Shown: positions 1-64,000, counted from the stretch's first letter. The stretch is 64,000 bases of DNA from Fibrobacterales bacterium (GCA_051532055.1 JAOPTX010000037.1:67180-131179), one strand, 5' to 3'. Made by a program: numbers and translations. Notes: generated by a model not told the origin, from the sequence alone.

Positions 1-798
1 TGAAAGAATAGTACCGTCATGACTTTGTGGTACATAGGTGTTTGTGGAAAGAAGCTGAGAAACGGTATCTGGCTGAGAGAGTACTTTAAAAGTTAACAAG
101 CGTTCTTCAGCAACACTTTCATCTACTGACACCTGATTGTGAGAGAGTGACTGAGCTTTTTGATTGACCAACTCACCACCCCTTAATACTAATAAATCAT
201 CAGCATATTGATCGAGTTCAGCTAATATATGGGATGAAATTAAGAGCGTTACTCCCTCTTCTTTTAGACGAATAAAGAGTTGTGCTAGCTCATGACGAGC
301 CTCTGGATCAAGCCCCGAAGCCGGCTCATCGAGAACGAGTAGTGCCGGACTGTGTATCATCGCTTGTCCAATAGCAACGCGCTGACGCATCCCCCGTGAT
401 AAGCTGCCACAAAGTTTATCACATTTATCCACAAGGTTTAGCCGCGCAACCATCTCTGAAACTCGACTCTCACACTCTTGTTTAGAAAAGCCATGAGCTC
501 GAGCAAAGTATGTCAGCACTTGGTTTACTGTGAGTTTCTCGTAGAGTCCAAAAGTATCAGGAAGATAGCCAATCAATTTTTTACACTCTCTAGGATGAGT
601 CACCACATCGAGTCCATTTATAAAAATGGTACCCTGTAATGGCTTCTGCAGCGTAGTAATGCATTTAAAGAGGGTTGATTTACCTGCACCATTTGGGCCA
701 ACAACAGCAGTTATTGTTCCTGCCTTGATTTCGCAGTAGAGTGATTTAAGGGCGAGCTGCCCTGGATAGGCATACGAAAGATTTTTGATTTTTATCAT
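1..798 (-). CDS. ABC transporter ATP-binding protein (3' end outside window)
   Basis: Manual translation from ATG at 798: MIKIKNLSYAYPG..., Walker A GPNGAGKST, signature LSRGMRQRVAI, Walker B LLVLDEPASGLD. Confidence 0.9.
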   Translation of the reverse strand, partial: MIKIKNLSYAYPGQLALKSLYCEIKAGTITAVVGPNGAGKSTLFKCITTLQKPLQGTIFINGLDVVTHPRECKKLIGYLPDTFGLYEKLTVNQVLTYFARAHGFSKQECESRVSEMVARLNLVDKCDKLCGSLSRGMRQRVAIGQAMIHSPALLVLDEPASGLDPEARHELAQLFIRLKEEGVTLLISSHILAELDQYADDLLVLRGGELVNQKAQSLSHNQVSVDESVAEERLLTFKVLSQPDTVSQLLSTNTYVPQSHDGTILS

Positions 799-1097
799 GG
801 TTCATATGTAGAAAAAGGGAGCGTTTTAGGCGAGTTCCTACAAATCAGCCTTTTTTTGGAGATCATTACCAAAAATAACCCACATAAGCCATCAATATTT
901 GTCTACAACACAAAGATGTAAGCCGAACAACAAAACCCATATTATGCTCATTTAACAAACACTATTGCCCATTAAGTGAACATTACACTAACTATTTTGT
1001 AAAGTTTATAGTTACATTTAATTGTCTACTTGTTCTTTATATATATTACGAGTACACACTATACAAATACCATACATACACATACAAGAAGAGACCG

Positions 1098-4000
1098 ATG
1101 AAACAATTAGCCTTAATAATTCTACTGTCCGCAATAACCCTTTTCTCTCAAAGGCTCGACAACCGTCGTCATCAAGACTCCCTCAATACCATAATTGAGC
1201 CCATTCGAACCAATCAAGCTGGTTATCGAACAAGTGATAACATTAAAAGAGCAATTATAGAGCTCGATAAGCCGAATTTAGATCAACACTTCATTCTGAT
1301 AAATGACAACAATAAAGAAGTATTTAAAGGTGAGCTTAAATATCTCGGTGATTACAAAGCCCTCAATGGTGACATAGAGATTAAAGCATATCATAAATCT
1401 ATTAATGTTTTATACAGCATGAAATCAACCTCGGACAATCAAGAATTCCTCTATGAAGCAGACTTTGGTGATTTCAAAACAGATGGAACCTATCGTCTTG
1501 CTGTAGAAGATGACACATCCTATCCTTTTGAAATAAAAGAAACTCTCTACAATGATATCATGGAGTATTCTCTCCAATTTTTCGGTGTTCAGCGTTCTGG
1601 AGATAATAATTCTTGGTTTCACCCCAAATCTAATATGATGGATGGCTCAGCTCGAGGCCCTGGGAAAGAGGGCTCCCTTTCTGGAGGCTGGTATGATTGT
1701 GGAGACCACTTTAAAGTAGCTCAGACCACCGCCTATGCCTTTACCAACCTCACCCTCGCCTATCTTTTTTGGCCAGAAAAAGCAGAAGATCGCTTTGGAC
1801 ATTCATACAGCCAAAAGGCACCAAGAGCCAATGATGGTATTCCTGATATACTTTGGGAGGCTAAAATTGGTGCTGACTATATCTATAAACTGTATCTTGC
1901 CTCAAAAGAAGACGGACTCATTAAAGAGCATGACATGTATCAGCAAGTTGGCGTAACCGAGTGGGACCATAAACTTTGGGTACAACCTGAATATAGAGAT
2001 TATGTACCAGAAGAACTCGGTGGTCCAAATAGAAAAATCGATGCAGACATTGGCCCTGATATGGCCGGACAATTTGCCGGAACCCTCGCTCTTTTTTCAA
2101 GCGCCTGGAAAAAATATGACGCTGAGTATGCAGCATTACTCCTTGAGGCATCTAAAGAGATATATGAAAAGCTCGTAATCCACAATATTGAAGGAAAAAA
2201 TTATTGGGATTGGCCAAAATCATATTCCAATGTACAATTTTACCCACAGCAGACCCGTATTGATGATGATGTCGCTATGGGAGCACTTGGCCTTTGGTAT
2301 GCCACAAAGGATGATCAATATAAACATGACCTTCTTGAAAACGAAGACTATGGCAAAAACCTAAATCATGGTTTCCCAGGGAACGAACACATCTTCCCCG
2401 CCGGACTACTAAGTAGTGACCCATCAGGCTTTTACCCAGGCGGTTGGGTATCTGACTATCAAAATATTCACCCACAAGTTGCATCGGCACTCTATATGCT
2501 CATTGTGAGAGATGAAGATGTTGCAAAAGAATACGGGCTCTCTACAGATGATCAAGAACAATTACGAGAAACTATTCTCGCACTCTTAACCCAAAAAACA
2601 ATTGCTGAAGGATACACCAACCAGGTTGACAGTACACTCTCTGCAGACAATCTTTACGAATCAGTTAAAATTGTTGATAATTTAAAAGTAGCTAAACCCT
2701 ACAATCTTAGATGGACCTCTGTTGCCTGGGGATTTAATCGATACAATATGGGTGCGGTAACGGCCGTTGCCCTTGCCTCAGAAATACTCTCTGACATCAA
2801 TGACCCAAAAGCAGAACAGTATCAACAGGTGGTCATTGATAATCTTGATTATGTACTGGGAAAAAACCCATGGAATATCTCATTTATTATGGGGGCCGGC
2901 GACAAGCACCTTCAACATATTCATCACAGAAATGCTAACCCTGATGGCTATAATGGCGGGGCAATCCCGTATGATTACCGTGAACCCACTGGCGCCTTTA
3001 TGGGTGGGGCCGCCCCTGGGAGTCTCTTAATTGAGAGCTTCCCTGAGTATGTTGTCACAGAAACCTGTATCGACTACTCATCTCAACTACTATTCGTAGC
3101 GCAACAACTCAGTAAGAAGCTCCCCCGAGATACAAAAGACCCAGAGCTCTTTACCGTAATAGCTAATCCTGTTGAAGAAACATCAGCAACCATACGTTGG
3201 GAATTTAATGAACTCACCAATGATCAATTAGAGTTGTATACCGACACCAACAGCTCTTCAATTCTTGATACTCTTGTTACTTCACAAGCATCAAAAACAT
3301 GGATCTTAAACAACCTTGAACCCAACACCAAATACTGGGTAAAATTACAGGGAACTGACATCGCTGACAATAGGGACCAGTGGCAATGGCATTCATTTAA
3401 AACATCAAAAGCCCCTATTGAACCTACTTGGGAATCCGTTGATGCCTGTAACATTAGCCATAACGACGCAACAGTCGCCTGGTGGTCTCCTAATCAGTTT
3501 ATCTCTTCGGGAATTAATTTGAGTACCAATTCTGATCTATCACGATCCCTTTTTATTGAAGAACATTCATTTGGGGCTTTTCACCAAATTGTTGCAGATG
3601 AACTATTACCCAATACCACTTACTACTATGACCGTGTGAGTGGCTCTGCAATTGATGACAATGACGGAAAACATTATACATTCAAAACCCGTGAAGCATT
3701 TGTCGATTATTCAATCTATGTCAAACCCATCAATAAAAACTACCAACCTCACTTTGTCGTTAGTATTGTCAATAATGAATTAATCCCGTATGCTGACCTA
3801 GAAATGCGGCTGTACTTGACTATTGATGCTGAATCTCCTGAAGAAATCAAACCATTCATAACCAACATGCAACTTTTTAAAGTCGATGGTTTAGCTGGGG
3901 GCTCTATTGTAATGGAGGCGGGAGAACTCGTTGATATTGATGTATCAAATAATGAGTATTATTTACCTATCACCATAAAAGACACCCTTCCTGTAGGAGG

Positions 4001-5180
4001 CCGAGCAAGCTACGAACTCGAGTTTAGACGATTTGACAAAGATGGAGCTCAAACAGGGATCGACAAAGATGCCCTTATTAACTCCTGGTCATTTAGAGCG
4101 CATAACGACTCTAAAAACGACCCTATCTTAGAAGATGGGGTTAACTGGGCGATGATGAGTGAATTTTCTTCAACAAATGACTGGGAAGTAGTTGATGGCG
4201 TTCCCTATCTTTCATTTCAAGAAAATCATTATATCCCCGTATTCTACAAAGGTTCACACCATGTCTATGGCTATGCTCCAGACTTTGAAAACCCACTGAG
4301 CCTTAAAACCTTTGAGCTCGAAACCAATGCCCCCTTCTTCATGGATGCCGAAAAAGCGTGGGTTTATAACGATCAAAATCCTACCCTGAGTGGAAGCGCT
4401 ACCGTCCTTCCCTATGGAGACATCACAAATATTGAAGTAAATGGTGACCGCCAAAATATCGACAGCGATCAAACAGTTGCCTTTTCAATTGATGTTAATG
4501 ACATTCCTAACTTTGATCCATTAACCGAATTGGTTGTTTGGAGTGACAAAGGTACCGAAGAGTGTTCTTTTACGTATAAAAGATGGCTGATTGATTATGA
4601 TGACGAGAAACCCAGTTCATCAGAAGAGGAAAAGGAAGAACTCTCATCAGCTGAAATAGAATCCTCAAGCGAAGAGATAGAGACCACAGAAAGCTCGACT
4701 GAAGAGGTATCATCAGAAGAGGAACCCATACACTTTGATCCCCCAAAAGAAGTGATCGAAGGTGACTTCTCTCTGCTTTTTCAGAAAAACCTTTATATTT
4801 CAGAAGAGCCTGAATTCATAAGAGAAGAAAACATTAGCCTCGAACAGTATGATGACAACCACAGCTTTACTATTGAAGTATCGGATATTCCACCGAATGC
4901 TGAGGAATACACGTTAAGATTTGTAGGGGCCATCTATAGTATTGAAGGACTCTTTATTGAAGAATTTGATCTTTCTCTCGAAGGTGATTCCTTTGAAATA
5001 GGCGAAGAGTATAGCTTTCAGTGGAATAATAGAGATGTAAATGGCAACCTATTAGATCAGAAAGGACGCCTCCTTGGCTCGGGAATTTACCTCATGAATT
5101 TCCACTATACATCAAGTGGACCAACCGGTACAGTACAGACTCAAATGTTTGTCAAGATGGGTTATTTAAGAATGTTTTAA
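1098..5180 (+). CDS. Secreted multidomain GH9 endoglucanase (Ig-like + GH9 + Fn3-like + CBM-like + acidic linker + C-terminal sorting domain)
   Basis: Signal peptide; GGWYDCGDH, DILWEAKIGADY, NLDYVLGKNPWNISF, HIHHR and TETCIDY GH9 motifs; Glu/Ser linker; GRLLGSGIYL...KMGYLR tail. Confidence 0.88.
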   Translation: MKQLALIILLSAITLFSQRLDNRRHQDSLNTIIEPIRTNQAGYRTSDNIKRAIIELDKPNLDQHFILINDNNKEVFKGELKYLGDYKALNGDIEIKAYHKSINVLYSMKSTSDNQEFLYEADFGDFKTDGTYRLAVEDDTSYPFEIKETLYNDIMEYSLQFFGVQRSGDNNSWFHPKSNMMDGSARGPGKEGSLSGGWYDCGDHFKVAQTTAYAFTNLTLAYLFWPEKAEDRFGHSYSQKAPRANDGIPDILWEAKIGADYIYKLYLASKEDGLIKEHDMYQQVGVTEWDHKLWVQPEYRDYVPEELGGPNRKIDADIGPDMAGQFAGTLALFSSAWKKYDAEYAALLLEASKEIYEKLVIHNIEGKNYWDWPKSYSNVQFYPQQTRIDDDVAMGALGLWYATKDDQYKHDLLENEDYGKNLNHGFPGNEHIFPAGLLSSDPSGFYPGGWVSDYQNIHPQVASALYMLIVRDEDVAKEYGLSTDDQEQLRETILALLTQKTIAEGYTNQVDSTLSADNLYESVKIVDNLKVAKPYNLRWTSVAWGFNRYNMGAVTAVALASEILSDINDPKAEQYQQVVIDNLDYVLGKNPWNISFIMGAGDKHLQHIHHRNANPDGYNGGAIPYDYREPTGAFMGGAAPGSLLIESFPEYVVTETCIDYSSQLLFVAQQLSKKLPRDTKDPELFTVIANPVEETSATIRWEFNELTNDQLELYTDTNSSSILDTLVTSQASKTWILNNLEPNTKYWVKLQGTDIADNRDQWQWHSFKTSKAPIEPTWESVDACNISHNDATVAWWSPNQFISSGINLSTNSDLSRSLFIEEHSFGAFHQIVADELLPNTTYYYDRVSGSAIDDNDGKHYTFKTREAFVDYSIYVKPINKNYQPHFVVSIVNNELIPYADLEMRLYLTIDAESPEEIKPFITNMQLFKVDGLAGGSIVMEAGELVDIDVSNNEYYLPITIKDTLPVGGRASYELEFRRFDKDGAQTGIDKDALINSWSFRAHNDSKNDPILEDGVNWAMMSEFSSTNDWEVVDGVPYLSFQENHYIPVFYKGSHHVYGYAPDFENPLSLKTFELETNAPFFMDAEKAWVYNDQNPTLSGSATVLPYGDITNIEVNGDRQNIDSDQTVAFSIDVNDIPNFDPLTELVVWSDKGTEECSFTYKRWLIDYDDEKPSSSEEEKEELSSAEIESSSEEIETTESSTEEVSSEEEPIHFDPPKEVIEGDFSLLFQKNLYISEEPEFIREENISLEQYDDNHSFTIEVSDIPPNAEEYTLRFVGAIYSIEGLFIEEFDLSLEGDSFEIGEEYSFQWNNRDVNGNLLDQKGRLLGSGIYLMNFHYTSSGPTGTVQTQMFVKMGYLRMF

Positions 5181-5206
5181 ACATTACGAATAAAACCGCA
5201 AAACCC

Positions 5207-5235
5207 TGCGCCCCTCCTTCTATACTTGGGGCGCA
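5207..5235 (+). terminator. Hairpin downstream of GH9
   Basis: tgcgcccc...ggggcgca stem followed by AT-rich tract. Confidence 0.55.
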
Positions 5236-5346
5236 TTAATTATTCAATCTAAAACCGTCGAATTTTAATGTCACGGCCTTTTTTGCACATCTAAAATGTC
5301 AATTGTATGTATCTTTTCAATAACATAATTTAGTGGTTGGAATAAG

Positions 5347-6957
5347 ATGAATTCTCTACCCGAGTGTAATATATACTTTACCGGATTTATGGCTACCGGT
5401 AAGACCCGTATAGGGGAAGCAACTGCCAAGAATTTTAACTGGGAATTTATCGATACCGATAAATATATCGCAGAGAAAGAAGGAATAACCATATCTGAAA
5501 TATTTCAGACACATGGTGAACCCTATTTTCGTCAAAAAGAACTTGAAACGGTCGAAGAGATCTCTCAACAGAAGCAAAAAATTATTGCGTTGGGTGGTGG
5601 TGCCGTTACAAATCCTGAAATTTTAAAGATCATTCGAGCAACAGGTATTTTGGTACGCCTTTGGGCCCCAATCGATGTAATCTCTGAGCGGATTTCACGT
5701 AAAGATACTCGTCCTCTCATGTCAGGACTCGATGATAAGGAACGTAAGGCAAAAATTGAGCAGATGCTCAAAGTACGTGACCCCTATTATAGTCAAGCTG
5801 ACTTCTCTATTGAAAGTAATGAGACCTGTAAGGTTTCGGATATTGTCTCACAAATCAAGAGACTCTCGAGTGCATGGCAATACAAAAAAGTTGAAGTCAC
5901 CACCAGTGGTGGTCATTACCCGATATTTATCGGTAGAAACTTTACGCCTCTCTTTAAATCAATCTTTGAAGGCTTGAATCTTGAGACCAGCTATCTGATC
6001 TGCACAGATTCAAACGTTTTTAAAGCTCAAAAAGAGAATATAAAGACAATCCAGAAACAAGCAGGCAAGTGCCGTGTCTTTCAATTTAAGGCCGGCGAGT
6101 CATTCAAGAATTTAAACAACTTGAACAAACTATACACTTACATGCTTAACAAACAGTACACGCGCAAATCCACCCTTTTACAATTTAGTGGTGGAGTCGG
6201 TGGTGATATGGCAGGCTTTGCAGCTGCGACCTACCAACGTGGTATTAACTTTATACAAGTCCCTACAACACTCCTCTCTATGGTCGATAGTTCTGTAGGT
6301 GGGAAAGTTGCGGTGAACCATACTGCCGGTAAAAATATGATCGGCGCATTTTATCAACCGAAAGCAGTATTGATTAACCTTGATGTATTAGAAACCCTTG
6401 AACCGATAGAGTATCTTGCTGGCCTTGCCGAAGTTATTAAATATGGTGTCATCTGGGATAGCGAATTTTTTAATTGGCTTGAAGCTAATGTTCAGAATCT
6501 AAAAGATCGAGAGTACGACACTCTTGAATACGCGGTGCGCCGTTGTTGCGAAATAAAAGCCGAGGTTGTTGGACTCGATGAAAAAGAGAACAACATCCGA
6601 GCGATCCTCAATTATGGGCACACCTTTGGCCATGCTATTGAAAAAGTGACCAACTACAAAGAGTACTCACATGGAATTGCTGTATCACTCGGCATGCGTG
6701 TTGCTGCTCGTATGGCAACTGCTATGACCCTTTGGAAAGCAGAGGATGAAGCTCGCCAAAACAATCTCTTAAATGCGTTTGGGTTTCCTACCACCTATGC
6801 TATTGATAAAGAGGAAGCTTGGAATGCTATGGCTGTGGATAAAAAGGCCGACAAGGATACCCGAGTCTATATCCTCCCTTCAAAAATGGGGAAAGTAGAA
6901 AAAGTGTTTAACCCTCCTAAAGAGATGGTTGATGCAGCGTGGGATGCAATTGGATAA
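5347..6957 (+). CDS. aroKB: Bifunctional shikimate kinase / 3-dehydroquinate synthase
   Basis: N-terminal GFMATGKT P-loop, DTD, LGGG; C-terminal GDMAGFAAATYQRGI, VDSSVGGKVAVN, LNYGHTFGHAIE. Confidence 0.95.
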   Translation: MNSLPECNIYFTGFMATGKTRIGEATAKNFNWEFIDTDKYIAEKEGITISEIFQTHGEPYFRQKELETVEEISQQKQKIIALGGGAVTNPEILKIIRATGILVRLWAPIDVISERISRKDTRPLMSGLDDKERKAKIEQMLKVRDPYYSQADFSIESNETCKVSDIVSQIKRLSSAWQYKKVEVTTSGGHYPIFIGRNFTPLFKSIFEGLNLETSYLICTDSNVFKAQKENIKTIQKQAGKCRVFQFKAGESFKNLNNLNKLYTYMLNKQYTRKSTLLQFSGGVGGDMAGFAAATYQRGINFIQVPTTLLSMVDSSVGGKVAVNHTAGKNMIGAFYQPKAVLINLDVLETLEPIEYLAGLAEVIKYGVIWDSEFFNWLEANVQNLKDREYDTLEYAVRRCCEIKAEVVGLDEKENNIRAILNYGHTFGHAIEKVTNYKEYSHGIAVSLGMRVAARMATAMTLWKAEDEARQNNLLNAFGFPTTYAIDKEEAWNAMAVDKKADKDTRVYILPSKMGKVEKVFNPPKEMVDAAWDAIG

Positions 6958-6994
6958 TACCACGCCGTAAAAGAGCTGGGTTAATGGAGAGTTT

Positions 6995-7972
6995 ATGAGC
7001 GTTATGGTTACTGGAGGTACGGGTTCACTCGGATACCACCTCCTCAACATTATTACCAAACATAAGGGAGAGCTTCTCTCCTTTAGTGAAAACAAAGTAC
7101 ACCCCTATCGTAAGGTAGGCCATGTTAAATATTTGACTGGTAATCTTCACGACATTAAAGCCCTCAAGGCAGTTCTTTCTCATTATAAACCAGATGAAAT
7201 ATACCATCTTGCTTCGCAGTCCAGTGTACTCGTTTCTCACCAGAAACCCTATGAAACACTGATGACCAATGTACTTGGAACTCAAAATTTACTCGAAGCA
7301 GTCCGTCAAACAGTACCTAATTCAAAAGTGCTCCTCTTAAGCTCTAGTGAAGTCTATGGTCGCGGTACTGGGCTTCTTGATGTTATGCACTCTGAGAAAG
7401 ACCAACTGAAACCACTGACTCCTTTTGCAGCGAGTAAAGCAGCAATGGAACTCATTGGAACACAATTTTATGAAGCGTATGGCTTACAAGTGTCTATTGC
7501 ACGACCTTTTCTGTACACTGGGCCCCAGCATTCACGCCGCTTTGCTATTCCCGATATCGCATCTCAACTGATTAACATTATCGATAATCATGTTGAGCCG
7601 ATACTGTATACCGGCAACCTTGACGTATCACGTGATATCATTGATGGACGTGATCTTGCAAGAGCTCTAGTGCTCATAATGAATACCAGTGAAAAACGAA
7701 AAATCTACAACATCTGTAGTGGTCAAGCTCGTACTATTCGTGAAGTGGTTGAAGACATGATTGAGCTGACTGGTATTGAAGTTGACATCAGAATTGATCC
7801 CCGCCTAGAACGCATTAACGACATCCCTCTCTTGGTTGGATCACCACAAAAAATCATGAATGAGACCGGCTGGAAACCCATGATTGCCTTAGAAGATAGC
7901 CTGAATGACCTTCTCACAGAAATGCGCATTCGAATCCGTGAAGGTGTAGTTATAGACACTGCAAAGCGTTAA
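6995..7972 (+). CDS. NAD-dependent sugar-nucleotide epimerase/dehydratase (GDP-mannose dehydratase/Rmd-like)
   Basis: VTGGTGSLG Rossmann motif, IYHLASQSSV, SSSEVYG, GNLDVSRD; note FAASK in place of the usual YxxxK. Confidence 0.85.
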   Translation: MSVMVTGGTGSLGYHLLNIITKHKGELLSFSENKVHPYRKVGHVKYLTGNLHDIKALKAVLSHYKPDEIYHLASQSSVLVSHQKPYETLMTNVLGTQNLLEAVRQTVPNSKVLLLSSSEVYGRGTGLLDVMHSEKDQLKPLTPFAASKAAMELIGTQFYEAYGLQVSIARPFLYTGPQHSRRFAIPDIASQLINIIDNHVEPILYTGNLDVSRDIIDGRDLARALVLIMNTSEKRKIYNICSGQARTIREVVEDMIELTGIEVDIRIDPRLERINDIPLLVGSPQKIMNETGWKPMIALEDSLNDLLTEMRIRIREGVVIDTAKR

Positions 7973-7984
7973 AGGCTCTTTTAT

Positions 7985-9001
7985 CTATAATGATATAGAG
8001 CTTTTGAATACTTCCTTTAATATTTTATTTGCACGTTCTTTTTCGAACCAATTATAGAGATAGGGCGCCACATGCTGATAGATTATTTGCGTGAGTAATG
8101 TACTCCAAAGCACCCCTTCTTTTACTGATGAGGGAATAACAATTTCATCCCCCGGCTGAGTATAGCCTTCATCATCGATAAAATCAATAACCTGCTCAAT
8201 AATAAAATCATCCCAAAACCCAGAGTCAACTTCTGGATTGTAGATGTCGATAAAATCTTTGAGAAGTGGCGCTGACCACGCACGTGGTGCGACATCGAAA
8301 AGATTAACATAGCGGTTCAGTGTAGTGGAAGACCCATTATGCAACGTCGCAGCACAGTATTCAGCAAATGCAGCATCTCCAGCTGTAGGACCTGCATAGG
8401 CATAGATTTCAATTGATATCGACTGTAAAATGGGAAGTCGTTCATACATCCACAAGGTGAGCGTTGGCCCAATCAATCCTCCAAGGCTATGACCCGTAAC
8501 TCTAAGAGTAGCATCGGGATGACTCGTAAAGTACCTCTCTATAAAGTCGTACAATCGATCTCCTCCACAACAACTTTTAGAGGGAGTGTGCCCCACAGAC
8601 TCACTGAGTGACCGACGAGCTCCTTTTGAGATATTACCTTTAGAAGGGTCACTGGGATCCCATGGCACCATATCCCCCACAGCGAAGTCCTGGCGCAACC
8701 ATGTCTTAAGAGAGAGCGGGTTAGTCCCCCGAATAACCAAGGTAAGGTCATTACTCTCCTTTTCTCGACAGACAAAAATAGTGGTGTTTGCATAAGAGAA
8801 ACAGCTGGGAAAATCGAGAGTCGGTCCCCACACAATTTCTTGAGCCCCAAGCTCAGCTCGGTAATCATCAAGCCCTTCTTGAATCTCGTGGCTCACCTTT
8901 CCACAGGCCCAATTTTTAAAAAATTTATAACCGCGCTGTCCCAAATTAAAATAGGCAATATACGCGAGGAGTACCATCTTTCGTTCAATTTCAATAGACA
9001 T
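7985..9001 (-). CDS. Lipase class 3 family protein
   Basis: VIRGT, VTGHSLGG nucleophile elbow, YAGPTAGD, VNLFDVAP; start placed at MSIEIE. Confidence 0.85.
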   Translation of the reverse strand: MSIEIERKMVLLAYIAYFNLGQRGYKFFKNWACGKVSHEIQEGLDDYRAELGAQEIVWGPTLDFPSCFSYANTTIFVCREKESNDLTLVIRGTNPLSLKTWLRQDFAVGDMVPWDPSDPSKGNISKGARRSLSESVGHTPSKSCCGGDRLYDFIERYFTSHPDATLRVTGHSLGGLIGPTLTLWMYERLPILQSISIEIYAYAGPTAGDAAFAEYCAATLHNGSSTTLNRYVNLFDVAPRAWSAPLLKDFIDIYNPEVDSGFWDDFIIEQVIDFIDDEGYTQPGDEIVIPSSVKEGVLWSTLLTQIIYQHVAPYLYNWFEKERANKILKEVFKSSISL

Positions 9002-9099
9002 AACAATACAGCACAAATCAAATCATGAGAACAAGATAATAAAAATGTGAAAAGAATGATTCAGGTAACGCAACGAATGCAAGCAAAGCGAGCAGAGAA

Positions 9100-9166
9100 A
9101 GCAATTGTACACAAAGTGCACAGAGCAAAGTGCAAAGAGAGCAATTGTGCACAAAGCGCACAGAGC
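9100..9166. repeat. 27-bp direct repeat x2 (period 40 bp)
   Basis: agcaattgtacacaaagtgcacagagc (9100) vs agcaattgtgcacaaagcgcacagagc (9140), 25/27 identical. Confidence 0.8.
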
Positions 9167-9174
9167 GACAACAC

Positions 9175-9279
9175 ATAATCGATTTTAAATGATCAGATAC
9201 AAGGCATTCAAGGCGACAGCGTACAAAGTGTACGCCGAGTCTTGAATAACGCCGTAGATAATCGTTTAAAATCGATTAT
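9175..9279. mobile_element. 105-bp palindromic MITE/ERIC-like element
   Basis: 19-bp terminal inverted repeats (1 mismatch) enclosing attcaag/cttgaat and gcgtaca/tgtacgc nested stems; overlaps the cheW stop codon. Confidence 0.6.
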
Positions 9280-9779
9280 AGGCTAGAAAGAGATTGTAGT
9301 TCGGATACCGAAAGTATCTTTTCAATATCAAGAAGCATTACCACCTTCTCATCAATTTTAGCCATTGAGGTAATAAACTCAGTTTGCACTCCATCTCCAA
9401 ATTCTGGAGTCTCCTGCATTTGTTTATCATCAATGAAAACTACCTCCGATACCGCATCAATAAGCATTCCCATAGTGAGTTCTGTATTTCCAACGGGGAT
9501 CTGGACCACTATAATACAACTGTTATCAGTAGGTTCAATTGATTCCATCTGAAATTTATTGCGAACCTCAACAATAGGAATTATTTTACCCCGTAAATTG
9601 ATTACTCCCAGAACATAATCGGGAGTTTTAGGTACGGCCGTAATATCCTGTAGCTGGATTATTCGTTGAACGGTGAGAATCGGTAGACCATACTCTTCGT
9701 CACCTAACGTGAAAGTCAGGTACTTCCCAGCCATCATATCTTTCTCTACATTTTCTGTTGTTTCTGTTGTTTCACTCAT
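9276..9779 (-). CDS. cheW: Chemotaxis coupling protein CheW
   Basis: KYLTFTLGDEEYG, VLGVINLRGKIIPIV, GMLIDAVSEV, MLLDIEKIL. Confidence 0.95.
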   Translation of the reverse strand: MSETTETTENVEKDMMAGKYLTFTLGDEEYGLPILTVQRIIQLQDITAVPKTPDYVLGVINLRGKIIPIVEVRNKFQMESIEPTDNSCIIVVQIPVGNTELTMGMLIDAVSEVVFIDDKQMQETPEFGDGVQTEFITSMAKIDEKVVMLLDIEKILSVSELQSLSSL

Positions 9780-9791
9780 GAGTGTGCCTCC

Positions 9792-11786
9792 TTAAAATTC
9801 TTTAAGATTTTCGTCATCGTCCATTGGGATTATATGTTCCATTTCAGTAGGGGAAATACCCTCTTTATTTCGTGGACGAGTGGCCGGCTGGATAGTCGGT
9901 ATTGTTGTCTGCTTTGGAATTGCAGCCATAGGACGTCGGGCTTGTGGTTGATTTGTTTTAGCCAGAGGCCTCTGTGAAGTCCCATGCACAATAGAGACGA
10001 GCTCACTTACCATTTCGTTCAGTAGTGCCGACTGAGCTGAAAGCTCTTCACTCGCAGATGCTGATTCTTCAGCTGTTGCAGCATTCGACTGTATAACGCC
10101 ATCCATGCTGCCCACTGCATCATTTACCTGACCAATCCCCTCGGACTGTTCTTCACTCGCTGCGGAAACCTCTGCAATGAGCTGATTTACTTTAACTACT
10201 CCCGTAGAAATATCATTGAGCAGCTGTCCCACTTCTTCACTCGCCGTTACTCCATTCTCTGCAGACTTTTGAGATTGTTCAATAAGATTTGCCGTATCAT
10301 TAGCTGCTTTAGCAGAGCGCTGCGCTAAATTACGTACCTCTTCTGCAACAACAGCAAAACCTTTACCTGCCTCTCCTGCCCTTGCTGCTTCAACTGCGGC
10401 ATTCAGAGCGAGAAGGTTTGTCTGAAAGGCTATTTCATTAATGTTTTTAATAATTTTTGCTGTTTCATCACTAGAGTTTTTAATATCTTGAACGACTTGA
10501 GTCATTTTAGTCATTGCATCTTGACCCGATTTAGTTGAGACTCCCGCCTCTCCTGAGATTGTATTGGCCTCTCGTGCATTTGCTGCATTTTGTTTTGTCA
10601 TTGCCGACATTTCCTCAAGAGTACTCGATATTTCTTCAACGGATGACGCTTGCTCTGAAGCACCTTCAGCCATAGCCTGACTTGAACCGGATACTTGTCC
10701 TGCTGCCGCTGAAACCTGTTCTGCTCCCTGCGTAAGGCCATCGATAATCCTATTAATTGGTCCAACAATTGCTCGTGTTATAATAAACGCCAATCCAACC
10801 CCCAGTATTGCCGCAATAATTGAAAAGATAATCACCACCCACCGAGTTGATGATGCTTGCTGTATCATCTCCTCATCAGTCATCACATTTTTGATTATGA
10901 GTTCATTAATGACACCCAAAAGTTTTTGTGACTGCTGCAGTGCAGGTTTTGATTTTGCATGGAATATAGCTTGAGCTTCATCGAGCCCTTTTTCTTCTGT
11001 TTTTGCAATATCTTTTAGAGTAGAAATCGCACTACGACACCCTTCCAATGCGGCCATAGTTTCATTTTTAAATATCTCTTCGGCTTGAGCAATTGATTTG
11101 ATATTTGAATTATCCCATACTGCTATTATTTTTTTAGCCGTTCCGTGTAACTTTACATGCTCTTCTTTTAGTATCCTTGCAGTCGCCGCAAACACTCCTT
11201 GCGCCTCGAGAGCTTTGCCACCAGTTCCATAGATAAATTTACCCAGACTACACTTTGTATGATCAATAGCAACATTAAGGTTTTTCTTTTTGAAATGAAT
11301 TACGTCAAAAACACTATTAGTCCACCCTAGATGATCGGCCTCTTTTTCTGCTAAAAATCCATACAGAGTTTTGTCGGCAGGGCGATAAAACTCTTGAACC
11401 TCCTTAGCAGAACTATGAAGTTCTATATGAACCTTTTCAAGGTCAGAATAATGCACCCCTAAAGTAGGCACTAATTTTTCGGCATTTCTCCTTCCCTCAC
11501 CATAGAGAAATTTCCCGAGTCCACATCGAGTATGATCAGTAGTGACTGTAAGTGTTGTCACCATTGGGTCACTTACAAAATCATTCAAAGCATTCACCCA
11601 GTTTAAATGATCAACCTCACGCTGTACCATCTCCCCTCGGAGTTTATTCCCTGAGATGACCTCTTCTGCGTCATCTACAATACCACCAATACCCACAACG
11701 GCCCAGACAGCAACTACTGAAAGCAGCAATAACACAGCCCCAAAACTATAGGCGAGTTTTTTTCCAATGCTAAACCCTTGAAACAT
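9792..11786 (-). CDS. Methyl-accepting chemotaxis protein with two CZB-like zinc-binding domains
   Basis: Two TM helices; [19 protein letters not shown] and [40 protein letters not shown] hairpin tip. Confidence 0.92.
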
Positions 11787-11910
11787 ATTATTACTCCAAT
11801 GTATTATCTCAATACATTTATTATCTTATAATTGCTTATCTTTTACAACTACAATAATCAACTAAGTACTCTACATTCATCATAGAAACAGTACAATGTA
11901 TCTTTCAAAA

Positions 11911-13602
11911 CTAAAACTCTTTTAAATCATCATCATCATCAAACGGAATCACCTCTTCTACCTGCCGAACCTTCTTGGAGGTATATTCAGCCGGTCTCAT
12001 TGCAGGTGATACACTCTTTTTAAGGGCATTATGGGGAGTTACCTGCTCAGAAATGGATCGTGAAGGCAATAAGGCCGGCTTATTGACGTACACCGGTGCT
12101 CGCTGAGCCTGCACACCAACTCCATTTCTCCCATGAATAACCCCAACTAAATCTGAAACAATTTGATTAAGCGTAGCTGCCTGAGCCGACAACTCTTCAC
12201 TTGCAGAAGCAGACTCCTCTGCAGTTGCTGCATTGCCTTGTATGATACCATCCATAGCACTGACCGCATCATTTACCTGCCCAATACCCGTAGATTGCTC
12301 CTTACTTGCAGCCGAGACTTCTCCAATAAGCTGATTTACTTTATCAACCGATTCAGCAATTTTAGTCAGTAACGCCCCAACCTCTTCACTTGAGCTGACG
12401 CCACTATCCGCAGACTTTTGAGATTGCTCAATAAGATTTGCCGTATCATTTGCAGCTACAGCAGAGCGTTGTGCAAGATTGCGCACCTCTTCTGCAACAA
12501 CAGCAAACCCTTTACCAGCCTCGCCTGCACGTGCCGCTTCAACAGCAGCATTCAGTGCGAGTAGATTTGTCTGAAATGCTATCTCATTAATATTTTTAAT
12601 AATTTTTGCAGTCTCATCACTTGCGATTTTAATATCGTTAACCGCACTGGACATTTTCTCCATCGCTTTTTGACCTTCAGCAGTAGCAGTGCCTGCATCT
12701 ACTGCAAATGTATTCGCTTGCTGAGCATTATCTGCAGTTTGCTTTGTCATTGCAGACATCTCTTCAAGAGTACTCGAAATTTCTTCGACCGAGGAGGCCT
12801 GCTCCGATGCCCCTTCTGCCATTGTTTGACTGGAACTTGATACTTGCCCTGAAGCTGCCGACACTTGATCGGACCCTTCCGTTAGTCCTTGAATAATTCC
12901 ATTGATAGGCCCGGTGACTGAACGAGTAATGACAAAACCGAGACCCACTGCAAGAATTACACCGATAAGAATCCCAACAATCGCCTGTATTTGAGCAAAG
13001 CTGGTAAAATCAACTAAATTCCTTATTGCCTCTGTTATCTCTGCCTTTGCACCTTCTTCAATCCCCGTAATTATAACCAACATTTTTTCGCCAGTCTCAT
13101 CAGCGCCTGCATCAAGCTCCTGAAGTTTCTTTTCATCTACATTTTCAGCCCCTGAAAGCTTACTCTTCATAATTTCATAAATACCTTTAATGCGTGGTTG
13201 AAACTCTGAATTATGAAACCGATCTGCCTCGTTTACAATTTCCTTGAGACGAGTGTTTTTAGCAGAATAAAATGTTTCATTATCAATGACTGCACCCTTA
13301 AGTATCGCATCAGCAAAGGTATCAAAGTCGACTACCAACTCTTCATGCTCCTTCCAAACACCTTCTAAGTCTTCAATATTACTTGACGCAAGAAGCTCCA
13401 TGATCATCTGCATATCACGAGCAACAGAAATTTTCATCTCCATAGCTGCATCCATAAGTGGAGACGCTTCAATAATTTCTCTCGAAGTACTCTCCATATT
13501 ATTTACAGAATAGAGTCCAAGGAGCCCTACGATTAAAACGACACCTGCTATTGTTAAAAATCCTGTCAATAGTTTCGCTTTTAACGATTTACTTTTGAAC
13601 AT
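11911..13602 (-). CDS. Methyl-accepting chemotaxis protein (helical periplasmic sensor)
   Basis: Two TM helices; [37 protein letters not shown]. Confidence 0.95.
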
Positions 13603-13642
13603 ACTTACCTCCTCGGTAGTATCTATTATGATATTTAATTAT

Positions 13643-14647
13643 TTACTGCTGTTTAAGCGTCTTACGCTGGAACCCTGGTAGTTCGAGAGAGGACTCAAGT
13701 CCGATCTGGATGCCTATAGTGTTTTCACCATCCCCCTCACTCGGAAGCGTTCTGCCATATTCAAGTGCAGCAAAAAGGCCATGAGCAAATGAGAATGATC
13801 CACCAACTCCAATACGAGATCCATAGGCATCATAACTATTTTTCGTAGACATATCATACCGTGTCGCGAGTGCAAACATATCTGACACCTGATAGGCAAC
13901 ACCAGTATACCACCCACTCATTTGGTCGCCATCAGTAAATTGGTAATACCCCTCAAGGTCAATAGTTAACCCTGCGATTGAAATTTCAGAACCCACTACA
14001 GCATCTTGGTACTTCTTACCCAATGAGCCTGATGCTCTAACCATCATCATTTCACTAGGAGATGCTTCGATTCCAACAAGACCTCTATAGACACCAGACG
14101 CTTCGCTCTCAACCTTTTGCACACTAGTTCCCTCCACAACGTAACTCATTTCACCTGGTGTTGCGAGGTACACCCCACCTACAAATGGCGAGAACATTCC
14201 TGCAGAATAGACTGCAGATATAGACGGTCCGTTCAGACCAAAATCAAGACCCTTCATAAGGGGGTCACTAATAAGGCGAGTTGAGTTGAGCCCGTGCCCA
14301 ATATCATTTTGTCCCATGAGAAGCGTAAGAGGCACTTGAGAAAGTTTCCATTCCACTACTGCCGCATCTATGGCAACACTGGTGAGGCCCTCTTCACCCA
14401 CTAAGGTAATAGAGGCAAGAATGTCATTTGAAACAGGCACATTTGCAGAAAGCTCTACTGTTCCTACTTCAACGGGAGCATCTTTTAGTGCATCTGTTGG
14501 TCCACCAAAATCGATTGTAACAACTCCACCCAGTTCCATTGCAGGTTCTAAATTAACGCTTCCTGCTCCGTTTTTATCATTAGCACTACTCACTGTAGTG
14601 CCCAAAATCATAATTCCAATAATGGCTTTAATTTGTAAACCTTTCAT
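13643..14647 (-). CDS. Putative outer-membrane beta-barrel/porin-like protein
   Basis: Signal peptide; alternating amphipathic strands (WYTGVAYQV, LATRYD, FAALEYGR, IGIQIGLE). Confidence 0.55.
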   Translation of the reverse strand: MKGLQIKAIIGIMILGTTVSSANDKNGAGSVNLEPAMELGGVVTIDFGGPTDALKDAPVEVGTVELSANVPVSNDILASITLVGEEGLTSVAIDAAVVEWKLSQVPLTLLMGQNDIGHGLNSTRLISDPLMKGLDFGLNGPSISAVYSAGMFSPFVGGVYLATPGEMSYVVEGTSVQKVESEASGVYRGLVGIEASPSEMMMVRASGSLGKKYQDAVVGSEISIAGLTIDLEGYYQFTDGDQMSGWYTGVAYQVSDMFALATRYDMSTKNSYDAYGSRIGVGGSFSFAHGLFAALEYGRTLPSEGDGENTIGIQIGLESSLELPGFQRKTLKQQ

Positions 14648-14829
14648 AATGCAATAACTCCATAAGTTTTATCTGATATTCTTACTTTTTTGTCAGAATT
14701 GCAAAGAATTTATTACCATTATTGATATACAGGGCTAAAGAGTAACACAGTTCTCAAACTTCTCAAGTAAATGAGTACGGTGTACGTCAAAGTAATTAAA
14801 TTTGATTACTAGAAATACAAGGAGGACGC

Positions 14830-15411
14830 ATGCTTACTCGATTGAATAACCTGGTTACCAATACCCTCAGTAAAGGTGTTCCGTTACTCATTTCAATAGT
14901 CCTCGCTCAAGCGGTCTATGCCATAATGATGATTACCACAATACCAACCCTTACCTCATTTGCCCAAGGTATCCTCATCTTAGACATGCAACCCTTTGGT
15001 TATAGTACCGATTATATACAACAGCTTTTTTCTACTCTCCAAGCGGTGGGCCGCAACTATTACCTTACCGTACAACTCCCTCTTGACATGGTATACCCTG
15101 CACTCTTTGCACTCTCTAATTCAGCCCTGTTGCTCTACCTTTTTAGAAAACTGTCCTATAAGCAATTTCGATTTATCTGCTTTATCCCCATGCTCGGGGG
15201 GCTCTTTGACTATCTCGAAAACATTTCCATTGCCCACATGCTCTTTTACTACCCCGACTTCAACCCTGCCTTTGGAGTAGTTGCAAGTATGTTCACCATA
15301 GCAAAAAGTTTTTTTACTACTGGATTCTTTTTAGTACTGATCTATTTTGTTATTCGATTGATTATACAGAGACTCACTAAGCCAAAGCATTTGATAGACA
15401 TAGAGGCGTAG
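14830..15411 (+). CDS. Hypothetical integral membrane protein
   Basis: About 4 hydrophobic segments, LDMVYP and FDYLEN motifs; GGAGG RBS. Confidence 0.75.
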   Translation: MLTRLNNLVTNTLSKGVPLLISIVLAQAVYAIMMITTIPTLTSFAQGILILDMQPFGYSTDYIQQLFSTLQAVGRNYYLTVQLPLDMVYPALFALSNSALLLYLFRKLSYKQFRFICFIPMLGGLFDYLENISIAHMLFYYPDFNPAFGVVASMFTIAKSFFTTGFFLVLIYFVIRLIIQRLTKPKHLIDIEA

Positions 15412-15432
15412 CACCTCTACGGTATTGATTCT

Positions 15433-15831
15433 TTAAATCGTTTTTTCTCTATTTTTGGATTCAACTGCCTGTGCAAAAACGATATATCGATGATCATGTT
15501 TCAATAGATGAGTATCTAACCAATTTTCTAGCATTTCAAGAAATGAATTCAATGCACTAGCTGTATTAACAGGTTTCTCACAAAACTCGGTTAAATCTGT
15601 AAGAAGTTTATTATGAAGTTCAATATGACCTGAAACTTCAGGGAACCCAATATCTCGCATATGCTGCTCTTCAGTCGTAAAATGTTCCCGAGTGTATTTA
15701 TAGAGCTTTAATATTGAACGGGTAATCTCATCCAAACCCATTGCACGGCACTCAGCAATAATGGCCATAAGCCCCTGGTGTTGCTCATCAATTTCTTTGT
15801 TACCCACTGAATATTTTATATCCCACTGCAT
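15433..15831 (-). CDS. Bacteriohemerythrin
   Basis: W...YSVGNKEIDEQH, HFTTEE, HIELH, WLDTHLLKHD iron ligands. Confidence 0.92.
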   Translation of the reverse strand: MQWDIKYSVGNKEIDEQHQGLMAIIAECRAMGLDEITRSILKLYKYTREHFTTEEQHMRDIGFPEVSGHIELHNKLLTDLTEFCEKPVNTASALNSFLEMLENWLDTHLLKHDHRYIVFAQAVESKNREKTI

Positions 15832-15912
15832 AGTGCTCCCATTCCCTGAAATAACGTTTAATGACTGCTCGATTTAGTATCGCACTACTACAGCCATTAA
15901 ACATCGCATTTT

Positions 15913-16167
15913 TTATACTGACATATTTACGAGTTTTGCTTCTATACCAGAAAGAAGATTAATCTTGCGCGTAAGCTCTTCGTGCTTTTCTGCCTCACCA
16001 ACGAGCTCAATAAAAATGAGCCCTGTTTGGCTACATTTATCAAGAATATTATCGTGAAGTCCGAGACGTGTTTTAATGAAACAGCCCCAAGCTGTTAATA
16101 TTTTTTGTACTTCAACAGCATTGTCAGATCTTTTATCGATTAATATTAATAGAACGTCTTTTTTCAT
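15913..16167 (-). CDS. TM1266-like (ACT-like) small regulator associated with iron-only hydrogenase systems
   Basis: AVEVQKILTAWGCFIKTRLGLH...GLIFIEL motif. Confidence 0.7.
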   Translation of the reverse strand: MKKDVLLILIDKRSDNAVEVQKILTAWGCFIKTRLGLHDNILDKCSQTGLIFIELVGEAEKHEELTRKINLLSGIEAKLVNMSV

Positions 16168-16300
16168 GATTTACCTTATAGTGATGTGTATTCTGAAATG
16201 ATACATTATACGAATGCATCGAGTTTACAACTTTGTAATAAGGATAGCAAGAAGTTTAGATGTTTTAACGATTGATTAAGAAAAATTCCACTTTTTATCG

Positions 16301-16951
16301 TTATTGATACTGCTTAATAAATGCTTCGCTCATGGTGATCACCTTCCCTTCCCATATAAGATTCTTCTCTTTTTTAAGTTTGAGAATGAGACGAGATATG
16401 GTTTCGGGAGTAGTACCAATTGCAGTGGCTATATCTTTTTTTGAAAAGGAATGTTTAATCTCTGGCTTGAGTCCAAACTGATCTTTGAGAAATATCATGA
16501 GACGATCTTGCACATCGAAACTCGTTGACTGCACTTGTTGCGAAAGGAACCGGAGTTTCTGGAGAATACCGGTAATAAAGTTGTCACGAAACTTTCTATT
16601 TTCGAGAAGGGGTAAAAAGTCACGTTTAGGAATGAGATAGAGATAGGAGTCTTTCAGCGCTTGGCCTGACACAGGGTAGTTATCTTTTTCAAAAAGAATC
16701 GCTTCAGCAAACATCTCACCTGGCTTTGCAACCTTGACCACGACATCACGTCCTTCAGGCCCGAGTTTTGAAAGCTGTACACTTCCTGTTACGAGTATAA
16801 ATACATACTCACCAATAGCGCCATCCTGAAACATCATCTCTTTTTTCTTATACCGCCGTTCTTGGCAAATATTTGCCATGAGCTCTCGGTCATCTTCGGA
16901 AAGACCTTTAAAAAGACTAAATCGTTGTAAAATTTCACTTTTGGATATCAT
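16301..16951 (-). CDS. Crp/Fnr family transcriptional regulator (HcpR/Dnr-like)
   Basis: cNMP-binding fold (GEMFAEA), HTH IATAIGTTPETISRL; no FNR Cys cluster; ATG 16951 has AGGA RBS. Confidence 0.92.
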   Translation of the reverse strand: MISKSEILQRFSLFKGLSEDDRELMANICQERRYKKKEMMFQDGAIGEYVFILVTGSVQLSKLGPEGRDVVVKVAKPGEMFAEAILFEKDNYPVSGQALKDSYLYLIPKRDFLPLLENRKFRDNFITGILQKLRFLSQQVQSTSFDVQDRLMIFLKDQFGLKPEIKHSFSKKDIATAIGTTPETISRLILKLKKEKNLIWEGKVITMSEAFIKQYQ

Positions 16952-16985
16952 AATAGCTGTTTCCTGCACTTAAACCGCAAATTCC

Positions 16986-16999
16986 TTGATACGAATCAA
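16986..16999. promoter_or_regulatory. FNR/Dnr/HcpR-type binding site
   Basis: Exact TTGAT-acga-ATCAA between the divergent regulator and the Fe-S gene. Confidence 0.85.
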
Positions 17000-17061
17000 T
17001 GAAAGCCCGCTGAAACAAAAGTACATTATATACAGACAAAACGAAATGGTAGTAACAGGTT

Positions 17062-17925
17062 ATGTTAAGAGAAATAGTACATATCGACGAAGAACTCTGT
17101 GACGGATGTGGCGATTGCGTTCCTGAGTGTCATGAAGGTGCCCTCAGAATAATTGACGGGAAAGCAGTCTTACTCACTGATCTCTCGTGTGATGGACTCG
17201 GCGCTTGCCTTGGCCATTGTCCAACCGGTGCTATTACCATTGAAGAGCGTGAAGCAGAGCCTTACAATGAAGTACTCGTTATGCGAGAGCTCATTAAAAA
17301 AGGTAAGAATGTTATTCAGGCTCACCTCGCCCATTTATGGGATCATAAACAGTATAAATTTGTCGAGCAAGGCGTAGGCTACCTCGAAGATAATGGATTC
17401 CCCGTACCAGACTATAAGGGCGAATCAAACGAAACTACAGAAACGAAACCAGCAGCACAAAAGGAGCAAACAATGGGTTGTCCAGGATCAGCATCACAGG
17501 AATTTAGCAACGAAAACGCAGGAGACACAAGCGGTAAACGCCCATCAGCACTTACTCATTGGCCTATCCAGCTCCACCTTGCATCACCACACGCACCACA
17601 CTACGAAAAATCAGACCTGCTTCTTGCAGCAGACTGTGCAGCGTTTTCACATGGTGATTTCCACAAAGATTATATGACCGATAAAACTCTTGCAATCGCT
17701 TGTCCAAAATTGGATGAAGGTCAAGATAACTACATCGAAAAATTAAAGGTTATGATTGATGACGCACAGATTAACACCTTGACTGTTGCGATCATGCAAG
17801 TTCCTTGTTGTAATGGCCTTCTTGGTATTGCACAAGAAGCAGCATCACGTGCAACTCGCAAAATCCCTTTGAAACTTGTTGTATTGAGTCTTCAAGGTGA
17901 TGTTCTTCGCGAAGAATGGGTTTAA
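17062..17925 (+). CDS. 4Fe-4S ferredoxin-domain protein
   Basis: CDGCGDCVPEC, CDGLGACLGHCP, GCPGS, HWPIQL, ACPKLD, VPCC. Confidence 0.9.
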   Translation: MLREIVHIDEELCDGCGDCVPECHEGALRIIDGKAVLLTDLSCDGLGACLGHCPTGAITIEEREAEPYNEVLVMRELIKKGKNVIQAHLAHLWDHKQYKFVEQGVGYLEDNGFPVPDYKGESNETTETKPAAQKEQTMGCPGSASQEFSNENAGDTSGKRPSALTHWPIQLHLASPHAPHYEKSDLLLAADCAAFSHGDFHKDYMTDKTLAIACPKLDEGQDNYIEKLKVMIDDAQINTLTVAIMQVPCCNGLLGIAQEAASRATRKIPLKLVVLSLQGDVLREEWV

Positions 17926-17974
17926 AGAGGGTTATTTTCTCCTCTTATTCTCACTTCTAGTAGTACAGTTATTC

Positions 17975-18008
17975 ACCCTCATTAACTTTTAATAAAATTA
18001 ATGAGGGT
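17975..18008 (+). terminator. Probable intrinsic terminator
   Basis: accctcattaa...ttaatgagggt stem after the Fe-S gene. Confidence 0.55.
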
Positions 18009-18305
18009 ATCTCTCTATTTAACTGCTGGACTAAATGCCGCTGCTGTCCCGCAGCGAACCCGAAGGCCAGTCAGGTTCACCCCTAAACCACTCAGGATCA
18101 AACCTTCACTCCATTGAGATTGGTATGCGAGTATCTATAATAGGTCTTCTACACACCCTTTTGTGGCTGAAAACATTTCACTCACAGATTACAACATTGT
18201 ATATTCTTAAGATACCCCCCTTCAAAAACCCCATAAATAGGGTCATCTACTTTTGACTTCTCCCTATCTTACTATCTTTCAGATAAAATAGAACAGGGGT
18301 ATACA

Positions 18306-19673
18306 ATGCGTTTTTGGTTAGGTTTAATGGTCGTCGTTTCTTTGAGCTCATGTCTCAATTCTACTGATCCAGCGGAATCCTCCGACAGTTCATCAGCAGC
18401 AGTATTGAGTGGTGCCATTTCATTCACCTACACCGTACCTACAGCAAATGTCCCTTTTACCATTGACAGTATTTCCTGCACTATTAAGAATGACAATGCC
18501 GTTATTCCACTCAGTATTGTAAATCCACAGTTTAGTGGTGAGAATATACCCTTTGAGGCTTCTGCAAATGTGGGAGATAGTTTAATTATCGAAGTTGAAC
18601 TCTGGAGAGGTGATACTCTTATTGCTACAACAGATGATTCAGCAATTATAGAAGCGTCTACCACCATTATTAGTGGTTCTATCGTCAATCACCTTCCTAC
18701 TATTAACGCAGGTGCTGATCGCTCAATCTACATAAACAAAACATCAACCTTTAGAGATGCAACCGTCAATGAACCTGATGATGCCGGCTATTCCATATGG
18801 TGGAAATCTACCACTGATAGTGACTTTACGCAAAACTCCCTCACTAAGCTGTATAAAGCAATAGGAAGCGACACCATTGTACTCCTTGTTATTGATGGCT
18901 ATGGTCACCGAGTTACCGACACCCTTATTGTTTCAATTATAGACTATGACTACAGCGTAGAAACTCCGGTCTCTTCGTCATCAAGTGTCATGATAGTTTC
19001 TTCTTCAACTGTTTCGTCATCATCAATACAGTCTTCATCATCTGTGGTACTCAGTTCTTCTTCTGCGGTAGCTGTTTCAAGTTCTTCTGTGGTTATGAGT
19101 TCTTCTGTTGCCCCGGTAACCTATGCACTTACTGTTGAGGGTGGCGCTGGAAGTGGTTCTTATCAAGCGGGTGAGGCTGTTGAGATTGTTGCCAATGCGA
19201 ATGATAGTGGCGTTTGCTTTAAAGAGTGGAGTGGTGAAAATGTTCCTAACACAACCAATGATACGACTACAATTATTATGCCTGCTGCTGATAAAGCTGT
19301 GAGTGCATCTACTCATAGATGTTTTTTAATTACCTTTGATCATGATTATGGCTACTATGAAACGTACACTATGGATTGGGCTTCGAATATGTCCTTCGTT
19401 TGGCAAGATAAAAGCCCTTTGTCGCATTATCCAGATATAATTGAATGGCTCATTCCACCCATAGCATGGTATGCTGTACCAACGGTTACCTTACTTCCTA
19501 AAAATGCTTCTGGTGAATACATAACTGTCGTGTCAACTCCAATACAAGGAGCCAGTCCCGCGCTTCAAGACACCATTACAGCAAATCTCATGGTCGCTAT
19601 GCCTATTGTAATTGTAGAACCTCCGAAGTTAGAGCCAGTACTCATTATCGATACTACAGCAGTTGGCCCATAA
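18306..19673 (+). CDS. Ser-rich lipoprotein with Ig/PKD-like and InlB-B-repeat-like domains (paralog 1)
   Basis: Lipobox LSSC; INAGADRS; poly-Ser linker; YALTVEGGAGSGSYQAGEAVEIVA. Confidence 0.75.
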   Translation: MRFWLGLMVVVSLSSCLNSTDPAESSDSSSAAVLSGAISFTYTVPTANVPFTIDSISCTIKNDNAVIPLSIVNPQFSGENIPFEASANVGDSLIIEVELWRGDTLIATTDDSAIIEASTTIISGSIVNHLPTINAGADRSIYINKTSTFRDATVNEPDDAGYSIWWKSTTDSDFTQNSLTKLYKAIGSDTIVLLVIDGYGHRVTDTLIVSIIDYDYSVETPVSSSSSVMIVSSSTVSSSSIQSSSSVVLSSSSAVAVSSSSVVMSSSVAPVTYALTVEGGAGSGSYQAGEAVEIVANANDSGVCFKEWSGENVPNTTNDTTTIIMPAADKAVSASTHRCFLITFDHDYGYYETYTMDWASNMSFVWQDKSPLSHYPDIIEWLIPPIAWYAVPTVTLLPKNASGEYITVVSTPIQGASPALQDTITANLMVAMPIVIVEPPKLEPVLIIDTTAVGP

Positions 19674-19687
19674 TATTTATTCACATA

Positions 19688-19709
19688 GTGCTCTCTTAAG
19701 AGGGAGCAC
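19688..19709 (+). terminator. Hairpin between lipoprotein paralogs
   Basis: gtgctctct-taag-agggagcac. Confidence 0.5.
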
Positions 19710-19791
19710 ATATTGATGATAAGACCATCCATTAAATACCTCAATACATTATTTTTACAATACACACCATACGCACTACAAAGGGCCCCTC

Positions 19792-21168
19792 ATGAAAGTA
19801 CTGTATATCACACTCGTAATACTCCTCGCATCATGCATCAATGGAACTGATACGGCAAATGATTCGACGGACACTACATCAGATGAGACGGCACTGCTCT
19901 CTGGAACCACAGAGCTTGTCTATAGCGTCCCTACAGACGGTATACCGTTTACCATTGATAGCATATCGGTCATATTCTACAGAGGCCAAAGTATCACTCC
20001 ATTTCAAAGCCCTGCACCAGCACTCAATACTGAGTTTTTAGAATATACAACACCACTCAATATTGGTGATACTGTAACGGTCTCTGCCGCTGTCTATAGA
20101 AATGACACACTCATTGCTGATGCCCTTGACTCTATTATTATTACCGAATTAACGCTCAGTTATACGGGTGCAGTCTTAAATCACCTCCCTATTGTATCTG
20201 CCGGTGCAGACCGATCGGTCTATGTAAATAATAAAGTGGTTTTTAATACCGCTGATGTGGTGGAAATTGATGATACCGAATTAAACCTCTGGTGGAAATC
20301 TGCATCAGATAGTGTGTTTTCACTGAGTTTTTTGGATAAGTATTATACAACTGCCAGTACCGATACTATTATCTTAAAAGCGGTTGATGGGTATGGGCAT
20401 GCAGTATATGACACGCTATTGGTAATCATTAATGATTATGACATTGGTGACCTTTCATCAAGTAGTGCTGTTCCGACGGATGTAGTTAGTTCGAGTACAA
20501 CGCTTTCGTCGAGCTCAGTTATGAGTTCTTCTGCGACAATCTCATCATCTGTTCAGGTGCTTTCATCGAGCTTGGTATCTTCTTCTACCGTAATGAGTTC
20601 ATCGGAGGCTGTTGTTGTCAGTTCGAGTGTAGCTGTTGTTTCATCGAGTAGCACAGTAGTAAATTCTAGTTCTGTTGGTCCGGTGCTCTATGAATTGACG
20701 GTTGATGGTGGTACTGGGTCTGGCTTTTATGAGGCGGGAACGGTGGTTGATATTGTGGCGAATGCGAATGATACGGGGATGTGTTTTTATGAGTGGCTGG
20801 GCCATGAAGTTGCGGATGAAACAATCTCTACAACTACTTTAGTTATGCCTGCTTCGAATATTATTATTCTAAATGAGTTATTTAATTGCTGGGAATTAAC
20901 AATTTTATATAATGATTCTCAGTATACTGACACAACTGTAACGCTATCATGGGGAGTTGAATATTATGTATATTGGGAACCACCTATGGATCCTAGGCTC
21001 GGCTGGACATGCATAGCTGATTGGTCACATCCTCATAATGGAGAATCCGAAAGTGTTTATAGCCCAAATTTAAACACAGATTCTTTATTTATTCAAACGC
21101 CCTTACTCTCAAGTACATACCATCACGGCAAAGATACCATCACTAAAGTTGGTGAAAGCTGTAAGTAA
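19792..21168 (+). CDS. Ser-rich lipoprotein (paralog 2)
   Basis: Lipobox LASC; VSAGADRS; poly-Ser linker; YELTVDGGTGSGFYEAGTVVDIVA; colinear with 18306-19673. Confidence 0.75.
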   Translation: MKVLYITLVILLASCINGTDTANDSTDTTSDETALLSGTTELVYSVPTDGIPFTIDSISVIFYRGQSITPFQSPAPALNTEFLEYTTPLNIGDTVTVSAAVYRNDTLIADALDSIIITELTLSYTGAVLNHLPIVSAGADRSVYVNNKVVFNTADVVEIDDTELNLWWKSASDSVFSLSFLDKYYTTASTDTIILKAVDGYGHAVYDTLLVIINDYDIGDLSSSSAVPTDVVSSSTTLSSSSVMSSSATISSSVQVLSSSLVSSSTVMSSSEAVVVSSSVAVVSSSSTVVNSSSVGPVLYELTVDGGTGSGFYEAGTVVDIVANANDTGMCFYEWLGHEVADETISTTTLVMPASNIIILNELFNCWELTILYNDSQYTDTTVTLSWGVEYYVYWEPPMDPRLGWTCIADWSHPHNGESESVYSPNLNTDSLFIQTPLLSSTYHHGKDTITKVGESCK

Positions 21169-21342
21169 CAATAAAACAACAGTAACATTAAATCTACAGT
21201 TCCCTATTTATCTTTATAGGCCAAAAGTAAACTTTAACTACTGGCCTATGAAAATACTTGCAAGGTCGCAGATGTTGCTGGAAGGGGCGCTGCACTTATT
21301 TTTTTCTTTCTTCTTATTCCTATACTTTTTCTTTATATATAG

Positions 21343-21781
21343 TTCCCGGGCGTCGGCCCTGGAGACGACCAGATCTTTTGGGTGCCCAAAAGACTGGACC
21401 TCTAAATGCGAGAGCATTTAGCATTTGCCAAAGGCAAACCCGAAGGGTGAGGAAGCAATGTTTACTGACGAATAAAAGGCACTCTGCTGAGAGCTTTATT
21501 ACAAATGCTTTGTACATCTAGACCAGGTTACACTGCTCTGTAGCTATTGGTATTTCATTGGTTTCTTCATTTCTGAGCATAATAAATCATCGTGCCCATG
21601 GTTACGTTTTAACCTTTCAATTGTGTATGGGACAATCTGTACTACATAGTATTTTGATGCTATGCAAGGCCGCGGTTGTAATGTGAAATGTGCTTCGCAC
21701 ATGGGTAAACAATGTTCTGACGCAGAACTTTCTAAAGAATTCTGCGCCCGAACAATAGGGCTTTTGAAAGAGTCCTGATTG
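21343..21781 (+). ncRNA. Candidate large structured ncRNA (or ssDNA-structured element), family not recognised
   Basis: At least 11 consecutive hairpins, several with G.U pairs on the + strand, a GAGA tetraloop, upstream TTCTTA-N17-TATATA; no credible ORF. Confidence 0.55.
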
Positions 21782-21899
21782 CTCCATATGCACTGTTGTT
21801 TATCTTTTGTATATTGAATTACAGTCAGGTAATCGAAATTGACAGGTAATCATTTTTTACACCAGCGTATTACGCTACAATTCCTTAGAATTTTCGATT

Positions 21900-22665
21900 A
21901 TCTACCTCTAAATTACGATTCACACACCAATACAACCTTACCACGACTACTGAATCGTCTACCACTGCACTCCAATAAGTTACCACGCCACTCGAATTGT
22001 CTACCACGCCTAAACAGTTTCCCAAATACCTAAAGGACACTTCCATTATTGCTCTCGAGTAAGTTACCACGCCTCTCGAATAAGTTACCACGCCACTCGA
22101 ATAAGTTACCACGCCACTCGAATTGTCTACCACCCCTAAACAGTTTCCCAAATATCTAAAGGAACCGAGAACCACGACCTCCGAGTCATGATTCTATACC
22201 ATTGAAAAATTCTAGCACGCACTATTATTTTTTGATTCACGCCCACTAAATCGGCTACCACACGTGTTGAATCGCTACCAGTCTATACGAATCAAGATTC
22301 TATACCCCCATGCTCGGTCACAATGCGCAAATAATGTTCTACCACGAGTGAAGTGTTACCCTCCATTGCAGAATGCTTACCCCACACGCCACCAGACAAA
22401 CCTTACACGCCAAAAATGTTTTTGATTCTTTAGGGGGGAATATCACTCTCTACCTCCCAATTGAGATTCTCACTACTTATGCCCGGCCATACTGCGCAAA
22501 CAAAGGTCTACCACGAGTAAAGTTCTACCCAACATTACTGAATGGTTAGCCCACACGCCATTAGACAACCTTACCACGCGAGAAACCTTATGGATTCACT
22601 GGAATAGTAAATGCCTACGCCATACCAGTTGAGCTTCACGCCACTTATGCTTTGCTACATGCCTC
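21900..22665. repeat. Degenerate 21-bp periodic array (core (t)accacgcc)
   Basis: ccac(g)-type cores recur at 21941, 21962, 21983, 22004, 22067, 22088, 22109, 22130, 22172 ... 22342, 22384, 22405, 22511, 22553, 22574, 22636; higher-order duplications with 126- and 169-bp offsets. Confidence 0.85.
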
Positions 22666-22882
22666 AAATGCTTGCCATTTGGTCTAGCTGGAAAGGAAGT
22701 TCATTATTGCAAAAAGGAAATCGTTCTTTAATGATACGCTATAGCCCATAGGTAACCACCCGATGCTTACTAAAAGCAAGCAACAACATTATCCTAACGA
22801 CTGTAAACTTTACGTTACACCTCCAACCAGCCCAACACATTTAGTATCTTAGTCTTTTTGTTTACCTCTCATTTGAGCACCT

Positions 22883-25800
22883 ATGCTAAACCACAATTCA
22901 GATAACAAACTAGACCATAGAATATTCAACAAAGGCGCCTTTGCCGACTCCAATTCACCAATGCGCACAAGTGCTCCTTCAGGTGGAGGTGGTGGCTTTG
23001 GCGGATCTAGCGGCTCTAACAATTCCAGTGCCAGTAGCTCAAATCGTGCTTCTCAATCAGAGAGTCCCGACTCCGAGTCTGAAGAGAGCCCTGCACAGCC
23101 TCAAGAGGAGGAAGAGGAAGCGATTCAAGAACAATTGGTTACGTTAAGTAATCTTCAATTTATAGAACCTGAAACTGCGACCATGGATGGTGAAGTTGAC
23201 TATGCTTTTGATATAGAATACCTCACCGATATGAAGCCCCCAAATTATACCATTGCAGGTACCTCGACCTATAAAGGGAATGAGACCGCCCTTCCGAATC
23301 CATCACTCTCTATTTCTGGTAATTCAGGTAAGGGCACCTTTAAACTCCCTATCAATAATGATCACTATATGGATCCCGAAAAAACTCCTGATGATAAAGT
23401 GACCTATACCTATAGTGTTACCTGTGATAAAGATAGCACCAGTGCCCAATGTGACACTCCTCTAGAACTTTCTTCACCAGAACTTGCAATCACTTTAATT
23501 GAAGTACTTGACACCTGTTTTTCTAACACAAGTCCTATCCCTGTTCTTGATAGTGACGGCATGCTCCTTAAAGCCATTGCTCAGTGTTACGCACATTTAG
23601 AAGAGTGGCCCGACAAGATAATTACCGTCTATGGACATTGTAAAAGCGACACCGCTGAACCCTATCCATTATCAGAAAAAAGGGCTACTGCGATTAAAGC
23701 CCTCATAGCAAACGATTCAAGCCTATGGGGTTCACTCTATAGTGACGTGCAGGTCGAAGACTATCAACAGCTTTTGACCGGACTCGCCGATCTTTTTTGG
23801 TGGCCCTGTGACCCTTTGGGAGTTGACAACACCCTAGGAGATAATACTCAATTTGCCATTAAAGGATTTCAGCAACAGTATTCCGAGCACTATAAACCCA
23901 TCAAAGTAAGTGGCTCTATGAATACCGAGACTTGGGGCGCCTTCTGCACTGTTCTCTACACTATAGCACATACCTCATCTAAAAGCACCAAAGCTAAACC
24001 TCGTTTTTATGATACTGTTAAGGGCGTCTTCCCCTGTGGGTCTAACATCCCTATAGCAGATACGGGACAAACAGGTTTTACATCTACGACGGATGCCCGT
24101 CTTGAACTTCAGCTCCATGAATCACCCGTACCACCAACACTCCCCGCACCGAGTGATGCTATTACTGCTGCAGAGATCCCCTCCTATAATCCAGGCATTT
24201 GCGAGATGACTTTTCTTGATGCGTCTACTATAGAGCTGATTAAAGAGAGTGATGCACTCCCCTTTATTTGCGCCTACCTCCCTTGTGAAGGTTCTGATGC
24301 AGGAAATTTTATCATTATCCCAGAAGAAGATGCCGATCAATTTTTTAAAGATGCCGATGATTTTGAAATACCACTGATTGAAATAAATAAAGAACGAACA
24401 GAGCTCTTAGCTCAAGAAGAACCAGACCGAGAAAAACTTGAAGAGAACAAGAAAAAATTTACTGAACACCTAAAGATTAGTGCTAAACCTAAATTCGAAG
24501 AGCTCATTGTTATGAACCGCTTTAAGAAATTAGACAGCAAATACTATGGTAAACGTCAAATTAAATCTGATAAGATGAAAACCCATTGGAGACGCTTTAG
24601 CAGCAAACAAATTGAAAAGGAATTTGATACAGAGGTTAAGAAGATTCAGGGCGCTAAACCCAAAAAGATGAACGATTATGTGCAAGCAAAGGTAAAAAGC
24701 AACTGGTGGGCTCTTAAAAACGACAAGGGGCAGCCATACGAAGCCGTCTGGAAGGTGGGAGCAGACACTTTTGGCAAAGATAACGAACACTTTGATGCAG
24801 GCTATGAATATGCGGTTATGAGAGCTGCGGTTACCGCAGAAGTCGGTGCAGAGTTTGACCCTAAAGAGATGAAGCTCTCCGTATCAGCCAAAGGAGAGGC
24901 TACTGCATCTCTCATAGAAGGCAAGGTATATTTTAATGTCTCATTTCCGGATGAAAAGGGTTTCAACCTCATAGACACCCTCCATAAAGCACTTGATGAC
25001 TCATATAAAGAAAAGGGTACCTATGACCCAGATAAGAGCAAGAATTTTGTTAAACGCGATGAGACCCTTTACCTTCTTATAAAACTGGAAGCAAGTCTCT
25101 ATGGGTTTGTAGGTGCAAATGCAGCAATCTCACTCCCTGATGTGAATTTAAATTTTGCCAACGTGACGTCGACCGATGATAAGCCCAAAGGGCGTCTTGC
25201 ATCAGGAGACGCACCCAAAGCATGTGCAACCGTTGGCGTTGAAGCCTTTGCTGGCGCCCAGGGTACTATTGATTTTACTACACAACTTAATTGGAGTAAG
25301 ACATTAGGCGGAACATTTAAGAATATTTGTAAGGCCGGTGGTGCACTTACCGGTCGTGCCGGAATTGGTGTACAGGCCTTTGCAAAGTTTAGTTATGAAA
25401 ACGGTAAGATCGTTTTTACTGCCAAAGCAAACCTGGTTGTTGGACTTGGTGGTGGCGGTGCTCTTATATATGAGCTTAATTTTAATGAAGGCATTAAAAT
25501 GATCTCACATCTCATGAGATGTTTTAATTACCATAATGCTTTTGAAATTGCTGATGACTTGTTTGAATTGTATCTTAAAGCCATATTTATCCAAGTATAT
25601 GGTTTAGCTAAAGGTGTTGAGTTAGTGGTCGATACAGTAGAAGAATGGTTTGATGACCTTTTTGATAGTGACTTAAATGAACGAATTCAAAAACTTACTA
25701 CAACCCCAATCATTCTGCACCAAGCACCTCCTGAAATACTGGGTCCCATTATTGGTGAAATTATCAACAGAAAAGCCCATAGTAGTCAAGATTATGAAAA

Positions 25801-26050
25801 TATTTTATCTATGCTAGAACAATCTAAAGCCGGTTTAATCCCTGGTACAAAGAACCACGAACTTGGTTGGATTATAAGATATTCTTGTATAAAGGATGGA
25901 TTTTGGAAGGATACAACTGCCGATATAATTAAAAAGGATGACGCTTCTAGAATCAAATATCTACAAGAAGGTAACAATAATATTAAAATGTATTTTTCCC
26001 ACTCATCAGTGACCACAACACAGAAAACCAGACTTGAGGCATTATTATGA
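22883..26050 (+). CDS. Large putative polymorphic effector: low-complexity N-terminus, OmpA-like/peptidoglycan-binding region, Gly/Ala-rich C-terminal domain
   Basis: TVYGH..LSEKRATAI (OmpA-like), GVDNTLGDNTQFAIKGFQQQY (PG-binding-like), GRAGIG..LVVGLGGGG; overlaps the next gene by 4 bp. Confidence 0.6.
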   Translation: MLNHNSDNKLDHRIFNKGAFADSNSPMRTSAPSGGGGGFGGSSGSNNSSASSSNRASQSESPDSESEESPAQPQEEEEEAIQEQLVTLSNLQFIEPETATMDGEVDYAFDIEYLTDMKPPNYTIAGTSTYKGNETALPNPSLSISGNSGKGTFKLPINNDHYMDPEKTPDDKVTYTYSVTCDKDSTSAQCDTPLELSSPELAITLIEVLDTCFSNTSPIPVLDSDGMLLKAIAQCYAHLEEWPDKIITVYGHCKSDTAEPYPLSEKRATAIKALIANDSSLWGSLYSDVQVEDYQQLLTGLADLFWWPCDPLGVDNTLGDNTQFAIKGFQQQYSEHYKPIKVSGSMNTETWGAFCTVLYTIAHTSSKSTKAKPRFYDTVKGVFPCGSNIPIADTGQTGFTSTTDARLELQLHESPVPPTLPAPSDAITAAEIPSYNPGICEMTFLDASTIELIKESDALPFICAYLPCEGSDAGNFIIIPEEDADQFFKDADDFEIPLIEINKERTELLAQEEPDREKLEENKKKFTEHLKISAKPKFEELIVMNRFKKLDSKYYGKRQIKSDKMKTHWRRFSSKQIEKEFDTEVKKIQGAKPKKMNDYVQAKVKSNWWALKNDKGQPYEAVWKVGADTFGKDNEHFDAGYEYAVMRAAVTAEVGAEFDPKEMKLSVSAKGEATASLIEGKVYFNVSFPDEKGFNLIDTLHKALDDSYKEKGTYDPDKSKNFVKRDETLYLLIKLEASLYGFVGANAAISLPDVNLNFANVTSTDDKPKGRLASGDAPKACATVGVEAFAGAQGTIDFTTQLNWSKTLGGTFKNICKAGGALTGRAGIGVQAFAKFSYENGKIVFTAKANLVVGLGGGGALIYELNFNEGIKMISHLMRCFNYHNAFEIADDLFELYLKAIFIQVYGLAKGVELVVDTVEEWFDDLFDSDLNERIQKLTTTPIILHQAPPEILGPIIGEIINRKAHSSQDYENILSMLEQSKAGLIPGTKNHELGWIIRYSCIKDGFWKDTTADIIKKDDASRIKYLQEGNNNIKMYFSHSSVTTTQKTRLEALL

Positions 26051-26712
26051 ATCTAATCATTTTCATTCTATTCATTTCATTTACATTTTTATCAGCCAAA
26101 ACTGATACAACATTTTTTTCAAATGGCAAAATTGAAAGTATCATTCATTTTGATCAAAATAATCAAGAAAATGGAACATCTTTGTTTTGGAATGCACACG
26201 GAACCCTCATCCATAAACGAGAGCTCAAAAATGGAAAGACGAATGGAGTATTTGCAAATTACTATGACACAGGAAAGACAAGCCGTGAAGAACACTATAC
26301 AATGGGAAAACTAGATGGCTGGTCAATATCATGGGATGAGCAAAGCCATACTAAAGACAGCACTCTTTATATAGATGGAAACAGAGTAGAAGAGTTTCTT
26401 TTCTACCCTTCTACAAAACAAATCAATTCACACACACTCTTTGTACACAAGAATTCTTATTCGTATATAACTATGCAAGACCGATTTCTTAAAAGTGGAG
26501 AAATACTGAGCCAAATTCGCAGTGGTAATGGTATTGAAAAATATAAACGTAACAATGAAACAAAACTCAGAAATGTAAAGCTCTTTAAAGGTGGAAAAAA
26601 AGAAGGAAAATCAATACGAGACAAATCTCATCCTCTATTTAACCTAAATCCACTCCCCAAGAAAGATATCCTTCCGTGGGATATAGAGAAGTATGGGCAT
26701 TTAAAAAATTAA
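26047..26712 (+). CDS. Exported MORN-variant repeat (YwqK-like) protein, putative immunity protein
   Basis: Signal peptide; repeats FFSNGKI, NGKTNGVFANYYDTGK, GKLDGWSISWDEQ; ATGA coupling to the upstream gene. Confidence 0.75.
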   Translation: MNLIIFILFISFTFLSAKTDTTFFSNGKIESIIHFDQNNQENGTSLFWNAHGTLIHKRELKNGKTNGVFANYYDTGKTSREEHYTMGKLDGWSISWDEQSHTKDSTLYIDGNRVEEFLFYPSTKQINSHTLFVHKNSYSYITMQDRFLKSGEILSQIRSGNGIEKYKRNNETKLRNVKLFKGGKKEGKSIRDKSHPLFNLNPLPKKDILPWDIEKYGHLKN

Positions 26713-26857
26713 ATCCATCATACAACTTGAGGACACAACTGGTACAGCCGTAATATCTATACAGCACAAGCTCTACAAACAAAAAAGCTCACCCTAAGGG
26801 CAAGCTTCAAACTACAATACAATCGTTCCTACTTCAGATCCACCTCCTCTGTGTGCA

Positions 26858-28054
26858 CTACTCACATCGCACCCCATTCCAACTCTTATCACCACACCAA
26901 CCATCATGCTCCCAATCATCTTCACCACTCCATTTATAGTAGCGAAAATAGTGGTACTCAGTCTGAACCTTTATCCCCGTGAGGTAATCATCATCAGGAC
27001 TTCCACTTAAGCTTTCATGACCCATCCAAAAGTTAAAAATGGCATAGAGTGGTTCTGTAGGAATAAGGTGTGCCTCAGTCACTCTGCGCACTTCAATGTC
27101 ATTGATAATCCATGCCACATACTCTGAAGTCCACTCAATAACAAAATCATTATCCTCTTGATGATTAATGGGTGAAATGTCATGTGAGTCTAATTCACTA
27201 TTAAAGGCGATATCAGACCAGAGTGCTGCTCCCCCATCTTTATCTATGAGGAGATTGGTTGTTGATTGACCAGGCACTGTAGACATGAGTTCAATATCAA
27301 TCTCTAACCACTGCTCATCACGAGGAACATTAAAGAGAAAAAAGGTAGAGAGGTAGTGTTCTGCATCCGGCGCTTTGATGGTTGTTTCAAAACGGCCATA
27401 TTTATACATCTTGAGTGAACGAAGCTCCCCTGAGGACCAGTACTTAGAACCATCTTGCCCTGGTATCGGTGATTCTCCATTCGGCGCCGCAAGTCTTCGT
27501 TGGCCCCAACAGGTGCGATCAGGCACATACTCTTTAGTCATAATAAGTTTGAGTACGCCGTCTGACACATCCACACCACTGGGCTGAAACATTGTTTTAT
27601 TATCATCCCAACTGCCATCACTGATTTCCCAATAGTCAAGATCGAGATTATCAAATTCATCTTCATAGACAAGGGTAAACTCACCTTTCACGACCGGTTC
27701 AGTACTTGATGATTCTTGTACCGATGACGAAGACTCTGAAGATGAAACTTCAGATGAGAGTATTGATGAACTTTCACCCCTTGATTGTTCACTACTTGAG
27801 CTTTCACTCCTTGAACTACTGAAGTCACTACTCATTGCACTACTCTCTGATGATGATTCCTCGTTCGATGAGGATTCAATATTCGATAAGGGCCCCTCAT
27901 CATCTTCAGAGGAAGAAATTACATGACGCCCATCTGATGACTCATCAGGTAACACTGCAGATTCAACGGTATTTGGGTCAATGCTAAAACAGCCGTTGAC
28001 TGCTAAGAGCAAAGAGAGACAGAGAAATAAGGGGATTAAGTTTTTGATTACCAT
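26858..28054 (-). CDS. GH16 beta-glucanase lipoprotein with Ser-rich linker
   Basis: EIDIE catalytic motif, YKYGRFE, IEWT..VAW, IFNFW; lipobox-like VNGC; start at 28054 has AGGAG RBS. Confidence 0.9.
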   Translation of the reverse strand: MVIKNLIPLFLCLSLLLAVNGCFSIDPNTVESAVLPDESSDGRHVISSSEDDEGPLSNIESSSNEESSSESSAMSSDFSSSRSESSSSEQSRGESSSILSSEVSSSESSSSVQESSSTEPVVKGEFTLVYEDEFDNLDLDYWEISDGSWDDNKTMFQPSGVDVSDGVLKLIMTKEYVPDRTCWGQRRLAAPNGESPIPGQDGSKYWSSGELRSLKMYKYGRFETTIKAPDAEHYLSTFFLFNVPRDEQWLEIDIELMSTVPGQSTTNLLIDKDGGAALWSDIAFNSELDSHDISPINHQEDNDFVIEWTSEYVAWIINDIEVRRVTEAHLIPTEPLYAIFNFWMGHESLSGSPDDDYLTGIKVQTEYHYFRYYKWSGEDDWEHDGWCGDKSWNGVRCE

Positions 28055-28340
28055 AGGTATGTTCTCCTGTGTAAACCTCATGTGATATTGCGTCATCGCA
28101 CGAGGTTATGATTGTGTTAGTGTGCCTGTTCTTATTAAAAAGATATATTCTCACAAACTTTGAGGGGAAGCAAGTTATTACTTGAAGTAACAACAGCCCA
28201 CGAGGCCTCATAAACACTAGACTGAAACGTATTTCTTTCTTTTAGTAAAATAAAGAACGTAGTGATTGCACCTTTTTTAACCTATGTATTATACAGAGCA
28301 ACACACCACTGCCGTATCTTCCTTTTATAAGAGTGCCACT

Positions 28341-29177
28341 ATGAAAATAATACACTACACACTTACCGCCCTCTCCTGCCTGTCTTTGCTCCACTGCACC
28401 GAACCAGGAGACCCGTATCAACTTGAACCTATTGATCAAAAATTATTAATGACACAAGACAGCATTGTGCCTATGCCTATGAATGTGAACCACTATTATA
28501 TTCCTGAAGGATGGGTTGGTGATGTCTATAGTGTTAATGTTTCCATTGATTCATTGCGCACCTTAGAAGAGAGTGACCTCCATTCTGCTTCATTATTAAA
28601 AGGTGAATGCGTAAGCGACTCTCACTACACAGAAAGCGAACAATCAAAAAGCTGCTATACCATTGAATACAATCAGGCGATTGAAGAAGAGGAAGATCGT
28701 TACTTTGGTATGCACTGGCTTGATCGTTTTAACTGGGGCGAAAACTCAACGCGCTTTTATGTTTCAAAACGAGCTCAAAAAGTAACTGCATGGATACGCG
28801 CCTATGAACCCGATGAAACGGATTCTATAAAAGTTATTATCGGAAGTGCAAACTCAGACATTTGGTCGCACAACGCCAAGAAGACCGTTGTTCAAATGAC
28901 CGACACTTGGGAAAAATATGAGTTTAAGCTCTCAGGTTTTTCACAGTGTGACTTTTTATCCACCCAAGAGATTAAACCTCCTATTTACACCGCAAAGGAT
29001 TGTGATGACGCCATGCAAGCGCGACCGCTCATTAATGCCTTTGCCTGGTATACCCGCGCAGGAATCCCTGTTGGTGACTATCATCTCAAAGTGAGTATTG
29101 ATAGTATATCGTGGAGTGCAGAACCTATGATTGGCGAAGACCCAGAGTTTAACATTATCACCGGCATGGAGGAGTAA
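28341..29177 (+). CDS. Hypothetical lipoprotein, possible carbohydrate-binding jelly-roll domain
   Basis: Signal ending LLHC; YIPEGWVGD, VTAWIRA, MTDTWEKYEFKL, IDSISW. Confidence 0.6.
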   Translation: MKIIHYTLTALSCLSLLHCTEPGDPYQLEPIDQKLLMTQDSIVPMPMNVNHYYIPEGWVGDVYSVNVSIDSLRTLEESDLHSASLLKGECVSDSHYTESEQSKSCYTIEYNQAIEEEEDRYFGMHWLDRFNWGENSTRFYVSKRAQKVTAWIRAYEPDETDSIKVIIGSANSDIWSHNAKKTVVQMTDTWEKYEFKLSGFSQCDFLSTQEIKPPIYTAKDCDDAMQARPLINAFAWYTRAGIPVGDYHLKVSIDSISWSAEPMIGEDPEFNIITGMEE

Positions 29178-29179
29178 TC

Positions 29180-31192
29180 ATGATTTCTATTTCTAAAATT
29201 GCATCGAGTATCATTATCCTCACCATCGGATCATCAATCGCTTGGTCAAATTCATTTTCGTGCTATGGAGAGGCCGAAGGTATTCTCATGAGTGCCGACC
29301 TCAATGATGCTGAAGTATTTGTTGATGCCCAACTCGCTAATGAATCAACTCTTATAGGTCAACAGCACTGCGTTGTAGCCGAGCTCATGAAACGATTAGG
29401 AGACTCTCGTGCAGAAGACCATTATAAAAAAGCAATCGCACTCGACCCACAAGAACCCGGTTGGGAATTATGGTATGCGAATTATCTGACTCAAGTACGA
29501 GGCTCTATGGTTCCCCTTCGTGAACAAGGAAAATTACACTACCTCCGGGCAATCGAAAAACTCAAACTAAAATATGACGGGAGATTAGATTCACTTTCTG
29601 AAGTCGACACGAATCTCTATAGTTGGATACAGAGAGGATATAGTAAAATGTATCAAGAGGATGGACTCCCTATAACCCCATGGTCGTGGCCTGCACGCTA
29701 CGAAACCCTCGACGCATCAGACTATTACCTCCCCGAACTTTTTCTTACCTATACGGGCCGATACACTCGTGGGCTCAGTGAATTTGATCGCCCCGACTTT
29801 GCCCGCTCACGAGCCAGTGAAGCGATCTGGGTGCGGGATGCCGAGTGGCGTGACCTCCTCTTTGATGATGACGTTAAACGTATCGCAACTCACGATAATG
29901 GTTCGGATATTTATAACACCATGGTGAGACTCCGCCTCCGTCATCCTCTCCTTACTTTCGAGGCTTATGCTAAAAAGATGGATATCGATGATGGTATGGT
30001 GGCCAGCTCTATGCTTTTTAATAGTGACAACCCAAATCACGCGGTCAATGGGTGGAGTGATTTTGCGACCATACAGGTGTTGAATGTTGGCGCCAGTGCA
30101 CAGCGATCGTTTAACCTCTACCCACTCATAGATGTGCATTGGGAGGTTGGTGTCAGCTCACAGCTCAATAGTGGCTTTATGGAATGGTACCCTGATCAAC
30201 AAGGAGCCGCCAATCAAATTGATAGTAAAATGAAGCTATCACGTTTTATTGGCCCAGACAAACTCATGCTCGACCTCTTCTATATGAATATGAACATTCA
30301 GGACTACACCTACCCTACACGAGTACTCTACGATGGGAATACTGCTGGACGAACCCTTATTAAACCGAGTATCACTTTAGAACGTGATCGGTATATGGCC
30401 GCGATCAAACTTGATTATGCGATCTATCGCCCCATACGACTTCCTTTTATGAGTAAGGCGCACTACACACGTGGTTGGCATTTTTATGGAGGCATGATGT
30501 TCGATTCCGAAAAGTGGTGGGGTGTTGACCCCAAAACTCATGGTGCACTGAGCATGGTGGACAGAACAATGCGTGCCCTTGACTCATTAAGTAATGACAG
30601 CACGACACTCACCATTAGACAGATGGAAGAGATGCAGCATATGAAAACACGTATCGACACCGCAGAGAGCGTTATACGCGACAGTTTACAGCTATCCTAT
30701 ACCAGCTCAATTGACTCTTCTCGGGCAAAGGTGCAAAACACCGACCTTTTTATTGGAACACACATTAAAGGCATAGGCAATTTTGACCTACAGCTCCAAT
30801 ACAGTTACTTCTATACCAAACCCTATGCTCATGATCCATACCTTGGCATAAAAAAGGAATCTCTCCACTATGCACAGTTCTTTAGCCATATTCTCTATAG
30901 AATTATCGATGAAGATGTGGTACCGGGCATGCCCGATTACTCATTTATCTCACCTATCTTTCTTCAGCTGAGCCTCCCCTTTTCCTATGACTATGCTATT
31001 GTAGGGCCTAAAGGCTATGAAAAAACGTTTGATACGGTGAAAGCCCAAGTAGAGATGCAGGCGAAATTTCTTATTAATCCACTCGGTGCCTATTTTATCG
31101 TTACCGGCGGTGGTGGCTACCAGTATTACCATACCCTAAAAACAGGATTTACACTTTTTAGTGGGAGCGTGAATATGGGATGGAAGTTTTAA
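29180..31192 (+). CDS. Hypothetical outer-membrane protein (N-terminal TPR, probable beta-barrel)
   Basis: Signal peptide; AEDHYKKAIALDP TPR; C-terminal SVNMGWKF beta-signal-like end. Confidence 0.55.
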   Translation: MISISKIASSIIILTIGSSIAWSNSFSCYGEAEGILMSADLNDAEVFVDAQLANESTLIGQQHCVVAELMKRLGDSRAEDHYKKAIALDPQEPGWELWYANYLTQVRGSMVPLREQGKLHYLRAIEKLKLKYDGRLDSLSEVDTNLYSWIQRGYSKMYQEDGLPITPWSWPARYETLDASDYYLPELFLTYTGRYTRGLSEFDRPDFARSRASEAIWVRDAEWRDLLFDDDVKRIATHDNGSDIYNTMVRLRLRHPLLTFEAYAKKMDIDDGMVASSMLFNSDNPNHAVNGWSDFATIQVLNVGASAQRSFNLYPLIDVHWEVGVSSQLNSGFMEWYPDQQGAANQIDSKMKLSRFIGPDKLMLDLFYMNMNIQDYTYPTRVLYDGNTAGRTLIKPSITLERDRYMAAIKLDYAIYRPIRLPFMSKAHYTRGWHFYGGMMFDSEKWWGVDPKTHGALSMVDRTMRALDSLSNDSTTLTIRQMEEMQHMKTRIDTAESVIRDSLQLSYTSSIDSSRAKVQNTDLFIGTHIKGIGNFDLQLQYSYFYTKPYAHDPYLGIKKESLHYAQFFSHILYRIIDEDVVPGMPDYSFISPIFLQLSLPFSYDYAIVGPKGYEKTFDTVKAQVEMQAKFLINPLGAYFIVTGGGGYQYYHTLKTGFTLFSGSVNMGWKF

Positions 31193-31237
31193 CATTTCCA
31201 ATTGAGAAACATGACTCTATAATGAGAAAGTGTTCAC

Positions 31238-31270
31238 CTGAAGGCTCACCTAGACTAGATGAGTCTTCAG
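31238..31270. terminator. Long hairpin after the OM protein gene
   Basis: ctgaaggctca...tgagtcttcag stem. Confidence 0.5.
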
Positions 31271-31449
31271 TTACGTAAAGTCCATGCCTATTAATCCTCA
31301 AAAAACTCTATTATATCACTCCCCCCCAACCCAACTGCACTACCCCATTATATTACCCCATTGTGGTTTATTTATAGGACTTAATAACGATATGTGATAT
31401 ACTATACATATAAGCACGGGTACAGACGGGCTATAAATGAGGGGGTAGT

Positions 31450-33786
31450 ATGCCACTATTTCTAATCAAAAGTACACTCATTAAGGCAAGTGCTCTGTTC
31501 GTGTTTCTTTTGCCAATATTCTCACATAGTAACGAAAGCGACCCCTATTCAGACCTTTTTGATATGTCAATAGTTGAACTCATGCAACAGAAAGTGACGG
31601 TACAAAAACGAGAAGAGAGCATCAGTTCAGTACCCGTATCAGTAACACTTCTCACCTCACATGACATAGAGAATGCAGATATTCAAAATGTATCTGCACT
31701 TGAGCTTCTTGCTCCAGGAGTGCGCTATGGAGAATCGGGTTCTGATGCGCGCCTCTCTATTCGTGGTACCCGCACCAATGACATTAGAACAGGCAGTGCC
31801 CAAGTAGTAGGAGTCTTTATTGACGGGGTCTATATTCCGTCAACAACACAGGCTCTTTCTCAATTTTTAGATGTAGAACGCATAGAAGTGGTCCGTGGCC
31901 CTCAAGGCCTCCTCTATGGGAGGAACACCTTTGGGGGTGCAATCAATGTCATCTCCCACGCCCCCTCAGACTCTTTAGAATCGAAGGCACAGATAACCAT
32001 TGGCGACTACAATCGAAGAAGAGTGGAAGCGATGATCAATATACCCATGAATCAACTCTTTCAATTGAGAATTGCAGGTATGAGTGAAGAACATGATGGA
32101 TATGTTAAAAACCTCCACCCCGGAAAAGGTGATGGCCTGAAAGATGAAAACCAATGGCTCCTTAAATCTGCACTTCGTTTTAAACTGAATCATACCTTTG
32201 AAGCCATTACACGAGTACAGTATTCGAAACAAGATAAAAATGGCAATGGAGACTTTGGCTATATGGTTCTCGGCTCTGTCATTAATCCCACCACAGGTCT
32301 TACCGATCTCAAGGGTGATTTTGTAAAAACAAACCCTCGTAATGGAACCTTTGGGAGCACTCCCGATAAGGGCCCCTACGAAATTTACCGAGACTATCCA
32401 AACAATCAAAAAACAGAAGTGATCCACACCAACATCACAATAAACGCCTCATTTGATTATGTCACACTCAAATCCATATCAGCGTATAACAATTTTTCCG
32501 TTGATCAATGGGTCGACGGGGATTTAAGCGATAAATCGTTTGCTGCTGTCGGGACTCCATCTCATTCAGTAGATTACTTTCAAGAGTTTCAAATACTCTC
32601 AACTGAAAAGAGCCCTTTAGAATGGTTCTTAGGATCATATACTCAATATTCAAATATGGGTGATAGAGACAAACGGTATGGAGCCTATATCTACGATGAG
32701 CTCCTCACCACAACCAATCATGACAACAATGCAACGACCCCAACCCAAGTAACAGACATCCTTGCACCAGGATACGAATGGGCAACAGTCAGCGAAACGC
32801 AACTCACCATACTTTCACTCTTTGGTCAGGTTGGCTATACCTTCGACAACACCATCCACCTGTCAGGTGGTATGAGATTTAATCGAGAAACTCGAGAAGT
32901 AGGCGCATGGTACTTGCCCATGAGCTGGTCTCCTACCCTTACTAAAGTCGATAGTAACGAAAACACATGGAACAACCTCACCTGGCAAGGGACCATCGAT
33001 TATACATTCTCAAACAACGCACTCCTCTATTTCTCTGCATCGGCAGGATTTAGGACCGGTGGCTTTAATGAGTCAAATGACCCTAAGCCAACATTTGATG
33101 AAGAGACGGTGACAGCCTATGAGTTAGGATATAAAACAACACTATTCGACCACACGCTTAATCTCAATCTGGCGACCTTTTACAACCGGTACAGAGATAT
33201 GCAAAGCCAAGAGCTCGTTACCGTTGATCAAACCGTAGTACCTTTTACAGCCAATGCAGGAGCTATTGACGCAGCAGGACTGGAAGCCGAGCTCGACTGG
33301 ATTCCCACTACAAACTGGAATATTGGTGTAACAGTTGCATTCCTCAATGCTGAATTTGGAGATTACATTGTTTCAAACCCCTTTGAGCAAAAAGACTCTA
33401 CCAGTACACATCCAGGATATTTTAATTTGAACGGGAGCAGTGTTCCTCTTTCACCTACTTTATCAAGTTCCATTCAAATCAGTTATAAATATACCTTTCA
33501 GAATGGGTTTGCTCTGATACCGTATCTTCAAACTTATTACTCAAGTAGCTTTTGGACCAATGATATTAATGCACCGGGTACCGAACAAGAAGCCTATACT
33601 AAAAGTGATTTGAGGCTTTCACTGGTAAGTCCTCAAAAGAATATAGCACTGCAATTCTATATGAAGAATATCGAAAATACCGCAGTGCTCAATAGAACCA
33701 TTATCAGTACCTCGGGACGATCACATATTTGGGCTAATTATCAAGACCCACGGACTATGGGACTGACGGTTAAGATGAGTTATTAA
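31450..33786 (+). CDS. TonB-dependent receptor
   Basis: Plug motifs LSIRG, VGVFIDGVY, DVERIEVVRGPQGLLYGRNTFGGAINVI; GFRTGGFN; C-terminal PRTMGLTVKMSY. Confidence 0.95.
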   Translation: MPLFLIKSTLIKASALFVFLLPIFSHSNESDPYSDLFDMSIVELMQQKVTVQKREESISSVPVSVTLLTSHDIENADIQNVSALELLAPGVRYGESGSDARLSIRGTRTNDIRTGSAQVVGVFIDGVYIPSTTQALSQFLDVERIEVVRGPQGLLYGRNTFGGAINVISHAPSDSLESKAQITIGDYNRRRVEAMINIPMNQLFQLRIAGMSEEHDGYVKNLHPGKGDGLKDENQWLLKSALRFKLNHTFEAITRVQYSKQDKNGNGDFGYMVLGSVINPTTGLTDLKGDFVKTNPRNGTFGSTPDKGPYEIYRDYPNNQKTEVIHTNITINASFDYVTLKSISAYNNFSVDQWVDGDLSDKSFAAVGTPSHSVDYFQEFQILSTEKSPLEWFLGSYTQYSNMGDRDKRYGAYIYDELLTTTNHDNNATTPTQVTDILAPGYEWATVSETQLTILSLFGQVGYTFDNTIHLSGGMRFNRETREVGAWYLPMSWSPTLTKVDSNENTWNNLTWQGTIDYTFSNNALLYFSASAGFRTGGFNESNDPKPTFDEETVTAYELGYKTTLFDHTLNLNLATFYNRYRDMQSQELVTVDQTVVPFTANAGAIDAAGLEAELDWIPTTNWNIGVTVAFLNAEFGDYIVSNPFEQKDSTSTHPGYFNLNGSSVPLSPTLSSSIQISYKYTFQNGFALIPYLQTYYSSSFWTNDINAPGTEQEAYTKSDLRLSLVSPQKNIALQFYMKNIENTAVLNRTIISTSGRSHIWANYQDPRTMGLTVKMSY

Positions 33787-33812
33787 CACTCAACAATTAT
33801 TAAATAAAAAAA

Positions 33813-33840
33813 AGCGGTTCTTCCTTAAGAAAGAACCGCT
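33813..33840. terminator. Terminator between convergent TonB receptor and cheW
   Basis: agcggttctt...aagaaccgct with A-tract on the left (U-tract on - strand). Confidence 0.75.
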
Positions 33841-33864
33841 ATGTATGTTAAATTTTAGATAGCA

Positions 33865-34377
33865 TCACTCAGCATCAATCGCAGCCATCGCTTCCATATC
33901 ACCAACCGACATAATTTTATTAATATCAAGAAGCATAATCACTCGGGAGTTTATTTTTGCAACTGACGTAATAAATTCAACAGAAATCCCCTCTCCAAAA
34001 GTCGGGGTTTCCTGAAGCTGACTCTCACTAATGTAGAGCACTTCAGATACACTATCGATTAGGAAGCCCATTACCACTTCACCACGAGCAGCCCCGACTT
34101 GTACCACAACGATACAGGTGTTATCTGTATTTTCAACAGAATCCATTGAAAACTTAGCACGCAATTCTACAATAGGAATGACACTCCCTCGCAGATTAAT
34201 CACCCCTTTAATGTATTCTGGTGTATGGGGTATCGGTGTAATTTTTTGTTGCTGAATAATGCGCTGTACTTTTAGAATTGAGACACCATACTCTTCGGTT
34301 CCCAATTTAAAAGTGAGGTATTTACCTTCAGCGCTCTCAACTAATCTATCCACTATGGTTGATTCTTTACTAGTCAT
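33865..34377 (-). CDS. cheW: Chemotaxis coupling protein CheW
   Basis: KYLTFKLGTEEYG, IKGVINLRGSVIPIV, GFLIDSVSEV. Confidence 0.95.
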   Translation of the reverse strand: MTSKESTIVDRLVESAEGKYLTFKLGTEEYGVSILKVQRIIQQQKITPIPHTPEYIKGVINLRGSVIPIVELRAKFSMDSVENTDNTCIVVVQVGAARGEVVMGFLIDSVSEVLYISESQLQETPTFGEGISVEFITSVAKINSRVIMLLDINKIMSVGDMEAMAAIDAE

Positions 34378-34389
34378 ATGTTCCCTCCC

Positions 34390-36435
34390 TTAGAAAGACT
34401 TCAAATCAGAGTCATCATCCATGCGAAAATCGTTATTTACCTCGTATGAGTGATTGGTAACCTGCTGAGCAGTATGAGTAAGTTGTAGTGGAGTCTGAGT
34501 AGCCACACCATTAGTCCCCCGTACAATTTTAATAACTTCATTGACCATACTATTCATTTCACTCGCTTGCGACGCACTCTCTTCTGACACCGCTGAGTTT
34601 TCTTGAATAACTTTATCCATATTACTCACCGTCATATTGAGCTGATTAATACCCTCAGCCTGTTCTGTACTTGCTGCAGCAACTTCTGCTATGAGTGAAT
34701 TAACTTTATCGACAGACTCACTAACACTCTCTAATAGACCATCAACTTCAGTCGCAGCAGCAACACCATTATCAGCATTGATCTGAGACTTTTCAATGAG
34801 AACGGTGGTATCATTTGCAGCCTCTGCACTCCGCTGAGCAAGATTCCGAACCTCTTCGGCCACAACAGCAAATCCTTTACCCGCATCACCGGCTCGGGCT
34901 GCTTCAACTGCCGCATTGAGGGCAAGTAAATTTGTTTGAAAGGCAATCTCATTAATATTTTTTACAATTTTTGCCGTTTCGTCACTCGATGCCTTGATTT
35001 CAGTAACTGCTGAAGCCATTTTTTTCATAGCATCACGACTGGTGTTCGTTGTGGTACTCGCACTGATAGATAGATCTTTAGCCTTCTTGGTATTATCAGC
35101 ATTTTGTGTCGTCATTGAAGCCAGCTCTTCTAGAGTACTCGAGATCTCTTCTACTGCTGCGGCTTGTTGTGTTGCGCCCGTTGCGATATTTTGACTCGCA
35201 CTATTAACCTCTGTAGCCGAGCTCGATAGAGAATCAATAATTCTATTAAACTGATTTTTTACTCCCGTCAACTCAACAGTACTGAGCCCTTGTAATCCTT
35301 GGAATATACTTTTAAAAGAAGTCACAATACCCCCTGCTATAAGCAACAATACAATCACGCATGCCGCTATTGTAACAAGAGACCCAATAATCGTAACCGT
35401 CTGGGCCGTTGAACCAGTCGACTCAGCATCTGCTTGACGAGCCCCCATCAACGTTTCTTCACGTTCTATAAACGTATGTACTTGCCCACGAAACTTATCA
35501 AAATATTTTTTCCCTCGCGCTTCACCAATAAGAGCGGCCATATCATTCATCGACTTCGCCTCACCAATTTGTCTCCGGAGTACAATATTTGGCTCGGTGA
35601 CATTTTTTTGCCAATCACTGATAATACCTTCAATCTCGGTGAGTAATGACACCTGAGCCGGGTTATCACTCACCGACCGTTTAAGTTTTGTAATTGTTGC
35701 AGTAAAACCTGTTTTACCATTATTATAGGGATCTAAAAATGACTCTTTACCCGCAAGCATATAGCCACGCATTCCCGTTTCCATATTAACTGCTTCACCA
35801 AGAATAAGGTCTGCTTGTTCTATCACTTCATAGGTATGATTTACCCAATTTGCATTTTTCCGAATTACAGCAACATTGTTAGATTTATTAACCGCTGCTT
35901 GCCGCTTGCCTATTAATTTCTTTTCTCGACTCACAAAGAGCGCTATCTTTTCTCTAAAGGCATCAAAATACTGTTTTCCTTTCTCTTCTCTAATAAGGTC
36001 TCTCACATCATCCATCGATTTAGAATCACGTATTTGTTTCCTCAGTGCAATGGTAGGCTCAGTTACCTTATTTTGCCACTCACCAATATTCTCATCTATC
36101 TCATTTAAGAGTTGTACTTGGGCAGGATTATCACTCACGGTTTGTTTAAGCTCTTTCACCCGTACTTGAAAGGCGTTTTTACCGCCAACGTAGGGATCAA
36201 GAAACCCATCTTTACCTGCAAGGAGAAAGCCACGCATCCCAGTCTCCATATCGACAGCTGCTGCTTCTATATCCATTGCCTTTTGAATAACATTATGAGT
36301 ATGATCGACCATCTTATTACTGGTCAGGAGTGAACTGATACTCCCAAACACCACTATTGATAGCACAACTAATAATAAAAGTGGACTCCCGACACCGGCA
36401 ACCATTTTAACTTTTAAGCTTACATTCTTAAACAT
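34390..36435 (-). CDS. Methyl-accepting chemotaxis protein with tandem CHASE3 domains
   Basis: Duplicated VxHTxxVI...METGMRG(F/Y)xLAGKxxFLDPY...[11 protein letters not shown] hairpin tip. Confidence 0.93.
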
Positions 36436-36524
36436 ACAATCTCCTTGTTTGTAACGATCATATCCTAAAACACTGCAATAAACCAGTAAATAATTCCATA
36501 TGTATGCTTACATCCAAATGATTA

Positions 36525-36554
36525 TTAAAACTACCTGAATTCAGGTAGTTTTAA
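36525..36554. promoter_or_regulatory. 30-bp perfect palindrome containing TACCTGAATTCAGGTA
   Basis: ttaaaactacctgaattcaggtagttttaa; core recurs at 38473, 38505 and 39015. Confidence 0.65.
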
Positions 36555-36827
36555 GTGCGCCCCATGTATCCCATAGAAAAATATGCCACTAAAACCCCTA
36601 GCAAGTAGTATGATACACTATCAAATAGCACAACCACAAACCGTTCATTTAAAACCCATAAAAATCAACAGAAGTCAATAAAAAAAATGTGTTTTTTATT
36701 TATCACAACCTATAAACTTGTATCAACATTTTATCCCCCATAAAATAGTTGTGATCCAATAAACTTTCCCTTTTTTATGTACAGTCCTTCCACTAATTAT
36801 TACACTCAGAAGAGTAGAGGAGAACAT

Positions 36828-37115
36828 ATGCAATTTACACCACAGCATAAAGAGACAATTTTATCAGCACTCACCCTAATGAGTAGAAACGAGGCGAGCG
36901 CTGGAGACTTTATAGAACTTAAGCATAAACTTCTCGATACCAACCTCTATAATGAAGTTACCCAAGAGCTTATGTTCACTGATAAAGAGCTGTATCTCGT
37001 ACAGACAGCCCTCCAGTCACTTCATGAAGTGTACAACAAGCCATTCTATAAGAGTGCACCACAACTTCCCCTCATACAAGATCTCATTGATTGGTACTTA
37101 GTAAGTATTGATTAA
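36828..37115 (+). CDS. Hypothetical protein
   Basis: ORF with GAGGAG RBS before ATG 36828. Confidence 0.6.
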   Translation: MQFTPQHKETILSALTLMSRNEASAGDFIELKHKLLDTNLYNEVTQELMFTDKELYLVQTALQSLHEVYNKPFYKSAPQLPLIQDLIDWYLVSID

Positions 37116-37426
37116 ACAGAAGGACGAATACTTCCATCATTGGGGTATATTGCATGGAGCTCAAGCATGCGCTCGAAACGGGCAAACCGATCAAAGATTT
37201 GATTTAACTCTTGGGTAAAGCTCGCAACATTATCTTCCAACAGATCTTTTTCACTAATAGCGAGTAATCGTTCTCTACTTTGAAGTAAGTGTCTTTCGAG
37301 ACGTTTAAAAATTTCCTTTTCAAACACTGAAGCTATTTCGTTCGATTTCTGATCGATACGCTCTGACAAGAGCAATGCTTTGTGCCATTTTTTAATATAG
37401 TCTGATTTTGCTACAGTATGCTTCAT
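37112..37426 (-). CDS. Hypothetical helical protein
   Basis: 104-aa ORF, convergent with the previous gene, sharing TTAA stop. Confidence 0.55.
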   Translation of the reverse strand: MKHTVAKSDYIKKWHKALLLSERIDQKSNEIASVFEKEIFKRLERHLLQSRERLLAISEKDLLEDNVASFTQELNQIFDRFARFERMLELHAIYPNDGSIRPSV

Positions 37427-37529
37427 AGTTTAATGGTACCCTATAACTCAGCAACAAACCATACTTATAGTTGGGTAAGACCACCCCACGGTATCCAAAT
37501 CCCCAAAGAGCTCATACTGTTCAATAAAA

Positions 37530-37557
37530 AAAGGCTATCTTATTACAGATAGCCTTT
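37530..37557 (-). terminator. Intrinsic terminator of the CBM32 gene
   Basis: aaaggctatct...agatagccttt with U-tract on - strand. Confidence 0.75.
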
Positions 37558-37589
37558 CCATAGTCCCTATTTGTGTATTTGGATAATTA

Positions 37590-38294
37590 TTATTGTGGCA
37601 CTTCTGAGCCAGAACCAATAATAACCCAACCATAGCGCATAGAAGTAACAGGAGTACTTGCACCAAGACACACCATTACACGATCGGTAAGTGAGTAATG
37701 ACCAGTACGTGATACAATTACTTTACCTACGATATCTTCGGTACAGTTTTCTAGAGGCGAACCACCAGAAGTATTGTCAAATTTTGAAAGCGTAAGAGAC
37801 TGAGCAGTGAGGTTTGGCGCTGCACTCTCTGTATATACTTCAACTTCATAGAGTGAAAACCCATACTGAGTTGCTCTCTCTACCAGAATAACTTTCATAA
37901 AACGATAGTCACCAAAATCTTGAACAATTTCATCAATCCCACCATCACCATTTGCATTAGTGTGTGAAATACCTGTGGTCCAGTTGTATTGATCATGTGA
38001 AAATTGAAGTTTATAATAAGTTGCATGAGCAGCCTCCCATTTGAGTACTACTTTTTGAATATCAGTTGTTTCACCAAGGTCAACAACTAATTCTTGATTG
38101 TTTTGAAATACAGAAGCCCAACGACTCGCATCATCACCATCAGTAAGATTAGATGCTTCGTAAAGATATGATTCTGTTGATGACGCAATAACCGTTGCCC
38201 CACCTGAAACAAGTTCAAAGTTTTGTGCTGAAGTAACAGTCGCTGCAAGTGCAAGAGTAATTGCTGCTGTTTTTAAAGTCGTTAATAATGTCAT
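37590..38294 (-). CDS. Secreted discoidin/F5-8 type C (CBM32) domain protein
   Basis: Signal peptide; ASSTE, NLTDGDDASRWAS, LVVDLG, LKWEAA, RATQYGFSLYEVEVY. Confidence 0.9.
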   Translation of the reverse strand: MTLLTTLKTAAITLALAATVTSAQNFELVSGGATVIASSTESYLYEASNLTDGDDASRWASVFQNNQELVVDLGETTDIQKVVLKWEAAHATYYKLQFSHDQYNWTTGISHTNANGDGGIDEIVQDFGDYRFMKVILVERATQYGFSLYEVEVYTESAAPNLTAQSLTLSKFDNTSGGSPLENCTEDIVGKVIVSRTGHYSLTDRVMVCLGASTPVTSMRYGWVIIGSGSEVPQ

Positions 38295-38402
38295 AGGTAT
38301 TTTCCTTTGTGGTTTATTTTGAGTCTAACGCTCAACTAAAATGAATGATACGAAATAGATTTATTTCTAAAAAGGAGCGACCACTCAATCACTTTCTTTA
38401 CC

Positions 38403-38460
38403 GTTCCTATAGCGTACTTGAATGTACCTATATCGTACTCGGATGTACCAAAAGCGTACT
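38403..38460. repeat. Helically phased GTAC repeats (21-bp direct repeat x2.5)
   Basis: GTAC at 38414, 38424, 38435, 38445, 38456. Confidence 0.75.
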
Positions 38461-38472
38461 CAAAAATTGCAA

Positions 38473-38520
38473 TACCAGAATTCAGGTATATTACAAAATA
38501 TTACTACCTGAATTCTGGTA
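38473..38520. promoter_or_regulatory. Tandem TACCWGAATTCWGGTA palindromes
   Basis: TACCAGAATTCAGGTA (38473) and its exact reverse complement TACCTGAATTCTGGTA (38505), 32 bp apart. Confidence 0.65.
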
Positions 38521-38625
38521 GTCTACCACACACCTTATGTAACCTACTGTAAAAGAGATCCAAAAGACTCAAACCAATACTTAATTTTGTTTACCAAGTA
38601 AAAACATAATAGTATATCTATCCAT

Positions 38626-38722
38626 AGAGTAGTTGAGAGGGACTGCTCTTCTTAACCATTTACTACTAATCAGCCACACCCTATGCTTAGACTTCCCTCT
38701 GACTATAGGTGGCTGATTTTTT
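38626..38722 (+). ncRNA. Candidate sRNA/attenuator
   Basis: TTTACC-N17-TATATC upstream; 5' hairpin plus aatcagccac/gtggctgatt terminator with U-tract. Confidence 0.4.
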
Positions 38723-38820
38723 AATGGATAATTGTTAACATGATTTTTCTCGAGGCTCTTCTAACGCTTGATCAACAACTTTGCTAAGCTAAACTAAAAC
38801 ATTCAACACGCCAAACAACC

Positions 38821-38944
38821 AAAAAAAAAACTCTCCCGAGTTTCTGTAAGCACAATGTTCAAGATGAAAGAGGTTTGAAGCATTACACTCTTTTCGGTTT
38901 GTTAGCAGACAATTGACCGAAACGAATTACTCGGGAAGAGTTTC
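38821..38944. ncRNA. Candidate structured sRNA
   Basis: Closing stem aaactctcccgagt/actcgggaagagttt enclosing two hairpins. Confidence 0.4.
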
Positions 38945-39014
38945 ATTTAAATATATACTCTCGGAGCGAAAGAGAAAGAGACAATGATTACTTTTAGGCC
39001 ATTTCAGGTCAAAA

Positions 39015-39030
39015 TACCTGAATTCAGGTA
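39015..39030. promoter_or_regulatory. TACCTGAATTCAGGTA palindrome (4th copy)
   Basis: Exact match to the core at 36532. Confidence 0.6.
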
Positions 39031-39080
39031 TAGGTTTACATCAAAAAACTATACTCATTGAGTGTGTAGACAAGGGTATT

Positions 39081-39596
39081 TTAATGAATCGTTGGAGTTT
39101 CTTCGAGTTCTCGTATAATCATCTCAAGGATATATTTTTTGTCACTTATGCCATAACCATCCCACCGCCTTAATATCTCTCCTTTAGGGTTACAGATTAA
39201 GAGAGTCGGCATTCCTTTAATATTAAGCGATTTGGCACTTGCCTTAAGGGAATCATGCACCAGAATGGTGTTCACTCCTACTGGGCGATAAAAAGACTGT
39301 GCACTCTCATATGACTCATCAATACTGATTGCAAATACTCCGACAGACCTACTACTCAAAGAGTCAACACTCGGAAGTGCCACGCGACAGGGTACGCACC
39401 ATGAGGCCCAAAATTCTATGACAATAAGGTCTCCTGGTACCTGCTGAGGAGCAGTAGCCCCCTTTGAATGAAGTCGTGTAAATTGATCGTTCCAGAAAGG
39501 TACTGTTTCAATCTCTGCAAATAGAAGACCCCCATTCCACAATACCACCAATAGGATACTTTTTAAAAAGACTCTACTCACTACTTCGCACCCCAT
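39081..39596 (-). CDS. TlpA-family thiol-disulfide oxidoreductase
   Basis: FWASWCVPCR, AISIDE, GMPT; start uncertain. Confidence 0.88.
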   Translation of the reverse strand: MGCEVVSRVFLKSILLVVLWNGGLLFAEIETVPFWNDQFTRLHSKGATAPQQVPGDLIVIEFWASWCVPCRVALPSVDSLSSRSVGVFAISIDESYESAQSFYRPVGVNTILVHDSLKASAKSLNIKGMPTLLICNPKGEILRRWDGYGISDKKYILEMIIRELEETPTIH

Positions 39597-39801
39597 ATTT
39601 ATCCGAATGACACTGAGATAAATATAACAACTGATAGTGCATCTCTGCAAAGAGGACTATTCAAACCGAAGATCTGGTCTACGATAATAAACAAAATATT
39701 ATTATTTCTAAATATAAATATGGTCTTTTAATATTCTTTATGAGATACTTGCCATACCCCAGTAGGTAGGCCCATCCCCAAACGAGCCTACCACTATATA
39801 A

Positions 39802-39848
39802 TAGCCCGGTGTCGTTTTGCCCTCATATAAAACCACCGGGCTGTTTTT
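39802..39848. terminator. Hairpin at the end of the GGDEF-EAL gene
   Basis: tagcccggtg...caccgggctg stem. Confidence 0.5.
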
Positions 39849-42271
39849 TAAAAGAGATCAGATAAAGCACCATCTTCGATATCCTGCAAAGAAAGAGCCT
39901 TACTCCAAAGATATCCTTGTCCATACCCACAGCCATAGAGCTTCAAAGCGTCAAGCTGTTCTTTAGTCTCAACCCCCTCGGCTACAACGAGGAGATTGAG
40001 CTTTTCTGCAATATAAACCATAGCCTGCACCATAGCTCCAGAACTTTCATCATTGGGGTTGGGAATATGATCAATAAAACTTTTATCAATTTTTAAAATA
40101 TCAATATCGAGGCTATTGAGATAACTCAGAGAGCTAAAGCCCGTTCCAAAATCGTCAAGGGAGACGGTACACCCCATTTTTCTTAATTGAGACACTACCA
40201 ATTGGGTCAATTCAAAATCTTTTATCAAAGCTGTTTCGGTAATTTCAAATTCAATAGCCTCCACTGGGATCTTCGTTAACCGAATAATATTTTCCACACA
40301 TTCAAGGAAGTTTCTGGAGTCTATCTGACGAGGGGAGAGATTAATTGAAACAGAACAATCAGGAAAGAGTGCTCTGAGCCGGTGTGCCCCAACACATGCT
40401 TCTTGTATAACCCATTCACCAATATCTTCAATGAGGCCGATTTCTTCGGCAAGAGGTATAAATTGATCGGGTGGAACTGAACCAATGGTAGTACTGGTCC
40501 ATCGAATGAGTGCTTCAAAGCCATAAATGTGCCGCTGCTCAATATCGATTTTTGGCTGGTAATACAGTTCAAATTCCTTATTGCTCAAAGCTATTTTGAG
40601 CGCCTTTTCAATCTCTTGTTTTCGTTCCACTTCACTATTCATTTTCTCAGCAAAAAACTTCACAATACCCCTACCACTCTCCTTGGCATTGTACATTGCA
40701 ATATCTGCTTTTTTAAAAAGCTCCTCTTGCGCTATTCCATCAACAGGATATATTACCACTCCAATACTCACCCCTATTTCTATAGTGTTATTTTTAATCG
40801 AAAAAGGCATCCCCAGAATATCCACTATAGACTGAGCAGTCTGTTGTACATCGTTCGAATTGGTCACTTCATTGAGCAACACTACAAACTCATCCCCCCC
40901 AAGGCGTGCTGCGGTATCTTCCTCTTCCAAGCATGTTATAATACGCTCTGACACCTGTTTTAAGAGAACATCACCTGCATCATGCCCCAATGTATCATTG
41001 ACCGCTTTAAAACGATCAAGGTCAAGAAAGAGTAGGGCAAAAAAGCGCTGATGTTGGTGGCTTTGATGAATAGCAGCCGCAACCTTATCAAGGAGCAGTG
41101 CTCGATTGGAGAGACCAGTGAGCTGATCAAAAAAGGCCATATCCTCAAGCTTCTTCTCTAACTGCTTTTGAGTACTAATATCCTTTGAAACTCCAATATA
41201 ATTTGTCGTTTTACCCCGAGAGTTTTTTATTGCCGAAATGGTAAGGTTCCGCGGGTAAACCTCGCCATTTTTCCGTGTATCCCACAACTCCCCACTCCAA
41301 TAACCTTTGGTCAAAACACTGTTCCACAGAGCAAAATAAAATCCTGCATTGTGTTGACCCGACTGAACAATACTCGGGTTTTTCTCCAATATTTCTTCAC
41401 GGTCGAACCCCGTCATTTCTTCATAAGCTTTATTGATGTTCACAATTTTATATTTTTTATCGGTAATCACAATGGCATCACCGGCATGTGAGAAGACATT
41501 CTGTGCAAGATTGCTCTCTCGTTTTGCCTCCTCCTCGGCAGAAACATCTCTAAAAATAAAAAGATGTTGACTTTCACTATATTGGTCATCATCTAAGTGC
41601 TGATAACTAATTTCTACAGGGATCTTTGAGCCATCTGTGAGTTTAATTTGAGACTTTATTGGCCTGGTGCACCGTTCATGAGCGACAATATACTCTTGAA
41701 AGTTACTAATATCCCCATCACAGTCTTCAATAATGCCATCTTTTAAAATGAAGAAATCGAACATTTTTTTTTCACCAACGAGACTATAGGACTCCCCTTT
41801 GAGAAGTGTTTCAGCATAGCTATTAACACTAACGATCACCCCCTGTTCATTGGTAGAAACAACGCCTTGCGATATCGTATCAATAATTCGCTGAGTACTC
41901 TCTCTCATTGCCTGAAGTTCTATGGAGTTCACGTCCATCATTTTATGAGATGTTTCTAGCTCATCAATCATAATATTAAACACCCGTTGCAATACCCCTA
42001 TTTCATCATCATGAATATTTCCCGCTACTTTTGTAAAATCCCCTCGAGCAACATTCCGAGAGTGAGCAATTAAGACATTAATTCGCTTAAATATGAGAAA
42101 TTGTAGTAGAAAATAGAGGCTACTCACGCAAAACACACTGAGTACACCATAGGCGATATAGAATAACGTTACATCTGATCCACTTTTAAACAGTAACGAC
42201 AACCCGATGCCCCCACTCAAGGCAAACAGAACAAACAATACTATAAATATCCCTTTGATACTTTTCATCAA
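39848..42271 (-). CDS. Membrane HAMP-PAS-PAS-GGDEF-EAL diguanylate cyclase/phosphodiesterase
   Basis: Two TM helices, DEIG HAMP, DLDRFKAVND, RLGGDEF, FEALIRW, DDFGTGFSSL, AEGVE. Confidence 0.95.
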   Translation of the reverse strand: MMKSIKGIFIVLFVLFALSGGIGLSLLFKSGSDVTLFYIAYGVLSVFCVSSLYFLLQFLIFKRINVLIAHSRNVARGDFTKVAGNIHDDEIGVLQRVFNIMIDELETSHKMMDVNSIELQAMRESTQRIIDTISQGVVSTNEQGVIVSVNSYAETLLKGESYSLVGEKKMFDFFILKDGIIEDCDGDISNFQEYIVAHERCTRPIKSQIKLTDGSKIPVEISYQHLDDDQYSESQHLFIFRDVSAEEEAKRESNLAQNVFSHAGDAIVITDKKYKIVNINKAYEEMTGFDREEILEKNPSIVQSGQHNAGFYFALWNSVLTKGYWSGELWDTRKNGEVYPRNLTISAIKNSRGKTTNYIGVSKDISTQKQLEKKLEDMAFFDQLTGLSNRALLLDKVAAAIHQSHQHQRFFALLFLDLDRFKAVNDTLGHDAGDVLLKQVSERIITCLEEEDTAARLGGDEFVVLLNEVTNSNDVQQTAQSIVDILGMPFSIKNNTIEIGVSIGVVIYPVDGIAQEELFKKADIAMYNAKESGRGIVKFFAEKMNSEVERKQEIEKALKIALSNKEFELYYQPKIDIEQRHIYGFEALIRWTSTTIGSVPPDQFIPLAEEIGLIEDIGEWVIQEACVGAHRLRALFPDCSVSINLSPRQIDSRNFLECVENIIRLTKIPVEAIEFEITETALIKDFELTQLVVSQLRKMGCTVSLDDFGTGFSSLSYLNSLDIDILKIDKSFIDHIPNPNDESSGAMVQAMVYIAEKLNLLVVAEGVETKEQLDALKLYGCGYGQGYLWSKALSLQDIEDGALSDLF

Positions 42272-42405
42272 ATAGTATTAACCTCACACTATACTCAACC
42301 ATTGTATCATACAATGGGAGTAAGGTCAGACAGAAAAAGAGTCAAATTGAGTAATTTGGGATAATTATTATGGGTTCCAAATAATTACTTTCTAACAGCG
42401 TTCTC

Positions 42406-43038
42406 TTAAACCGCTAGAGAATAAGCAGTTCCCCACTCCTTGAGGGCCTCTTTAAACTGCTTTCCTATTTCGCAATCAATCGGAGCTTCAGCTGCAATTT
42501 CATTAAAGGTAATAATACCTGATTCAATACCACCCGATGGTGAAGCCTGAATACGTAATTTATTAGTTTTCCGCGATACAGTGGGAACTCTATACTCACC
42601 TTCTCCTACCAACTCCATCCATCCCATTGCAACTAATTCGTTAAGGAGTGTCTGATATTTATCAGGGAAGTGGGTTGCCCTATATATTGAAAGTAGCCCC
42701 CCAAGAAGTGTTTCGATCCCGACATGTTGAGCGAGTTCAATATGTTTTCGGTGTTTTTCCTTTCGAGGATCACAATCAATTGAAAGCTCTATAAGGTATG
42801 CCGTTGTGGGAGTAAAAGCAACATAATCAATAGTTGAGGAACGGTTAGAGCGAATCCCTTTATAGATATCTCCATGCCGGACGGGAAATTCAGGTACAAT
42901 ACCACAAATATCATTGATACCTTTTATTGATAAAATTTCATTGAGAAACAGACCAAAAAAAATACTTGCCCGACTATCAATCTGCCAATTGGGAAACTGT
43001 CTCCATTTATTCATAGTGTCAAAGAGTGTTGAAATCAT
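42406..43038 (-). CDS. Hypothetical protein, possible degenerate PD-(D/E)XK fold
   Basis: IVPEFPVR...IDYVAF...YLIELS pattern; start placed at MISTL. Confidence 0.55.
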   Translation of the reverse strand: MISTLFDTMNKWRQFPNWQIDSRASIFFGLFLNEILSIKGINDICGIVPEFPVRHGDIYKGIRSNRSSTIDYVAFTPTTAYLIELSIDCDPRKEKHRKHIELAQHVGIETLLGGLLSIYRATHFPDKYQTLLNELVAMGWMELVGEGEYRVPTVSRKTNKLRIQASPSGGIESGIITFNEIAAEAPIDCEIGKQFKEALKEWGTAYSLAV

Positions 43039-43197
43039 TAGAGTGACCTTTCTGTATAAGCACTTCTCTAATATAATTTTTAAACACCCCATCCTGCTAG
43101 AGCTGAGAAGGCATCTTTACTCATTTCCGTTTAAACAGGTGTTTAAGGATTTTTGACAAATGAGTATATTAACTATGCTACAGAAGTATCAAAGTGC

Positions 43198-44172
43198 TTA
43201 ATAAAAGTACCCAATGATAAAACTCACTTGAAGGCCGACAATAAAGTCATGGGTATTGAGCATACCAATAGCGCGCACTGAAGCTCCAAAATCTTTGACA
43301 TAGCCCGCTTCAGCCTCAACCATAATTCCCGGATATGAATCCTCTTCACTCTTTTTCTCAAGGGATATACCGTTGAAGTGTTCATCAGTCTGCATCACAT
43401 ATTGTACTCCAATTTTGCCTGCAGTAAAAAGATCTCCACCATAGCGATACCCAAAAAAGAGTGAATGATAGAACCAAAATGAAGAGAGGTTCGCGGTATC
43501 ATCCTCTTCACGAGTACTCAATGAGTACCCCCCTTGATACCCTTCTTTCATCTGCCACCACAACTGAAAGGTACCCGATAATTTTTCAGCTAAGATTCCT
43601 CCACCAATAGAGCCAACAACACCCCTATGAGGAACTGAATTTTCAAGACCTTTACACGAGAGGTAAATGTGATTTACCATCGCTTTGCCGTGAGTAAAGC
43701 TGAGAGCTGTATGTTGAAATCCGTCTTTTTTACTGGTCATTATTTTATTGATTTCAAATGCAGTACATCCATTATCACGAGTTTCGGTTAACGTATCACT
43801 ATACCACGAAGCAACAACTTTCGAAAGAGAGTCAGGTTGCGTTGTATCACGACTTACAACAGAGAGAGAGTCAATAAAGAACTCAGGAGTAAAAGTACTA
43901 TCATCGTCACAACGGACAACTTCAGTAAGGGTCAAATATTCATTTTCTAAAGACCAAACACCATACATCCCTATAGGACAGGCATCACTTTTTTTCCAAT
44001 CCATTGTAACCGGCGACAGTATCTCTTGTAACGGCGATTCTGTTAATTTTATTTCTGAGCCGTCATGGAGGATAATATCATATTGGTACCCAGACTGGTA
44101 ACTAAAGAGAGATTGTATTGAAAAAATGAATACGATTAACATCGTAATTTTTAAAGGATGGTGTGCTTTCAT
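43198..44172 (-). CDS. Hypothetical exported/outer-membrane protein
   Basis: Signal peptide; amphipathic strands in the C-terminal half ending GYFY. Confidence 0.6.
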   Translation of the reverse strand: MKAHHPLKITMLIVFIFSIQSLFSYQSGYQYDIILHDGSEIKLTESPLQEILSPVTMDWKKSDACPIGMYGVWSLENEYLTLTEVVRCDDDSTFTPEFFIDSLSVVSRDTTQPDSLSKVVASWYSDTLTETRDNGCTAFEINKIMTSKKDGFQHTALSFTHGKAMVNHIYLSCKGLENSVPHRGVVGSIGGGILAEKLSGTFQLWWQMKEGYQGGYSLSTREEDDTANLSSFWFYHSLFFGYRYGGDLFTAGKIGVQYVMQTDEHFNGISLEKKSEEDSYPGIMVEAEAGYVKDFGASVRAIGMLNTHDFIVGLQVSFIIGYFY

Positions 44173-44258
44173 AGAAGGTCATATACTTTACTGGAACTAT
44201 TTCCTCAGTGAATATACCTTAAATGAAAAGAATAAAGAGTAAAAGGGTGTTTACATAC

Positions 44259-44693
44259 TTAGCATACTGCTGTAGCAAATTCTTCTTCAAATATTTTAGG
44301 AAGCAGGCCATAATCTTTCTTCCAGAGGCATTCAGCAATAGCCTTGAACATTTCTCTTGCTTCAATTGCAAAATAGAGGGGGCGTTCGATTATCGCTTCC
44401 GCAGAACCCCATTTTTGCCTAAACCCATGAAACTCAAGAAGGGTAGTACCAAGCTCAAAAGTATATTGATGAGACTGTTCAAGTAAGTACCGGTTATCGA
44501 GAGCTTTGAGCGCTGGGATAAGATACCGACGTTCCAAGTCTTTATGTTCAGAGAGCATTTCATCCAAGTGTTCAATCCGCTCAACTATTTGTTCAGCAAC
44601 ATCTTCCATATGCCCCATAAGACAATAAAGCATGTCATCCATAACAATCTGTATTCTACGGTGTTGTAATTGTATGATTCGAATTTCGTTCAT
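44259..44693 (-). CDS. Hemerythrin-like (HHE) domain protein, degenerate ligands
   Basis: QHRRI, EHKDLERRYLIPAL, DYGLLP pattern; GAGG RBS. Confidence 0.6.
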   Translation of the reverse strand: MNEIRIIQLQHRRIQIVMDDMLYCLMGHMEDVAEQIVERIEHLDEMLSEHKDLERRYLIPALKALDNRYLLEQSHQYTFELGTTLLEFHGFRQKWGSAEAIIERPLYFAIEAREMFKAIAECLWKKDYGLLPKIFEEEFATAVC

Positions 44694-44995
44694 ATATAAA
44701 AATCCTCGTATAGTTCTAACTTCTCTCTCAACCGTATTAACTATATTGCTTACTTAAATTATTAGTCTATAATACCACAAGTTTTGAAAAATGCAACATC
44801 TTTTCAATAATATTTAGTTTTTTTAACATTTTACATCAGGCCATAAGTTATTTAAATTCAATTGCTTATAGTAAACTGTATATAGTTTGTTGATTAAAAA
44901 CCACAATATAGTGTATAATACACTTTCTCTTTATTCGACATTTAGTAATAAAACATTAAGACATTCCTTATACTTTCTTTAATTACTATAGTAGG

Positions 44996-45009
44996 TGCAC
45001 ATGTGTGCA
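44996..45009. promoter_or_regulatory. Fibrobacter-type LexA (SOS) box
   Basis: TGCAC-atgt-GTGCA about 20 bp upstream of the dnaE2 start; matches the TGCNC-N4-GTGCA motif described for F. succinogenes LexA. Confidence 0.8.
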
Positions 45010-45029
45010 CTTTTGATTATATTTATGTC

Positions 45030-48000
45030 ATGACCTTTCACCCACTCCATAATCACTCGTATTTTTCACTCCTCAGAGGAGTACCATCAGTAGAAGAACT
45101 GGTTGTTCATGCGGTACAACTCGGTGTATCTACCCTTGGCCTTACCGATATAAATTCGACATCGGGCCTCATTCTCTTTATTGAGGAGTGTAGATCTCAT
45201 GGTATCAAACCCATTATGGGAGTCGAGTTACAGAATTTAGAAAACCCCTGTGATACCGTAGTCCTCCTTGCTAAAAATAGCGAAGGGTATCAAGACCTCT
45301 GCGAACTCACCACAATGCACTTAAGAAAAGAGCACCGAGGCCGCGCTCTGGATCTGCTCTTTAAAGAACCGCGACCCAATCTATGGGTGTGGTGTAATAC
45401 TCCTGCTCTCTTTGAAAAGCTTATCAATTCACCGGTCAAACCCCAACTTATAGGGATGCTCATTGCGCAAGATTTTGAACTGAGACAACGCAGTAGAGCC
45501 ATTGAAGCTCTTGCGTACACCCACTCCATCCCATTGATGGCATCTCACAATTGTTATTTTCTTGAACCAGCTGACTTTGAGATTCACCGAGTACTTGCCG
45601 CAATTGATAACAACACAACCACCTCCCGTCTCAGCAACACACAACACCAATCTCCCCATGCATGGTTTAAGAAACCAGAAAATATAGCCGCTCTGTTTTC
45701 TCGACTTCCGAGTTCAGTAACTTCGACACAAATCGTATCCGACTCAGTCACTGATGATTTACAAAAACAGCCCTGGATACTTCCTAAAATTGAAGTCCCG
45801 TATGGGTACACCCCCGAAAGTTATCTGAGAGAGCTCGCCACTATAGGCTTAGAAGAAAACTACCCCACAGAGCCCGTAAGAAGTCAAGCGAGAGCGATTC
45901 AACTCAAAGAACTCGACACCATATGCTCTCTCGGATACGCCTCATATTTTTTAATGGTCTACCAAATTCGGGATTGGGCCAACAATCACTATGAAGAATT
46001 TTATCGTAAGGCGAAAGAATGTACTATTATGCGAGGAAGTGCAGCTAATTGCATGACCTTCTATAACCTTGGAGCAAGTGACTTAGACCCCATCCGCTAC
46101 AACCTCTACTTTGAGCGGTTTCTTAATGAGGATCGTGGTGCCCCTCCCGATGCCGACCTCGACTTCGGGTGGGATGAACGAGATGCGGTACTCAACTACT
46201 TTTTTGATACATGGGGTGAAGACCATGTTGCAATGATGTGTACCACGAACCATTTTAGATGGAATTCCGCATTTAGAGAGGTCGCTAAAGTATATGGCTA
46301 TAGTGAAGATCAGGTTACCGAGGTAATGAATAACTTTAGTCTCAAACACTCTCGCTCATTTGATTCCGAAAAACCATCCACCCGCCTTGCCGTTCATAAT
46401 TTAGAAGAAATATCAGACCCGACACTGAAAAAGATCATCGCTCTTGCTCATGTGATTGAAGGGCGCCCACACTTTCTAAGTCAGCACTGTGGTGGAGTGA
46501 TCGTTACCAATGAACCCATTTGGCGGCATGTAGCCTGTCAAAAAAGTGGTGGCATCAAAAACCGAACAATCATTCAGATAGATATGCACAACGGCACTGA
46601 TTATCTGGGCCTTATTAAGTTTGATATTTTGGGCAACGGCTCCCTCTCAGTACTCCGAGACACCTTACGACAATTGGAAAATCAAAAAATACCCGATCCA
46701 GAAGTATGGGATATTGAAAAATGTTATGCAGACACAAAAGTGCAAGCGATGATTCGTTCGGGATTTACCCGAGGTATTTTTTATCTCGAATCACCCGCTC
46801 AAAGTAGGCTGAACATCAAAAGTCAGGCAGAAACATTTGAAGAGATTGGCATTACCTCCAGTCTGATTCGTCCTGCAGGTACTGCGTACTGTGATTCATT
46901 TGTCACTCGACATCGAGAACACAAAGCAGGAATAAAAACCTGGGAATTTCTTCATCCTGCACTTGAAGGCCTCTTAAGTGAAACACACGATGTTTGTGTA
47001 TTTCAAGAAGACATCATAAAAATATGTGTCGAAATTGCCGGGTTCAGTTTTAAAAAAGCCGATTACGTTCGTAAGACCATGAATTCCAATCATGAAGGAG
47101 TTGTTGAGAACTACCATTTAGTGGGGGAAGAATTTATCAAAGGATGCATCGCACTGCATGGCTTTACCCAAAATCAGGGTGAGACTCTCTGGAAACGCAT
47201 CAATAGTTTTACTGGGTTCAGTTTTTGTAAAAGTCACTCCCTCAGCTATGCACAATTGTCGTATCGTTGTTCATATCTTAAGGCACACTACCCCGCTCAG
47301 TTTATTGCAAGTGTCATTTCGAATAAACATGGGTTCTACAGCTACACTGCTTATCTTGATGAAGCACGGCGCTTAGGCATTGCCATTCTCCCCGTCGACA
47401 TTAATAGAAGTGAGTACCAGTATTATGGAAGTGAGCATTCTATTCGTACTGGCTTTATGCATATTAAGGATATCCGCCAAGAGAGTATTCATGCTATGCT
47501 TTCAGAGCGCATATGTAATGGCCCCTTTCACTCATTTGGAGACTTTCTCGCGCGAACATCACAAATGGGCACCACGCAAATAGAAGCATTAATTATGGTT
47601 GGGGCACTTGCCACTATAGCACCCTCACAACCCTATTGTATGGCACTCTTACACCAACGAAATTCTGTACCGGAGTGTAGTACAGAACAATTAGCTCTTT
47701 CTTTTGAAAGTTCAAGTGAGGCACCCCAATCCGTCCCTCTCAAGCCTTACAGTTACTCAACCAAATGCCTGTATGAACTCTACTACCTCGGTTTTATGAC
47801 CTCGGGAAATATTCATCAAATGCTCCAAGACCACCCTGCGGCAGTCGGTGCTGTGTCGGCCCTTGACCTTAGTCAGTGGGTGGGTAAAAAAGTACACACT
47901 ATTGGCACCCCCATCACTCGCCGTTCCCACAGAGTGGCAGCCAGTGGTGAGCTTATGATGTTTCTGACACTCCAAGATCACTCAGGCACCATAGATGTAG

Positions 48001-48248
48001 TGGTATGGCCTCAGAAGGCAAAAGAGTATTCAGACCGACTTCAAATCACAAGCCCCATTCGTGTTGATGGCATCGTACAAGAAGACAACGATACTTTTAC
48101 CCTGCAACTTACTCATATAGCACTGTTAGACTGGCACCCCGCGCAAGTACATCTCTTTTCTAAAAAGTCGAAAAGAAGTAACACCGCAGAGGATCTTTCA
48201 CGATTTATTTCCGAAACACCACCTCACCATAGTCGTGCAACGGGATAA
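45030..48248 (+). CDS. dnaE2: DNA polymerase III alpha, error-prone DnaE2 type
   Basis: PHP HNHSYFSLL, MRGSAAN, FERFLN..PPDADLDF, LSQHCGG, KFDILG, FSFCKSH, OB fold; SOS box and adjacent imuB-like gene. Confidence 0.88.
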   Translation: MTFHPLHNHSYFSLLRGVPSVEELVVHAVQLGVSTLGLTDINSTSGLILFIEECRSHGIKPIMGVELQNLENPCDTVVLLAKNSEGYQDLCELTTMHLRKEHRGRALDLLFKEPRPNLWVWCNTPALFEKLINSPVKPQLIGMLIAQDFELRQRSRAIEALAYTHSIPLMASHNCYFLEPADFEIHRVLAAIDNNTTTSRLSNTQHQSPHAWFKKPENIAALFSRLPSSVTSTQIVSDSVTDDLQKQPWILPKIEVPYGYTPESYLRELATIGLEENYPTEPVRSQARAIQLKELDTICSLGYASYFLMVYQIRDWANNHYEEFYRKAKECTIMRGSAANCMTFYNLGASDLDPIRYNLYFERFLNEDRGAPPDADLDFGWDERDAVLNYFFDTWGEDHVAMMCTTNHFRWNSAFREVAKVYGYSEDQVTEVMNNFSLKHSRSFDSEKPSTRLAVHNLEEISDPTLKKIIALAHVIEGRPHFLSQHCGGVIVTNEPIWRHVACQKSGGIKNRTIIQIDMHNGTDYLGLIKFDILGNGSLSVLRDTLRQLENQKIPDPEVWDIEKCYADTKVQAMIRSGFTRGIFYLESPAQSRLNIKSQAETFEEIGITSSLIRPAGTAYCDSFVTRHREHKAGIKTWEFLHPALEGLLSETHDVCVFQEDIIKICVEIAGFSFKKADYVRKTMNSNHEGVVENYHLVGEEFIKGCIALHGFTQNQGETLWKRINSFTGFSFCKSHSLSYAQLSYRCSYLKAHYPAQFIASVISNKHGFYSYTAYLDEARRLGIAILPVDINRSEYQYYGSEHSIRTGFMHIKDIRQESIHAMLSERICNGPFHSFGDFLARTSQMGTTQIEALIMVGALATIAPSQPYCMALLHQRNSVPECSTEQLALSFESSSEAPQSVPLKPYSYSTKCLYELYYLGFMTSGNIHQMLQDHPAAVGAVSALDLSQWVGKKVHTIGTPITRRSHRVAASGELMMFLTLQDHSGTIDVVVWPQKAKEYSDRLQITSPIRVDGIVQEDNDTFTLQLTHIALLDWHPAQVHLFSKKSKRSNTAEDLSRFISETPPHHSRATG

Positions 48249-48256
48249 TCTATACT

Positions 48257-49456
48257 ATGCCAGATTCCCTCCATCTATCACTCTATATACCCAATATCTA
48301 TTGTCAGGCAATGGAGTTTTGTGACACATCACTTAAAAAGAAGCCCTATGTTCTTACACAGCAGAGTAACGACAATCAAAAGAGCACTATATTTGCTGTA
48401 AGTAGTTTAGTAAAACAAAAACGCATCTACCCTGGTTATCCACTCTCATTATTAATGAAAAAATTTCCTGGTATAGCAGTCATCCCTTATAAAGTAGATG
48501 CTTTAGAATTACTTAAAAAAGACCTTATTTCTCTTGCAGAATCATTTTCTCCAGATAGTTCCTTTGCGCACCGCTCTTATCTAACCCTCAATCTGACGGG
48601 CACCCTTAAACACCACCATAACTCGATTGAAACAGTAGTTTCACGGTTCTTAAAAGAAGTTGAAAAGCGATCACTGCATACGATACAAGTTGCTGTTGGT
48701 TCTGCCCCTATGCATACCTATCTTGCAGCGCGAAGTCCTGACCTTCCTTCACCCTACATCCCCCATTGGGAAAGAGAACATGAAGACATACTCAAGCTCC
48801 CTGCGCATACCATTCCCGACCTTCATTTTACAACTCTCAAACGATTAAAACAGTATAATCTCTACACCCTCCATGACATTAAAGCATTGAGCCGTTCCTT
48901 TATTTCTCATCACTTTAAAAAAGATGGCGAAAAGCTGTATGCATTTACTCATGGTCATATATTAAAAAAACGAACCCATACAAGGAGTTCATCATCTATC
49001 ACTATTGAGCACATTTTGAAGCGAGACACGATACATACTGAGGAACAGTATAGTGAATTCTTAACCACCCTGGATGCGCTCTTCTTTAAAATGACAAAAG
49101 AAAATGCTTTTTCACGTGAGTTTCATCTTGAGTTAGAATATGCTGATAAAAAGGTATCTACAAGTAAAAAGAAGTCTTCCCATACTATTGAGAGTTTCAA
49201 TGGATTCAAAAAAATATTTATTGAACTGTTTCGAGAAATTCCCGTGCGAAGAATATCGCTTAGGGTTATTCGATGTAGTAGTCTCAAAGTCACGAGAAAC
49301 GAACTACAACTTGATCTTTTTTCTCAAGACTCACCATCAAGTGTGAGTCTTGAGAAATCGATCTTAAAAATTAGAGATAAGCAAGGGCTCGGTGCAATTA
49401 AAACCGGTGCACAGCTTCTCAATAACGAAGAAATTACTCGCCGTCGTTACCGATAG
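48257..49456 (+). CDS. imuB: Inactive Y-family polymerase (ImuB-like)
   Basis: DinB-like fold without catalytic D/DE; QLDLF clamp-binding motif; ILKIRDKQGLGAI tail. Confidence 0.75.
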   Translation: MPDSLHLSLYIPNIYCQAMEFCDTSLKKKPYVLTQQSNDNQKSTIFAVSSLVKQKRIYPGYPLSLLMKKFPGIAVIPYKVDALELLKKDLISLAESFSPDSSFAHRSYLTLNLTGTLKHHHNSIETVVSRFLKEVEKRSLHTIQVAVGSAPMHTYLAARSPDLPSPYIPHWEREHEDILKLPAHTIPDLHFTTLKRLKQYNLYTLHDIKALSRSFISHHFKKDGEKLYAFTHGHILKKRTHTRSSSSITIEHILKRDTIHTEEQYSEFLTTLDALFFKMTKENAFSREFHLELEYADKKVSTSKKKSSHTIESFNGFKKIFIELFREIPVRRISLRVIRCSSLKVTRNELQLDLFSQDSPSSVSLEKSILKIRDKQGLGAIKTGAQLLNNEEITRRRYR

Positions 49457-49667
49457 ATTCTACGGGACATTCTTCCATAGCAGCTTCCATCGCTTCAATT
49501 TCTTCTTCATTTTCTGGTTGTTTGATCACAAGAGAATTCCCGCCATCGTCACTCATCTCAAAGTTATCTGGGGCGTGATCCGTACACAGTTCACATCCAG
49601 TACATTCACTATCTACATACCATTTTCCAGGTATATTATCTTCAAATTTTAACGATATATCAGCCAT
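49434..49667 (-). CDS. Ferredoxin
   Basis: CTGCELC...CPVESIG; AGGAG RBS. Confidence 0.92.
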   Translation of the reverse strand: MADISLKFEDNIPGKWYVDSECTGCELCTDHAPDNFEMSDDGGNSLVIKQPENEEEIEAMEAAMEECPVESIGNDGE

Positions 49668-49927
49668 TGTATCTCCTTATGGTTGCTCTAATAACAATAT
49701 TAATTAATAAGAATGTAATTAAAATATCTGGTATTCCTCAAGCTTCTCTGCCCCTTATTACAGAACTGTTCACAGAATAGTAACATTGTAAAATGAAAAA
49801 TCGCCGTTTTACTCCATGACAGGACAATATATAATGATTACAACTTTATTATGAATGCTCAAATACTAGTGCCAACCATGTATTTTGATAGTATACTTAA
49901 ATAAAGTCTACAAAAAAAGGGGACAAT

Positions 49928-50503
49928 ATGTCTTTTACATTACCCGAATTACCTTATGCTCCTGATGCACTCGAACCAACAATCTCTAAAGAGACTATCG
50001 AATTCCATTATGGAAAACATCATCAAGCATACGTAACCAATCTCAATAAATTAATTGAGGGGACTGAATTTGCAAATGCCACATTAGAGTCAATCATTGC
50101 ACAAGCAACAGGCGGCATCTTTAATAATGCAGCTCAAGTCTGGAATCACACCTTTTACTGGAACTGTTTGACTCCATCAAAAACAGAACCCACGGATTCA
50201 CTTCTTGAAGCAATCAACGCAAGCTTTGGCTCAGTAGATACTTTTAAAGAACAGTTCTCTACCGCTGCGGCAACCAATTTCGGTTCAGGCTGGACATGGC
50301 TCGTTAAAAATAGTGATGAAAGTTTAGAAATCATTAGTACTTCCAATGCAGATACCCCCATTAAAAAAGGGGCACAGGTACTTCTTACTATTGATGTATG
50401 GGAGCATGCCTACTATGTAGACTATCGCAATGCACGTCCTAAATACATTGCAGAGTATTGGAACCTTGTAAATTGGAAGTTTGTTTCTAAAAACTTTGAA
50501 TAA
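49928..50503 (+). CDS. sodB: Superoxide dismutase [Fe]
   Basis: FHYGKHHQAY, NNAAQVWNHTFYW, FGSGWTWL, DVWEHAYY. Confidence 0.95.
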   Translation: MSFTLPELPYAPDALEPTISKETIEFHYGKHHQAYVTNLNKLIEGTEFANATLESIIAQATGGIFNNAAQVWNHTFYWNCLTPSKTEPTDSLLEAINASFGSVDTFKEQFSTAAATNFGSGWTWLVKNSDESLEIISTSNADTPIKKGAQVLLTIDVWEHAYYVDYRNARPKYIAEYWNLVNWKFVSKNFE

Positions 50504-50561
50504 CAATTGAAAAGTTTGAAGTTTGAAATGCCACACTGTAATTCAAACTTCACTCTTTGAT

Positions 50562-51017
50562 TTATACGATATCGAGAATATTGAACACTTTCTCTCTAAA
50601 GGTAATAGTGTCACCTACACGCTTGTGTGAGAACTCTTTCCCGAGCGGTGACCCCAGAGACATTGTACAGAAAGTATCACCATTGAGTTCAAGCTCACCA
50701 ATCCCAATAGATATAAAATATTTGTATTTATCAGTAATGACAACACTTCCCGGTTTTACCTCATCCACCACAGCAGACACATCAATTTGATCTAATATAG
50801 TTCTCTGTTGTAGGTACTGGGCAACTTGCGCCTTATGCTTGTCAATTTCAATATGCATCATTGAGCGACCTGTTTCATATTTGTCACCCACACTACTTTT
50901 AGCTTCCAGTTCAGCGTCCTCTTCGACTTCAGCCATTGCAGATCTTTCCATTTCGATATTTTCATCGACATGACCCAAACATAATGCGTAGAGTTTCGTT
51001 TTAATTTCGAGATTCAT
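50562..51017 (-). CDS. GreA/GreB-like protein
   Basis: KSSVGDKYETGRSM coiled coil, SLGSPLGK..VGDTITF. Confidence 0.75.
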   Translation of the reverse strand: MNLEIKTKLYALCLGHVDENIEMERSAMAEVEEDAELEAKSSVGDKYETGRSMMHIEIDKHKAQVAQYLQQRTILDQIDVSAVVDEVKPGSVVITDKYKYFISIGIGELELNGDTFCTMSLGSPLGKEFSHKRVGDTITFREKVFNILDIV

Positions 51018-51149
51018 ATAGTGCTCCAAAATAAGAAGGCAAGACCACCCTTCAACGGTGTGTCTCGCCACTTAATTCTATGATTACTATACTATCACTA
51101 TAAAAGACACAATGCAAACAATTTTGAAGATGTTTAATTTAAAATTGGG

Positions 51150-52253
51150 TTATGACTCAAAATCATTAAATGCATACCCATACTGCTCTCCAATTGCACG
51201 ACTATAGAGCATACCATCAGAAAGGGCGAGCCCTTTCTGTAACAACGGGTTTTTACAGGCTTCTCTCCATTCAGAATTACACAACTTCTTAATATAGCCA
51301 AGAGTTAATGCTGTTAATGCTTTTGTAGAAGTACGCGGCACTGCTCCCGGCATATTAGCCACCCCATAATGAAGGACACCATCGACGTAGTGTATAGGGT
51401 TTTCATGAGTTGTTACCGTACTCGTCCCAATACACCCTCCTTGATCTACTGCCACATCAACAATGACACTCCCCGGTTTCATGTGACCAATATCATCACG
51501 AGTAACTAAAATCGGCGCTTTAGCACCGGGTACCAATACTGCACCTATCACTAAATCGGCCTGAGTAACTACGTTTTGAATAGTTGCCGGATCTGAATAA
51601 AGAGTATCGAAAGAACCCGTTAATATTTCTGATAGATAGGTCATTCGCTCTTGATCAATATCCAAGACAGTAACATGGGCTCCAAGCCCGAGAGCCATTT
51701 TTGCGGCCTCGGCACCAACAGTCCCCCCTCCCAAAATAACGACACGCCCTTTGGGAACACCAGGCACACCTCCAAGGAGTACTCCACTACCGCCCATATG
51801 ATTCATCAAATAGTGCGCCCCCACTTGTACAGAAAGACGACCTGCAATTTGCGACATGGGGTAGAGTAATGGTAATCCTCCCTTCTTATTCTCAATAGTT
51901 TCGTAGGCAAAAGCAGTGCACCGGCAATTGAGCAATCCATCGGTGAGGGATTGTGATGATGCTAAATGGAGATAGGTGAAAAGGATATGATCTGGTCTGA
52001 GAAGCTGTATCTCTGAGGCCTGCGGTTCTTTAACTTTAACAATCATCTCACTCTGATCAAAAACCTCAGCTGCTTCTGAGACTATAATTGCACCAGCTGA
52101 CACATAGGCATCATCACTATACCCTGACCCAGCTCCCGCTCCTTTTTGCACAAAGACAGAGTGCCCATCCGCTATTAAAGACTGAGCTCCTTCGGGCACA
52201 AGAGCTATGCGACTTTCGGCCAACTTTATTTCTTTAGGAATCCCAATTATCAC
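51150..52253 (-). CDS. ald: Alanine dehydrogenase
   Basis: [43 protein letters not shown]. Confidence 0.96.
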
Positions 52254-52409
52254 AATAACCTCTAATTAATAATTTGGTAAGTAGACCAGCATTGAATTAA
52301 ATCACATAATTTACAGGGCTTACTTTACCCATAGCTTACTATTTCCGGTGTTTAATTGCACGAACTATCATAAGTTGGTATACTGAAATATGGTTTAACG
52401 TTTTAGCTC

Positions 52410-54143
52410 ATGCCACGTATTGGGATATTGTCATCAAACAAACAAGAAATGCTCACCTTAGCTGTGCTCCTTAAGGAACAAGGTTATACTATAATACCCA
52501 TTCCTAACAATCCCAAAACGACTCACCTCTACCTCATGAAAGAGAAGCCTGACGTGATTATTGTTGAGCTCCCTAGAAACCCTTTTCAGCAACTCGACAT
52601 TATACAAGACATTCACTATAGTAAATTACTTTCGGCAATTCCAATCATAGGTTTTGGTGAACATACTGACCATCAAATGGTAAAGAAATTTAGCTCAGTA
52701 GGAATTGTAAAATACCTACTACAGCCTATACGAACTAAGATTCTTCTTCATATACTTGAAACAATTATTACTGCACGACTCCGTAGCGAAAGCCCACAAA
52801 AGGCACGGGTCTATACTGATACTGAAGAGAATACCATGCTTCTTGACTCCAATGTATTAGCCGGTCTCAAGATTGAGCACATGGTCAAAAAAATTGATAA
52901 ACTCCTCAGTTTTCCTTTTACTATTTCAAAATTCATAGAGCTCACCTCTGACCCCAAGTATGCGATTGATGATCTTGTTAAGGTAATAAAGCTTGACCCA
53001 GGCCTCTCGGCAACCATACTTAAAGCGGCAAATTCGGTAGAATTTGGTACTCACCGCAGGGTTCAAGACTTTAAAGAGGCAATAATACGCATAGGTTTTG
53101 AAGTTACTCAAAATATAGTCCTCAGTGTAAAGGTGATGGAACTCCTCCCTTCGGAATCAAATCATACACAGTTTGATCGTCAAGACTTTTGGTACCATAG
53201 TATCTGTAATGCACTAATTTCAGAGAAACTTGCGCAAAAAATAAAATTTTCAAAGCCTGGATATGCATTTCTTGCCGGCCTCCTTCACGACTACCCAATC
53301 TTACTCTATGATGAATATTTTGGTCCAGCCTTTGATAAAATTTTGCACAAAAGCTTGACCTCATTCGTAAGTATCGAAAAAGCATCACGAGAAATTCTTG
53401 GATTTCATCCCAGTGAGTTTATAGTTGATCTCTCACATCAATGGGGGCTTCCCAATGAAGTGATCAATGCCCTTCGCTATCATAAGTCATTTATTCATCT
53501 CCCCTCAAAACTTAACCGGCTAGAAGAAAAGCAACTCATTTCCATTGTGGGAATGTCCGACATTTTAGCAAAAGTTATTCGTTTCGGTAAAAGTGTGGAT
53601 GAATATATTTATCCAATACCACAAGAGACAATGGAAATATTAAAATTTAATGCAGGAATCCCTCACTCATTTATCGACTCTATCCCCTTTCAAGTAGAAC
53701 GGTTTTGCATGATGCTTGGACTCCCCCGTAAGCCCTATCCCGTACCTTGCTTTGCGCGGAATGATGAACCTACTCCAATGAGTATAATTATACAATCACA
53801 TAGGTCATTTTTTGAACCACACATCTTTTTCTTAGAACAGAGTGATATTGGGACTACAACTCTCTTCACTCTTGAAGCCCTTCAGGAAAAACTCGATGGG
53901 GATGAGTCTATCGATTTTATTTTTCTTAATGAGCTCCCCGGTGACCTTCCCGATCAATTTGATCCTTTCTTAACTCTCCTTGAACTCTACCCCCCTCATG
54001 TTATCATTTTCAAAGAACCTGATGGCAATTTAGAGATCTCTGAGCAATGTGAAGCCAAAATCCTTTCTAAAAAAATCGATATTAGATTTATTATACAAGA
54101 GATAGACTCCCTCTCTATTGACCTAGAAGACATTACTCGGTAA
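52410..54143 (+). CDS. Receiver-like + HDOD domain protein
   Basis: N-terminal REC-like; DPGLSATILKAANS, FWYHSI, AFLAGLLHD, QWGLP. Confidence 0.85.
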   Translation: MPRIGILSSNKQEMLTLAVLLKEQGYTIIPIPNNPKTTHLYLMKEKPDVIIVELPRNPFQQLDIIQDIHYSKLLSAIPIIGFGEHTDHQMVKKFSSVGIVKYLLQPIRTKILLHILETIITARLRSESPQKARVYTDTEENTMLLDSNVLAGLKIEHMVKKIDKLLSFPFTISKFIELTSDPKYAIDDLVKVIKLDPGLSATILKAANSVEFGTHRRVQDFKEAIIRIGFEVTQNIVLSVKVMELLPSESNHTQFDRQDFWYHSICNALISEKLAQKIKFSKPGYAFLAGLLHDYPILLYDEYFGPAFDKILHKSLTSFVSIEKASREILGFHPSEFIVDLSHQWGLPNEVINALRYHKSFIHLPSKLNRLEEKQLISIVGMSDILAKVIRFGKSVDEYIYPIPQETMEILKFNAGIPHSFIDSIPFQVERFCMMLGLPRKPYPVPCFARNDEPTPMSIIIQSHRSFFEPHIFFLEQSDIGTTTLFTLEALQEKLDGDESIDFIFLNELPGDLPDQFDPFLTLLELYPPHVIIFKEPDGNLEISEQCEAKILSKKIDIRFIIQEIDSLSIDLEDITR

Positions 54144-54238
54144 TTACTCATCTTACAGTATTAGTTTTCAGATTCCTTTTCTTTTATTCCCATTGCGTAC
54201 TAATTAAATTATTTTGATACTAGCTCACTGAGGTCACA

Positions 54239-54721
54239 ATGTCGAAACCTATGTATCAAAAGAAATTTTTAGAGAAAGCAATTGAACTTGCACAACACCA
54301 CTCTGCAGATGGTACCCACGGCCCCTTTGGTGCAGTCATTGTTAAAGATGGAATTATCATTGCTGAAGGATGGAATAGTGTAGTTGCTGCACATGACCCA
54401 ACTGCTCACGCTGAGGTTGTTGCAATACGCAATGCAGGCCAAAAAATGAAAACCCACGAACTCGCTGGTACTGAAATTTACGCATCCTGTGAACCATGCC
54501 CTATGTGCCTCTCTGCTATTTACTGGTCACGGATAGAGACTCTCTACTACGCATCAGCTGCAGAAGATGCAACAGCTGCAGGGTTTGATGATTCTCACTT
54601 ATATACAGAAGTAGCCCTCCCCTGGGAAATGCGTTCTTTAAATGCATCACAACACTTACGTGATGAAGCACAAGCCGTCTTTACACAATGGACAGAAAAC
54701 GGTAATAGACAAGAATACTAA
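54239..54721 (+). CDS. Nucleoside/guanine deaminase (cytidine-deaminase fold)
   Basis: GPFGAVIV, HDPTAHAE, SCEPCPMC, AGFDDS. Confidence 0.92.
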   Translation: MSKPMYQKKFLEKAIELAQHHSADGTHGPFGAVIVKDGIIIAEGWNSVVAAHDPTAHAEVVAIRNAGQKMKTHELAGTEIYASCEPCPMCLSAIYWSRIETLYYASAAEDATAAGFDDSHLYTEVALPWEMRSLNASQHLRDEAQAVFTQWTENGNRQEY

Positions 54722-54759
54722 CAGTAAACAACTATACTCACTAACAAAACACTACCACT

Positions 54760-55530
54760 CTAGGGAACATCAATTTCACTCACTCCATATTTACTATACA
54801 GCGATTTTATAAATTTTTGGTTAAGAGTAAGCCAATGATTCATCTTTGTAATAATCTTTTTGTGTTTTATCGTTGATAAAAGAAACGATCCTTTTATGTA
54901 TGGAAGCTCTGGGTCGAATACAAGAAGTGAATCCGACTCTTTGAGCTGATTTACCAAAATATATTGTGAAGCTACAGGATTTACATAAGCTCCATCAATA
55001 CGACCATGTAATACCATATGCAACAGTCCACTAAAGCTTGGGTTATGAGTGATTGACACTTTCCCTTTATCAATATAGTCCTGGAGTGCTTCTGGGGTAA
55101 ACCCGAGAAGTGTTCCTACCACGGAAAGGCTATCGATCCCCATTCCCTTGCGAGTAGGCTTTACTAATACCCCATCAAGATATTCTATAACAGCTTCAGA
55201 ATATGAAATATGGACACCTTTTTTTAAATCACCACCCCAATTGGGTGAGTCGGGGAACTTAAAGTCAATCTGACCTTCAACCAAATTTCTGTAAAGTCGC
55301 TTAATGGGCATTGGTTGGTATACAAAATCAACTCCCACATCTTTTGAAAATTTATCAAGAATATCACGTCCAAATCCAGTGTATACCCCGCCTGGGCTAC
55401 TATAAAAAGGTAAATAATCGAGTTCTTCAACTCCAACAGTATACACTTTTTTAGTAACGGAACTTCCTATAGAGACGAATGCCAGAATAACGATAACTAT
55501 AAATAATGAACGATTCACACCACTACTCAA
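54760..55530 (-). CDS. Periplasmic substrate-binding protein (amino-acid PBP family)
   Basis: Signal/TM segment, YLPFY, PIKRL, HGRIDG. Confidence 0.8.
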   Translation of the reverse strand: MSSGVNRSLFIVIVILAFVSIGSSVTKKVYTVGVEELDYLPFYSSPGGVYTGFGRDILDKFSKDVGVDFVYQPMPIKRLYRNLVEGQIDFKFPDSPNWGGDLKKGVHISYSEAVIEYLDGVLVKPTRKGMGIDSLSVVGTLLGFTPEALQDYIDKGKVSITHNPSFSGLLHMVLHGRIDGAYVNPVASQYILVNQLKESDSLLVFDPELPYIKGSFLLSTIKHKKIITKMNHWLTLNQKFIKSLYSKYGVSEIDVP

Positions 55531-55736
55531 TATGGTGTTTGATTTTCAATGCATCGATGGTCTTTTGATTCTGCAAAAACATCGAGTAATTCCTTGGCAA
55601 ACCCAGAATAAATACCTTGTTCCGTTATATAATAGGGTAGATATTTCAGGTTTTCAACTCCTACTGTATATGTTTTTGCAGTCAAGGGAGTTGTAAACAA
55701 CCCGAGTATTACAATTAGTATCAATAAGAATTTCAT
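55527..55736 (-). pseudogene. Truncated paralog of the substrate-binding protein
   Basis: YTVGVENLKYLPYY..GIYSGFAKELLD matches the N-terminus of 54760-55530, then ends at 69 aa. Confidence 0.65.
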
Positions 55737-55884
55737 TGTTGCCTTAATAGTTGATTATTCGACCTTTCTTCATGATACTTCTATTTTGATTTATTAACCA
55801 GAAATATTATCGTCAAATCCTACATCTATGTTATTCTTCTATAAAACATAATTTTAGAAGAAACAGCAATTAGTGGCAAAAGCC

Positions 55885-55927
55885 AATCAAAAAAGACCTC
55901 TGCTAATGCACGAGGTCTTTTTTGATT
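55885..55927. terminator. Intrinsic terminator of the giant gene
   Basis: aatcaaaaaagacctc...gaggtctttttttgatt-type inverted repeat with flanking A/T tracts. Confidence 0.8.
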
Positions 55928-55970
55928 TAGTTCTATTTAGGGCAACCCAAATAACAAATACTTAAAGATG

Positions 55971-58900
55971 TTAATAAAGCCATCTATCCGAGTGTATGTA
56001 TCCCCATTTATCGAGAATGTATTCAGAATTTGATCCAATTCTATCACCATGGTTATAGAATGCATCATTTTCACTATCAACATCCTCTGCATATGAATTC
56101 TCTTTATATTGATAGACAATTAACTTTGCTTCGGCGCTCAACAAATAAACGCCCGTTGCATATTTCTTGCCAACACTATTTATAAGTCCTTCAACAGTCG
56201 GTTTAATTGCGACTCGAACTGCAACTTTACCATCATCGTTAATGTTTTCTGGCTTCACAATTTTAATTACAGGAATTTTCATTCGATCTACAAATTGCCC
56301 TATTGGGTCATATATATACACTTCAATATGTATCGTAGCAAAATGGAGTGGAACCCATGACATATCGCCTTCATCAATTATCATTTCACCATTAGGACCT
56401 TGAGTACGTGTACCAACTAAGCGTAATCCACCGCGCGCAGCGCCATCACTCTGATTACTTCCACCCATGTGTGGAACACTCAACTCCAGAAGAAGCGTTG
56501 GACCGACGTGATTTGTTGATTTTTTACGATCTTGGGCTAGAGCTGCTTTGTATGTATCATATTTTTGATCGATCGCTGTAACATCATCAACCGTAACCGA
56601 ACCACTCGCCACAATTGAGTCACTGAACTCAAAATAATTCAAAATACTCAATTCATCTGAAACAGCAATCTGACCAATGTCTCTATGAACTTCCTCAATA
56701 GAACCATTGGTTCCCGAGTAAATCTCAACCTCTTCATTCCGCGAATAATCAACTAATGAAACACCTATATAACTCTCTTCAGAGTCAAATTCACCATTCG
56801 AAATAATTCTATCCAGAGCTGGAGCATTAGGGTTCCTGCCATCAATCATATCATTCTCAACTTCCATAACTACGTCAACACTATTAAAGTTTACATACAC
56901 TCGAGTAGAATCACAGCCAACATTACCCGCTCTATCCGTATCGCATCGAGAGATTGTATTATACCCAACGTTAATGGTATCAAGGTTCAATGTGTCTTGT
57001 GAAGTCCCTTCAATAGTCCAATCAACAATCGCGAGATATTGATGGAGTTCTGATCTATCTCTTGGAGTAATAATCTCTACATTAGGAGCTGTTGTATCGA
57101 GCATAATAAAGAACGGTACGCCGCCATAGTTCCCATAAACATCAGTTGTATCGACACCTACAGGTGTTAATACCCCTTCATTCAAGTCAGGCTTAAAGGA
57201 GACAATCTCGGATTTTATCCTGAAATTTGAATCAAGAGTGGTAACAACAGCTCGTACAATGTAATTGGTATCATTAGTGAAAACGGTATCAAGCGGGCCT
57301 TCTATACCCTCTACAATGATATTAGGCTCTACTGTACTCCAATGAACAAATACGGTATCTGCACCCCACATATCTTTAGTTTCATCACTATGCCATCTAT
57401 CTACTCCAATGATTTTTGATTGAATAGTATCGCTCTCAGTTGGGGTAATTACATTCCAATCTGATTTTTCGGTACCATCAACAGTATAATAGACAAATAC
57501 TGAATCACTGTTGGTATATATTTTGGTCCCTTCACCTGGATAGATAACTGAATCAATCATTACTGAATCAATAATAAGGGTAACCTTTTCAAAGATGTTT
57601 TCAACTGAAATAGTAAGGGTATCATAGATTATATCAATGGAATCTTTCGCATCATCAACAGACACAACTACTGAATGAATACGTTTCTTTTCAAAATCTA
57701 AACCACGACCATCTTTAACAGCGAGTTCACCATCTACGGTTATATAAAAAGAAGAGTTGGTATCTACAACAGTGATCGAAAACAGGGAGTCATCGACATC
57801 ATATATAGGGATAGATTGAATAGTACCCGTAGTATTTTCAAAAATAGTAAATGAGTCTTGAGTAATAACAGGAAGGTCATTCACTGGTATAACATATAAA
57901 AGTTGATCATAATAGTACTTACTATAATGAATGCCATCAAATGCTCGTAACCTTACATACATATCGCCGTTATAATCATCATTTGGAAAAACAGTATTAC
58001 CCCGTTTCCAATAATCATTAGTATCTACCGGTATACGTATTTGTTTTTCATAACTCGTATCACGATGTGTCGTAATTATGGTATCGATAGGATTGACATT
58101 TATAAGAGTGTCATACGTTACCGTAATGGTGGTATCATAAGTCACATTAGTATCAATTACCGAATAATCAATAGTACTTGGATCTAAAATATTTTCATAT
58201 TCATAATGCCAGAGAGTGTCGTATACTATAACGGTTACATCTGAAGAGTCACTATCAACATCACGAACAACAAGTGTATCGCCATCGATAACAATTGATG
58301 AATCCTCCAAAACATAGAGAGTATCCACCAAGATTAAGTATGGTAGGTCATTATAAGCGGTAATTCGAAGTGTCATGGATTGAGTACCACTTCTATTAAC
58401 TCCACCATTAGCCAAACCCCCATTATCCTCTGCATAGACATCGATGGTAACTGAACCAGTCACATTAGTGTCCGTTTTAAAGGTGAGTTCCCCTGCTCTA
58501 TTAATATAAGGCTTTATATCAAAAAGTGATAGGTCTGATACTGTTAGATGAAAATCAACACGATCAGCTTCCAGTGGACCACTCGATATATTGCTAATCC
58601 ATGGAATACTGATACGGCCAGCATCTTCTCCAATAGTATATTGGGAATCCATATCAAAAGATGGTGCATCATTTACTGGTATTACATCCACTACTATACC
58701 ATAAGATGTACTCGTATCTACGCCATCCGTAACTCTAATGTCTGTCCATATATCGTGATAAAAGTTTGCAGCAGGAATAAAGATTGAGTCGGTAACGGTA
58801 TGATGAGTTCCATCCTTGAGAATTATGGTAAAGTCATCACCACTATCATTATCTACAACTGTTATGTCACTCTTACGAATTACGAGGGTATCATCTTCTA

Positions 58901-61900
58901 GAACCGAGAACGATTTAATCGTGATAATCACTGGCTTATCATTCACCGATAAGAACTCAAGAATTAATTGCTGATAGGCACTCGAATCAATACCAAGGCT
59001 ATCAGTACGAACATATCCATCGTCTTTTGCTCTTACCCAAATGGTATCTCTTCCATTGATATGTGGCTTCGTTTCAAACACAAGATCACCAGATGAATTA
59101 ATACTCGGAACTGTACTATAGAGTACCGAATCTATATCGGTTATTTGAAACCACACTAAATCACTTTCACGAGGACCTGGATTTATAGAGGTAATAAACG
59201 AAGTGTTGATCATACCAGTATCTTCAACAACGCTATAGAGAGGATTCATTTGGAATGATGGTGCATCATTAACCGGAATAACCTCAATAGTTATAACACT
59301 CTGGGATGTACTGTTCAAATCATCAGTAAGGGTGATTGGAACATAAAGTGTACCATAATAGTTGCTGTCAGGGGTCACAACATTATTTATAACACTATAA
59401 TTAACTGAATCACCAAGAGTTAACGTAATCAAATTCAAATCGCTGTCAGGGTCGAATATTTTGATTGAGTCTTTAGTAACGGTCACACTCCCATCTTCAA
59501 GTACCGTTATAACTTTTTGACTATCCAGGACTGGCGCATCATTCACTCCGCCTATTTCTATAATAAGTCTTTGAGTAACAAAATCATTACCGCCGTTATT
59601 GGTCCCTGCTGCATCTTTTAACGTCACATATAGTGTATCTTCACCAGTAATATTTTGTTTTGGAGTAAAGGTAAGAGAAACAGTACCATTGCTATTCAGA
59701 GTAAAAGTAGGATACTCGTCATACCAAAGAGCGTCCTTCGTCCCTTGAGGAGGTAATAACGTCATACCTGGATATTGAGCTGCCTCATTCGCAGGACCTG
59801 GCGTTACATCAATTGCAAAAAGACTATCCCACTGGGGGCTATCCTCTTTGACATCAATTTTAGAAAGAGGATTCCATCGAGGTGAATCATTTACTGGCTT
59901 GTAATCAACAACTACTGTATGGTTAAAAGTATTATTACTTATGCCACTATCTGTTAGCCTTAAATAAAGCTCAAAGGTCCCATTTGTATCTGTTGCTAAT
60001 TCATAGTCTATATAAATCATAGATGTATCAGAATTATACCGTACAGAAGGACCCGCTACCGTTGTAAACCAATCAGCTGGAGCAGTTGTAGTTACAGCAA
60101 AATCAAGTATTTGGTCTCTCTCATTTAATGGCCCTCGTGAAACATTTTTCACTTCTATAGTATGGAGCCCACTATCCTCAAGTCTATCAAAGCGAGGTTC
60201 CACAGTAAACGATGGGCTATCATTGACTGCTGTAACTGTTATTGTCATAATAAATTCATCACTGAGTCCCGATGTGTCCATTATAATTACGGGTACATAC
60301 AGTATTCCATAAAAATTAGTATCTGGCTTAATCGTAGTCCCTACAAAGCTATAGTTTACACTATCACGTATTGTTAACACGAGATCCAATGAGTCTGTAT
60401 CTATATCATAATAGATGAGATCCGACTCTTTAATAGTGTAAGCATGATCTTCTGGAAAACTCACGGAATGTTGCCCAGTAATCACTGGAGCATCATCAAC
60501 TGGTTTCACGGTAAGCTCAAACCATTGACTCACGGTATCCATGCCACCATTGACCGTAGTACCGTTATCTTTAACCATTACAGTAATGGTATCCAATCCA
60601 ATACTGTCTGGAGCTACGGTGAATAGTAATGTAACTGCCCCATTATCTTGAACATAGGCAACCTTTGGATAATCAACATACCATGAAGAGTCACGCGTTG
60701 TTTTAATAGTAATATCCAGGTTCTGATGGTTTTCATACACATCCCCACCTTCATCAAGTCCATCTATTAATATTGAAACATTAACAGAGTCTTCATTTAT
60801 CACCTTGTCATGTATAACATTAATCGTTGGTTGATCATTAACAGAGTCAACAACTACAGTGAGATCAAAAGACACTACACCACCCACACCATGATCATCA
60901 ATTGTAGAAGGAATAATTAAGGTTCCATTAAAATCAGAATCAGGAATCACAATAGTATCATTTGCAATGGTATAGAATTGCCCATTAGAAAGCTTTAAAG
61001 TAATAGCATCTAAATCAGTATCAATATCTGTAATGTTTAAGTCAGCTCGAGAAACGGCAAGGCTACCCCCTTCCAGAAAAACAAGTGAATCTTGGCCATT
61101 AAATATTGGTTTATCATTTATTGGTGTAAGGGTGATATAGATTTCATGAACGACTGAATCAACACCATTATGAGCAACACCGGCACTATCTCTCAAGAGA
61201 ATTCTTAAGGTATCTACTCCTGAACTATCTGGGGCTCCTACAAAATGAATGGTACCAAAGTTATTTCTATAATCATACTCTATCGTTGGAATTGAGTCAT
61301 ACCAATTATCATTTTTAGTTCTGATAATAGAAATGCCTGAAGCCTGGCTCAGCTCATTCAAAGGTCCTTCAAAAACATCCTGAATGTTAATGGTATGTAA
61401 ACCACTGTCTTCGATTCCAGAAAAGTTAGACACGGTAAATCGAGGAGCATCATTCACCGGAGTTACGGTAAGGACAAAATCTACAAAAGCTTTCCCCTTT
61501 TCATTATCCTCCAACACTGCTCGGAGCGTAAAATCTCCATTTATATCACTTATCGGTGTAAGTATAGAGTCGTCAACAATATCAAAATTTGCATCTGGTA
61601 AAATCATAAATTTTATATCTGAAACATCAGTATCAATATCATAATAAGTTAACATCGCCCTAGAAAGGGTTATCGTACTATCTTCCAATACGGTATCTGG
61701 TTGAACAGCAGTAATTACTGGAGGGTCATTCACTCCACCAACATAGACCGGTATTCTGATAGTATAAGTATCTATGCCTCCTCTATCAGTTGTCCCATTA
61801 TCAAAGAGAGTAATGGTAATCGTATCCACTCCAACTTCATTATCACTCACTGTAAATTCTAGAGTACCCATTGTATCACCATCTGTATATACAATTTTTG

Positions 61901-63998
61901 GAGCTGAAAGATACACTAAGCTATCAGGCACTATCTGAGGAATACCAAAGGTTAGTGTTTGAGCTATCTCATTGGGTCTTCCTTCATGAATAGATTTAAG
62001 GGGTATTCTCTGAACTCCAGCGTCTTCTACAATATCTATCAGACGCAGTTCAGGCTCAAAATATGGCTGATCATTTACGGCTTCAACGGTCACCTGCATT
62101 AGATAAGTTGCTTTGAGGCCTTCCTCATCAATCACTTCAACAGGAACTACCAAATTTCCATTATAGTCTGCTTGTGGTACAACCGTATCACCATGCAATT
62201 GATATGGTTGCCCTGGATTAGTTTTAATTACAAGAGACAGTTTACCATTCGGAGTCTCTTTATCTGAAACAAATAGTGAGTCTAAAGTTAGTTCAACCTT
62301 TTGATCTTCCCATACAGAAACCACCTTTTGACCGGTAATAACAGGAGCATCATTTTGTGGATCAATTTTAACCGTAATAACATGCACAACAGAATCAACA
62401 CCGTTTCGAGCAATTCCCGCACTATCTCTCAATAGAATTCTCCAGGTGTCTTCTCCCGAACTATCTGCAGCGACTGTAAAGGTAATGGTAGCACTCGTGT
62501 CATTATAATTATAGTGCACTTCAGAAGTATCTGCATACCAATCATTATCTTTACTTCGTGTTATAGTAAAACCTGATTTTTGAGTAAGTTCATTAAGGAC
62601 AGGCCCTTCAAAAATATCTGTAATATCAATCGTATATTGACCACCATCCTCTATACCTACAAAATCAGATACTGTAAATCGTGGTGCATCATTTACAGGA
62701 CGGACCGTGACCGGTATTTGTTTTGTATCAGAGCCACCGGCGCCATCGTACACAGTTACTATTACATTCAAGTTTCCATTAAAATCAGCCGAAGGACTCA
62801 ACAGAGTACCATTAACAGTATAATTAGTGCCACTCGTCAATGAGAGGGTAATATCCGAGTCATCATTATCAATATCTACGATAGTAACCATAGCTTTGGT
62901 GATAGAAATGGTACTATCTTCGTCGACATAAATTGGTCCTGCTACAGAAAGAATAGGATCATCATTTACCGCATCAATAGTTAGAGTAACATCAAAAGTC
63001 ACACTATCTATTCCGCTATGCTGTACACCACCATCATCTTTTAAGGCGGCATGCCAATTATCTGTACCCGATGAGTCTGGTGCAATTTCATAAATAATCC
63101 AACCCTCTGTTTTTGAATTATTGATTACAATGTATGGCTCAGTAAGATAAAAGTTATCAGGTTTCGCATGCATCACCTCCAGCGAACTAAATATCTGTCC
63201 ATTTTCATCGGTAGGCCCCATCAGTATATTAGTAATGTAGAGTGAATCAACTCCTTTATCTTCGGTACTTCTCTCGATACTTGGCGCAGTTAAAGTCGGT
63301 GCATCATTAACCGCGATCACATCAACGATCAAGTTATACGTATTCGATGATGCACCTGTAGTATCTATAACTACCACAGGTACCGCAAGTACTCCGTTAT
63401 AATTGTTCGTTGGAGTTATCCTATTGCCACTATTTGTATAGTTTGACCCGCCCTGGATTGAAAGCCTAAGGTTTGCTAGGTCATCATCAACATCAGTTAC
63501 TTTAAGCATTGAGATAATTATTTCAACGGCTCCATCTTCTAAGACTGAGATCGGGTCTTGCCCTGTTATAACAGGGGCATCATTCTCAGCTCCAACATTG
63601 AGCTCAATATCTAATATTTTGCTATTTTGACCATTGTCTGCTGTTCCTCCATCATCCATCAAAGTAAGAGTCCAGCGATCTGATCCAGCTCTATTATCAG
63701 GTACATAAAACCTTATGAGCGCAAAAGTATCTCCCTCATTATGTACGACTTCTGGTTTAATAGTATACCACGAGTCACCATTTTGAGTAGTGATTGAAAA
63801 ATCTAGATTTTGAGCTCCTTCATTTTGGGGGCCTTCATAGACATCAGAAATAGTAATAGTGGTTAGCCCTGCATCTTCTCTAATCCCCTGGACCTGAGAA
63901 ATTCTAAACAATGGTGCATCATTTACAGCATCCACTGTTACCGCGAGATCTATAGTATCACTCAATCCACCGAGGTCCGTGATTACAGCCGGTACCGT
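55971..63998 (-). CDS. Giant cadherin-like/tandem-95 repeat surface protein (5' end outside window)
   Basis: About 20 (V)NDxP-delimited repeats with xED motifs, LDFEK cadherin motif, C-terminal sorting-like domain; frame stays open to the window edge. Confidence 0.9.
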   Translation of the reverse strand, partial: TVPAVITDLGGLSDTIDLAVTVDAVNDAPLFRISQVQGIREDAGLTTITISDVYEGPQNEGAQNLDFSITTQNGDSWYTIKPEVVHNEGDTFALIRFYVPDNRAGSDRWTLTLMDDGGTADNGQNSKILDIELNVGAENDAPVITGQDPISVLEDGAVEIIISMLKVTDVDDDLANLRLSIQGGSNYTNSGNRITPTNNYNGVLAVPVVVIDTTGASSNTYNLIVDVIAVNDAPTLTAPSIERSTEDKGVDSLYITNILMGPTDENGQIFSSLEVMHAKPDNFYLTEPYIVINNSKTEGWIIYEIAPDSSGTDNWHAALKDDGGVQHSGIDSVTFDVTLTIDAVNDDPILSVAGPIYVDEDSTISITKAMVTIVDIDNDDSDITLSLTSGTNYTVNGTLLSPSADFNGNLNVIVTVYDGAGGSDTKQIPVTVRPVNDAPRFTVSDFVGIEDGGQYTIDITDIFEGPVLNELTQKSGFTITRSKDNDWYADTSEVHYNYNDTSATITFTVAADSSGEDTWRILLRDSAGIARNGVDSVVHVITVKIDPQNDAPVITGQKVVSVWEDQKVELTLDSLFVSDKETPNGKLSLVIKTNPGQPYQLHGDTVVPQADYNGNLVVPVEVIDEEGLKATYLMQVTVEAVNDQPYFEPELRLIDIVEDAGVQRIPLKSIHEGRPNEIAQTLTFGIPQIVPDSLVYLSAPKIVYTDGDTMGTLEFTVSDNEVGVDTITITLFDNGTTDRGGIDTYTIRIPVYVGGVNDPPVITAVQPDTVLEDSTITLSRAMLTYYDIDTDVSDIKFMILPDANFDIVDDSILTPISDINGDFTLRAVLEDNEKGKAFVDFVLTVTPVNDAPRFTVSNFSGIEDSGLHTINIQDVFEGPLNELSQASGISIIRTKNDNWYDSIPTIEYDYRNNFGTIHFVGAPDSSGVDTLRILLRDSAGVAHNGVDSVVHEIYITLTPINDKPIFNGQDSLVFLEGGSLAVSRADLNITDIDTDLDAITLKLSNGQFYTIANDTIVIPDSDFNGTLIIPSTIDDHGVGGVVSFDLTVVVDSVNDQPTINVIHDKVINEDSVNVSILIDGLDEGGDVYENHQNLDITIKTTRDSSWYVDYPKVAYVQDNGAVTLLFTVAPDSIGLDTITVMVKDNGTTVNGGMDTVSQWFELTVKPVDDAPVITGQHSVSFPEDHAYTIKESDLIYYDIDTDSLDLVLTIRDSVNYSFVGTTIKPDTNFYGILYVPVIIMDTSGLSDEFIMTITVTAVNDSPSFTVEPRFDRLEDSGLHTIEVKNVSRGPLNERDQILDFAVTTTAPADWFTTVAGPSVRYNSDTSMIYIDYELATDTNGTFELYLRLTDSGISNNTFNHTVVVDYKPVNDSPRWNPLSKIDVKEDSPQWDSLFAIDVTPGPANEAAQYPGMTLLPPQGTKDALWYDEYPTFTLNSNGTVSLTFTPKQNITGEDTLYVTLKDAAGTNNGGNDFVTQRLIIEIGGVNDAPVLDSQKVITVLEDGSVTVTKDSIKIFDPDSDLNLITLTLGDSVNYSVINNVVTPDSNYYGTLYVPITLTDDLNSTSQSVITIEVIPVNDAPSFQMNPLYSVVEDTGMINTSFITSINPGPRESDLVWFQITDIDSVLYSTVPSINSSGDLVFETKPHINGRDTIWVRAKDDGYVRTDSLGIDSSAYQQLILEFLSVNDKPVIITIKSFSVLEDDTLVIRKSDITVVDNDSGDDFTIILKDGTHHTVTDSIFIPAANFYHDIWTDIRVTDGVDTSTSYGIVVDVIPVNDAPSFDMDSQYTIGEDAGRISIPWISNISSGPLEADRVDFHLTVSDLSLFDIKPYINRAGELTFKTDTNVTGSVTIDVYAEDNGGLANGGVNRSGTQSMTLRITAYNDLPYLILVDTLYVLEDSSIVIDGDTLVVRDVDSDSSDVTVIVYDTLWHYEYENILDPSTIDYSVIDTNVTYDTTITVTYDTLINVNPIDTIITTHRDTSYEKQIRIPVDTNDYWKRGNTVFPNDDYNGDMYVRLRAFDGIHYSKYYYDQLLYVIPVNDLPVITQDSFTIFENTTGTIQSIPIYDVDDSLFSITVVDTNSSFYITVDGELAVKDGRGLDFEKKRIHSVVVSVDDAKDSIDIIYDTLTISVENIFEKVTLIIDSVMIDSVIYPGEGTKIYTNSDSVFVYYTVDGTEKSDWNVITPTESDTIQSKIIGVDRWHSDETKDMWGADTVFVHWSTVEPNIIVEGIEGPLDTVFTNDTNYIVRAVVTTLDSNFRIKSEIVSFKPDLNEGVLTPVGVDTTDVYGNYGGVPFFIMLDTTAPNVEIITPRDRSELHQYLAIVDWTIEGTSQDTLNLDTINVGYNTISRCDTDRAGNVGCDSTRVYVNFNSVDVVMEVENDMIDGRNPNAPALDRIISNGEFDSEESYIGVSLVDYSRNEEVEIYSGTNGSIEEVHRDIGQIAVSDELSILNYFEFSDSIVASGSVTVDDVTAIDQKYDTYKAALAQDRKKSTNHVGPTLLLELSVPHMGGSNQSDGAARGGLRLVGTRTQGPNGEMIIDEGDMSWVPLHFATIHIEVYIYDPIGQFVDRMKIPVIKIVKPENINDDGKVAVRVAIKPTVEGLINSVGKKYATGVYLLSAEAKLIVYQYKENSYAEDVDSENDAFYNHGDRIGSNSEYILDKWGYIHSDRWLY

Positions 63999-64000
63999 AA

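Follow-up and report, generated by a model that had tools for sequence, protein, structure and literature searches.

A putative, lineage-restricted family of structured RNAs with a pseudoknotted domain in two genomes of uncultured marine Fibrobacterales

Described systems closest to the element

The FopS/GibS RNAs of Bacteroides thetaiotaomicron form a 14-member paralogous family of small RNAs, whose genes are intergenic, antisense, or 3'-UTR-derived and whose copy number varies by species; these RNAs are reported to be ~65-70 nt long, to be transcribed from canonical promoters, and to base-pair with susC mRNAs through a 5' seed (PMC11697453). The element described here is likewise a multi-copy non-coding family scattered in the genome, found in the same superphylum and with a species-dependent copy number. 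It differs in its ~320-nt core, its long-range helices and its pseudoknot, as well as in having no canonical promoter, no sequence likeness to FopS, and no complementary targets for its conserved block.

Dispersed repeats such as BOX of Streptococcus pneumoniae, ERIC/IRU, and REP/BIME-REPIN are found in tens to hundreds of copies of 35-200 nt, made mainly of local palindromes. BOX elements have a modular build in which some internal units are optional; such repeats also include truncated copies and mosaics, and REPINs are accompanied by a RAYT (Y1) transposase. The present element resembles these repeats in being non-coding, intergenic, multi-copy, and hairpin-rich, but differs from them by its 8-15 copies, its covarying 190-nt domain with a pseudoknot, and its retention at orthologous positions. 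Likewise, the unit size of REP/BIME-REPIN, an imperfect palindrome of ~20-40 nt, is not matched by a unit of ~320 nt present in 8 and 14 copies.

Large bacterial RNAs with a complex fold are rare, and several of them are ribozymes, guide RNAs, or self-assembling particles. HEARO (the IscB omega RNA), GOLLD, ROOL, OLE, and raiA exceed 300 nt and combine multiple helices with pseudoknots and optional peripheral domains; HEARO is multi-copy and located beside an IscB gene, its relatives being guide RNAs of TnpB/IscB. Our element is similarly longer than 300 nt, pseudoknotted, and equipped with optional peripheral modules. No Rfam match to any of these five families was found in the stretch analysed and, unlike for HEARO, there is no TnpB-type domain in either genome and no protein gene linked to the copies. 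Finally, hok/sok loci are present in several chromosomal copies, which decay, and produce a highly folded transcript of ~400 nt with long-range pairing between its 5' and 3' parts. All of these traits have a counterpart here (several chromosomal copies, a highly folded unit of ~400 nt, long-range pairing, decay of copies), except that the element has no conserved small hydrophobic frame, and the one frame that recurs is shifted between copies.

In a search of the literature on structured or small RNAs and intergenic repeats of Fibrobacter and Fibrobacterales, nothing resembled the element. Fibro-purF was the sole Fibrobacter RNA motif turned up by this search (PMC7668255), which also retrieved general surveys of RNA motifs (PMC2864571, PMC5737381).

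Locus, distribution and anatomy of the element

The window, which is the whole 64,000-nt stretch of DNA analysed (contig C37:67180-131179), comes from a genome of 5.17 Mb in 181 contigs, named G000 here; G001 is the sole congeneric genome, a Fibrobacterales MAG. The region under study (21343-21781) lies inside a 1.7-kb gap (21169-22882) without long reading frames. A previous reading, based on the sequence alone (the sequence-only reading), had taken this region for a single ~440-nt non-coding RNA. It is indeed structured, non-coding, and outside Rfam; however, it is not a lone RNA, but a member of a dispersed multi-copy family.

Rfam 15 gave no match at gathering score across the whole 64-kb window. 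Its E-value mode, applied to 21150-22900, returned three chance-level hits (E 1.2-4.2) to plant miRNA/snoRNA models on the - strand, and thus no strong hit. ARAGORN found no tRNA or tmRNA gene in the window, and hence no cloverleaf in a 74-nt, three-hairpin insert described below.

When the gap was compared by BLAST with its own genome, positions 21326-21399 and 21474-21753 were found to be repeated on other G000 contigs. Both pieces are contiguous in the other G000 copies, so that 21400-21473 is an insertion which, in this genome, distinguishes the window copy. Seven full copies were identified in G000 with an nhmmer core profile (contigs C37, C115, C47, C26, C57, C8, and C92; E-values from 1e-56 to 2e-96), together with two weak scraps and one partial or mini copy (C49). 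R1, a covariance model built for the 5' domain (113 positions, 18 pairs, 17 sequences used), detected 8 copies in G000 and 14 in G001, which thus has at least 14.

Among 151 genomes of the order Fibrobacterales, R1 matched these two (8 and 14 matches, respectively) and gave no match in the other 149; in a phylum-wide sample of 151 Fibrobacterota genomes, G000 alone was positive and the 150 others had no match. Both genome searches were run with stricter filters, which are able to lose weak matches. An exact degenerate pattern, searched in one genome per GTDB species, retrieved 11 stretches, nine of them in the congeneric MAG; we read the remaining two (Anaerolineaceae and Iodobacter) as probable chance matches. 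A first pattern scan of JGI metagenome contigs produced no match, and the single TARA contig returned by a second metagenome scan was dismissed as a chance match, being coding-looking sequence with neither P1 nor P2. With the core as BLAST query, 39 further Fibrobacterales genomes yielded just one weak match of 33 nt, and there was no match to the element in phage and plasmid collections. The element has therefore been found so far in one genus of uncultured marine Fibrobacterales only.

From 5' to 3', the unit is composed of a C/T-rich leader, three hairpins (P1, P2, and P3), a ~190-nt domain closed by helix P4 and containing P5 and P6, a terminal hairpin, and the hairpin H2. This anatomy was drawn from alignment A1, which comprises 17 of the ~22 copies, and from separate alignments of the tail and upstream regions. 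Truncated or rearranged copies (G1_C64, G1_C17, G1_C11b, and G1_C63) and mini copies (G0_C49 and G1_C15) were left out of A1. The features in the window are as follows.

5' of the gap, + strand: gene for a 458-aa protein with a Flg_new_2 domain
21295..21342, + strand: polypyrimidine leader ending in TATAG, present in all copies (length ~20-70 nt)
21343..21364, + strand: P1 hairpin; 92.9% of cells paired, two-sided changes in four of the five pairs counted
21369..21397, + strand: P2 hairpin; 11 pairs, 98.9% paired, three changing on both sides
21400..21473, + strand: optional 74-nt insert, with hairpins at 21402-21, 21423-38, and 21439-47 plus a tail
21479..21494, + strand: P3, a small hairpin with a CUC/GAG core; three pairs, 100% paired
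21497..21508, + strand: 5' strand of P4, TATTACAAATGC, within the most conserved sequence block of the family
21525..21530, + strand: 5' strand of P5, AGGTTA
21597..21602, + strand: 5' strand of P6, CATGGT
21610..21615, + strand: 3' strand of P5, TAACCT
21659..21664, + strand: 3' strand of P6, GCTATG
21672..21683, + strand: 3' strand of P4, GCGGTTGTAATG, closing the ~190-nt domain
21688..21702, + strand: terminal triloop hairpin ATGTGC-TTC-GCACAT, end of the conserved core
21714..21753, + strand: H2, a palindromic hairpin common to most copies
21757..21841, + strand: separate repeated module with a hairpin at 21757-76, outside the family core
3' of the gap, + strand: gene for a 1055-aa protein with no Pfam match

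The conserved core is ~320 nt long, and the window copy reaches ~395 nt with its insert and H2. Two optional inserts were observed. One, of ~45 nt, sits inside the P1 loop of four copies (G0_C26, G1_C89, G1_C56, and G1_C44a). The other is the 74-nt insert, which follows P2 at exactly the same position in five copies (the window copy, G1_C56, G1_C42, G1_C64, and G1_C17), is absent from the others and, within G000, is confined to the window copy. A 74-nt "skip" joint in the DNA run X1 is most simply explained by another copy without the insert. We also considered the two inserts as high-copy mini-repeats in G000, where each proved to have one full copy and one partial match.

The lower stem of P2 is almost invariant and its tip covaries; it is followed by an invariant GGA(C/T)-AAAA linker. 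In most copies, sequence conservation runs beyond the terminal hairpin into H2, which may not suit an IS200/IS605 omega RNA or PATE, where a conserved scaffold stops at the transposon boundary and gives way to a variable guide. The 21757-21841 module was also found at the orthologous locus and in a few other places. Some copies depart from this plan: the last sub-domain is tandemly duplicated in G1_C61, G1_C44b, G1_C89, and G1_C11a, and the mini copy G0_C49 keeps P1, P2, the terminal hairpin, and H2, the large domain being absent. The 440 nt initially flagged are thus a mosaic, in which a ~320-nt core is combined with an optional insert, a palindromic hairpin that resembles a terminator, and the first part of another module. 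Other small repeats are intermixed with the element.

Covariation and strand of the fold

The + strand of the region had a predicted folding energy of -137.2 kcal/mol, versus -115.7 ± 6.3 kcal/mol for dinucleotide shuffles (z = -3.43), and none of the 100 shuffles folded as well. The - strand reached a z-score of -3.34; this near-equal value means that the z-score alone names no strand. The minimum free energy (MFE) fold of the + strand contained the stems listed in the sequence-only reading at 21343-64, 21369-97, 21402-21, ~21424-38, 21438-48, 21522-51, and 21757-76. Three inverted repeats were detected (21374-82/21385-93, 21402-09/21414-21, and 21713-27/21740-54), the second being the hairpin with the GAGA loop and the third the stem noted at 21713-54; the stem at 21688-702 was also recovered, as ATGTGC-TTC-GCACAT. 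On the other hand, the junction in which cct/agg pairing was thought to close three small hairpins was absent from the MFE fold, and the five copies of the insert are nearly identical. As for the stems placed in the middle of the region (21453-510, 21522-51, 21595-631, and 21645-64), 21522-51 is part of the MFE fold, but none of the four is conserved, and the long-range helices P4, P5, and P6 were found instead.

RNAalifold proposed 37 pairs, 18 of which change on both sides. A 40-pair model applied to A1 formed standard pairs in 93.6% of 669 cells, and this value fell to 33.7-48.1% when the 3' partners were slid by 1-3 columns. Seventeen of the 40 pairs change on both sides, compared with a mean of 7.3 in shuffled alignments, none of the 500 shuffles reaching 17; the homologues thus exhibit the covariation that the initial reading had called for. 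Over five measures, four were never reached by the 500 shuffles, and the fifth, further pair types, was reached by 40 of them. The shuffle control disregards relatedness, and significance is therefore overstated for related sequences; moreover, every aligned copy comes from one of two related genomes, so that the compensatory events that are independent are few. Pairing is kept in the diverged orthologues C57 and G1_C45, whose cores are just 64% identical.

Among individual helices, P3 exhibits a C-G to U-A swap in 7 of the 17 copies. P4 consists of 11 pairs (92.9-94.7% paired), five to six of which change on both sides, with a conserved U.G wobble that is replaced by G.U in three copies. P5 (AGGUUA/UAACCU) and P6 (CAUGGU/GCUAUG) have six pairs each, which are 95.8% and 83.3% paired, respectively, with three pairs changing on both sides in either helix. 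Both were first indicated by a column-pair scan and by RNAalifold, and the interior of the domain has been modelled in part. Because P6 crosses P5, the two form a pseudoknot. P4, P5, and P6 were also evaluated together on A3, a domain alignment of 16 sequences to which G1_C63 was added and from which G0_C92 (3' half replaced) and G1_C89 (98% identical to G1_C44b) were omitted: 92.0% of cells were paired and two-sided changes were seen in 11 of the 23 pairs, a number that none of the 500 shuffles reached. The terminal hairpin is just 73% paired in A1, as this alignment misplaces the four copies whose 3' domain is duplicated.

Several other pairings were considered and rejected. The local hairpin that competes with P5, UGUACAUCUG/CAGGUUACA, and the hairpin at 21522-51, taken as a conserved helix, each had no pair changed on both sides. 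A rival CUGUACC/GGUGUAG helix was paired in 59.8% of cells, and a 10-nt complementarity between 21456-65 and 21705-14 is not kept in G1_C42.

Overall, the helices are held by compensatory changes, beyond what is seen in shuffled and slid controls. That a single-stranded fold is under selection, including two long-range helices and a pseudoknot, is firm.

G.U cells pair on the + strand only, and A.C cells would be G.U on the - strand. The 40-pair model included 24 G.U cells versus 13 A.C cells, so the wobble preference for the + strand remarked upon previously does exist; the bias is moderate, however, as 15 of the 24 G.U cells come from the single conserved P4 wobble, without which the count is 9 G.U versus 13 A.C. 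P6 contains three wobble-rich pairs, which are G.U in 12, 6, and 12 of the 16 rows, respectively; being often or mostly G.U, these pairs form on the + strand only. In addition, the + strand folds better in 15 of the 17 copies, with a mean difference of -7.3 kcal/mol. The terminal hairpin, which on the - strand is a GNA triloop of a kind unusually stable as DNA, speaks for the opposite strand. On balance, we take the + strand as likely.

Copy history, expression signals and possible function

We give about an even chance to the interpretation that the stretch belongs, as one putative gene copy, to a lineage-restricted family of structured RNAs not described before, encoded on the + strand and acting in trans. 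What is firm in this interpretation is that the family exists, how it folds, and that it is new; the proposed function is a guess. The element would act as a folded + strand RNA, arising either through a non-canonical promoter within the C/T-rich leader or through the processing of read-through transcripts. We infer that this RNA might work in trans, as a protein-binding scaffold or as a sequestering RNA. Recognition, probably by a protein, could then take place at the surface formed by the near-invariant P2 stem with the GGAC-AAAA linker, with the pseudoknotted domain as the functional body, and the multiple gene copies would supply dosage or variants. The family may gain copies through segmental and inverted duplications centred on H2 and lose them by deletion. 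A bolder version, which we put forward tentatively and would sooner doubt than defend, is that of a new class of bacterial RNA from a marine, cellulose-degrading lineage: longer than 300 nt, pseudoknotted, with swappable peripheral domains and 8-15 gene copies per genome, serving as an RNP scaffold or ribozyme and driven from the C/T-rich leader by a type of promoter that would be new to Fibrobacterota.

The strongest competitor, possible though doubtful, is a selfish or structural dispersed repeat (REP/BIME, ERIC, or BOX-like, or a non-autonomous mobile element) without a dedicated cellular RNA function, whose spread would require the fold in an intermediate of single-stranded DNA or RNA, unless the fold is merely tolerated. 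Its restriction to one lineage is consistent with such a repeat, as are the variable copy number (8 versus at least 14), the modular make-up with optional 45-nt and 74-nt inserts, and the presence of small repeats nearby. So is the terminal hairpin which, read on the - strand, is a GNA mini-hairpin of the GCGAAGC type, 12 of the 17 aligned copies having GAA or GGA as its loop; mini-hairpins of this type are unusually stable as DNA. A copy number of 8-15 is low for such repeats, however, and we know of no described REP, ERIC, or BOX element that requires long-range helices and a pseudoknot, such as those that covary here over ~190 nt.

The machinery of a mobile element was searched for around the copies. 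The neighbours are unrelated housekeeping or CAZyme genes and include cellulases, a radical SAM enzyme, DUF1015, TraB/GumN, UbiE, a DEAD helicase, a response regulator, and a Fic-like protein. No transposase, integrase, or reverse transcriptase was found beside the copies among 25 neighbour proteins scanned. The TnpB domain PF07282 had no match in G000 or G001, and no TnpB/IscB-type gene was present among the neighbours. The Y1 transposase (RAYT, PF01797) was also absent from both genomes, in a search for which the control was positive in 6 of 14 named genomes. RVT_1 had three matches in G000, none near any copy (including C39:2805-4665 and C57:11049-11423), and no match in G001, so that the adjacent reverse transcriptase of a retron or group II intron is lacking. 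No terminal inverted repeats of the MITE kind join the two ends of the window copy; where other copies do show inverted repeats, these are what is left of a second copy in convergent orientation. All of these results argue against a selfish repeat.

The positions of the copies bear on the same alternative. Five loci have orthologous flanks in the two species (the window with G1_C56, C57 with G1_C45, C26 with G1_C61, C8 with G1_C63, and C115 with G1_C44a), with a flank identity of 72-91%. A sixth pair, C92 with G1_C28, was assigned by closest core identity and a like neighbour only, the coding flank of G1_C28 mapping to G000 contig C103 and not to C92. By sequence comparison, at least six loci thus appear to be orthologous in G000 and G001 in spite of the divergence of their flanking genes (72-92% identity), which is not what a spreading repeat would suggest. 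Core identity ranged from 64 to 93% in the four orthologue pairs of A1 (window/G1_C56, C57/G1_C45, C26/G1_C61, and C115/G1_C44a), and some non-orthologous copies were 84-86% alike, a pattern that suggests uneven rates or exchange between copies.

Where one species is without a copy, a remnant was observed at the orthologous site. One of these remnants in G000 (C110:849-986) retains the leader and P1 only, followed by a (CAAA)n run, and the other (C3:61229-61289) is a 3' scrap. Truncated remnants of this kind are known among selfish repeats, but the species differences that could be resolved look like deletions leaving remnants and not like insertions: no clean empty site, which could reveal a target-site duplication, was seen, and the two informative sites hold deletion remnants. 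The G1_C42 locus carries two tail-to-tail copies that have one H2 in common, followed by a T-run, and the "GTGCGAAGCACATTACA" stretch located 3' of several copies is the remnant of a convergent partner copy. Moreover, a PLD-like gene on the opposite strand, cut at three different points, directly adjoins five copies with its 3' part; an intact paralogue of this gene is present at C3:136268-137314. Like the differences in copy number, the remnants, and the small repeats, the tail-to-tail pairs around a palindromic H2 and the PLD-like junctions would also be expected of a selfish repeat. In our reading, segmental or inverted duplication gave rise to the copies and deletion removed some of them, and nothing points to recent transposition.

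Expression signals were compared with those of other G000 genes. Many G000 tRNA genes are preceded by a promoter of the form TTGACA, ~17 nt, TAnnTTTG. In the 20 leaders checked, no box resembling TAnnTTTG occurred together with a good -35 where the tRNA genes have theirs. The TTCTTA (21311-16) and TATATA (21334-39) boxes, separated by 17 nt, that had been put forward upstream of P1 are present in the window, but are not conserved in the copies and do not resemble TTGACA-N17-TAnnTTTG. A T-run 3' of H2 is absent from the window copy and most others and present at G1_C42, whereas other terminators seen in G000 do carry one. The missing tRNA-type promoter and, mostly, T-run weigh against an RNA gene and fit a selfish repeat.

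A metatranscriptome from the same sample as the DNA run X1 was also searched; it is one small run (X2, 11.5 million letters), available as contigs, which drop repeats, and none of these contigs lay on the element. Over 19500-24500, its contigs covered 19500-20024, 20652-20864, 21138-21288, and 23786-23936, as far as contigs of a small run can tell.

A cis-acting RNA module at gene ends, which would be co-transcribed with the upstream gene and stabilise, process, or terminate its transcript, appears unlikely. The upstream gene lies on the same strand at four of the seven full G000 copies and at six copies in G001 (G1_C13, G1_C61, G1_C28, G1_C45, G1_C11b, and G1_C56), and it ends ~20 nt (G1_C13) or ~12 nt (G1_C28) before the leader, which leaves no room for a separate terminator; H2, as a strong palindromic hairpin, would also suit this function. 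The other three full G000 copies (C115, C47, and C8) and several in G001 are, however, divergent from the upstream gene, so that orientation looks random. Furthermore, at G0_C57 and G0_C49, the upstream gene has its own canonical hairpin-plus-T-run terminator just before the leader, and these two copies would therefore need a start signal of their own in the C/T-rich tract. A pseudoknotted domain of 190 nt also far exceeds the need of an end-protecting hairpin.

A small protein encoded on the - strand, such as a type I toxin with a highly folded mRNA, is very improbable: an ATG-started frame (MYKAFVM.LSA), whose start lies in the family's most conserved block, runs on for 37-77 codons without a stop in most copies, but beyond about residue 11 it continues in three reading frames among the copies, owing to 1-2-nt indels and the 74-nt insert, with unrelated and non-hydrophobic products, and the substitutions are compensatory for base pairing. 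The element is non-coding.

Returning to an RNA that acts in trans, base-pairing targets of the conserved 25-nt block were limited to scattered 12-13-mers, with no long one; ~17 such sites were found versus roughly 9 expected in this AT-rich genome. A CsrB-like sponge was also considered and rejected, with only four GGA motifs counted by eye in the 440 nt and no enrichment.

If the element is an RNA family, its covarying pseudoknotted domain, fixed-place modules, and many copies with no partner gene would make it a fresh case; if it is a selfish repeat, it shows that long-range pseudoknotted folds can occur in such repeats and that these can be retained at orthologous sites. In both cases, intergenic DNA left blank by annotation pipelines is now marked in both genomes, within a narrow reach of two uncultured genomes of one genus. 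Lastly, a sigma-54-like TGG-N10-TGC motif at 21277-21293 was noticed by eye in the window, in its orthologue, and in G0_C47, and is not general to the family.

Promoter-like signals

A sigma-54-like motif with GG-N10-GC spacing (TGGAAG-N5-CTGCA, 21277-21293) was recognized by eye 50 nt upstream of P1, the first hairpin of the RNA-like element. By the same visual inspection, it was also found at the orthologous locus of the congeneric MAG G001 (G1_C56; TGGAAT-N5-TTGCA) and at G0_C47, another copy in the source genome G000, and was absent from the remaining copies. In the G000 genome, the promoters of many tRNA genes were characterized by a sigma-70-like -35 box, TTGACA, followed after ~17 nt by a Bacteroidota-type -7 box, TAnnTTTG; this consensus is useful for annotating the lineage.

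The P1 insert, a remnant site and the PLD-like gene

The 45-nt insert present in the P1 loop of some copies has as its core a separate small motif, CTGGTCGC-hairpin-GCTGCTCG, whose inner stem covaries. This motif was also observed in tandem arrays with a period of 41-42 nt, with three units on C30 and three downstream of G1_C11a, a G001 copy. A gene pair with several paralogues, encoding a 324-aa protein and a 348-aa PLD-like protein, was identified as well.

Occurrences of the small motif and of the gene pair (G000 contigs and locus handles)
C30:40670-40790, C115:8405, C26:9967; L020, about 1230-1370: small motif
C3:136268-138288; C115:8919-9118; L010, L012, L018, L020: 324-aa/PLD-like gene pair and related places

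Five copies of the RNA-like element are adjoined by 3' fragments of the PLD-like gene, with three different cut points. At C110:849-986 of G000, only the leader (the C/T-rich tract upstream of P1) and P1 are retained, including a C-run and an insert of the 45-nt type, and a (CAAA)n microsatellite follows; at the matching site of the congener, two copies lie tail-to-tail.

Repeats and protein genes flanking the window copy

Hairpin 21757-76 lies at the start of a further repeated module (21761-21841), which occurs elsewhere in G000 at C3:138830-138907; G001 has it at five sites, one of them 470 nt downstream of G1_C11a. Iteron-like arrays, which may represent protein-binding sites ahead of the gene for a 1055-aa protein, were observed between the element and this gene.

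Repeats downstream of the element (window)
21938-22133, 22310-22428, 22479-22597: iteron-like arrays, made up of a TACCACGCCACTCGAATAAGT-like unit of 21 nt repeated in tandem (3.3 copies, 95% match) and the two internal duplications below
21938-22037 and 22064-22163: 100-nt internal duplication
22310-22428 and 22479-22597: 120-nt internal duplication

Part of 22513-22691 was also found on G000 contigs C39 and C4. The 1055-aa protein (22883-26050) has a low-complexity, Ser/Gly/Glu-rich N-terminus and gave no match in Pfam; the end of its gene shares 4 nt with the beginning of the next gene (26047-26712), which encodes a 221-aa protein whose sole match was a weak MORN_2 repeat, under the Pfam cut-off. 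Two adjacent paralogous proteins of ~455 aa each (18306-19673 and 19792-21168) each contain one divergent InlB B-repeat (Flg_new_2) domain, as well as Ser-rich linkers.
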